The translations under genes were made by a program, and so were the position numbers. A model generated the notes under the pieces. That model searched no databases. It was given only the letters and a program-made list of their open reading frames with translations, and was not told where the DNA came from. DNA of 64,000 nt from the human T2T-CHM13v2.0 reference genome, Homo sapiens, in assembly GCF_009914755.1 (NCBI RefSeq), contig NC_060943.1; one strand, written 5' to 3'. Each line of letters starts with the position of its first letter. Positions within the stretch are counted from its first letter, which is position 1. Positions 1 through 64,000 of this stretch are shown here, one piece after another.

Positions 1-5810
<5,810 letters not shown>

Positions 5811-6736
5811 TTTTGAGACGGAGTCTCGCTCCAGGCTGGAGTGCAGTGGTGCAATCTTGGCTCACTGCAACCTCTGCCTCCTGGGTTCAAGTGATTCTCC
5901 TGCCTCAGCCTTCTGAGTAGCTGAGATTACAGGCGCCCTCCACCATGCCCGGCTAATTTTTGTATTTTTTGTAAAGACAAGGTTTCGCCATGTTGGCCGA
6001 GCTGGTCTTGAACTCCTGACCTCAAGTGATCTGCCCACCTCAGCCTTCCAAAGTGCTGGGATTACAGGCATGAACCACTGTGCCTGGTCTGGAATTCTTT
6101 TAAACAGCCCTTTTTCTGGATGCTAAAAATTGACCTACAAAAGTAACTCTGTAACCAACCCAAATACATCTGGGGCCCCGGTGTGCTGCCCCTGACTGAC
6201 AAAGTGAAGGCTTTGAATGTGGCTCTTTCTGCATCCTAGCGGCTCAGTCCAGGCCCTGGAGGGGCATCTGTCACCTGGGACACTGGCAGCATCCCTGGCA
6301 TCCAGCCATGACCATCCCTTCTCACGGCGGGGCTGCTCACGGTGCTGTCCCTGGGGTCCCTGGCATTAGGCTGTGATGAGGTACTGGGGACACCAGCCTC
6401 CCACTGGGTGGCTGTGGACAGAAGAGCTCAGCAGAAGCCACACTGTCTGACTTTGAGCAGCCTGTAGGTTAGCTGAGAAAACAAGGCATACATTTTCATG
6501 GTTTTGCTTTTCTCGTGGTGGCCCTAACAGTTAACATCGGTTGTTTGCCATATCGGGCTCTGGACTCACGAAATCCTGAAATGGCCCCGGAAGCATGGGC
6601 AATGCTGAGAATATTTAAGCGTCCAGAGCCCCACCAGAACCCAGGCTGGCTGCGAGACTACCACATGCGTGTTCAGCTGGAACACCACTGACCTGGGGGG
6701 GTTAATTCTGTTCCGATGTCCATTTTGTAGACCTAG

Positions 6737-7001
<265 letters not shown>

Positions 7002-7128
7002 TAATTATTTCTTCTTCTTTTTTTTTTTGCAGAGACTTAGGTGCCCAGGTTGGTCTCAAACTCTTAGCCCTTAGCCTCAAGTGATTCTCCTGCCTCAGGC
7101 TCCCACGGTGTTGGGATTACAGGTGTGA

Positions 7129-7873
<745 letters not shown>

Positions 7874-8715
7874 TGATACAACACCATTAATGCAGCCACT
7901 CTCCGTATTCTGGCTCTGTCAGTTCTACTAACGTCCCTCAGAGCCGTATCCTCCCCACCCCGATGTAGGATGAGGTTTGGAATCACGCCAGTTGCATTTA
8001 CTTGTCTGGTCTCTTTCAGTCCCTTCATTCTGGAGGGTTTCCTCAGCCTTTCTTTGTGTTTCATGACGTTGACATTTTAGAAGGGTCCAGGCCAGTTATT
8101 GTGTAGAACGTCTCTCATTTTCAGTTTGTTGGATGTTTCCTCTCAGTGAGATCCAGGCTACGCATCGCTGGTTGGAATTTCCAGAGCCTGTGTTCTTAAC
8201 CACCCTGAGGTTCTGCCTTTGAAAGGGACATTCTGGTTCCTTTCCAAAGGGCTGGTCATCATCTTGTCCTTGTTCTGGCAGGTGGTGCGTTCAGCTGGAC
8301 AACCCGCTGCATTCATAATATTGGGGTCATATAATTTCAAGAAAAGGTTAAAGAAAAATGGTCTCTTAACATGAAAAGGTCATAGAGGATCATTAGAAGG
8401 AGCAAAAGAGGAAAGGGGAGGGAGCAAAAAAGAAACTGGAATATACAAAGTTCCAAAAACGCAGATAACACAAAAGTAGCTTGTAATCCTGTCACTCCTG
8501 GGGTAGAGCAAGTATGTTAATGTTTGGGCATATTTCCTTCTGATCTTCCTTCTGATTGGCTCTTCCTCTTGCCCTCAGGCATTCAGTTTGCACAGTTGAC
8601 AGGAGAGACATATTTTGAGAGCTGAAGACTGAGATTCCAGGTGCAGTGGCTCACGCCTGTAATCCCAGCACTTTGGGAGGCTGAGGCAGGCAGATTGCTT
8701 GAGGCCAGGAGTTCA

Positions 8716-8952
<237 letters not shown>

Positions 8953-9594
8953 TCAGGGCAGGGGGGCGTCAGCCAGGGAGGTGCATTTTGGGATCTGGCA
9001 GGGGGTGGAGGAGGGGTACGTCCAGCATGCGGAATGCTCTGCCCACTGAGGGCTTGTGTCCCCAGACCTGGGATTTCTGCCTCACAGTGTGGACACCAGG
9101 GTCCTCAGGGGAGCAGAGATGGGTCCCTGCTGGAAACTTCCCTATGTCTCCAGAGCGCCTGCAAAAATCTCCAGAAATCGCCAGCCCCTCGTGAGTTTGG
9201 AGTGGAGGCTTTTAATCAAGTCCAAGGGATCAGCTCAGCCCGACACACATGCACACAGACACACGTGTGCGCGCACACACACACGGCTGAAACACCATGC
9301 TTAAGAACATTTCTCCCATGTGTTTTACTTTTTGAGCCTTAGCCCGGGGATTTGAGAATAACAGCTATTCCTGAGAGTACTTCCCGAGCACATCCTGGGA
9401 GCTCAGGTCACGCACTTCACCCGTATTAATTCGTTTAATCCTCCTGACAGTCCCTTGAAGGTGAGACTGTTACTATCAGAAATGGAAATTGAGACACAGC
9501 GAGGTGAAGTAAGTCAAGGATTCCTACAGAAAAGTGTAAAATATGCTCATTTCATCCAGCAATTATAAAGTAACACTCTCACACACAGTTATTC

Positions 9595-10260
9595 CTTTTT
9601 TTTAACAGCTTTATTGAGATATAATTCACATACCATACAGTTCACCCATGTAAATCGTTCACCACAGTTTATAGTGTGTTTGCAGAGTTATAACCATCAC
9701 CATAATCTATTATAGAACATTTTCCTCACCTCAAAAAGAAACTCTGCATCCCTTAGCCATCATCCCCACTCCTTCTCCCCCTCCCAGCCTCCAGCAACCA
9801 CAAGTCTACTTTCTGGCTCTGTGAATTTGCCTATTTTGGACATTTCGTGGAAACAGACTCTTACACGACGTGGCCTTTTGTGCCTGGCTTCTTTCACTCA
9901 GCGTGATGTTGTCAAGGTCCCTCCGTGTGTGTCAGTGTCTCATCCCTTTTCATGGCTCAGTAATACTCCATTGTATGGATAGGCCACATTTTGTTTATCC
10001 GTTCAGTTGGTGGACATTGGAGGTTTTTTTTTTCCAGTTTGCACTGTTCTGAATGATGCCGTATGAATGTTTGTGTGCAGGCTTTTGTGTGGACACTTGT
10101 TTCCATTTCTCCTGGTTTCTACATGGGAGTGGAATTGGTGGGTCACAGGGTAACTGTGTGTTAACCTACTGAGACCAGCCAGACTCTTCCACGGCAGCGG
10201 CACCCTTGTATATCGCCCAGCAATGCATGAGGGCTCTGATTTCTCTATCATTTTGATGAT
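9595..10260 (-). mobile_element. L1MB-like 3' fragment; similar fragments at about 350-800 and 16160-17150
   Basis: agctttattgagatataattcacataccata...tttgcctattttggacattt...ggaattggtgggtca motifs. Confidence 0.65.
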
Positions 10261-11410
10261 TCATCCATTGTCCTGTTGATAGGATCTGGGTTGTTTCAGT
10301 TTAGGGGTGCTATGAACATTCTAGAATGTGTTTTGCGGTCCACCTCTGCCCCGCTATGCATAAAGTTGGGATTCCATAGACAGTAGGTCCTGTTAGGTAA
10401 CAGGAAAAATGATCTGTGGGCTCCTCTCTCTCCTTGGCACGTGTGTGTGGCCCACGTTGCATGTTCTTGTAGAATCCTCCTTCCCGGGTGAGGATTGGAA
10501 GCCATGATCGCCTGCCTCTGTTGCTGGTTTTAGTCTTTAACCCTTGCTCTGTGGACTTGAGAAATGTGCTTTTCCATGGTGCCTGTGACCAAGATGTCCG
10601 CATCGTTAGTGAAGACCCTGCTATGTCCTTGACCACACTGCACGGGGATCCTGTCCACGATGGGGGGTGTCCTGTTGGGCTTGAGTGTCTAGATATGGAG
10701 ACCGTAGTTCGCGGGGGGAGTGGGGGGCCGTTTGGCATATTTGCCCTGGCATTTGGGGTTGTTTATTGGGGGTGGGAGTGCTCCTGGCATTTCCTGGGCG
10801 GGAACTACTGGTGTAGACCTACTGGATTAACTTGCTCCTGGGTCGGTGTGCGGGATAGGGGGAGGGTGCATCAGTCTTTGTGGAGCGTCTGCCTTCTCTC
10901 CGTCTCCCTGTTTTCCTGTTACCGTCTCCCCGTCCCTCTCTCTGTCTCTCTGAACTGCTCGTTCCCTCCTTGCCTTCTGTGCCGATGCCCAGTTGAACTG
11001 CCCATCCCTATAGATTGGGCGTCTCTGAGCCCGCAGTGGCTGCCTGAGCTGTAACCCACCCCGTGCCCTTTCACCTCCTCTCCCGCCTCCAGCTGACCAA
11101 TCCCTGGGGTTTCTGGTCGGCCTGTGGATGTGTCCCGGTCAGGCCTAGGTCAGGCGCCTGACAGCGTCACCTGTGGCCACTGAGAATCATCCTCCTTCAG
11201 GAGTCCCAGTCAGTCAATATTTACACAAAGCGAACAAAAAGAAACCTGGAGCTCACCACTCTTGGGGGAGCCAGGCAGGAGCTAAGATAAGTCCCATTTA
11301 TGGCCTGTCAGATAGCGATCGGCACCTGCAGTAAAGCAAGCAGGAGAGGGACTGGGGGAGGGCTTGTGACTACAGACGGCCCTGGTGACACTCGAGAAAA
11401 GGAAGGGCAT

Positions 11411-12105
<695 letters not shown>

Positions 12106-12712
12106 TGTATGTTATTAATATTATTGTTAATCTTTTCATTTATTTGTGAGCGCTGTTATATGCCCTCTGTATCTTTTGTGAGGATTAATTTAGTTAAAAG
12201 TTGATCTCATAATATATAAGTCAACACAATCAGAAATTCAAACAGGAACGTATTGACAAGCAAAGGAATGTTACTGTCTCTGCCTCGAAGATCTTGTGTC
12301 CTGCCTGGAGACACTTCACTTCCCCACTCACCTGCCACTGTCTGCTCAGTGTCAATGTATTGATTACCTGTCCAACAGAATCTATTTTATCTCTGAGGTT
12401 AGGGAATTAGTAGAAATTGATATCCTACTAATGGAATAGAACAGAGAGTCCAGAAGGAGAACCAGGCACATTAAAACATGGTATGAGGTCGATATGGCCA
12501 ATGGTCAGATTTGTGGGGAAACAAGGGACTCATAATAAATAGAGGTAGGGATCAAAAGTAAAAAGGTCATCCACAGGTGGAAGGAGATGAAATCAGATCC
12601 CTACCTCACACTGTACAGCAAAGCCAACCCCAAGATTATTGAGTACTCAAAGTCAAATATAAACTTGGAAGCTGCTTAGACTTTGGGGTAGGGACAGATT
12701 CTGAAATGAGAT

Positions 12713-13434
12713 TTAGGTTAGTGTAAAAGTAATTAGATTTTTTGCCATTAAGTGCAAAAGTAATTGCAGTTTTTGCCATTACTTTTTTTTTTTGAGACAG
12801 AGTCTCTGTCGCCCGAACTGGAGTACAGTGGCACAATATCAGCTCACTGCCACCTCCACCTCCAGGGCTCAAATGATTATCCTGCCTCAGCTTCCTGAGT
12901 AGCTGGGATTTACAGGTGCATGCCACCATGCCTGGCTAATTTTTTTGTTTGTTTGTTTGTTTGTTTTTTGAGGTGGAGTCTTGCTCTGTCACCTAGGATG
13001 GAGTGCAGTGGTGCAATCTCGGCTCACTGCAACCCTCCACCACCCAGGGTCAAGTGATTTTCCTGCCTCAGCCTTCCGAGTAGCTGGGATTACAGGCACC
13101 TGCCACCACCCCGGCTAATTTTTTGTATTTTTCATAGAGACAGGGTTTCACTATGTTGGCCAGACTAGTCTCAAACTCCCGACCTCGTGATCCTCCCGCC
13201 TTGGCCTCCCAAATTACAGGGCTGAGCCACGGCACCTGGCCAATTTTTGTATTCTTAGTAGAGACAGGATTTCACCATGTTGACTAGGCTGGTCTCGAAC
13301 TCCTGACCTCAAGTGATTCTCCCACCTTGGCTTCCCAAAGTGCTGGGATTAGAGGTGTGAGCCACTGTGCCCGGCCAGTTTTTGCCATTACTTTTAATGG
13401 CAAAAGGTGCAATGATTTTTGCACCAACCCAATA
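12713..13434. mobile_element. MADE1 (Hsmar1-derived MITE) split by nested Alus
   Basis: Left arm ttaggttagtgtaaaagtaatt..., right arm ttaatggcaaaaggtgcaatgatttttgcaccaaccc; Alu-in-Alu at 12783-13376 flanked by TSD agtttttgccattac. Confidence 0.8.
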
Positions 13435-13680
13435 TAAAAGGTGTTGCTCTGAGAGGGAGGTGTGGAGTTCTTGCCCATAGCTGCCACTTCAGTATTTCTC
13501 CTTCTCTGAGGCTCTGGGCAGCCCTCCCTGCTGTGCCCTGGATTGGGGTCATCTCTTCTCTTAATAAGGTGATCAGTAGCTTTGGGACCAGCAGAATGCA
13601 TTAGAGGGAAATGGGCTTCACTGAAGAGGGCAGTGGATGAGAGGAAGGAGCATGTGTGAGGGCTTGTGTGCACCACACAT

Positions 13681-13764
13681 CCTGACACCATCCGCCCAGC
13701 CCGCACAGCCTGACACCATCTGCCCGGTCCACCCATCTTGACACCATCTGCCTGGCCCACCCGG
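13681..13764. repeat. 28-bp tandem repeat x3 (CCTGACACCATCYGCCYRGYCCRCMCRK)
   Basis: Units start at 13681, 13709 and 13737. Confidence 0.8.
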
Positions 13765-15035
13765 CCTTCTCAAATGCTGGAGGGCTCTTGGCTCTGCTGT
13801 TCCCTTACACTCCTTGGCCAATCCATCTGCAAACCCTCTTGCTCTGCTATTATGTCCAGAATTTGACTGCGCCTTGTCCCCTCCGCTGTCACCATGTCTC
13901 CTGCCTGGACCATTACCGTCGCCCCCTCTCTGTGCTTCCGTCCTCACCTTCTGCAGTCCGTTCTCCACTCTACAGCCAGAAGGAACCTGTGAACACCCAA
14001 GTCAGGTCATGTCCCTGCCCTGTCCGGAGCCCTCCCTCAGCCCTGGGCTCACCTGGAATAAAAGCTGAAGTCCTCGCCCTCGTTGTCTGTCTGACCTCGC
14101 CTCTCCTGCATGCCTACTCATGCTCACGCCCTCATCACTGCCCGTGGTCCCTGAGGCGCCCACGTGATTCTGCCTCAGGACCATTGCATGTCCTCCTCCT
14201 TCTGCCTGGAGCCCGCTCTCCTGGGGTGGCCACATTGCTGCTCCCCTTACCTCCTGCACATCCTGTATGTACCCCAGCCCTCCCCAACCCATTCTTGGCA
14301 TCCTTGCCCTCATCTTCTCCTCGGGACGCTGTCTCTTGGTTCAGGGTCTGACTCCTGCCGGTAGAACGTGAGCTCTGGGAGAGCAGGGATGACTTCCTCA
14401 CTCCCAGCACCATCGGGAAAGCGTTTGACTTCTCTTTGTGGAGCAGTAGGGATCAGTAGGGAGCCCTAAGAAGGGGAACAGCACGATCTTAAATAAAATA
14501 GGTCGCTCTGGCCACCAAGTGGGGAACTGAGTTTAGAAGTGGGAGGTCAGTTAGAAGTCCCTGCCACCCTCCAGGCAACGAGCACGAGAGGGTTGGGCAG
14601 ACAATGCTGGTTCCAAGACCTAGAGAAGGGTGGGCTGGAGTTATTTAAGAGACAGGAGGAATGGTGGCATCTTTGAGCCAACCAGCGTTGGCTGATTCCC
14701 ACAGATGGCGCCACTCCTGGCTGTGATGTGGCTGCAAACCCACGGCTTGCCCGGGACCTGCTCTGGGACAGGAACGTTTGAACCGCACCAGGTCAGCATC
14801 TGAAGGTGTTTGCTGTAAGACCCAGGCCTGTGACTCTGCCAGCCCAAACCCCTGCCAGGTCCTGGGCAGATGTCGGCCTGCTGTCACTTCTCTGGACTCT
14901 AAGGCTTTTTTGCCTGTGTGGCATGTGAGAAAAATAGGGGAGTGATTAGGAAGGCTCATGCAGAATCCAGGTAAAAAACTATTTCAGGTATGGAAGGGTG
15001 GAGGGGAGGAAGGTCATCTGGAGTATTTTTTTTGA

Positions 15036-15245
<210 letters not shown>

Positions 15246-15732
15246 TGATCCTGCTCTCTTGGCTCCCAAAGTGCTGGGATTACAGGTGTGAGCCACTGTG
15301 CCCGGCCTGTCCAGACTCTGTATAGACATCAGCAGTCAGGCAGTGTGGCATCTTGGAAAGCAGCCAAGGCTTTGGTGTCCAAGAATCCCAGGTTCTAATC
15401 TCATTGCTTCCTCTTACTACTCGTGGCTTTTTAGCTTGTGTGCATTCGGCTGCAAGTAACAGTTGACTTGACCACTGATGGCTTAAATACTCTCTTATTT
15501 TTTTCAACAAATATTTCTAAATTTAGTTTTTGAGATGGCTAATTCACCAAGCTGAAAAAGCAAAAATTATTTTGAAAACTATGCAGTGGAACACCTCCTA
15601 TTCCTGTTCCGATCTGCCAGGTCCCTTCATAGTTAGTCATTGTGTTTAGTGTCATATACACCCTTCCTGAAGTTCTTTAGGCATTGAAAAGCATTCAGAA
15701 TATGTATCATGTCTCCTTCACCCTTTTCTTAA

Positions 15733-16317
<585 letters not shown>

Positions 16318-16677
16318 TGAGCAGCCGCTTTGAATTTCTCCCTCCCCGCAGTCCTTAGCAACCACGCATCTACTTTCGGTCTCTCTGGGTTTGCCTATTC
16401 TGGACATTTTGCATAAATGGAATCATGGAATATATGGCCTTTGTGCCTGGCTCCCTTCACTTGGTGTCATGCGTTCCAGGTTCATGCATGTTGGAGCGTG
16501 TGCCAGTGTTCCTTCCTTCTTATGGCGGAGTAATAGTCTGTGATATGGATACACCACATCTGTTTATCCGTTCATCCACGGACGGGCATTTGGGTTCTAC
16601 CTTTTGCTTCTTGCAAGTAAAGGTGCTGCGGATGTTCACAGGCCAGCCTTTGTTTTGTTTTGTTTTTTTGAAACTGA

Positions 16678-16869
<192 letters not shown>

Positions 16870-17200
16870 TAGGAGTGGAATTGCTGGGCCACGTGGCAAC
16901 TCTATGTTTAACTTTTGGAGGAACTGCCAGGCGGGTTTCCACAGCAGCTGCAACCTTTTACAGTCCTACCGACAGTGAGTGAGCATTCGTGTTCCGCCAC
17001 ACCCTCACGAACACTTGCCCTTGTCTGTCTCTTTGATTTGAGCTATCCTAATGGATGCGAAATGGTATCCTCTGGTTCTGATGTGCACTTCCCTGGTGGC
17101 TAATGATGTTGAGTATCTTGTCATGGCCATTTGTATACCTCTTTCTTTTTTGTACAGCTGCATACTATTCCCCTGTTTAGAGAAACTGTAGTTGATTTAA

Positions 17201-17515
<315 letters not shown>

Positions 17516-17765
17516 TAATCCCAGCACTTTGGGAGGCTGAGGTGGGAAGATTACTTGAGCCCAGGAATTCAAGACCAGCCTGGGCAACATAGCAAGACTC
17601 CATCTCTATGAAAAAAAAAAAAAAAATCACAAAACAACACACCTGTAAAAGCCCCTAACTGTATAATTTTGGTCGTGTCAATGGTACCTGCAGGATATGT
17701 TCCCATAAGTGAAGTAGCCAGGCAGAGGGTGAATGCGTCTTGATCTTAGTGGGTATTGTCATGTG

Positions 17766-19416
<1,651 letters not shown>

Positions 19417-19464
19417 CACAGGGGTTTTTTTTCTACATGCTAGGGGTGCTTTACTGGGTTCTAA

Positions 19465-19888
<424 letters not shown>

Positions 19889-20143
19889 TAGCCAGGATGG
19901 TCTCGATCTCCCAACCTAGTGATCTGCCTGCCTTGGCCTCCCAAAGTGCTGGGATTACAGGCGTGAGCCACTGCGCCGGGCCCATGTTCTAGATCTTTAC
20001 ACAAATGGACTCACACAGTGTGTAGACTTTTGTGCCAGGCTTCCTTTGCTCAGCATGATCCATTTAAGACCCATTTGTATTGTTGCTGTAGAAGTCCTTC
20101 ATTCCCTTTTACTGCCAAACTGTATTCTGTCGTGTGGATGTAA

Positions 20144-20423
<280 letters not shown>

Positions 20424-21300
20424 TAGCCAGGATGGTCTCGATCTCCTGACCTTGTGATCCGCCCACCTCGGCCTCCCAAAGTGCTGGGATTACAGGCATG
20501 AGCCACCATGCCCGGCTGCTGTGAAAATTTTTGTACAGGTGCTTTTGTGGACATACTTTTCACCTCCCTTGAGTAAATACCTTGGCGTGACATTGTTGGG
20601 TCATAGAGTTGGTATATATTTAACTTTACTTAATCCAGGCTTTAATTCTCTTCTGGGACAAGATGTCTAGGAGAAGGCCATTCCAGGGATGTTTGGCAGC
20701 TGAGGATTGTCAGGCCAGTAGGTCAGTGTCCCTCTTATACTCTCTCTCTCTCGTTTTTTTTTTCCCTGAGTCTGTTTTGCTAGGGAACCTCTGATTCTCT
20801 TGACCTTCCCCTCAGGAATGCATAATGGCTGCTGCGGCACCAGTCATTGTCATTATATTCATAGCAGTCTTTCAAGCAAAAAGGAGAGGGAGCAAACAGT
20901 CTTCCCAAGACAAGATTCTGCCTCTTTAGCCAAATGTGAAAACTTTCCCATATCCATTCTGAGCTGCAAGGGAGTCTGAGGAAGAAAGTTTCTGGCCAAG
21001 GAGCAGGGGTCTGCACTCACTATGGTCTGTCCTCTGTTGACCAGGATGTTGGGGCTGGAAGTGTTTGTCAGACCCTGGGCAACTTCTAAATTAGCCTTCC
21101 TGAGCCTCAGAGAAGACTCGGTGGGACCACTTGGTCAGGGGCCTGGACCTTGACCAGGAACTGGTGGCTTGTGTTTGATACAAGAACAAGAACCCCAGAA
21201 GGAAAACTAAAGAGACAGAAGCTTCTAGGCCGGGCATGGTGGCTCATGCCTGTAATCCCAACACTTTGGGAGGCTGAGGTGGGCAGATGACTTGAGGTCA

Positions 21301-21630
<330 letters not shown>

Positions 21631-22504
21631 CAAACCCGTGCGCACGTCTTGGGGAACGTTTGTTTTCCCCTTTGCTTCCCTTAGCTGCATTTTTTTCCCC
21701 TGAATTCGAAGCCTGCTTCGTTGCCTGATGACGTGTGAGTCCCTGTGTCCGGTGAACATAATCATTTCTTTTGTATTTCCGCCACCCACCCCGAATGCCT
21801 GTACTTTACCCTCTCCCAGGGTTTTTCCTGTTTCTCATAAGCCAGCATTGAGAAAAATCCAAACCCTTTTGAGATACCTGGTTTTCTTGGCAAGACTGCA
21901 GCTTTATAGCTGTATTTAGAACAGCGTCGAATGGTGAAAAGGGAAAAGAGAAGATGCATAAAACATTTCTAGTTTGTAACTACCTGTATAAAATAGGCTT
22001 TTAAGAGCCAGACATCAGTCGCTTTATGAGCAATCTAAGCTTTATGGGGCCCACTTTATTTGGTTAAACTAATTCAATGATTTTAGAGATCTAAAGGTCA
22101 CTAAAAATAAAGATGGTGTAGATTTTAATTGCTCTTCAAATTGCTCTTTCTCTGTCTTTCCCAACAGGGGTGGAGGTGGGTGAAGAATCAACATTTTTTT
22201 CCCTGTTTTCCTTTTCTAGCTTTAAAATAGACACATCATGCAAGCGGCTACATATCCAGGGCCCAGCCAGCTCTTACGGGGCTTTTTCATGCAATTGAAA
22301 ATGGTGCTTTGTCCGAGAGGGCATGACTCTGTGGTGTGTCCTTTGTATGAATTGGGAAAGGGGACTCCTTTCTCCATGTGGATGCCACCCTTCTCTGGGG
22401 CTCATAGGTGTGAGCAGAACCTGGACTGGATTTGATGCCCCACTTGCCCCTTTGTCTGGATTCCTTTGTGCAGTGAACAACCTGTGCAGCTGTACATGGT
22501 GGTG

Positions 22505-22507
<3 letters not shown>

Positions 22508-22557
<50 letters not shown>
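22508..22557. repeat. (CA)n microsatellite, about 25 units
   Basis: Direct reading. Other (CA)/(TG) runs occur near 1434, 18890, 26619 and 53617. Confidence 0.9.
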
Positions 22558-22560
<3 letters not shown>

Positions 22561-22847
22561 CTCTTCTCTTCTCTCTTTCTTTTTCTTTTTTGAGACAGGG
22601 TCTCCCTCTGTCACCCAGGCTGTGGTGCAGTGGCATGATCTTGGCTCACCACAGCCTTAGCCTCCCAGGCTCAAGCAATCCTCACACCTCAGCTTCCCAA
22701 GTAGCTGGGACCACAGGTGCACACTAGCATACCTGGCTAATTTGTAAAATTTTTTGTAGAGATGGGGTCTCACTGTGTTGCCCAGGCTACATATATATCT
22801 TCTATACTCTGTACGTATTGTATGCGTCTCTGTCTTAGAAACTTACA

Positions 22848-23325
22848 TGTACATTAGTTTCCCATTGTCGCTGTAACAAATACCACAGATGCAGGATCTT
22901 AAAACAGAAAACTATTCTCGTATAGTTCCAGAGGCCCTAAGTCCAAAATGAGGGTGTTAGCAGGGCCACTGGGGTTGTCAGAGCTGTGCTCCCTCAGGAG
23001 GCTCTAGGGAAGAGCCTAGAGCCTTCTTCGCCTGGTCCAGCCCCCGGAGCTCTAGGTGGTCCTTGGCTCGTAGCCACGTGACATTAAGCTTTGCCTCCTT
23101 CTTCACATGGCCTTCTGTTCTTCTGTGACTTCTCCTTTGCTGTTAAGAGGACATTTATCATAGGATTTTGAGCCTACCCAGATAATCCAGGACAGTCTCA
23201 TCTCAACATTGTTAATCTAATTATGTCTACAAAGACCCTTTTTTCCAAATAAGGATGGCCACATCCACAGGTTCTGGGATGTTTACATATTTTTTGTGGT
23301 GGGAGCCACCATTCAACTCACTACA
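22848..23325. mobile_element. MLT1-type (ERVL-MaLR) solo LTR
   Basis: Begins tgtacattagtttccc...gctgtaacaaataccaca and ends attcaactcactaca, typical of MaLR LTRs. Confidence 0.65.
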
Positions 23326-23751
23326 AAGGCCTTGGAAATACATCCTAAGAGCTTAACTTCTAGGCGTCATAGCATGTTAAGTCCACGTACCAGGTGAACA
23401 CATCACCTCATTTGTCTGTCTGACCAAGGTTCACGGGAATGACTCATTCGAGGCATTTCAGGACAACTAAAGGGATAGAGGACCTGGCCGGGTGAGTGGC
23501 AGAGGTGGGGAACCTGTTGTAGTACACCCCTGCTGTGGGGGGTGGAGGGAGAGATGGCCAGGCTGGCATCATCATGTAGTTCCCACGGGCTTAGGAGTCT
23601 CAGCTGGGTTCAAATCCTGGCTCTTGGGTGACCTTGGGCAAGTACCCAACCCTTTTTGGCCTCAGTCTCCTCATTTGTGTAATGGGCATGAGGATAATGG
23701 CATCTGCCTTATAGTGTTGCTGTGAGAATGAAATGATAAGATGAAGCACTT

Positions 23752-26222
<2,471 letters not shown>

Positions 26223-28289
26223 GAACACGGTCTTTTTGTCAGCTCCCATCAACCATCCTCTGCTGGTGGGCTTTTCAGCCTCAGGTTTGTTGTCCCGTGG
26301 TTGCAAAATGGCTGCCACAGCTCTAGTCATCTCAACTGTATTCAAAACTGGAAGCAGGAGCAAAAGACTGTCTTTCTGGAGAAACTCTGTCTTTGTATTC
26401 TGGAAGGAAAACTTTCCCTGAAAGTCTCACTGAGCAGAACCTGTCTGTACACTTCAGTTTTTACTATTTGCACAACTGTGGTTACTCTAACTGCAAGAAA
26501 GGCTGGGAAAGTGAGTGTCTGATAAAGGAGATAGGAATGCCTCTGGCTTAGTTCAATTATTTTAAGGCTATTTTGACCACAACTCACAGTCCAAAATATG
26601 TTTCTTTGTGTCGCAGTACACACACACACACACACACACATTATTGAAACCAATTTCTCAAATACTCACTCTTACCATGTATGATACACGTTAATGTCTT
26701 CCATTCCATTCCATTCCATGCATTTTAATTATTTAAAGCAGTTCCTGGTCACAACCTGCTAATTTGATTTCACAACCTTCAAAGGCATGACCCATAGTTT
26801 GAGAAAGACTGGCCTAGAACAGTCTTTGTTTACATCTTAGCGTTGGCAAGTGTTAACCCTGCACAGAGTCAGGCTTCTGCGAGCGGAGGAGGAGAGGTGG
26901 GGAAATGGTGTTTTGAAAAGCAACAGATAGACTTTGCCACATCATTTGCACTTCTTATCAGCAAATGATATCGTTCTGGAGACTTTGTATTACTGGCAGG
27001 CAACCTGAGGTTACTCCAATTTATATTGGGAAATTAAAATTCGCCTGTTTGTGGAGCTTAGCTGGCCCTTTTAATTCCGTATCCTGCTAGCAGCCTGGCT
27101 TCTGCACAGCTCCTGATGACAGCGCAAAACTCCGATTGCATTACAAGTGGAGGAGGAATTCACACAATTTTCTGGAAGGACACTGTGTCATTGTTGCGTC
27201 ATGGCTGTTCTCTGGAGCTGGTTGTGGTTTTCAGGCCCGGCCTTTCCTGCTTTTTATAGTGTGGTGGTGAAGAGTGAGGTCTTCAGAATCACAGGGTCTG
27301 AGTTCAAATTCTGGTCCCATGGTGCGATCTGGGGCAAGTGTCCTGACCACCTCCGAGTCTCCTTTTCCTGTAAGATGTGCATCAGCAGTGCTTCCGTGGG
27401 GATGGGGAGGGATCGGTGGGTATGGAGTAAGCACAGGGGCTGGTACCCGGAAGCACTCAGGCAATGCGGGCTCTTCAGGGTGTGCCAGGCAGCTTCGGCT
27501 GTGTGATGCCACAGTGACGAGTGGGCCCGGGTCGCAGTGGTCCGTGGTGGCAGAGGCTGGCTTCTCGCTCGTGTGTGTGCCCGTGGGGGGTTGGCTGTGG
27601 CTCTGGCCACATGTCCGCCCTGTTCTGGAACTCAGGGGAACTATGTGATGGCTCTTGAAGCTTCTGCTCTGAACAGACACAGTGCGCCCACTCCATCTCA
27701 TGGAAGGAGAATCTTTCCGTAGGAGCAGGCCCACTGGGTGGGGGGCAGCGGACAGATGGTTAAAAAGCCAGTGTGCCACACCAGGGCTTGTCTCCAGGGT
27801 GCTGGTGACAATTTTGGGTCCGCAACCCTGCATACTAGTTTTCAACCCCCACCCCCCCGCCCCCCCACTCTGCAACCTCAGTCACTGTTTCAAAAGTTTC
27901 TGAGTGTGGGGGGTAGGGGAGAGGTCTCCAGCACCCTCCCTGGCTGAGAACCACCAGCTGTGCTCCCCAAGCCAGGGATGGGGTCTGCCTCTGCCCTTTT
28001 GCTGTCCTCAGCACCCCCCACCAGACACACAGTAGGTGCCTACTAAATGTACATTTCAGCAGGTTGCCTCTTGAATAAATGAAAGGATTTGTTTAATTTC
28101 CTCTGCAAATTCATTCATTCATCCCACAGATATTTATTGAGCTCCTACTGTATGCCACATAATGTGCCAGCCCCAGGGATCTTGCAGAGGACAAAACAAG
28201 CAAAAGTTCCTGTCCTGGGGGACATTTCGGTAGAGGAGACACACAGTAAACAACCAAACCATCAGACGGATATATGATATTTGATGTTA

Positions 28290-33075
<4,786 letters not shown>

Positions 33076-33266
33076 CATTTTGTGTGATTCTAAATTTTTT
33101 AAACTTCCCTTGAATGTTGCCTTTTCAGCCTCCCGTCTCTCTTCCATCCCCCTCCTTTGTCCATCCCTCTCCCACCTACATCCCATAGCTCTGTCCGTCT
33201 CTGACCACGTCTTTTTCCTTTTCGCTGACTTTCTCACTCACTGTCTGTCTCTCATTTTCTCCACAG

Positions 33267-33368
33267 CTGGCCCCCAAGAGGACCCTTTCCAAGTCCCCAG
33301 CTGGGGGCCCTGTGTAGACCTGGAGTGGACACGCCCCTCCTTCCCTTCATGATTCGTTTGTAGCGCAG
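33267..33368 (+). other. BICRA: BICRA non-coding 5'UTR exon (exon 2)
   Basis: Long polypyrimidine tract ending ctccacAG (33266) and donor CAG|gtaacc (33369); 102 nt of unique sequence. Splices to TGGCG-ATG of the next exon. Confidence 0.8.
33349..33363 (+). promoter_or_regulatory. Upstream ORF (MIRL*) in BICRA 5'UTR
   Basis: ATG ATT CGT TTG TAG is the only ATG in the 102-nt exon; it stops 10 nt before the main ATG in spliced mRNA. Confidence 0.6.
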
Positions 33369-34436
33369 GTAACCAGCGAAGCATCCCTGTTCATTCCTGG
33401 AGGGGCAACCGTCCCTCATTCCACCTCCCCAGCACCACCTTGGCCCCTGGATGAGGAAGGAGCATTCCTTCCTGGAAGAGCCTGGCTAAGCAATATCTCT
33501 GGTTCTTTCTTCTCCCACCTGGGCCTCCTGGGTCATCTGGGCCATCACCCTGCCTCTGCATTAGCTGCAAGCAAAATCTTTCTCTCTGCCCCTTTCCCCT
33601 TTTCTCCAGATTCTTTGCAGACCATGCCTTTGCATGCCTTCTGTGAGCGGGTTGGGGAGGGAAGGGGCTCATAGGTCATGGACCTGGTGACACAGGGGGA
33701 GGAAGCCTGGTGGGGCTGGGATGTGGAGCAGGTGGTGAGAGTACGTCCTCACCACTTCTAAGGCAGCGAGAGCCCGGGAGGCACCTCCCCGGGGACACTC
33801 CCCACAGCCAGCCCCTGAGAGGTAGAGTAATTGGCGTGTGGGGCTCTGGAGATGCATGTGTCTCTGTGCTGCAGGGAGGGTGATCCGTGAACCCTGGAAA
33901 AGTATGTGTCACATTTCTTACCCACATGCATGTTTTGGCATGAAACATGCGTGTGTCATTAGATTTTTCACAACTTGATTCAGCAAATATGCCCCAGCCC
34001 ACTGTGGGGGGTCCCTGGTCAGGGCTCTTCATAATGTCACTGAGCACTGGGGATGGAGGACTTGGGGGTGGCACTAAGGAGGCCCCTGTTAGGGGAGTTC
34101 AGAGTATGCTGTCAGGGTGAGGGGCTGTGAACCAGCTGAGGGTGCATGTAAGATTTTATATGTGGGGTTTTTGGGTGGGAATGGTGACCCGTGGCAGTTG
34201 TCACATCGTCAGTGAGGTTTGGGACCCCCTACCCCAACAAAAAAAGAGGGTAAGGGAACTCCACGGTCCTGAGCTGTAAATTCCCACCATTCAGGGATCA
34301 GGTCTTCTTTTCCATTGTGTATTGTATGTGTCATTGGGAGGAGACGGGAGCAGAGGGTGCAGGAAGTAATGAAGGGATGAGTGGCTGGAAGGATGGGTCT
34401 GTGTGGGTATTTGGCAGAAGGGAAGGAGGGGTGTTT

Positions 34437-35283
34437 GGATGGAAGCTTGGAAGGATAGAGGGATGGGTAGGTAGATGGATGGAAGGATGGAGGGATGGGT
34501 AGGTAGACGGGTAGAAGGATGGAGGGATGGGTGGGTAGATGGGTAGAAGGATGGAGGGGATGGGTAGGTAGATGGATGGAAGGATGGAGGGATGGGCAAG
34601 TAGATGGAAGGATGGAGGGATGGGTAGCTAGATGGATGGAGGGATGAATAGGTGGATGGATGGAAGGATGGGAGGGATGGGTAGGTAGATGAGTGGAAGG
34701 ATGGAGGGATGGGTAGGTAGATGGATGGAGAGATGGGTAAGTAGATGGGTGGAAGGATGGAGGGATGGGTGGGTAGATGGATGGAAGGATGGAGGGGTGG
34801 GTGGGTAGATGGGTAGAAAGATGGAGGGATTGGTAGGTAGATGTATGGAAGGATGGAGGGATGGGTGGGTAGATGGATGGAAGGATGGAGGGATGGGTGG
34901 ATGGATGGAGGGATCGGTAGGTAGATGGATGGAAGGATGGAGGATGGGTAGGTAGATGGATGGAAGGATGGAGCATGGGTAGGTAGATGGATGGAAGGAT
35001 GGAGGATGGGTAGGTAGATGGATGGAAGGATGGAGGATGGGTAAGTAGATGGGTGGAAGGATGGAGGGATGGGTGGGTAGATGGATGGAAGGATGGAGGG
35101 ATGGGTAAGTAGATGGATAGATGAAGGATGGGTAGGTAGATGGATGGAAGGATGGAGGATGGGTAGGTAGATGGATGGAAGGATGGAGGATGGGTAGGTA
35201 GATGGATGGAAGGATGGAGGATGGGTAAGTAGATGGGTGGAAGGATGGAGGGATGGGTAGGTAGGTGGATGGAAAGATGGAGG
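34437..35283. repeat. G/A-rich minisatellite, 31-32-bp unit GGATGGAAGGATGGAG(G)GATGGGTAGGTAGAT
   Basis: About 26-27 imperfect tandem units read directly; almost no C on the + strand. Confidence 0.9.
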
Positions 35284-36398
35284 GAGGAGGAGACTGATGG
35301 CTAGAGGGAGGAAAGAGGAAGCTTTGGAGGGAGGGTTGGCTAGTTAAATGTTTCTGAGGGCTGGTTGGATGTTTGGAGAAATGTTTGGAAAGATAAAGAA
35401 GTGGATGGATGGATGGATGGATGGAGGCAGGGAAGGGAGGGATGTTTTGGAGGGTTGGAGGAATATTTGGAGGGGTGTTTGAGGGGAGGGAAGGCTAGAT
35501 GGATGGGAGGGTGGATGGGTAAATAAATACAGAGAACACCTGCTTCCCCTGGTGTCAGATGGGACTAACGATCCCTTCCCTATGGGGGTGGAACAAGCTA
35601 ACATTGCTGAAGTGCTCAGACAGTGCCTGGCACCTAGTGAGCACTCGACAAATGTTAGCCATCCTCATCCTCATCATTCAGACCATAGGGCTCAGCCTTG
35701 CCCCGGTGGCTTCTCTGACTCAGAGCGCCCCTCCTCATGAGCCCCTCTCCCTTGCTTCTGCCTCAGTTTCCCCACCACCCTCCCCTTCCTTGGGAACACA
35801 TTGCAGACATCTTCAAGGGTCACCCAGAGCCTTGAGCCACAAAGCCCTTCTTGTCTACACTGGCTCCCTCACTCCTTCACCCGTTTATATGTAGGACAGA
35901 CCCCCACCACACGCCTCATGTCTGGGGAGGCAGGACAGCAGGGTGGTGAAGAGCAGGGCTCAGGAGCCAGGCTTCCTAGGTTCCAGGCCTGGCTCTGCTG
36001 CCTGCTTGCTGGGAGACGGAGGATGACCCTCCCGGTGCCTCCAGTTCTCATCTGCAAAGTACAGGCCGTGGGACCCCTCCTGGGATACCCTGAGGATTAG
36101 CTTAGTGTGTGTGAGGCATGGTCAGGACTCACTTAGTCTTGGTTGATATCATCATTATCATCATCAGGTGCTGGGAGAGTTGGAGTGGGAGGAAAAGGAC
36201 CCTGTCCCTGGTCAGGGGTTTCTGGCTGGGAGGGCACCTGGGAGGTATTCCTTGTCCCCATCTATCCCCATGGACTCAAGGGAACAGAAACTCTGACCCC
36301 CTCCAGGGGGCTCCCCTGAAGGGAGGGGGCCAGGCAAGCTGCCAAAATCTAACCTTGTCTCCCTCGCCCTCTTCCTGACCCCACCCCATCCAGTGGCG

Positions 36399-36439
36399 AT
36401 GGATGATGAGGATGGGAGATGCTTACTAGACGTGATTTG
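36399..36439 (+). CDS. BICRA: BICRA first coding exon (exon 3; exon begins 36394), MDDEDGRCLLDVI(C)
   Basis: Acceptor atccAG at 36393; strong Kozak gcgATGg; donor TG|gtgagt. Peptide matches the GLTSCR1/BICRA N-terminus. Confidence 0.95.
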
Positions 36440-36543
36440 GTGAGTAACGGGCTCCCCACCCCCTGCCCTCTGTCTCAACCCCCTCCCTTCCCTCCCCTCC
36501 CCAGCTCCTTACCTCCTCAGCGTCTCTTCCTCTTCTCTTCCAG

Positions 36544-36586
36544 TGACCCACAGGCCCTCAATGACTTCTTGCATGGATCCGAGAAG
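36544..36586 (+). CDS. BICRA: BICRA exon 4, (C)DPQALNDFLHGSEK
   Basis: ttccAG acceptor, AAG|gtaagc donor; phase fits exon 3. DPQALNxFLHG motif is shared with BICRAL. Confidence 0.95.
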
Positions 36587-37297
36587 GTAAGCATGGGCGC
36601 AGGGAGAGGCATTCCCTGAGTGGGGGGCTGTCTAATTGGGAGTGAGGGACAGGGAGAGACATGTCCCTTTGATGAGGTAGCCATCTGCCTTGTGGCTTCT
36701 AACGCCAGGCACTGGAGTTACGGCCATGAGCAAAACTCATGGTAATCCCCTGTCCTCCTTCCATGGACACCTCCTTGGGAAACAAAGAAACCAGTCACTA
36801 ATAAAGGTAATGGTGAAAAGGACCATGTAGAGTATGATAAAAAATAATAATGTCATTTGCACAATGAAAGAGGTTTAAAAGAAAATAAATGGGTCCCAGG
36901 GGCTCCTTTAGATAGTGTGATCAGAAAGGGTCACACGAGGGAGGTAACATTGAAGGTGAGACCTGAAGGATCACAGGGAGGTAGGTGGCCAGGCCCGGTG
37001 CTCCTGGCAGAGGGAAGAGCAAGTTCAAAGGTGGGAGAGAGCTTGGCATGGTTGAGGAACAGGAAGGAGGCTGATGGGGCCAAACTGAAGGGAAAACTAG
37101 TAGGAGGTGAGACTGTAGTAGGTAAAAGTCACCAGGTTGTGTAGGCCTGGAAGCCCGATAGAGGAGTTGTTATTTTTATTCTGAATGTGACAGGCAGCTC
37201 TGATGGGCCCTTAAACACGAGAATGCCATATTTGATTTGCTTCCCAGAGAACGGAACAAAATGGGGAAAAGTAGAAGTCTGTTGAGCTCTGAGCAGC

Positions 37298-37790
37298 TGT
37301 ATTAGTATCTATGGCTGTGTAGATTATCCCAGCATGCAGTGCCTTCAACAATTGTTAGAGCTCTTGCAGTGTCTGAAGGTCAGGAATCTGGGAGCAGCTT
37401 AGCTCGGTGGTTCAGGCTCAGGGACTCTCATGAGGTTGCAGTCAAGCTGTAGGCTGGGGCTGCAGTCATCCAAAGGTTTGACTGGGGCTGGCAGATGTGC
37501 TTCCACCAGGACTCATTCCTGTGGCTGTTGGCAGGAGGCCTCAGTTCCTCACCACGGGGGCCTCTCCTTAGTGCTGCTTGAGTGTCTTCACAGCATGGCA
37601 GCTGGCTTCCCCCAGAACGAGTGATCCGAGAGAGGACACAGGAGGAACCCGCAGTGCCCTTAATGACCCAGTCTCCAAAGTCCCACACCCTTCCTCCCAT
37701 CACACTGTATTCACTAGAAGCTAATCAGTCAGTCTGGCCAGCACTCAGAGGGAGGGGAATTGAGCTCCACCTCTTGAAAGGAGAGGTTTC
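37298..37790. mobile_element. MLT1-type LTR; a related copy lies at about 53781-54250
   Basis: tgtattagtatctat...caggaatctgggagcagcttagct...catgaggttgcagtcaag shared with 53781-54250. Confidence 0.65.
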
Positions 37791-38674
37791 AAATAATTTA
37801 TAGAGCAGAGGCATGAGCAATGGGATGATGGCAGCCTGGGCCATGGTGCAGGCAGTGGGGGAGGCATGTGGCACTGGATTTGGGATCTATCTGGGAGGTG
37901 GCATCAACTAGACTTGCTGGTGGACTCGATGTTGAGGGGGAGAGAGTGTCCACCATGGCTCCTGGATTTTGGCTTGAGCAACTGAGTGGATTCTGGTGCC
38001 ATTTTCTGAAGTTGGGAATTTGGGGAAGATTCCAGAAGTCCAGGTGGTGCTGGTGGATGTACAAGTTGGGGTTCTGGAGAGATGTCCAGATGGAACAAGA
38101 AATTAGGGAAGCCCGAGCCATGGACATACATTCACTGGGCACATATGTGGATGCCAGGGCCTGTTCTGGGCACTAAGGATGGTGCTAAGCATCTGAGAAT
38201 GCCCTGCCCTTCCAGAGATGGCACCGCATGGCTTGTCAGGTGCCCGGATGGTAGGTGTGCCAGGCACTCAGGCTGCGTTGGGAAAGGAGTACTTAGTGAG
38301 AAGGGACAGGAGCTGTTGGACCACGAGTGACCACTCCTGAAGGCTGTGCTACTGGAGAGACTGGGGGGCAGTGGCAGGGCGCAGCTTGGGCAGAGGCGTG
38401 AAGGCAGGATTCCGGAATTCGAGGCAGTCACAGCAGGATCGCTTCGCAGGCCAGGCTCGGGGACTCAGTGCTGGGGATGCCTTGGGTTTTAGGCAGGCAC
38501 CCAAGCCCCTGCCTTTGGGGCCTCTTTTCGGAGGCGAGAGTTTCCCATACCCCCAGCCCTCTCCCATCCCAACCCTTGTCTTTTTGTCCTGAGTGACCCT
38601 AAATTGGTTTCTGCTCCAGAGCATGGGCCTGCCCTGCTGACTTTTGACCTTGGATGGGGCGGGTCTTGTTGCAG

Positions 38675-38740
38675 CTTGACAGTGATGACCTCCTGGATAA
38701 TCCCGGGGAGGCCCAAAGTGCCTTCTATGAAGGTCCTGGG
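38675..38740 (+). CDS. BICRA: BICRA exon 5, LDSDDLLDNPGEAQSAFYEGPG
   Basis: ttgcAG acceptor, GGG|gtaagt donor; 66 nt, phase 0; peptide visible in ORF 38654..38848. Confidence 0.95.
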
Positions 38741-40624
38741 GTAAGTGCCGTGGCTCCCGATCATTGCCTGAGCTGTTGGGGCTGCCAGCGGGAGGAGGGC
38801 CCTGAAGCCAAGAGGGGAGGCTTGGGCTCATCTCGTGAGGGCTGTTGACAGGAGGAGGGCGGGGGTGGGCCACCCAGGGTGGCTGGACCACCCTGGCAGT
38901 GCAGGAGGGAGCAGAGCTGGGGAACCCTGTGGGGGGCCAACATGGACAAGGCTGACTGTGCCTTGCAGACCCCTTGGGGAAGAGGTGAGGGTCCCCGAGG
39001 CCTTGGGGCCCTGGGGTGGCTCATGCAGAGTGGTTCTGGGGAGCTGAAGCGGATGTGGGTTGTGGGGTTCACAGGGGCACTCCTGGAGAGCAGAGGGCTG
39101 GGGGAGGCCTGGGGTCCTGCCCAACTCAGCCATGGCAGGGTGTGACCTAGGGGAGGGGCCTCCTCACCTGCAGACTTCAGTCTTCACCTGGGCAGTGAAT
39201 ATGGGTGCTGAGAAAAGCCCAGAGTGGCCAATGCAGAGGATGTTTATTGAGCACCTACTGTGTGCCTGACTATGCCGGTCCCATGACTAAGTGCCAGTTG
39301 TCCACACCACGGTGGCCACCTCCTTCCTCCTTCTCCCTCTTCTGTTGCTGCTTTCCCCCCTTCACCTTTTCCTCCCCCCACCTTCCTTCGGCCTCCCCCC
39401 TCCCCGCCTCCCCTTCCTCCTTCCCCCCCTCACCCTCCCCGCCTTCCCTCTTCATCATCAGAACACGCATTCACCAAACACTTATTATACGACCAGCCCT
39501 TCCTTGTTATCTTCATTTAGTTCTCACAGCTATAATATCATATTCCAAATAGCTTATCTTTCATAATATAAATGATGAGGAAATGTAGTAATTATATAAT
39601 GTTGGTCTATTTACAGGCCCAGTAACAGTGGTGATCCTGTTACTATTTTGTGATCACACTTCTTACCACGACCATCATTTTTGTATACCCTAAGATCCCC
39701 ATTCAGGTTCTAAACACTCTCCACACGTGACATCAGTGAATTTTCACAGGCATCCCAGGAGGCAGGTTGGTTGTGACCATCTGGCAGTTAAGAGCTCAGG
39801 GGGTTACAGTGGCCTGCCTGGTCCTCAGTCGGTTGGAGGCTGAGCCAGAGCCCTGTCTGCCTGCCACTCCCCGCCACTCACCAGTGGTTGACCCAGGCAG
39901 TTCCCTCGTCTGTGAAATGAGGAAGGGAGCAGCACCCGCCTCATGGGACTGTCACCAACAACAGCATGGAGAATCACAATAATAATGAGTGATGATGATA
40001 GATGCTTCTCGAGCACCTGCCAGGGGCCGGGTGATACCGTGAACCCTCCATGTGGATTTACTGAGAATCCTGGAAGCTGCAGATTTTGATGGGTTATCTG
40101 GTCAGTATTGGTGGAGATGGAAATCTGTATCATAAGTATTGTTTGTGGGGCTTTCCACACATATGCCTGCAGATATTTTTCCATGCGTGTCCTGGGTTGC
40201 AGTCCAGGATAGCATGAAAAGCACTTAAAAAGCATTGAGGCTGGGCACGGTGGCTCACGCCTGTAATCCCAGCACTTTGGGAGGCCGAGGTGGGCGGATC
40301 ACCTGAGGTCGGGAGTTCGAGACCAGCCTGACCAACATGGAGAAACCCTGTCTCTACCAAAAATACAAAATTAGCCGGGCATGGTGGCACACGCCTGTAA
40401 TCCCGGCTGCTTGGGAGGCTAAGGCAGGAGAATTGCTTGAACTCGTGGGCGGAGATTGTGGTGAGCCAGGATCACACCATTGCACTCCAGCCTGGGCAAC
40501 AAGAGTGGAAACTCCGTCTCAAAAAAAACCCAAAGAAACAAAAAGCATTGAACTCACAGTGCGGTTGGCACAGAAGTTCACAAATGGGAGCCACTGCTGA
40601 TGTGAGCTTTACTCCACCAGAACT

Positions 40625-40900
40625 ACGACTGCTTGTCAGAAACCTTTAGGGCCAGGTGTGTTTCAGAATTTCGAATTTCTCCAATTCTGGAAAAGTGGTG
40701 CCATATGTGTGGTGTGTGTCATGTCACACGCTTGCCTTTCGGCGGCCAAACTTGGGATGTCACATCATGTGGATAAATGGATCCCACCTAAAGTGCCATG
40801 TTGGTTCTGGTCAGGTTTTGCTGCCAACAGAGCTATGAAAACAGTCTCAGTTCTTAGAGCTTTTTGGGTTTTGTAATTACAGATAAGTGTTGTGGGCCTA
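40625..40900 (+). mobile_element. Old Tigger-type (MER46C-like) element; a related copy lies at about 63065-63680
   Basis: gggccaggtgtgtttcagaattt...ggtcaggttttgctgccaa...gataagtgttgtgggcct; resembles recalled consensus and the second copy. Confidence 0.5.
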
Positions 40901-40913
40901 TATCACTATTTAA

Positions 40914-41234
<321 letters not shown>

Positions 41235-41253
41235 TAGACTTTATTTTTGTTTT

Positions 41254-41414
41254 TTGGGCGTCAGCTGGTAGAGATTGGGGGACAGCACCCCCGCGGGCTT
41301 GGGCTGGATGGGCATGGGCGTGCGATGCAGGATCACGTTGGGCGCCGGGACCAGTGGTGACAAGCTGAGGCCTGGGGCCACCACCAGCGGCTTTCCTGAG
41401 GGTGCCCCGCTGGG
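41254..41414 (-). pseudogene. Inverted partial duplicate of BICRA exon 6 (copy of 42940-43100)
   Basis: Manual alignment gives 161 bp, 14 mismatches, no gaps. ORF 41241..41429(-) translates to [54 protein letters not shown]. Confidence 0.95.
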
Positions 41415-42144
41415 TCTTACTCTTGTCACTTAGGCTGGAGTACAGTGACACAATCATAGCTCACCGTAGCCTGGAACTCCTGGGCTTAAGAGATCCTCTC
41501 ACCTCAGGCTCCCAAAGTGCTAAGATTACAGGCGTGAGTCACTGTGGCCTTGAACAGTAGTTTTTTTTATTACATTTTACTGATGGGTACAGATGAAGAA
41601 ACTGAGGTCAGATCAAGCACGCCCTAGGTTACACAGCTAAGCCTTGGCAGAGCTGGGATTTGATCCCGGGTCCAGCCACTTGCAGGTGGAATGTTCTTTT
41701 TTCTTTTTTTTTTCTTTTTTTCTTCTTTTTTTTTTTTTCTTCTCAAAGTCTTGCCCTGTCACCGAGGCTGGAGTGTAGTGAAGTGCTCGTAGCTCCACTC
41801 TGCAGCCTCAAACTCCTGGGCTCCAGTGATCCTCTCACCTCAGCCTCCCAAGTAGCTAAGACCACAGGCACATGCTGCCACCCCTGACTAATTTTTCTTT
41901 TTTAAAATTTTTTTCTCACTGCGTTGCCCAGGCTGGTCTCAAACTCTTTGGCTCAAGCCATCCATCCTCCTACCTCAGCCTCCCAAAGTGCTGAGATTAC
42001 AAGCGTGAACCACCATGCCAGGAGGGAATGTTCTTTCTTGAACGTGGCTGCCCTGTCACCTCAGCATTCTTTGCGGCAGCTGTGGCCTAAGCGTAGCCCC
42101 TTGCTAACCTCAGCTCTTTCCTTCCCACCTTTCCCGGCCTGCAG

Positions 42145-44100
42145 CTCCATGTGCAAGAAGCTTCCGGCAACCACCTGAACCCAGAGCCCAACCAGCCGGC
42201 CCCCAGTGTGGACCTAGACTTCCTGGAAGATGACATCCTGGGCTCTCCTGCGACAGGGGGCGGCGGCGGGGGCAGTGGGGGCGCTGACCAGCCCTGTGAC
42301 ATCCTCCAGCAGAGCCTCCAAGAGGCCAACATCACGGAGCAGACGCTGGAGGCCGAGGCTGAGCTGGACCTGGGTCCCTTCCAGCTGCCCACCCTGCAGC
42401 CTGCGGATGGCGGGGCAGGCCCGACGGGCGCTGGAGGGGCAGCGGCCGTGGCTGCGGGGCCCCAAGCCCTCTTCCCAGGCAGCACCGACCTGCTGGGGCT
42501 GCAGGGCCCGCCTACCGTGCTGACCCACCAGGCCCTGGTGCCGCCCCAGGACGTGGTCAACAAGGCCCTGAGTGTGCAGCCCTTCCTGCAGCCTGTGGGC
42601 CTGGGCAATGTGACACTGCAGCCCATCCCGGGCCTCCAAGGCCTGCCCAATGGCAGCCCTGGGGGTGCCACGGCGGCCACACTGGGCCTGGCGCCCATCC
42701 AGGTGGTGGGCCAGCCCGTCATGGCGCTCAACACGCCCACCTCCCAGCTCCTGGCCAAGCAGGTGCCCGTCAGCGGCTACCTGGCCTCGGCGGCTGGCCC
42801 CTCGGAGCCCGTGACGCTGGCGTCGGCCGGTGTCTCGCCACAGGGGGCTGGCCTGGTCATCCAGAAGAACCTCTCGGCCGCTGTGGCCACCACGCTCAAT
42901 GGGAACTCTGTGTTCGGAGGCGCGGGGGCCGCCTCGGCTCCCACCGGGACGCCCTCGGGACAGCCGCTGGCGGTGGCCCCAGGCCTCGGCTCGTCGCCAC
43001 TGGTCCCGGCGCCCAACGTGATCCTGCATCGCACACCCACGCCCATCCAGCCCAAGCCCGCGGGGGTGCTGCCGCCCAAGCTCTACCAGCTGACGCCCAA
43101 GCCGTTTGCGCCCGCGGGCGCCACGCTCACCATCCAGGGCGAGCCGGGGGCGCTCCCGCAGCAGCCCAAGGCCCCGCAGAACCTGACGTTCATGGCGGCG
43201 GGGAAGGCGGGCCAGAACGTGGTGCTGTCGGGCTTCCCCGCGCCTGCGCTGCAAGCGAACGTCTTCAAGCAGCCACCGGCCACCACCACCGGAGCGGCCC
43301 CGCCGCAGCCCCCCGGGGCCCTGAGCAAACCCATGAGCGTCCACCTCCTGAACCAAGGCAGCAGCATCGTCATCCCCGCCCAGCACATGCTGCCGGGCCA
43401 GAACCAGTTCCTACTGCCTGGCGCCCCGGCGGTCCAGCTCCCGCAGCAGCTCTCAGCCCTGCCGGCCAACGTGGGCGGGCAGATCCTGGCGGCCGCTGCC
43501 CCCCACACAGGTGGACAGCTCATCGCGAACCCCATCCTCACAAACCAGAACCTGGCGGGCCCACTGAGCCTGGGCCCCGTGTTGGCCCCCCACTCCGGGG
43601 CCCACAGCGCGCACATCCTCTCCGCCGCTCCCATCCAGGTGGGCCAGCCTGCGCTCTTCCAGATGCCCGTGTCGCTGGCGGCGGGCAGCCTGCCCACGCA
43701 GAGCCAGCCAGCGCCCGCCGGGCCGGCCGCCACCACTGTCCTCCAGGGGGTCACCCTGCCCCCCAGCGCCGTGGCCATGCTCAACACCCCCGACGGCCTG
43801 GTGCAGCCGGCCACCCCTGCCGCTGCCACCGGGGAGGCCGCGCCTGTCCTCACGGTGCAGCCTGCCCCCCAGGCGCCCCCCGCGGTCAGCACACCCCTGC
43901 CCCTGGGCCTCCAGCAGCCGCAGGCGCAGCAGCCCCCGCAGGCCCCCACCCCACAGGCCGCCGCCCCGCCTCAGGCCACCACCCCCCAGCCCAGCCCTGG
44001 CCTGGCGTCTAGCCCGGAGAAGATCGTCCTGGGGCAGCCGCCCTCTGCCACCCCCACGGCCATCCTCACTCAGGACTCCCTGCAGATGTTCCTGCCCCAG
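42145..44100 (+). CDS. BICRA: BICRA exon 6 (1956 nt; Pro/Ala/Gly/Gln-rich low-complexity region, residues ~51-702)
   Basis: ctgcAG acceptor, CAG|gtaagc donor; matches ORF 42151..44268 up to ...LQMFLPQ; high GC3 and CpG content. Confidence 0.97.
42240..44060. other. Intragenic CpG-rich region coincident with exon 6
   Basis: Visibly very high GC and CpG density compared with the flanking introns (not computed). Confidence 0.6.
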
Positions 44101-44799
44101 GTAAGCAGGGCGGGGCAAGGGAGCAGGTACCGGAGGAGGCGGGTTTGGGAGGAAGAGGGGTCCTGGGGCGAGGCGCCAAGATCCAAAAGTGGATGCCACT
44201 GTGGCAGCTGGGGGGGGAAGGTCTCAGTCATGGCACAGGTGGCCCCTAAGAGGAGGCCCGAAGGGTGAGGGCCCTGGCTGAACTGGCAGGAAGATGGATT
44301 GGCAGGTTGGCTGACTGATAGACAAGGGGCAGGACAACTGTTAGGCAGTGAGAGGGACTGGCAGACAGACAGACAAAGAGAGGGACCAGTGAACAGACAG
44401 AAGGGTAGGCACTGGCTGGGCTGCTGACAGATGGAGAGGAGAGGGACCGGCAGGGAGAGGGACTACCCGACGGACAGAGAAGGGCAGGCACTGGCTGGCC
44501 TGCTGACAGACAAGGAGAGGAATCTCAGAGAGAAAGTGGACGAGACAGGGACAGAGGGACAGGCAGGTGGGGCAGGAGAGAGGCAGGGCAACGTGGAGCT
44601 GGCAGAGGGGCCAATGGGAGCTCAGAATGGAGCAGGCTGCCTGGGTTTCGGCCTCTGTGCCTGGCACCCTGCCTGCCAGGCTGCCCACTACCCCATTCTC
44701 TGGAACCCTGGGAGCGTCAATAGGGGCAGGGGTCTCGGGTGGGGAGGTCGAGGGCCTGTGGGGGCGGCTTTCTGATCCTGTGCGGGCTGCCCGTTGCAG

Positions 44800-44976
44800 G
44801 AGAGGAGCCAGCAGCCCCTCTCCGCAGAGGGCCCCCACCTCTCCGTGCCTGCCTCGGTCATAGTCAGCGCCCCGCCTCCCGCCCAAGACCCAGCCCCAGC
44901 CACCCCCGTCGCCAAAGGAGCTGGCCTCGGCCCTCAGGCCCCCGACAGCCAGGCTTCCCCGGCTCCGGCCCCCCAG
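44800..44976 (+). CDS. BICRA: BICRA exon 7, ERSQQPLS...SPAPAPQ
   Basis: ttgcAG acceptor, CAG|gtagag donor; 177 nt, phase 0; ORF 44794..45084. Confidence 0.93.
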
Positions 44977-45463
44977 GTAGAGGGACCCCAGCAGCCTGTG
45001 TCCGCAGCACAGACCCAGCCTCGCCCCTCCTGCCCGCTCTCCCGCTCCTCGCTCTCCGCCCTGCCTGCGTCTCTGTTCTGCTGACTTGGAACACAGAGCT
45101 CTCCTTCACCCCCCAAGTGTCTCCTAGTGATCATGGATGCCTGAGACCAGGGCCGGCCCTGGGGGAGCCCACGCGCTGCAGGAATGCAAGACACACACGG
45201 AAGGAAATCTGTTCTTTCCTAAAATTATAATTTTCAAATCTGAATAAGTAATACATTCAGATAATTCACATTTCAAACGGTACAAAAAGATGCATAGTGG
45301 AAAGCCCCCGTCTCCTGAACCGTGGCCTCCTGTTGTCCTCCCAAGGTGGTTTCTTGCATTTGTTATCTGGATAGGGAAACAGAATCAAATAGATTCTTTT
45401 CCTTCAATTTTTACAAAAAGGGTAGCATCTTCTGCCTGCGGTATTGCATCTTTTATTATTTAA

Positions 45464-45823
<360 letters not shown>

Positions 45824-46391
45824 TAGTATTCCACTGTGTGGGTGTGCGGATATTTATTTAGCCAGTCTAAATTGTTGTTAGGTTTTTAGGTCACTTCTGA
45901 TCTCTAGCTATTATGAACAAGGCTGCAAAGAATGCCTTTGTATGTATGTCGTTTTGTAGGGTAAGTTCTTCAAAAGGAATTTGCTGGCTCTAAAGGCATA
46001 TGCATTTTTATCTCTGACAGACATTGCCAAATTGCCGCCTGTGGAGTGTAAATTAGTTTAACCTTTATCAGCAATATGTGGTTGTGCCTTTTTTCCCCCG
46101 CCCCCCGCAACCTCACCAGTATGTTGAACTTGGCCAATCTAGATAGGTGAAAAATAGTATCTTGTTTTGTTTTCATTTGCATTTCTTTTATTGTGAATGA
46201 GGTCGGGCAGATTTTCATAAAAGTAAGAGCCATTTGTACTTTCTGTTCTATGAAACTGCTCATACCCTTTGCCATTGTAAAATCTGGGTTGCTGTCATTT
46301 TGCTGTAGATTTGTAGAAACTCTTTACATATTAGGAAAATTAGCCTTTTGTCTTAAAGTAATAACCATTATGCTTACGAGTCATAACATAA

Positions 46392-46613
<222 letters not shown>

Positions 46614-47022
46614 TAGCCAGGATGGTCTCGATCTCCTGACCTCGTTATCCACCCGCCTCAGCCTCCCAAAGTGCTGGGATTATAGGCGTGAGCCACCGCA
46701 CCTGGCCTACCTTCTTATTCTAGAGCAGTGAATGTGGTACTCATTCAAAAAAGACCAGTGGATAGGTAGGAAGAGGAGAGTGTGACAGTGACAAGGGCAG
46801 GATGGCAGAAGTCAGCACAGGCTTTGACCTCGAACGGCCATGGTTTCACTTGCACGCTCTCCCACTTACCATTTAACCTTCAGCAACCAGTTTTTCATTC
46901 CATCAGCAGGTGCCTAGGCAGGCTGAGGGAGCACTTAGGTGGAGTAAACGAGTTACTATATGCTTAGCACAAAGTAAGCACTTGATAAATGTTTGCTTTT
47001 ATTATTATTACTATTATCTTGA

Positions 47023-47133
<111 letters not shown>

Positions 47134-48562
47134 TAGCTGGGATTACAGGTGCCTGCCACCATGTTTGGCTAATTTTCATATTTTTAGTAGAGATAGTGTA
47201 TCACCATGTTGGCCAAGCTGGTCTCAAACGCCTGACCTCAGGTGAACCACCTGCCTCGGCCTCCCAAATTGCTGGGATTTACAGGCGCCCGCCACCATGC
47301 CTGGCTAATTTCTATATTTTTAGTAGAGAGATGGGGTTTCGCCATGTTGGCCAGGCTGGTCTCAAACTCCTGACCTCAGGTGATCCACCCACCTCAGCCT
47401 CCCAGAGTGCTGGGATGACAGGTGTGAGACACCGCGCCCGGCCTAGCACTCTCTCATTTAAACCTCACCACCTCCACCAGGTAGGTGGTAGCATCTCATT
47501 TTGCAGGTGAGGAAACAGAGGCACAGGGAGAATAATTAGCTTGCCCAAGGTTGCACAGCTGGCAAATGGTAGGGCCTGGATTAAAAACCCTGGGGGCTTA
47601 TTGCTGGAAACACCTGAAGTCTTGAGAAAGCCAGACCTGGGTGTGAATCCAGCTCTGCTTAGTGGAGCTCTCTGAGGCATGGATTTTGCATCTAAAATGG
47701 GAATAAGCCCAGTGACCTGACATGATGGCACTGCACAGAGCCAGCGCTCAGTGAACAGACACTTACTGTTAGCAGTTGCAGTAATGATGCTGTAGCTGAA
47801 CTTATTTTTTTGGAAACAGGGTCTGGTTCTGTCACCCAGGCTGGAGTACACTGGTGCAATATTGACTCCTACAACCTCCGCCTCCCATGCTTAAGTGATC
47901 CTCCCACCTCAGCCTCCGAAGTAGCTGGGACTACAGGCATGTGCCACCACGCACAGCTAATTTTTTTTTTTTTTGTATTTTGTTTTGTGGGGGAGATATG
48001 GGGTCTCACTATGCAGCCCAGGCTGGTCTCGAACTCCTAGGCTTAGTAATCCTCCCACCTTGGCTTCTCACAGGGCTGGGATTATGGACGTGAGCCACTG
48101 TGCCTGGCCACGCGGATGACCTTTGAGAAGGAAGCTTAGTGCGCACAGGCAGGTGTGCACACGAGCTGATTCTTAGTCACACACAGAGGCTCGGAGGCAC
48201 AAGGTAGGGCCCTCCGCAGTAGCTGTATCTGCAGCAGTGGGGACCCAGCATGACAGAAGGTGGTCAGTGAATGTTTGTTGGGTGAGCAAATGGATGGACA
48301 GATGGATGGCTGAATAGACGGACGGATGGATGGCATGGGTGGGTGTGTGACTGGGTGATTGGCCAAGTGTCCCCTGGTGGGGACAGAATCATCCAGACTG
48401 GGAACCGCTATCCTGTGGATATGCAGGAATGCACGGAATAGCAGTTCCCAATCTGGGTGATTCTTACTGTTTGTAAGAATAGTGGTTCCCTTACTGTCCG
48501 AACTCCAACCCCTGCACTCGGAAGGAACTCTGTGCTCTCTGTACCCAGATGGATTTGGCAGC

Positions 48563-48565
<3 letters not shown>

Positions 48566-48619
<54 letters not shown>

Positions 48620-48634
48620 CGCGCATGCGTACAT
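48566..48634. repeat. (TG)n(CG)n compound microsatellite
   Basis: About (TG)22 followed by (GC)7 and atgcgtacat; uninterrupted purine-pyrimidine alternation. Confidence 0.9.
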
Positions 48635-48764
48635 TTTCCCTTTGTGTTAACACAAACAGAAATGCAAAGACTGTGTTCTGCATCTGGCTTTGCTTATTTA
48701 GCAACGCATCTTGGAGCACTGGCTTTCAGACCTTTTTTTTTCCTTGACCCACCACCCGGGATAA

Positions 48765-49547
<783 letters not shown>

Positions 49548-49939
49548 TGACTTGAGCCATTACCAATGGTTACTATGTGTAGGGGTGTGTTTTTATTTTT
49601 GGGGGTTTTTTTGCAAGCTACCATCTGGGAAGATTGCTGTGATGTGGGAGTTAGGAAATAGGACTTGGCCACTTACAGGCCCTGTGACCTTCAGCAGGCT
49701 GCTTGCCTCTCTGTTGTACCACGGTGTCCTTGCGTGCAGAATCAGAATGATAGGAACAGCGGCTACTTTGTAGAGCTGTGAGGGTTAAATAAACTAATAT
49801 CTGTAAATTAATAGATGTATATTAACATTAAAATGTTTTAGAACAGAGTTGGGCATGTTGAAAGAGCTATGAAGGGAAAGAAGCCAGGCAAACTTTCTTT
49901 TTGCTTATTTGATTTTTATTCATTTATTTGTTTATTTTT

Positions 49940-50205
49940 CTGGGCAACTTTCTATAAAGAGGCAATAGTAAACGTTTCAGGCTTTTGCGGGCCATATGGT
50001 CTCTGTTATTATAGCACAAAAGCAGCCACAGACCATATGTAAATGAATGAACACGGGAGTGTTCCAATAAAACTTTATTTAAGGACACTGAAATTGGAAT
50101 TTCATGTAATTTTTGCAAGTCACGAAATAGTATTCTTATGATTTTTTTTCTTCAACTGTTTAAAAATGTAAAAATTATTCTTGGCTTGTGGGCTATAGTT
50201 TGCCT
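49940..50205. mobile_element. MER58-like hAT-Charlie element
   Basis: ggcttttgcgggccatatggtctctgt...aaagcagccacagac...gtgttccaataaaactttattta motif. Confidence 0.65.
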
Positions 50206-52844
50206 CTTTCTTTTGATGTCTTTATTGTGTTTTGTGATATGGACATACCATTATTTCTTTATTCAGTCCCCTCTTGAGGAATACTTCAGGTGGTTTATTT
50301 GTCATTGTTAACAAACAAAACTCCTATAAGATATTCTTGACTGAGCGTGTTGGCTCACACCTGTAGTCTCAGCACTTTGGGAGGCCGAGGCGGGCAATCA
50401 CCTGAGGTCAGGAGTGTGAGACCAGCCTGGCCAACATGGGGAAACCCCATCTCTACTAAAAATACAAAAATGAGCCAGGCGTGATGGTGGGCACCTGTAA
50501 TCCCAGCTATGCTACTTGGGAGGCTGAGGCAGGGGAATCCCTTGAACCTGGGAGGCGGAGATTGTAGTGAGCCTAGAGAGGGTTGCAGTGAGCTGAGATC
50601 GTGCCACTACACTCTAGCCTAGGCAGCAGAGTGAGACTCTGCCTCAAAAAAAAAAAAAAAAACTTGCACCCATGCTTTGCACACAGGTATGAAAGTACTT
50701 GTAGGGTAAATTTCTAGAAATAGAATTGCCAGACGTAGATGATAAGCTTTCCAGCCATTTTGTGGAAAGTGCTAAACCTTTTTGAAAAGGTTCATGCCAG
50801 TGATGGCTTCACTTGGTCCTGCAGCTTTACTGACACACGAGATTAGCAGCTGGCCTGTTCTTTGCCAGGCTGGAAAGTGACACACCCCCTGTGCTTTTCT
50901 CTAATTGTGTGTGAAGTTGAGCATCTTGCCGCCTCCACGTGGGGCTCTCGAAATCTCTTGGAAGCTGGGCGTGGTGGCTCATGCCTGTAGTCCCAGCTAC
51001 TCAGGAGGGAGGCTGAGGCAGGAGGATCACCTGAGCCCAGGAGTTTGAGGTCAGCCTGAACAACATAGCGAGATCTCATTTCTGAAGAAAGAAAGAAATG
51101 GAAGGAAGAGAAGGAGGGAATCTCTTGGTGAACAATCCACTCATATGTTAGTTTTTTTGCTTTGGGAAGCTAAGATGGGGGATCACTTGAGGCTAGCAGT
51201 TGAAGACCAAATAATAATAATAATTTTGTGCTCATTTAGAGAATGTAGAAAATACAGAAAAGAACAAAGAAGAAAAATAAGTCACATGTAATACCACTGT
51301 GTGCAAGCAGTTGGTAAAAAAAAATTTTTTCTGGCCAGGCACAGTGGCTCATGCCTGTAATCCCAACATTTTGGGAAGCCGAGTTGGGTGGATCACGAGG
51401 TCAAGATATCGAGACCATCCTGGCCAACATGGTGAAACCCCGTCTCTACTAAAAATACAAAAATTAGCTGGGCATGGTGGTGTGTGCCTGTAATCCCAGC
51501 TACTCAGGAGGCTGAGGCAGGAGAATTGCTTGAACCCGGGAGGCGGAGGTTGCAGCAAGCGAGCTGAGATTGAGCCACTGCATTCCAGCCTGGGTGACAG
51601 AGCGAGACTCCGTCTCAAAAAAAAAAAATTTTTTTTTCTTTGTTTTGTTTTATTTTTTGTTTTTGAGACAGAGTCTCTCTCTCTCTCTCGCCCGGGCTGG
51701 AGTGCAGTGGCGCGATCTCGGCTCACGGCAACCTCTGTCTCTGGGATTGGAGCAATTCTTCTGCCTCAGCCTCCCAAGTAACTTGGATTTACAGGCACAT
51801 GCCAGCAAGCCCGGCTAATTTTTGTATTTTTAGAGAGACGAGGTTTCACCATGTTGGCCAGGCTGGTCTTGGACTCCTGACCTCAAGTGATCCACCCGCC
51901 TTGGCATCCCAAAGTGCTGGGATTACAGGTGTGAGCCACTATGCCAGGCCTAGCTTTGTTTTTTCTAAGACAAATATTGTAGAAGAAGTAATATTTTGGT
52001 ATGAAGTTTCTGTTTAACCCCCCGACCCCAATTTTATTTAAAACATTTTTTAAATAAGTCATTTTATTCACATAGTATGATCATCAGAAAGTTTTTTTTT
52101 CTTTTTTTCCAGAGACAGGGTCTTGCTCTGTTGCCCAGGCTGGTCTTGAACTCCTGGGCTCAAGCAGTCCTCCTGCCTTGGCCTCCGAGAGTGCTGGGAT
52201 TACAGGCATGAGCCACTGAGCCTGGCCTAATTTATTTTTATTTATTTTTTCTGAGACTGAGTCTCTCTCTGTCGCCCAGGCTGGAGTGCAGTGGCAAGAT
52301 CTTGGCTCACTGCAAGCTACGCCTGCTGGGTTCAAGCAGTTCTCCCTGCCTCAGCCTCCGGAGTAGCTGGGATTACAGGTGCACACCATCCCGCCCTGCT
52401 AATTTCTGTATTTTTAGTAGAGACAGGGTTTCGCCATGTTGGCCAGGCTGGTCTTGAACTCCTGACCTCAGGTGATCCGCCTGCCTGGCCTCCCAAAGTA
52501 CTGGGATTATTATAGGCGTGAGCCACCACGCCTGGCCACCTGGCCTAATTTTTGTATCCCTTTCCAGTTCTTCGTGTATATACAACCTAGTGCAAATATG
52601 GTTTACGTTTCTCTCCCATTTGTACCCAAAGGGGAGCTCATTATGTACTTACTGTGGCAGCAACAGTGAGTTTGCTTGTTTTCTGTTAGAGTCTTGAAGT
52701 ATTCCTTTGTACAGAAGAGCCACAGTTCATTTCCCCAGGAAATGCCATATTGATGCACTTTAGACCATATCCAGATTTTGGCGTTCTACACGAAGCTGCA
52801 GGAAACAACTTGTTCACCTGTTTTGTTTTTGTTTTTGTTTTTGA

Positions 52845-53192
<348 letters not shown>

Positions 53193-55050
53193 TAAAGCAA
53201 ATGTGCATTTATAACTTGGATAGCTACTGCTGAATTGCGTTCCTCTTGAGTTGTAGCAAATTGTGCCAGTTGAGACCCCTAAGGGCAGTATATACAAGCA
53301 TCTTTACTAGACATAGGCTTTATTCCTAATGCGACGGGTGGTAAATGGTACCCTAGGGTGAAAAATAGTGCCCTGGGGTGCGTTTTGCTGTGCATTTCTC
53401 TTATTACAAGTGAGGTTGAGTAGCTCTGAAAATACTTAAGCCTTTTGTCTTTCCTTTTCTGTGCACTGTCTGATCATATCCTTTGCCCCTTTTTCACCAG
53501 TTGTAATTCTTAGTGATTTCTAGAGTCTCTCTATATATGAGAGAGATGAACTTTGTATTTGGAGTTGCAACTGTTTTCCCCAGTAAGTCATTTGGCATGT
53601 GACTTAATTTGTGGATTGTGTGTGTGTGTGTGTGTGTGCGCACTTTTGATGAGAATGAAATTAAATTTTTTTAATTTTTTGGTATCTTTAAGCTTTTTAT
53701 GTTTAAATGACTTCAAACACATAAAAAGTTTCAGAATTAGTACAGAGAGCTCATAGGAGTTCTTTACTCCTCAACTAGATGTATTAGTTATCTATTGCTA
53801 TGCAGGAAATTACCCTCAAAACTTAGCAGCTTCAAACAGCAAGTATTCACGTGTCTCACACTGTTTCTAAACATTAGGAATCTGAAAGCAGCTTAGCTAG
53901 GAGGTTCTAGCTCTGGATCTCCCATGAAGTTGTGGTCATCTGAAGGTCCCACTGATCTGGAGAACCTGCTCCCACGCTCACTTGTGTGGCTATTAGCAGG
54001 AGGCCTCAATTGCTTCCTCAGTGGGCCTCTCCAAAGGGCAGCACATGACACACAGCGGTTGGCTTCCCGCAAAGTGAGTGACCCAATAGAAACAGACAGA
54101 ATGCTCAGGATGGGAGCCGCAGGCTTTTTATAACTAATCTTGGAAGTGTCATATAATCACTTCTGCCAAATTCTATTGGCCACAAAGACCAGCATATGGG
54201 AGGGGACTGAACACAAGGAGGTGAGGATTGTTGGTGGCTGCCTCCCACGTCTACCCATTGTCAGCCTTTTGCTACATCTGCCTTGACCTTAGCATTCTCA
54301 TTCTGTGTACACTTTTTTCTGAATCAGTTGAGAGTAAGTTGCAACCATTATACCCGTTTGCCCCTTAATATTTTATTTTATTTATTTATGTATTTATTTA
54401 TTTTTGAGTCTGAGTCTCACTCTGTCGCCTAGTCTGGAGTGCAGTGGTACAATCTTGGCTCACTGTAGCCTCTGCCTCCCAGGTTCAAGCAATTCTCTTG
54501 CCTCAGCCTCCTGAGTGGCCGGGATTACAGGCACACATCGCACCCTGCTAATTTTTGTGTTTTTAGTACAGATGGGGTTTCACCATGTTGACTAGGCTGG
54601 TCTCAAACTCCTGGGCTCAAGTGATCCACCTGCCTTGGCCTCCCAAAGTGCTGGGATTGCAAGCGTGAGCCACCGCGGCCAGCCTACCCCTTAATATTTT
54701 AGTATAATATTTCAGCCTTGGAGAACAAGGACATTCTCTTACTTAACCATCATACTGCAAAGAAATAAAGCAGACAGCATTGACATGATACTGTTGTCAT
54801 ATCCTCTGTCCATAATCCAACTTTACCAGGTGCCCAGGGATCCTGTAATGTTGTATTATTCTCCTATTTCATGTAGCATTGGAGTGCCGCTGCATGTGGG
54901 CCACCTCCCTGAGCCCTTGGAACCTACTGAGTGGGCCAGTTCTCTTTTCTCCGACTCAGCGACGCACCTGCCATTGGCCATTTGAGTCATTTCTCCTTTT
55001 CCTCTATTGTAAATGCTCCCAAAGTGGGCAACCCCATAGCAAGTACTTGA

Positions 55051-55257
<207 letters not shown>

Positions 55258-56938
55258 TGATCAGGCTGGTCTCGAACTCCTGACCTCTGGTTATCTGCCC
55301 GCCTCAGCCTCCCAAAGTGCTGGGATTACAGGCGTGAGCCACCGTGCCCGGCCGAATATTCTTCATCACAGATTCCTGGAGGGGAATTTCCAGGTCAAAG
55401 TTGTGACCCTTTCAAAGTCCCCAGACCAAGCTGCCTTCCAGGAGGCAGTCCCACCAGCCGTACACAGCGCCAAGGACTGCGCCTCTCATCTCTTCTTAGA
55501 GGTGGCAAACCTTTTGAAGACTGATTGATTGATTGGTTTGGTTTGGTTCTTTAACTGTCAGAAGTTACTCAGGGCCCAGCTTGGAAGGGATGCTGGAAGG
55601 GCCCTGGGACTTAGAGGCCAAAGCTGGTGGTGAATCTGATGTCATGCCGAGATGCCCGGTTCTGGAGTGTGGTGGTGCTGGCTGTCCTCGGGCAGATATC
55701 CTGAGCCCTCTGAGCCTGAACTCAGTCAGCTTTGAGAAATGGCTCAGAAGTCACTGAGCAGTGTAAAGGCCTCAGTTCCGCCTTCACCAGCCTGGAGAGT
55801 CTGGACCAGTTTTGGAGCCTTGGCCTCAGTTTCTTATCTGTGAAATGGGTCCAGTGTTACCACTGCCCTCAGGGCTAGGGAGAGATCACACAAATGGATG
55901 CGGGAGGCCGGCCATTCGTGTTAGATCAGCATGAGCTGTTACTAGGATGCAGATTCTGTGACAGCAAGTATCACGGTGCCAGCCCAGTGTTGGGTGCACA
56001 GCTGGTGCCCACTGGTTACACAGTGGCTGCTCTGGTTATGATTCTTTGGGAGGAGGGTCCAGAACGGCAAGGTGCTCCGTCTGAGACATGCTTTAGGCGA
56101 GGTGGCTGTGTGCGTGTGACAGAACTAGCACCAGATCGCGTGTGCTTGCAGACACAGGCTTCATCAGAGTCTGGTACGTCGTGCACACGCATGCACGCTT
56201 GTACCTGCAAGCTCACGTGGCGCCCAGGTAGGCCTGCAGCCATGGACACACAGGCACACAGAGGCAGGTGCCCAGGACACTTAGAAGGGGGTCCAGGCCT
56301 TCCCATGCCCGCATCCAGAGGTCCACACGTGGCTGTGAACCCAGGCCTGTCCCTGTGTGGCCATCCGTATTCTCGGCAGCCCCCGTGCCGTGGCCATCAA
56401 CCCCGAGCCATGGTACACAGCATCATGCTGGTGTCTCTTTGCCTTGACTTGGCTGGATGGGCTGGTGGGGGCTGGCGGCTGGGACGCTGCCCTGCCTGCC
56501 CTCCTTCCCCGCTGCTGTGCTCGCCGCCCGGCCCTCCTGCCTCCTGCTGGGCAGCGGGTGTGGTGCCCCTGCTGCCACCGCCACCACTGCCTCTGCTTCC
56601 TCTGCTGCTGCCACCCCAACCCTGCAGGGCTCGCCTTTGTCTGGGGAACTGCGAGGGGTGGGGGGAATGGGGCAGAAGTGGGGTTGAGATCGGAGGCCAG
56701 AGAAATGTGGAGGAGCTGCGGTGGGGGACAGAGGTCGAGGGCAGGTGGAGGGGGTGCTGTGGGGAATGAGAGGCGAGGGAGGGAAGGGCAGCCGTGGTGG
56801 GCTCCTCTCTCAGGATGGGTGTGGGCTAGGAAGGGGGCTTCTGGCGGGGATGGCTGGGGACCCCAGTGTCTTGGGGCAACAGGAGCTATGGTTGGTTCTG
56901 ACCCCCGCCCCTCCCCTCTCCCTCCCTCCCCTGCCCAG

Positions 56939-57550
56939 ATCCCGGCAGCGGCTCCGCTGAAGGGCCCAGGCCCCTCTTCGTCCCCGTCACTACCTCACCA
57001 GGCCCCTCTGGGGGACAGCCCCCACCTGCCCTCCCCACACCCCACCCGGCCCCCTTCCCGCCCACCCTCCCGGCCACAGAGTGTGTCCCGCCCTCCCTCA
57101 GAGCCACCCTTGCACCCTTGCCCCCCACCCCAGGCCCCCCCAACTCTGCCTGGCATCTTTGTCATCCAAAACCAGCTAGGCGTTCCCCCGCCTGCCAGCA
57201 ACCCGGCCCCTACTGCCCCAGGCCCGCCGCAGCCGCCTCTCCGCCCCCAGTCCCAGCCGCCTGAGGGACCGCTGCCCCCAGCCCCCCACCTCCCTCCATC
57301 CTCCACCTCCTCTGCTGTGGCCTCCTCCTCTGAGACGTCCTCCAGGTTGCCAGCCCCTACGCCATCCGACTTCCAGCTCCAGTTCCCACCCAGCCAGGGG
57401 CCCCACAAGTCCCCCACTCCCCCTCCAACCCTCCACCTGGTCCCTGAGCCGGCAGCACCCCCCCCACCGCCTCCTCGGACCTTCCAGATGGTGACCACCC
57501 CCTTCCCAGCGCTGCCCCAGCCGAAGGCTCTTCTCGAGAGATTTCACCAG
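56939..57550 (+). CDS. BICRA: BICRA exon 8, proline-rich IPAAAPLK...LLERFHQ
   Basis: Pyrimidine tract with cccAG acceptor, CAG|gtaacg donor; 612 nt; within ORF 56357..57967. Confidence 0.95.
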
Positions 57551-57723
57551 GTAACGGGAGGCAGGGACTGCCCGCCCCATCAGCCCCATCCCATCCCACC
57601 CTCTCAGTCTGATGGGAGCCCCTCCGCCTTACGGCTCTGTGATCCTCCCCAGCCCTGCTGCGTCTGGACACCCCTACACCTAGCCTATGTTCCCCACCCC
57701 TCATCCACCTGTCCCCTCCTCAG

Positions 57724-57904
57724 GTGCCGTCCGGAATCATCCTCCAGAACAAGGCTGGGGGGGCCCCTGCCGCCCCGCAGACCTCCACCAGCCTGGGGCC
57801 CCTCACCAGCCCCGCTGCGTCTGTGCTGGTCAGTGGGCAGGCCCCATCTGGGACCCCCACTGCCCCCAGCCACGCCCCCGCCCCGGCACCCATGGCCGCC
57901 ACAG
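57724..57904 (+). CDS. BICRA: BICRA exon 9, VPSGIILQNK...PMAAT(G)
   Basis: cctcAG acceptor, CAG|gtagga donor; 181 nt. Confidence 0.93.
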
Positions 57905-58188
57905 GTAGGAGAGAGGTCGCCTATGTGCCCAGGGAGACGGGGCCTGAAGATGGGTGGGCGGGGCTGAGCAGGGAGAATGGGCTGGGGCAGGGCTGTGGGA
58001 CTCAGCACAGGGCATCAGCCAGAACTCAAGGGACACAGGAAGGCCAGAGGTGGCAGGGCTGGCCCCAGATTTGAAGGGCCGGAGGGCCAGGAGGAGAGCG
58101 GTGGGGTACAGGATGGGGCTCCCGTTTGAGGAGGGGGCCTTCATGCAGTGACCGCAGGCCCTGTCTCCCCCACCCCACCCACCCCCAG

Positions 58189-58298
58189 GCCTCCCTCCTC
58201 TGCTTCCAGCCGAGAACAAGGCTTTTGCCAGCAACCTCCCGACCCTGAATGTGGCCAAGGCCGCTTCCTCCGGGCCAGGGAAGCCCTCCGGGCTGCAG
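58189..58298 (+). CDS. BICRA: BICRA exon 10, (G)LPPLLPAENKAFASNLP...KPSGLQ
   Basis: ccccAG acceptor, CAG|gtaagg donor; 110 nt, restores phase 0. Confidence 0.93.
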
Positions 58299-59274
58299 GT
58301 AAGGGGCCCTTAGAGCAGGGGTCAGGACAGGACCAGGAGTCTTCGGGAACTGGGAACTGGGGCTGGCAGGGGCAGGGAGACACTGGAAGACGCGGACAGG
58401 ATGAAGCTGGGACCATCAGGCAGCTGAGACACCACGAACAGCCGTGCAGGGACAGGAAGGGCAGAATGACACCCAGACAGGCAGCCAGAGATGAGGGAGA
58501 AACACGGAGACGGTGGGACGGAGACGGCACCAAGACTACTGGCAACAGTGTAAGGGACTATGACTGGGGAAAGAGCAGGTGATATGGACACAGGACGGGA
58601 AGGACAGGGCTGAGATGACAAGATGTGAGCTCAGGACAGGAAAGGCGGGTTTAGATGAGACAGACCGGAGACGGAGCAGATCAGGGACCGAGAATGAAAG
58701 GGTGAGAGGGTGGGGACAGCTGAGGCCGAGGCCACTTGTAGATGTAAGACGTGGGGGAGACAGAAGACAAGGAGAGGAGCAGGTGGGAGGACCAGGACCC
58801 AAGAGGCCGGGAGAAGCTCAGAGATGGAGATGCCAGAATGAAGGCCAGACGCTGAGGACAAGAGGGGAAGCCAGGAAGGGAGGCGGGGGGGCGAAACGAC
58901 AGGAGCCACACTGGGAGAGAGACTGTGCGAGGCAGGGGCACTGGGTGCTGGGCGGTGATGTGGGAAGCAGGCATCCGGCAGAGGAGGGAGGTCACACAGA
59001 GGCAGCCCTGGGCGAGGGGACAGAGGGAACCCAGGCAGAGGACACCCAGGGCTCCAGCCTGCCTGTCACCCTCTCCGTCCACTCCCCAGCCCAGCCCAGG
59101 TCTTCCCCTGGGGTTCATTGTGATGGGCAGGGGATCCTGTAGCTGGGGCCAGGCCCCCACCTGGGTGAGACACTGGTCCCCTGTCCCGTCTTTATCCTAG
59201 GCTAGAGGGGAAGCTGGTCGGGGGAGGGAAGGCTTCTGGAGGCAAAGGCCTCTCACTCGCCTTTCTTCTCCCAG

Positions 59275-59336
59275 TATGAGAGCAAACTGAGTGGCCTGAA
59301 GAAGCCCCCCACGCTTCAGCCCAGCAAGGAAGCCTG
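59275..59336 (+). CDS. BICRA: BICRA exon 11, YESKLSGLKKPPTLQPSKEA(C)
   Basis: ttctcccAG acceptor, TG|gtgagt donor; 62 nt. Confidence 0.93.
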
Positions 59337-59768
59337 GTGAGTCCACACCCCATCCTTGCATGCCTGCCCTGTACCTTCCAGAGACCTGGGGGAGCATGGG
59401 GCCACCCTCCAGAAGCAGAGTTGGGCAGGCCCAAGTGCCAAGCCCAGCTCCACCTCTTGGTAGCGATGTAGTTCCCTCATAGACCCTCAGTTTCCCCCTC
59501 TGGAAAATGGGGTGACCAGAGAGTGGTGGAGGGAGGGTGGGCTGTGGCTCCGCCAGGCTGGGGCTCAGGAGGGCGGCAGTTTGGTCCATCCTGGTTGTTG
59601 CTGTGCCCTCCATGTCTCCCACACGGCTGGGCCGCGTCGGTGCTGAGCCCCACTGGGTGGGTGAAGTGATGGGTGGGGGAAGTGAGTGGGTGGACATGGC
59701 TGTTGGGAGGATGATGGGGGGGGTGTTTGGGGATGGATGGATGGGAGTCTGGGCGGATGGATGGGTAA

Positions 59769-60830
<1,062 letters not shown>

Positions 60831-61457
60831 GGAGTGTGAATTAAGTCCCCACTCAGTGCCCAGGCCTGAGCCCCATGTTGGGAACACAGGAGTAAGTGAC
60901 ACAAAGTCCCTGCCCCCACAGTGCAGAGAGGCTGCTGGTTTTTAGCCGAGGGTGGAGTTGGGCCTGCCTGGTGGGGGAGACAGTCACACTGCCAACAGAC
61001 AAAACCCATTGTAACATGGGCTACAAAAGCGGCCCGTGAGAAGACAGGATCCAGCCTCCCTCCCTTCTTCCCGAAGGCTGCACTTTGGAGGAGGCACGGT
61101 GGAGCCACACTGGCCCCAGGTGGCAGGAGGCAGAATAGCAGCTTCCAGGCTCTGGCCTCACTTCCCGCTCTGCTCTTCCTCCCTTACGTGCTTTGGAGAG
61201 GAGTGACTTCACTTCCTCGACCTCACCTTCCCTTTCTGTAAAATGGGGATAGCGATAGCACTGCTTTGGTCGGCCCCAGGGACTCAGTGAGATGGAACAA
61301 GCACGTTCAGTACATGGGAACACCACTGCCCAAGTATTCCCCTTCCCGCTGTTGTGTTCAGTTGCGGCCTGGGGCTGAGGGTTCAGGGACTTCCCCTGGC
61401 CCTCACCCGTCCCCCCCACCCTCCGCCGTGTGTGGTCTCTCCCCTTTCCACCCGCAG

Positions 61458-61606
61458 TTTCCTGGAGCATTTGCACAAACACCAGGGCTCCGTCCTGCAC
61501 CCCGACTACAAGACGGCCTTCCCCTCCTTTGAGGACGCCCTGCATCGCCTCCTGCCCTACCATGTCTACCAGGGCGCCCTCCCCTCCCCCAGTGACTACC
61601 ACAAAG
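61458..61606 (+). CDS. BICRA: BICRA exon 12, start of conserved GLTSCR1 domain (FLEHLHKHQGSVLHPDYKTAFPSFEDALHRLLPYHVY...)
   Basis: ccgcAG acceptor, AAG|gtgagg donor; the PDYxTxFxSxxDAxxRLLPYHV signature is typical of the GLTSCR1 domain family. Confidence 0.96.
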
Positions 61607-61788
61607 GTGAGGCCTCCCCAGGACACGGCCCTATATGTCCCAGGGGACCCCAGCCCGTGGGGCGGGGCGTCGCCAGTGTGGAGCCGCAGGTCCACGGTGC
61701 GCTATGCTGACCCTGCCCCGCCCTCCTTCCTGCGCATCCGCGGCCGCCCCCAACATCTCCGCCCTTGCCTCTCTTCCCTTCCTCGCAG

Positions 61789-61883
61789 TGGACGAGGAGT
61801 TTGAGACGGTCTCCACGCAGCTGCTGAAACGCACCCAGGCCATGCTCAATAAATATCGGCTCCTGCTCCTGGAGGAGTCCCGG
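61789..61883 (+). CDS. BICRA: BICRA exon 13, (V)DEEFETVSTQLLKRTQAMLNKYRLLLLEESR
   Basis: tcgcAG acceptor, CGG|gtaggg donor; 95 nt; GLTSCR1 domain helix. Confidence 0.95.
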
Positions 61884-62126
61884 GTAGGGTCAGAGTCGCC
61901 TTCCTCGCCTCTGGGCTCCTCCTCGCTGGGACACTGCCCCTTTCCCTCACCCGCTCTGGGCAAGGTGGAGCCTCCCGCCCCTCCTAGCCCCGGGAGGGAG
62001 GTTGGGAGGGAGGCGGGAGCTCCCATCACAAGGACAGTTTGGACCTTGCACGCATCGTCCCCGTCGCTCGCGCCCCTTCCCCCTTCTTGCTGGTTCACTC
62101 GCACGTCGTCTTTTCCCCCACCCCAG

Positions 62127-62229
62127 AGGGTGAGCCCCTCAGCGGAGATGGTAATGATCGACCGAATGTTCATTCAGGAGGAGAAGACCACCCTTGCCTT
62201 GGATAAACAGCTGGCCAAGGAGAAGCCGG
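62127..62229 (+). CDS. BICRA: BICRA exon 14, RVSPSAEMVMIDRMFIQEEKTTLALDKQLAKEKP; the CDS continues beyond the window
   Basis: ccccAG acceptor, CGG|gtgaga donor; 103 nt; no stop codon reached. Confidence 0.95.
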
Positions 62230-63138
62230 GTGAGAGGGGGGAGTGAGAGGGGAGGGGAGGGAGAGGTGCCCCCACCCCACCTGGGCAGAAGAGTTAGATT
62301 CAGGGCGGGGAGTGGGTGTGTGGCCCTACCTCACTCCACCACTAGGCGGTGCCCCAGCTCCACCTTCCTGCTGGCAGCTGTGCCTCCCCTGACCTCCCGC
62401 CTCTCAGACCAGATAGCCCACATCCATCTTCCTCCATCCCTGTGTGGCCCTTCCACCCCCACCACTCTGGGATGGGGGGAATATTTCTGCCACCCCCGTG
62501 GGACACAAAACAGGAGAGCAGGCGCCTAGGTTGCAAAATATATAAGGTAACGCCCACTCTTGGGTGCCAGTCCTTTGCTTGGGGACCCTGAGAGTGAGCA
62601 CCTCCTTAAGTGTTGCACCTTAGGTGGCTCGCTGGCCTCACTCTAGTCTCCTGTCTGCAGGAAACGGTACAGGCAGATCCCAGCTGCCAGAGTTTCCAGA
62701 ATATTCCCTTAGCCTTTGCCCACATTCCAACTCCAGGGCTTCCCTGGATAAAAGCATGGTCCCTGCTTTGTGCTGCCAGGCGCAGGCTTTTTACGTCGAG
62801 CTCTGGACCTTAATTTTGAAAAAGTAGTCATTGGTACTTAAATGAGTGCAAAGGGGTGGCCATAGTGAAGGAGGGGCCAGGAGCGAGTCTGAAGTCTCTA
62901 GGGTAGGAGAGGAAGGGTAGTTCCGTGGTTAGGGGCTCGATGCTGGAGTCTTGGTTTAAATCCTGGCTCTGCCACTTACTAACTGTGTGACCTTGGGCAA
63001 GTTACTTACCTTCTCTGTGTCTCTGTATTCTCATTTTGTAAAGTGGGGGTTATGATGATCAGCTTACAATCTCTTATCTGACACCCTCGGGGCCTGATAT
63101 GTTCTGGAATCTTTTTGCTTTTAGAAAGGCAATGAGCT

Positions 63139-63182
63139 CACTCCAGCCTGGGCGACAGAGCGAGACTCCGTCTCAAAAAAAA
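63139..63182 (+). mobile_element. Extremely 5'-truncated Alu (44 bp) with a perfect 16-bp TSD
   Basis: cactccagcctgggcgacagagcgagactccgtctc plus A tail, flanked by agaaaggcaatgagct at 63123-63138 and 63183-63198. Confidence 0.9.
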
Positions 63183-63355
63183 AGAAAGGCAATGAGCTAC
63201 CTCAATGCTGTCTTCTGATTTACCCCCAGTGGGTTTGGGGAAGCACTGTGTGATCAAACACACTAGTATTTCTGGAGTGAAATCGATGGGTATCCAGAGT
63301 AGTTGAGATAAATCATGACCATAAATAACCTCATGTAGCCGGGTGTGGTGGCTCA

Positions 63356-63613
<258 letters not shown>

Positions 63614-64000
63614 TCAAAAAAACAAACAAACAAACAAACAAAAAACCTCATGTCATTTCGGACCAGATTTTGAAATTAGATACCTCCTTAGCCCCATTTT
63701 TAAAAAGTTATGTATATAATTAGAGCAGTGCTGTCCAATAGAACTTCATATTTTATTTATTGTTTTTTTGTTTGTTTGTTTGTAGAGACAGGGGTCTCAC
63801 TACTGTGGCCAGGCAGGTCTCAAACTCCTGGGCTCAAGCGATCCCCCTCCCTTGGCCTCCCAAAGTGCTGGGATTACAGGCCTGAGCCTTGTTTTGTATT
63901 CTCTTAATTTACTTATGTCTGAATGAGCCCCACGTGGCTCGTGGCGCTGTGCCAGGCACAGTGGTTTTAGAGTTGGGGGAATTTGGGCCTTGCTGAAGAG

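What the first reader, a model, noticed from the sequence alone, without database searches (positions are those of the whole stretch)
41254..41414. Inverted 161-bp copy of BICRA's own exon-6 coding sequence inserted in an Alu monomer in intron 5
Seen: the reverse complement of 41254-41414 aligns without gaps to 42940-43100 (about codons 316-369) with 14 mismatches (91.3% identity) and perfect runs of 38 and 31 bp. Seven mismatches are CpG->TpG/CpA losses in the copy and 9 of 54 codons change amino acid, so the intronic segment is the derived, non-coding copy. It lies exactly between the body and A-rich tail of a minus-strand Alu monomer: consensus ...GACCC-TGTCT-CAAAAA appears as ...GACCC-[insert]-CAAAAA, with 3-nt microhomologies (CCC, CAA) and loss of about 5 nt. 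Inference: a local templated insertion (replication template switch or Pol-theta-type repair). Alternatively, because the minus strand reads Alu body + mRNA-sense BICRA + A tail, it could be an L1-RT template-switch chimera. It looks less diverged than the host monomer, which favours insertion into a pre-existing Alu.
Basis: partly seen in the sequence, partly recalled or inferred. Interest (0 to 1): 0.85.

Follow-up and report, generated by a model that had tools for sequence, protein, structure and literature searches.

The report
Inverted BICRA exon piece inside intronic Alu
A 155-161 base piece of BICRA's own exon 6 was copied backwards, tens of millions of years ago, into an old Alu element 1.5 kb upstream in the intron, most likely as a scar of DNA break or replication repair, and it is a clean but not unprecedented example of its kind.

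Summary
Window 41254-41414 is the reverse complement of exon-6 bases 42940-43100 (161 nt, 14 mismatches). It is the only other copy in the 3.1-Gb assembly and the only non-Alu self-match in the window.

The intronic copy is the derived, decaying one. Seven CpG transitions and one CpG transversion fall in it, and 9 of 53 complete codons are changed.

It replaces 5 nt exactly at the body/tail boundary of a monomer-length minus-strand Alu, with 3-nt microhomology at each junction (chance of both about 0.004). Its own junctions are not bracketed by a target-site duplication.

The insert is much less decayed than its host Alu. This argues against a co-retrotransposed chimera.

Best explanation (about 0.6): a DNA-templated, microhomology-primed local copying event. 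Either the resected 3' tail of a break folded back 1.5 kb onto its own strand, or a replication fork switched template. About 155 nt were copied and the end rejoined. An RNA-templated patch (about 0.2) cannot be excluded.

Newly noticed: the tail-side junction lies 0-3 nt from the nick site of a nested full-length Alu.

The pair is predicted to form a 147-bp exon-intron duplex in the pre-mRNA. I found no evidence of editing.

It is a new member of a known kind, of moderate interest.

The parts
41254..41414 (-). Inverted copy of BICRA exon-6 codons 316-369. The minus strand reads BICRA sense. It includes the two 3-nt junction microhomologies.
   Evidence: 161 nt, 14 mismatches, E = 1.2e-57 genome-wide
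41257..41411 (-). The 155 nt that can only have come from the exon (unambiguous insert)
   Evidence: TTG and GGG at the ends are shared with the inferred uninterrupted Alu sequence
41254..41256 (+). Tail-side junction microhomology, TTG (CAA on the minus strand)
   Evidence: chance of 3 nt or more at both junctions is 0.0038
41412..41414 (+). Body-side junction microhomology, GGG (CCC on the minus strand). This is the proposed fold-back priming site.
42940..43100 (+). Source segment within coding exon 6 (exon 42145-44100). It is intact and in frame.
   Evidence: hub annotation for the exon limits
41415..42939 (.). 1525-nt spacer between the arms (the fold-back loop). It holds the host Alu body, another minus-strand Alu (about 41747-42019), the intron-5 3' splice site at 42144/42145 and the first 795 nt of exon 6.
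   Evidence: hub annotation
41415..41552 (-). Body of the host Alu: monomer length, left-arm-like 5' half and right-arm-like 3' half, heavily decayed
   Evidence: non-CpG divergence 15/104, CpG kept 1/12
40923..40947 (-). Distal part of the host Alu's A-rich tail (T-rich on the plus strand), separated from the rest by the nested Alu
   Evidence: read directly
40913..40922 (.). Left copy of the host Alu's target-site duplication (AACAATAGTT)
   Evidence: 9 of 10 identical to 41553-41562
41553..41562 (.). Right copy of the host Alu's target-site duplication (AACAGTAGTT)
40948..41239 (-). Nested full-length Alu ('Alu#1'): tail 40948-40958, body 40959-41239
   Evidence: non-CpG divergence 0.068, CpG kept 3/23
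40934..40947 (.). Left copy of Alu#1's 14-bp target-site duplication (TTTATTTTTGTTTT)
   Evidence: 14 of 14 identical to 41240-41253
41240..41253 (.). Right copy of Alu#1's target-site duplication. It ends one base before the insert begins.

Best explanation
This is a fixed, ancient templated insertion made at the DNA level. A break, or a stalled nascent strand, arose at the body/tail boundary of a pre-existing minus-strand Alu in BICRA intron 5.

In the fold-back version, 5' resection of the right-hand end exposed the minus strand for at least 1.7 kb. Its 3' end (...GACCC, after loss of 5 nt) folded back and paired through 3 nt with GGG at 42942-42940 on the same strand. A polymerase then copied about 155 nt, up to 43100. 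The extended end came off, and its new terminus (...CAA) annealed to TTG on the other break end. The gap was then filled and sealed.

A replication-fork template switch with two microhomology-guided jumps gives the same product and cannot be told apart from the fold-back route.

The copy has since decayed neutrally. Shown here: the structure, the single source, the junction microhomologies, the 5-nt loss, the lack of a target-site duplication around the insert, and its younger age than the host. Inferred: that the template was DNA, the fold-back route, and that the copy has no function.
For: (1) The source is unique, lies 1525 nt away in cis, and is inverted.

(2) There is 3-nt microhomology at both junctions. 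In 20,000 simulated inverted insertions in this window, 3 nt or more at one junction occurred with P = 0.056 and at both with P = 0.0038.

(3) Five nt of target are lost. No duplication brackets the insert itself, and there are no untemplated bases.

(4) The insert is younger than its host. Non-CpG differences are 5-6/127 against 15/104 (p = 0.008-0.02). CpG kept is 9/17 against 1/12 (p = 0.019).

(5) The geometry is exact. Worked through by hand on the sequences, a fold-back of the right-hand 3' tail reproduces orientation, side, both junctions and the order of the parts.

(6) There are precedents in passages I read. [quoted passage not shown] Human fold-back inverted duplications have loops of 766-70,466 bp (median 3,428) and 2-8 bp of inverted microhomology at 13 of 18 junctions (PMC3907307). 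Here the loop is 1525 bp and the microhomology 3 bp.
Against: Nothing in the sequence separates a DNA template from an RNA template. The 161 nt lie wholly inside one exon, so no splice junction can tell.

The plus strand reads T-run followed by BICRA antisense. That is also the polarity expected if the T-run had primed reverse transcription of BICRA RNA.

The tail-side junction lies 0-3 nt from the L1-endonuclease nick site of the nested Alu. This hints at retrotransposition machinery at this spot.

Templated insertions ascribed to polymerase theta or found by MMBSearch are mostly shorter and have templates within about 100 bp (PMC8421209). Here the insert is 155 nt and the template 1.5 kb away.

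The pre-insertion sequence, and so the exact microhomology and the 5-nt loss, is inferred from other Alus, not observed.

The host's divergence was measured against a consensus dominated by younger Alus, which inflates it somewhat.
Confidence: 0.6

Rival explanations
1. RNA-templated patch. A nick or break at the end of the Alu's T-run was extended by a reverse transcriptase (L1 ORF2p or another) using BICRA pre-mRNA or mRNA made at the same locus. Priming was through TTG/CAA. After about 155 nt the cDNA was joined to the other side by microhomology, with a 5-nt deletion. This would be a class-2 'templated sequence insertion'.

A variant of this rival: the initiating lesion was the L1 endonuclease nick that also served the nested Alu.
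For: The polarity fits. The plus strand reads T-run then antisense BICRA, as in target-primed reverse transcription.

The size fits: experimental templated sequence insertions measure 73-414 bp, median 191. The junction features of class 2 also fit: no TSD, microdeletion, microhomology (PMC5110952, whole-text parts 1-2).

The source is entirely exonic and transcribed (hub annotation).

The junction lies 0-3 nt from the nested Alu's TSD edge.

A preprint reports templated insertions and inverted duplications at ORF2p-made break ends (PMC11702581, passages only).
Against: Reported templated sequence insertions come from distant regions spread over 18 of 24 chromosomes, not from 1.5 kb away in the same gene (PMC5110952).

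The RNA has only AA at the priming point, with no poly(A) stretch or poly(A) signal.

No TSD brackets the insert.

The insert lies outside the nested Alu's TSD. The usual ORF2p template-jump chimera would lie inside it.

The insert keeps more CpG than the nested Alu: 9/17 against 3/23, p = 0.013. However, scatter among the window's Alus is large.
Confidence: 0.22
2. Single-event retro-chimera. Alu body, BICRA mRNA fragment and A-tail were reverse-transcribed together, by L1 reverse transcriptase switching templates twice, and inserted as one unit between the host's TSDs.
For: The minus strand reads Alu body, BICRA sense, A-rich tail. The whole is flanked by a 10-bp TSD that matches at 9 of 10 positions.
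Against: The insert is significantly less decayed than the Alu body on two independent measures.

The route needs two internal-to-internal template jumps that return to the same Alu RNA only 5 nt from the leaving point.

The BICRA piece is from the middle of the coding region, not from an RNA end.

Gene conversion from the exon could in principle have rejuvenated the copy. But the mismatch spacing shows no conversion tract: P(longest run of 38 or more) = 0.28.
Confidence: 0.04
3. Capture of a free DNA fragment. A roughly nucleosome- or Okazaki-sized piece of exon-6 DNA, from a sister chromatid or a displaced flap, was ligated into a break by end joining.
For: The size, about 155-161 nt, is compatible. 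The donor site is intact.
Against: Three-nt microhomology at both junctions is unlikely for plain ligation (P = 0.0038).

The model explains neither the inverted orientation nor why the source lies within resection range on the same side as the priming microhomology.
Confidence: 0.06
4. Assembly artefact, or a very recent or private variant.
For: None found. Only one assembly could be examined.
Against: The copy differs from the exon at 14 of 161 sites, in a CpG-decay pattern (7 CpG transitions). Misplaced exon reads would not produce this.

The junctions are clean and sit inside a nested Alu/TSD structure that is otherwise coherent.
Confidence: 0.01

Closest known systems
MMBIR/FoSTeS-type templated insertions (MMB-TI signature; PMC8421209, passages read)
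   Same: The insertion is an inverted copy of a nearby template. Microhomology sits at both junctions, the donor is left intact, and a small amount of target sequence is replaced.
   Different: It is about 155 nt long with its template 1.5 kb away. The published detection tool looks for inserts of 10 nt up to read length with templates within 100 bp. This one is fixed and old rather than somatic or de novo, and its template is coding sequence of the same gene.
Fold-back inverted duplications (Hermetz et al. 2014, PMC3907307, passages read)
   Same: An inverted copy is separated from its source by a single-copy spacer of kilobase size (here 1525 bp; published 766-70,466 bp). Short inverted microhomology sits at the spacer/inversion junction (here 3 bp; published 2-8 bp).
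   Different: Synthesis stopped after about 155 nt and the end rejoined its partner. There is therefore no terminal deletion, no dicentric chromosome and no megabase duplication.
Short-range template-switch mutations in great apes (Walker et al. 2021, PMC7954356, passages read)
   Same: A reverse-complement copy creates a new inverted repeat, fixed in the lineage.
   Different: Those events act over tens to hundreds of nucleotides and mostly appear as mutation clusters. This one spans 1.5 kb and adds 155 nt.
Class 2 templated sequence insertion polymorphisms (Onozawa & Aplan 2016, PMC5110952, parts 1-2 read)
   Same: The size range matches. There is no TSD around the insert, a microdeletion and microhomology at the junctions, and a transcribed donor left intact.
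   Different: The donor is 1.5 kb away in cis rather than at a distant locus. An RNA origin is not shown. This insert is apparently fixed and old, not polymorphic.
L1-mediated chimeric retrocopies such as U6-L1 (recalled from the literature, not read here)
   Same: On the minus strand an unrelated RNA-sense sequence lies between SINE sequence and an A-rich tail.
   Different: The parts differ in age. The BICRA piece is internal to both the mRNA and the Alu. It would need two jumps returning 5 nt from the start.
Intronic editing-complementary sequences of ADAR recoding targets such as GRIA2 Q/R (recalled, not read here)
   Same: Intronic sequence complementary to a coding exon is predicted to form a long duplex in the pre-mRNA: 147 pairs in the minimum-energy fold.
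   Different: No editing of BICRA exon 6 was found in the one recoding catalogue I could search (0 hits). Two main-text literature searches found none either. The only BICRA editing I saw described is in the 3'UTR. The complementary element is upstream of the exon, and nothing suggests it has been selected.

Membership tests
Microhomology-mediated templated insertion (MMBIR/FoSTeS/SD-MMEJ class) | The inserted bases are a copy of a nearby genomic template, and that template remains intact | tested here: met
   unique source 1525 nt away, exon intact and in frame
Microhomology-mediated templated insertion (MMBIR/FoSTeS/SD-MMEJ class) | Microhomology at the junctions beyond chance | tested here: met
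   3 nt at each junction. Simulated P(both 3 nt or more) = 0.0038. This depends on an inferred pre-insertion sequence.
Microhomology-mediated templated insertion (MMBIR/FoSTeS/SD-MMEJ class) | Inverted orientation relative to the template (the classical MMB-TI signature) | tested here: met
   (inverted pair I1)
Microhomology-mediated templated insertion (MMBIR/FoSTeS/SD-MMEJ class) | Template within about 100 bp (search criterion of MMBSearch, PMC8421209) | tested here: not met
   The distance is 1525 nt. This is a criterion of the tool, not of the mechanism.
Microhomology-mediated templated insertion (MMBIR/FoSTeS/SD-MMEJ class) | The template was DNA, not RNA | not testable with these tools
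   The source lies wholly within one exon, so there is no splice junction or other mark to tell.
Fold-back inverted duplication | A single-copy spacer of about 0.8-70 kb, with 2-8 bp of inverted microhomology at its edge | tested here: met
   Spacer 1525 bp, GGG/CCC 3 bp; ranges from PMC3907307
Fold-back inverted duplication | Terminal deletion or dicentric intermediate with a large duplication | tested here: not met
   Only 155-161 nt are duplicated and both flanks are continuous. So it works like a fold-back but is not a member of that rearrangement class.
Class 1 TSIP / L1 target-primed retro-insertion of a cellular RNA | TSD of at least 5 bp bracketing the insert | tested here: not met
   Five nt are deleted rather than duplicated. 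The TSDs present belong to the host Alu and to the nested Alu.
Class 1 TSIP / L1 target-primed retro-insertion of a cellular RNA | Its own poly(A) tract 10-20 nt downstream of a poly(A) signal | tested here: not met
   The copy ends in ...CCCAA with no AATAAA in its last bases. The adjacent A-rich run is the host Alu's tail.
Class 2 TSIP (break patch from reverse-transcribed RNA) | No TSD and no poly(A); microdeletion and microhomology at the junctions | tested here: met
Class 2 TSIP (break patch from reverse-transcribed RNA) | Template from a distant genomic region | tested here: not met
   The source is 1.5 kb away in the same gene.
L1 template-switch retro-chimera with the host Alu | All parts inserted at once, and hence of equal age | tested here: not met
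   Non-CpG 5-6/127 against 15/104 (p = 0.008-0.02). CpG kept 9/17 against 1/12 (p = 0.019).
ADAR editing-complementary sequence | An intronic element that pairs with the exon in the pre-mRNA | tested here: met
   Prediction only. 147 arm-arm pairs in the minimum-energy fold of 41150-43200, worth about -269 kcal/mol. The two arms alone give -353 kcal/mol.
ADAR editing-complementary sequence | Observed A-to-I editing at exon sites that depends on the element | tested here: inconclusive
   0 occurrences of BICRA or GLTSCR1 in the 3 supplementary files held for PMC8897444. No paper listed concerns exon-6 editing by its listing; the two I opened do not. REDIportal and RNA-seq data were not available.

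The most novel reading that the evidence does not exclude
The insertion gave anthropoid primates a new exon-intron double-stranded RNA in the pre-mRNA of a dosage-sensitive chromatin gene. The duplex is 161 nt long, with 147 predicted pairs, and loops out the intron-5 3' splice site and the first 795 nt of exon 6.

On this reading it acts like an editing-complementary sequence made in one step by a repair accident. It would draw ADAR onto coding adenosines. Two exon adenosines already sit opposite C: 42949 (Thr319 to Ala if edited) and 43035 (synonymous). Alternatively, or in addition, it would slow or modulate splicing of exon 6.

The inverted pair could also predispose the locus to rare inversions that disrupt exon 6.
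Probability: 0.1. Interest if true: 0.65.

Novelty: new member of a known kind. Interest (0 to 1): 0.4.

Why it matters
This is an unusually legible fossil of a microhomology-primed templated insertion. The source is unique, both junctions are readable, and the host repeat tells what the site looked like before the event. Relative dating is possible from three nested events at one spot.

Most described cases are somatic, pathogenic or a few tens of bases long. A fixed 155-nt example at kilobase range links the short-range template switches seen in ape genomes with the fold-back events behind large inverted duplications.

It also shows how a single repair accident can place a near-perfect antisense copy of coding sequence in the adjacent intron. 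That is the architecture that ADAR recoding sites depend on.

If the nick-site coincidence with the nested Alu is not chance, L1 endonuclease breaks would be implicated as a germline source of such scars.

Tried and rejected
- **Closer source elsewhere, or a paralogue such as BICRAL:** rejected. DNA and protein searches of the whole assembly find only the copy and exon 6.
- **Gene conversion between the arms making the copy look young:** no signal. Runs of 38 and 31 nt are ordinary for 14 mismatches in 161 (P = 0.28 and 0.08).
- **Known RNA families in 40500-43500:** only sub-threshold Alu-type hits (Metazoa_SRP, mir-1268, mir-3135), none in the insert.
- **Editing of BICRA exon 6:**
  - Three main-text searches listed 1, 4 and 7 papers. 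None concerns exon-6 editing by its listing.
  - I opened two of them. One describes an editing site in the BICRA 3'UTR (PMC10172764). The other names an lncRNA near BICRAL (PMC11103575).
  - The supplements held for the human recoding atlas contain neither gene name. Long files may have been cut when stored.
- **A described origin of editing-complementary sequences by inverted duplication:** one four-term search found no paper. This is a narrow search, not proof of absence.
- **Fold-back of the nested Alu's own reciprocal break end as the source of the insert:** rejected on geometry. That end carries the TSD at its tip, so a snap-back product would lie between the TSD and the Alu. The insert lies on the other side of the TSD.
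- **R-loop exposure of the sense strand as a reason for template choice:** not supported. The exon is C-rich on the sense strand (G 46, C 73 in the arm).
- **Exon derived from the intronic copy:** rejected. The segment is an in-frame internal part of a 1956-nt coding exon, its length is not a multiple of three, and the decay sits in the intronic copy.

Full report
**1. Is it there?**

Yes. The repeat finder lists one long inverted pair in 40500-44500: 41254-41414 against 42940-43100, 161 nt, 91% complementary, 1525 nt apart. A base-by-base comparison gives 14 mismatches, no gaps and perfect runs of 38 and 31 nt. Similarity ends abruptly at both ends.

The coding sequence upstream of exon 6 is 150 nt. 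The arm therefore starts at the first base of codon 316 and runs into codon 369.

A search of the window's own 3.1-Gb assembly with the 161-mer returns only the copy itself and exon 6 (E = 1.2e-57). A translated 53-residue search returns the same two, and the next hit has E = 0.5. A self-BLAST of the whole 64-kb window, after removing Alu-overlapping hits, leaves this pair alone (1 of 3299 raw hits). So the repeat is real, unique and far beyond chance, and no closer source or paralogue exists in this assembly.

**2. Which copy is derived?**

Taking the exon as reference, the 14 differences break down as follows:
- Seven are CpG to TpG/CpA in the intronic copy.
- One is a CpG lost by transversion in the copy.
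- Five are other substitutions.
- At one site (43035) the copy keeps CpG and the exon has CpA. This is a synonymous third-position difference and is probably a change in the exon.

The exon arm has 17 CpG and the copy 10, of which 9 are shared. The differences fall on codon positions 1, 2 and 3 as 4, 4 and 6, and they alter 9 of 53 complete codons. That is the pattern of unconstrained decay.

The segment length is not a multiple of three, and it is an internal part of a 1956-nt coding exon. Exon-to-intron is therefore the only sensible direction.

The mismatch spacing gives no sign of later gene conversion: P(longest run of 38 or more) = 0.28 and P(second run of 31 or more) = 0.08.

**3. Surroundings**

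The insert sits in a nest of three retroelement events, read.

(a) **The host.** This is a monomer-length minus-strand Alu.
- Its body (41415-41552) matches the left arm of the window's Alu consensus in its 5' half and the right arm in its 3' half.
- It is flanked by a 10-bp target-site duplication at 40913-40922 and 41553-41562 that matches at 9 of 10 positions.

(b) **The nested Alu.** A full-length minus-strand Alu (body 40959-41239, tail 40948-40958) lies inside the host's tail. It has a perfect 14-bp duplication at 40934-40947 and 41240-41253.

(c) **The exon-derived insert.** It lies at the host's body/tail boundary.
- The 17-mer that spans an uninterrupted boundary occurs 11 times in other Alus of the window at up to 1 mismatch, 5 of them exact.
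- Compared with it, the host has lost 5 nt.
- TTG (41254-41256) and GGG (41412-41414) could belong either to the Alu or to the exon copy. That leaves 155 nt (41257-41411) that can only be exon-derived.
- There are no untemplated bases, and no duplication brackets the insert.

Rfam finds only sub-threshold Alu-type matches in 40500-43500 and none in the insert.

**4. Relative age**

I built a majority consensus from 37 near-full-length Alus of the window and scored each copy.

| Element | Non-CpG differences | CpG kept |
|---|---|---|
| Host body | 15/104 (14.4%) | 1/12 |
| Nested Alu | 6.8% | 3/23 |
| Insert (against the exon) | 5-6/127 (3.9-4.7%) | 9/17 |

The 37 Alus range from 1.7 to 19.4% in non-CpG divergence.

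The tests are as follows:
- **Host against insert:** p = 0.008-0.02 for non-CpG sites and p = 0.019 for CpG retention. By hand, Fisher's method combines these to roughly 0.003.
- **Insert against nested Alu:** only CpG retention was tested, p = 0.013. No non-CpG test was run, and CpG retention scatters widely among window Alus of similar divergence. I therefore leave their order open.

One caveat: the consensus is dominated by younger Alus, so the host's divergence is somewhat overstated. The alignment to a consensus of the 13 most diverged copies still shows many mismatches.

The insertion therefore entered an Alu that was already old. In absolute terms, 5-6 changes in 127 sites give a 95% interval of 1.3-10%. 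With recalled primate neutral rates this means tens of millions of years, most likely on the anthropoid or catarrhine stem. That is a prediction, not a result.

**5. Mechanism**

Three-nt microhomology at both junctions is unlikely by chance. In 20,000 simulated inverted 155-nt insertions with a 5-nt deletion in this window, 5.6% of junctions had 3 nt or more, and 0.38% of events had it at both junctions.

[quoted passage not shown] The features are the small target deletion, the missing duplication, the intact donor, the inverted orientation and the source 1.5 kb away in cis.

A specific route reproduces every detail when followed through on the sequence:
- A double-strand break forms at the body/tail boundary.
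- 5' resection of the right-hand end proceeds over at least 1.7 kb.
- The exposed minus-strand 3' end (...GACCC, after trimming 5 nt) folds back onto GGG at 42942-42940 of the same strand.
- Synthesis runs to 43100.
- The end releases, and the new ...CAA terminus anneals to TTG on the left-hand end.

The loop (1525 nt) and the microhomology (3 nt) lie inside the ranges found for human fold-back inverted duplications. Those have spacers of 766-70,466 bp (median 3,428) and 2-8 bp of microhomology at 13 of 18 junctions (PMC3907307, passages). The difference is that copying here stopped after about 155 nt and the two ends were reunited.

A fork-stalling template switch with two jumps gives the same product. 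I cannot separate the two routes, and I treat them as one explanation (confidence 0.6).

**6. Rivals**

- **RNA-templated patch (about 0.2).**
  - For: the plus strand reads T-run then antisense BICRA, which is the polarity of target-primed reverse transcription. The size and junction features match class-2 templated sequence insertions, which measure 73-414 bp and show no duplication, a microdeletion and microhomology (PMC5110952).
  - Against: those insertions come from distant loci on many chromosomes. The RNA offers only AA at the priming point. There is no poly(A) signal or tract of the insert's own.
- **Retro-chimera with the host Alu (about 0.04).** The age difference speaks against it. 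So does the need for two internal template jumps that return 5 nt from the leaving point.
- **Ligation of a free fragment (about 0.06).** This does not explain the double microhomology or the orientation.
- **Assembly artefact (about 0.01).** This does not fit 14 decayed sites.

**7. A new observation**

The right copy of the nested Alu's duplication ends at 41253, and the insert begins at 41254. The tail-side junction therefore lies 0-3 nt from the L1-endonuclease first-strand nick used by that Alu.

Two readings are possible. The end of the T-run may simply be a hot spot for both events. Or an L1-made break may have started the insertion. A preprint reports templated insertions and inverted duplications at ORF2p-made break ends (PMC11702581, passages).

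The usual template-jump chimera is excluded, because the insert lies outside the duplication. A snap-back of the nested Alu's own reciprocal end is excluded on geometry. The link stays open and would be settled by primate comparison.

**8. Consequences**

In the pre-mRNA the two arms are complementary. Folded together they give -353 kcal/mol. In the minimum-energy fold of 41150-43200 they form 147 pairs, 145 of them in register. Forbidding the intron arm to pair costs 269 kcal/mol. The loop holds the intron-5 3' splice site and the first 795 nt of exon 6.

The exon arm has 24 adenosines (22 lie in the 53 complete codons listed). Two of them lie opposite C: 42949 (Thr319 to Ala if edited) and 43035 (synonymous).

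I found no evidence that this duplex is used:
- The supplements held for the human recoding atlas contain neither BICRA nor GLTSCR1.
- Main-text searches gave only a 3'UTR editing site and an unrelated lncRNA near BICRAL.

REDIportal and RNA-seq data were not available. Editing of the intronic arm, or low-level editing, is therefore untested.

**9. Verdict**

The feature is a fixed, old, exon-derived inverted templated insertion into an Alu.

It is best explained by microhomology-primed DNA copying after a break or fork stall. It is most likely a neutral scar. It is a new member of a known kind, of moderate interest.

The residual chance of something more lies in two places: the predicted exon-intron duplex, and the coincidence with an L1 nick site.

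Not done, because the tools hold no primate or population data: orthologue comparison, a polymorphism check, and editing data.

Noticed in passing
window 40934-40947, 41240-41253 and 41254: The nested full-length Alu has a perfect 14-bp target-site duplication. Its right copy ends one base before the exon-derived insert starts. So the insert's tail-side junction lies 0-3 nt from an L1-endonuclease nick site.
   Followed up: partly
window 41415-41552: The host 'monomer' is not a plain free monomer. Its 5' half aligns to the left arm and its 3' half to the right arm of the window's Alu consensus. This is what a dimeric Alu would look like after losing about 135 bp by recombination between its two homologous arms.
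   Followed up: partly
window 41240-41272: The Alu-derived T-run followed by ...CAG at 41262-41264, inside the insert, looks like a polypyrimidine tract plus 3' splice acceptor. The insertion removed the usual antisense-Alu acceptor motif and supplied this one. No annotated exon uses it.
   Followed up: no
window 40238-40529 (+) and 40940-41240 (-): A plus-strand Alu and the nested minus-strand Alu lie about 400 nt apart in intron 5. This is an ordinary inverted Alu pair that would itself form dsRNA just upstream of the exon-intron duplex.
   Followed up: no
window 43035: This is the only difference at which the intronic copy keeps a CpG and the exon has CpA (codon 347, ACA against ACG, synonymous). 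The copy may preserve the ancestral exon base here.
   Followed up: no
window, whole: At least 37 near-full-length Alus lie in the 64 kb, with non-CpG divergence from their own consensus of 1.7-19.4%. CpG retention (4-65%) is poorly correlated with it, which limits CpG-based dating at this locus.
   Followed up: partly

What the first reader, a model, noticed from the sequence alone, without database searches (positions are those of the whole stretch)
41254..43100. Possible self-derived editing-complementary sequence: intron 5/exon 6 fold-back duplex enclosing the exon-6 acceptor
Seen: both arms are on the same pre-mRNA, 1525 nt apart. 147 of 161 positions are Watson-Crick and 4 more become G.U wobbles in a very GC-rich stem; the loop contains the exon-6 3' splice site (42144). 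Established: intronic ECSs pairing with exons direct ADAR recoding (GRIA2 Q/R is the model), A.C mismatches favour editing, and long stems can modulate splicing. Exonic A.C mismatches fall at 42949 (ACG Thr319 -> GCG Ala if edited, but with an unfavourable 5' G neighbour near the stem end) and 43035 (synonymous); other exonic As in the IQPK and LYQLTPK codons are also in the stem. Inference: a lineage-specific dsRNA element, built by gene self-copying rather than Alu-Alu pairing, that might recode or regulate splicing of a chromatin regulator. There is no direct evidence here that it forms or functions.
Basis: inference. Interest (0 to 1): 0.75.

Follow-up and report, generated by a model that had tools for sequence, protein, structure and literature searches.

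The report
Inverted exon-6 copy in BICRA intron
A 161-base piece of BICRA exon 6 was long ago copied backwards into an Alu in the preceding intron, so the unspliced RNA could fold into a long double strand, but it looks like a decaying repair scar and not a proven RNA-editing device.

Summary
Arms 41254-41414 and 42940-43100 are 161 nt, with 147 Watson-Crick pairs, 4 G.U and 10 mismatches. The exon-6 acceptor (AG at 42143-42144) lies in the 1525-nt loop. The human assembly holds only these two copies, so the element is self-derived.

In silico the duplex is very stable: cofold -353 kcal/mol against -154 +/- 5.5 for shuffles, and it survives in the full 1951-nt fold.

The intronic copy sits exactly between the body and the A-rich tail of an old minus-strand Alu. 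It replaces the last 6-8 bases of that Alu, has 2-3 nt of microhomology at both junctions and has no target-site duplication of its own. It is much less diverged (8.7%) than the host Alu (about 24%). I read it as a primate-specific templated insertion, from a break-repair patch or a replication template switch.

Its 14 differences look like neutral CpG decay, and 4 preserve pairing while 4 break it.

The GTEx recoding catalogue I could search lists no BICRA site, although its control genes are found. No paper found mentions editing of exon 6.

The most likely reading is a neutral relic that acts at most as a weak, promiscuous ADAR substrate in nascent RNA. A real recoding or splicing role is not excluded (about 10-15%).

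The parts
41254..41414 (-). Inverted copy of BICRA exon 6 codons 317-369. It reads as sense BICRA on the minus strand and forms the intronic arm of the potential duplex on the pre-mRNA.
   Evidence: 91% identity, E = 1.2e-57. The 14 differences are listed.
42940..43100 (+). Source segment in exon 6, which is the exonic arm. It has 24 adenosines; 22 face U and 2 face C (42949, 43035).
   Evidence: The translation begins PTGTPSGQPL and ends LYQLTPK. The whole exon 6 translation matches no Pfam family.
41415..41549 (-). Old, internally deleted Alu (Alu#2) that hosts the insertion. Its body breaks off 6-8 nt before the usual end.
   Evidence: the 5' half aligns to positions 3-64 of the window's Alu consensus (82% identity) and the 3' half to positions 212-268 (74%); alignment of its 3' end with 33 window Alus. 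BLAST hit.
41239..41253 (-). A-rich stretch, read as the displaced tail of Alu#2. On the + strand it is the T-run that abuts the insert.
   Evidence: sequence read on the minus strand.
40958..41238 (-). Full-length Alu (Alu#1) inserted next to that tail.
   Evidence: 87.8% identical to the window consensus, 3 of 20 CpG kept.
40238..40518 (+). Sense-strand Alu facing Alu#1. Together they form a conventional inverted Alu pair just upstream of the intronic arm.
   Evidence: Cofold -451 kcal/mol.
41550..41562 (-). Candidate 5' target-site duplication of Alu#2 (13 nt).
   Evidence: 11 of 13 bases match 40910-40922. This was reached by 81 of 3000 shuffles and 60 of 3000 random real pairs.
40910..40922 (-). 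Candidate 3' target-site duplication of Alu#2, now beyond Alu#1.
42143..42144 (+). Intron 5 acceptor AG, inside the 1525-nt loop.
   Evidence: and the annotation supplied with the finding (exon 6 starts at 42145).

Best explanation
A 158-161-nt stretch of BICRA exon 6 was copied in inverted orientation into intron 5, 1.5 kb upstream of its source. It landed precisely at the junction between the body and the A-rich tail of a much older antisense Alu. The event was a one-off templated insertion. Either a cDNA patch made from the local BICRA transcript sealed a break (class-2 templated-insertion type), or replication switched template to the nearby opposite strand. The two routes cannot be told apart because the piece lies within one exon. 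The insertion happened in primates, roughly in the AluS-to-AluY era as inferred from divergence, and the copy has since decayed neutrally. As a by-product, unspliced BICRA RNA can fold the intronic copy onto exon 6 as a 161-bp, GC-rich duplex. I infer that this duplex forms in some nascent transcripts before intron 5 is removed and is deaminated weakly and promiscuously by ADAR, as the many inverted Alu pairs of the same gene are. I infer no appreciable recoding of mature mRNA and no selected function. Shown: the anatomy, the copy number, the thermodynamics, the substitution pattern and the absence from one recoding catalogue. Inferred: the insertion mechanism, the age, duplex formation in vivo and low-level editing.
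For: Only two copies exist in the genome. The insert lies between the Alu#2 body and its tail. In an alignment of 3' ends with 33 window Alus, Alu#2 stops 6-8 nt short of the usual end and BICRA sequence follows. The insert has no direct repeat of its own at its edges, and there are 2-3 nt of shared bases at both junctions. These are the features given for class-2 templated insertions: no TSD, microdeletion and microhomology (PMC5110952, sections 5 and 9 read). The ages differ. The fragment is 8.7% diverged from its source. Alu#2 is 76% identical to the window's Alu consensus, and Alu#1 is 87.8% identical. The decay pattern looks neutral. Of the 14 differences, 7 are CpG transitions in the copy, 1 is a CpG transversion and 6 are non-CpG (6 of 127 sites, 4.7%). 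The copy keeps 9 of 17 CpG. Four of the transitions leave G.U wobbles and four give A.C mismatches, so there is no bias towards keeping pairs. The duplex is feasible: cofold -353 kcal/mol against -153.8 +/- 5.5 for 30 shuffles, 145 in-register pairs in the MFE of 41200-43150, and a loss of 267 kcal/mol when the intronic arm is held single-stranded. There is no recoding signal: the supplement of PMC8897444 holds GRIA2 52 times, BLCAP 229 times and chr19 1589 times, but BICRA and GLTSCR1 0 times.
Against: The duplex is longer, better paired and more stable than the median edited non-repetitive dsRNA in the dsRNAscan preprint (144 bp, 87.5% paired, -185 kcal/mol; PMC11838218, passages and Table 1 seen). 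Editing could therefore be substantial in tissues or RNA fractions that the GTEx poly(A) catalogue does not sample. The copy keeps 53% of its CpGs. Only 4 of 48 window Alus keep that many, which could mean youth, but could also mean constraint or gene conversion with the exon. No orthologous primate sequence could be examined, so neutrality rests on one pairwise comparison of 14 differences. REDIportal, nascent RNA-seq and duplex-mapping data could not be consulted.
Confidence: 0.6

Rival explanations
1. It is a functional, primate-specific editing-complementary sequence. The intronic copy pairs with exon 6 before splicing. It then directs ADAR to recode BICRA residues in the 317-369 region, or slows or modulates use of the intron-5 acceptor held in the loop.
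For: The duplex is very stable in silico and dominates the full-length fold. It has 38 uninterrupted Watson-Crick pairs, or 42 counting one G.U. A conventional inverted Alu pair lies directly upstream and could help recruit ADAR. Several exonic adenosines have acceptable neighbours, for example 43085 (UAC, Tyr364 to Cys) and 43055 and 43079 (AAG, Lys to Arg). CpG retention in the copy is high compared with most window Alus.
Against: No BICRA or GLTSCR1 site appears in the GTEx recoding catalogue although its controls are found. Four full-text searches found no report of exon-6 editing, only a 3'UTR site. The substitutions show no preference for keeping pairs, 4 wobble against 4 A.C. A long near-perfect duplex is expected to give promiscuous editing, not site-selective editing (established knowledge of ADAR, recalled). 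Most exonic adenosines have a 5' C or G. The region matches no Pfam domain.
Confidence: 0.12
2. The origin was a single L1-mediated chimeric retrotransposition. Alu#2, the BICRA fragment and the A-rich tail would have entered together by template switching of the L1 reverse transcriptase, bracketed by one target-site duplication.
For: On the minus strand the order is Alu body, BICRA sense fragment, A-rich tail. A 13-nt direct repeat with 11 of 13 matching bases brackets the whole block; it starts directly at the Alu 5' end and lies in an A-rich target. Class-1 insertions of non-L1 RNA made by L1 ORF2 are described in PMC5110952.
Against: The parts differ at least twofold in divergence: Alu#2 is 76% identical to the consensus, while the fragment is 91% identical to its source. 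Alu#2 keeps 1 of 12 CpG and the fragment keeps 9 of 17. The fragment is internal to the mRNA and ends at no A-rich or polyadenylation site. The repeat is explained as well by Alu#2's own earlier insertion. Its statistical support is modest: it was reached by 81 of 3000 shuffles.
Confidence: 0.1
3. The copy is inert at the RNA level. The duplex essentially never forms in cells, because intron 5 is spliced, or the arms are occupied by local folds and proteins, before the exonic arm 800-950 nt past the acceptor is available. No editing occurs at all.
For: Each arm folds stably on its own, at -71.9 and -59.0 kcal/mol. The exonic arm is made only after the acceptor and about 800 nt of exon have been transcribed. 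No BICRA coding site is catalogued.
Against: Pairing gains more than 220 kcal/mol over the two separate folds. Intronic inverted Alus with loops of about 2 kb are routinely edited: the median loop of edited dsRNAs is 2025 nt in PMC11838218, Table 1. A distance of 1.5 kb is therefore no obstacle in principle.
Confidence: 0.15

Closest known systems
GRIA2 Q/R-type intronic editing-complementary sequence (site-selective ADAR recoding)
   Same: An intronic sequence is complementary to part of a coding exon of the same pre-mRNA, so pairing must precede splicing. An exonic A sits opposite C.
   Different: No editing has been shown here. The stem is 161 bp and near-perfect, which suggests promiscuous editing, whereas classic substrates are short, imperfect and conserved. 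The complement lies upstream of the exon and is 1.5 kb away. It arose by copying the exon itself and lies inside a primate Alu, so it is not conserved across mammals. The properties of GRIA2 are recalled, not tested here.
Inverted Alu pairs in introns (promiscuous ADAR substrates)
   Same: It is a long intramolecular duplex with a loop of 1-3 kb in pre-mRNA. The same window holds 71 inverted pairs of at least 100 nt within 4 kb, one of them directly upstream.
   Different: Neither arm is Alu, because no Alu or SRP-like hit falls inside the arms. One arm is coding. It is the most complementary of the 25 longest pairs listed (91%) and is far richer in GC (74%).
Class-2 templated sequence insertions (Onozawa and Aplan, PMC5110952)
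   Same: The donor is intact and one extra copy exists. The source is transcribed. There is no target-site duplication or poly(A) of its own, and the junctions show microhomology and a small deletion.
   Different: The donor is not distant: it lies 1.5 kb away in the same gene and in inverted orientation, which fits a replication template switch equally well. The insertion is old and presumably fixed, not a polymorphism. It also abuts a pre-existing A-rich tail.
Non-repetitive predicted dsRNAs of the human genome (dsRNAscan preprint, PMC11838218)
   Same: It is an intramolecular duplex with neither arm in an annotated repeat, within a protein-coding gene. Its metrics exceed the medians of the 4,597 edited non-repetitive dsRNAs.
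   Different: BICRA is not named in the main text.

Membership tests
ADAR editing-complementary sequence (recoding substrate) | Intramolecular duplex between the exon and an intronic complement on the same pre-mRNA | tested here: met
   In silico only. There are 147 Watson-Crick and 4 G.U pairs out of 161. Cofold is -353 kcal/mol, and the duplex is kept in the 1951-nt MFE.
ADAR editing-complementary sequence (recoding substrate) | Documented A-to-I editing of the paired exon in mRNA | tested here: not met
   BICRA and GLTSCR1 occur 0 times in the supplement of PMC8897444, where GRIA2 (52), BLCAP (229) and chr19 (1589) are found. Four literature searches show only a 3'UTR site. Caveats: this is one catalogue of poly(A) RNA, stored files may be cut, and REDIportal was not available.
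ADAR editing-complementary sequence (recoding substrate) | Editing of either arm in nascent or total RNA, and dependence on ADAR | not testable with these tools
   No RNA-seq or editing database was at hand.
ADAR editing-complementary sequence (recoding substrate) | Pairing conserved beyond the neutral expectation | tested here: inconclusive
   The transitions split 4 G.U against 4 A.C, and 7 of the 14 differences are CpG decay, so there is no sign of constraint. CpG retention of 9 of 17 is high relative to 44 of 48 window Alus. No orthologues were available.
Class-2 templated sequence insertion (break-repair patch) | Donor intact, with one extra copy elsewhere | tested here: met
   exactly two places in the assembly.
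Class-2 templated sequence insertion (break-repair patch) | No target-site duplication, and microhomology or microdeletion at the junctions | tested here: met
   The two edges of the insert share no repeat. CCC and AA are shared at the junctions, and 6-8 nt of the Alu end are missing.
Class-2 templated sequence insertion (break-repair patch) | No poly(A) tract of its own | tested here: inconclusive
   The insert abuts a 15-nt A-rich stretch. I assign this to the older Alu#2, but it could in principle belong to the insert.
Class-2 templated sequence insertion (break-repair patch) | Templated from RNA (reverse transcribed) | not testable with these tools
   The fragment lies within a single exon, so no splice junction can tell RNA from DNA as the template.
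L1-mediated chimeric retrocopy (class-1 type) | All parts of one age, bracketed by one target-site duplication, with a poly(A) tail | tested here: not met
   A candidate TSD exists, 11 of 13 bases. The parts differ in divergence, 24% against 8.7%, and in CpG retention, 1 of 12 against 9 of 17.
Inverted Alu pair | Both arms are Alu elements | tested here: not met
   No Alu BLAST hit or SRP-like Rfam hit lies within 41254-41414 or 42940-43100.

The most novel reading that the evidence does not exclude
A primate lineage built an editing-complementary sequence in one step by pasting an inverted piece of a coding exon into the upstream intron. In cells or stages with high ADAR activity or slow splicing of intron 5, this duplex would drive multi-site recoding of the proline-rich 317-369 segment of BICRA (for example Tyr364Cys, Lys354Arg, Lys362Arg, Asn341Ser). 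Alternatively it would gate use of the exon-6 acceptor, giving a primate-specific layer of control over a dosage-sensitive chromatin-remodelling subunit.
Probability: 0.1. Interest if true: 0.7.

Novelty: new member of a known kind. Interest (0 to 1): 0.35.

Why it matters
If the duplex were edited, it would be a clean natural example of an editing-complementary sequence created in a single mutational step from the target exon itself. That would bear on how new recoding sites arise and on the design of self-targeting ADAR guides. As it stands, the finding matters in three smaller ways. First, it is a well-resolved fossil of a templated insertion of a gene's own exon sequence into its own intron. 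Second, it is a practical warning: unspliced reads from the copy can be mis-mapped onto exon 6 and would mimic A-to-G editing at 42949 and 43035, the two sites first flagged. Third, it is a ready test case for whether long exon-intron duplexes form before splicing.

Tried and rejected
Chance was rejected: E = 1.2e-57, and there are only two copies genome-wide.

A third copy or a paralogue as the source was rejected, because all of exon 6 has no other match in the assembly.

A known structured RNA in the arms was rejected. An Rfam scan of 38600-45000 at E up to 1 gave 11 sub-threshold hits: ten Alu-type (SRP-like, mir-1268, mir-3135) in the flanking Alus and one very weak CrcZ hit (E = 0.63) in the loop at 41597-41738. 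None lies in either arm.

A protein domain in exon 6 was not found: 0 Pfam families for the 652-aa translation.

The single-event Alu-BICRA chimeric retrocopy was considered and put second because the ages differ.

My first target-site-duplication test was set up wrongly. The upstream flank was cut 4 nt short, which gave 10 of 13 matches, reached by 714 of 2000 shuffles. The test was redone with the correct flank.

The supplements of PMC11208617 and PMC5844249 gave 0 occurrences even for the control gene GRIA2, so they say nothing about BICRA.

A search for papers on editing-complementary sequences that arose by exon duplication turned up nothing relevant in its listing.

Orthologous primate or mouse sequence, REDIportal and RNA-seq could not be reached with these tools. 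The two A/G differences could therefore not be polarised, and the age is only a rough estimate.
Full report
**Observation**

The repeat finder reports one long inverted pair in 40800-43600. Its arms are 41254-41414 and 42940-43100, 161 nt each, 91% complementary, with 1525 nt between them. Counting base by base gives 147 Watson-Crick pairs, 4 G.U and 10 mismatches. Complementarity stops abruptly at all four ends.

The exonic adenosines that face C are 42949 and 43035. With exon 6 starting in frame at 42145, 42949 is the first base of codon 319 (ACG, Thr, which would read Ala if edited) and has a 5' G. Position 43035 is the third base of codon 347 (ACA, synonymous if edited). The acceptor AG is at 42143-42144.

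The pair is not a chance match. A search of the whole assembly with the exon arm finds exactly two places, the exon at 100% and the intronic copy at 91% with E = 1.2e-57. The complete 1956-nt exon 6 has no further copy. The element is self-derived.

**Can it fold?**

- The two arms cofold at -353.1 kcal/mol, against -153.8 +/- 5.5 for 30 shuffles of the intronic arm (best shuffle -165.9).
- The arms alone fold at -71.9 and -59.0 kcal/mol.
- In the minimum-free-energy fold of the whole stretch 41200-43150 (1951 nt), 147 pairs join the two arms and 145 of them are in register.
- Forbidding the intronic arm to pair costs 267 kcal/mol.
- The longest uninterrupted Watson-Crick run is 38 bp, or 42 bp counting one G.U.

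For scale, the dsRNAscan preprint gives medians for its 4,597 edited non-repetitive human dsRNAs: 144 bp, 87.5% paired, -184.8 kcal/mol and a 509-nt loop. The median loop of all edited dsRNAs there is 2025 nt (PMC11838218, passages and Table 1 seen). On paper this is a better substrate than most. None of this shows that the duplex forms in cells.

**Where the copy sits**

Read on the minus strand, the order is as follows:

1. A 13-nt stretch, 41562-41550.
2. An Alu (Alu#2, 41549-41415) that starts with a normal Alu 5' end.
3. The BICRA fragment in sense orientation (41414-41254).
4. A 15-nt A-rich stretch (41253-41239).
5. A full-length Alu (Alu#1, about 41238-40958) with its own long A-rich tail.
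6. After two bases, a 13-nt stretch (40922-40910) that matches the first one at 11 of 13 positions.

That match is reached by 81 of 3000 composition-preserving shuffles and by 60 of 3000 random pairs of real 40-mers from the window. The support is modest. A first version of this test was mis-set, as described.

The Alu nature of the flanks rests on three results:
- BLAST with Alu#1 gave 113 hits in the window, 48 of them at least 240 nt long.
- There are sub-threshold Rfam matches to metazoan SRP RNA at 40240-40496 (+), 40956-41238 (-) and 41745-41888 (-).
- Alu#2 aligns to a consensus of the window's Alus. Its 5' half matches consensus positions 3-64 at 82% and its 3' half matches positions 212-268 at 74%, so it is an internally deleted or monomer-like old Alu.

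I aligned the 3' end of Alu#2 with the 3' ends of 33 window Alus. It follows them up to ...GAC, and then BICRA sequence continues where the others have 6-8 more bases and the A-run. The fragment therefore lies exactly between an Alu body and its tail and replaces the last few bases of the body.

The two edges of the insert share no direct repeat. Two to three bases are shared between donor and target at each junction: CCC at the Alu side and AA at the tail side.

**Order and age of events**

| Element | Identity to source or consensus | CpG kept | Non-CpG divergence |
|---|---|---|---|
| BICRA fragment | 91.3% (14 of 161 differ) | 9 of 17 | 4.7% (6 of 127) |
| Alu#2 | 76% | 1 of 12 | about 30% (109 sites) |
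| Alu#3 (41747-42019) | 77% | 1 of 20 | 19.9% |
| Alu#1 | 87.8% | 3 of 20 | 6.5% |
| Sense Alu 40238-40518 | 89% | 9 of 20 | 9.2% |

Only 4 of 48 window Alus keep at least 53% of their CpGs. The fragment is therefore clearly younger than the Alu it interrupts. This argues against one chimeric retrotransposition that brought in Alu#2 and the fragment together. It fits a later insertion into a pre-existing Alu whose own target-site duplication is the 13-mer pair.

Because Alus are confined to primates (established knowledge), the insertion is primate-specific. From the divergence I estimate an age of some tens of millions of years, roughly the AluS-to-AluY era. This is a rough inference from six non-CpG differences, with no orthologues available.

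**Mechanism of origin (inferred)**

The features are those listed for class-2 templated sequence insertions: an intact donor, an extra copy, a transcribed source, no target-site duplication, a small deletion and junctional microhomology. That paper attributes such insertions to the patching of double-strand breaks with reverse-transcribed RNA. It also states that template switching by DNA polymerases remains possible (PMC5110952, abstract and sections 5 and 9 read).

On the + strand the insert follows directly on the T-run that is the complement of the Alu tail, and it reads as the complement of BICRA RNA from 43100 back to 42940. That is the product expected if the T-run primed reverse transcription on the local transcript. 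The donor is only 1.5 kb away and inverted, which is also what a replication template switch to the opposite strand would give. The piece lies within one exon, so no splice junction decides between RNA and DNA as template. I leave this at about even odds.

**Signs of selection or function**

The 14 differences are as follows:
- 7 CpG transitions in the copy.
- 1 CpG transversion.
- 6 non-CpG changes. One of them (43035) looks like CpG decay in the exon at a synonymous site.

In RNA terms, four transitions leave G.U wobbles and four give intronic A opposite exonic C. This is the even split expected when CpGs decay on either strand, with no preference for keeping pairs.

Of the 24 exonic adenosines in the arm, 22 face U. 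Most have a 5' C (14) or G (4). The better contexts are 43085 (UAC, Tyr364Cys) and 43016, 43055, 43079 and 43100 (5' A). The exon 6 translation matches no Pfam family, and the segment is proline-rich.

**Published evidence on editing**

Full-text searches for BICRA or GLTSCR1 together with 'RNA editing', 'A-to-I' or 'ADAR' returned 6, 2, 12 and 8 papers. In two of them I read the passages that name BICRA; the rest I saw only as search listings (titles and abstract starts), none of which concerns editing of the gene. The only editing of this gene that I saw mentioned is a 3'UTR site (PMC10172764, passages seen). The other paper read concerns an lncRNA near BICRAL (PMC11103575).

The supplement of the GTEx recoding survey (PMC8897444) contains GRIA2 52 times, BLCAP 229 times and chr19 1589 times, but BICRA and GLTSCR1 not at all. 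That pipeline also removes mismatches that equal differences to similar genomic loci (passage seen). This would remove 42949 and 43035 but not the other 22 adenosines.

This is evidence against appreciable recoding in steady-state poly(A) RNA. It says nothing about nascent RNA or the intronic arm. Two other supplements returned nothing even for GRIA2 and are uninformative.

**Context**

The window holds 71 inverted pairs of at least 100 nt within 4 kb. Among the 25 longest listed, this pair is the most complementary and the only one with a coding arm. I did not check one by one that the others are Alu pairs.

A sense Alu (40238-40518) faces Alu#1 directly upstream of the intronic arm, and the two cofold at -451 kcal/mol. 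The BICRA pre-mRNA is thus already full of ordinary ADAR substrates. This element differs only in that one strand is exon.

**Verdict**

The reading of a self-copied, lineage-specific potential dsRNA is supported. The reading of a working editing-complementary sequence or splicing regulator has no positive evidence and has one negative result.

My best explanation (confidence 0.6) is a primate-specific templated insertion that is decaying neutrally and is at most a weak, promiscuous ADAR substrate in unspliced RNA. A real recoding or splicing role keeps about 0.1-0.15.

One caution applies to any follow-up. The copy carries G where the exon has A at exactly 42949 and 43035, so mis-mapped intron reads would imitate editing at the two sites first proposed.

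Noticed in passing
42949 and 43035 (partners 41405 and 41319): The only two exonic A.C mismatches are the two places where the intronic copy has G for the exon's A. Unspliced-intron reads mis-mapped to exon 6, especially in unstranded libraries, would look like A-to-G editing there. At 43035 the copy reads CG where the exon reads CA, which suggests CpG decay in the exon at a synonymous site after the copying.
   Followed up: partly
41688-41699 and 42025-42036, flanking 41697-42019: Alu#3 (minus strand, 77% identical to the window consensus) with its T-run is bracketed by a perfect 12-nt direct repeat, which is its own target-site duplication. The unique DNA it split (about 41551-41690) resembles an older MIR-type SINE. 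That resemblance is recalled, not tested.
   Followed up: partly
40238-40518 (+) and 40958-41238 (-): A conventional inverted Alu pair with a spacer of about 440 nt lies directly upstream of the intronic arm and cofolds at -451 kcal/mol. It is a likely ordinary ADAR substrate that could raise local ADAR occupancy.
   Followed up: partly
whole window: There are 71 inverted-repeat pairs of at least 100 nt within 4 kb, so the BICRA pre-mRNA has many potential long duplexes. Several reach 85-90% complementarity, for example 18513-18690 with 19687-19864 and 51397-51563 with 52893-53059.
   Followed up: no
41054-41105 (-), 41839-41890 (-), 40372-40423 (+), 41427-41486 (+): There are sub-threshold Rfam matches to the mir-1268 and mir-3135 precursor families inside Alu elements. 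These are Alu-derived models, and all scores are far below the gathering thresholds.
   Followed up: no
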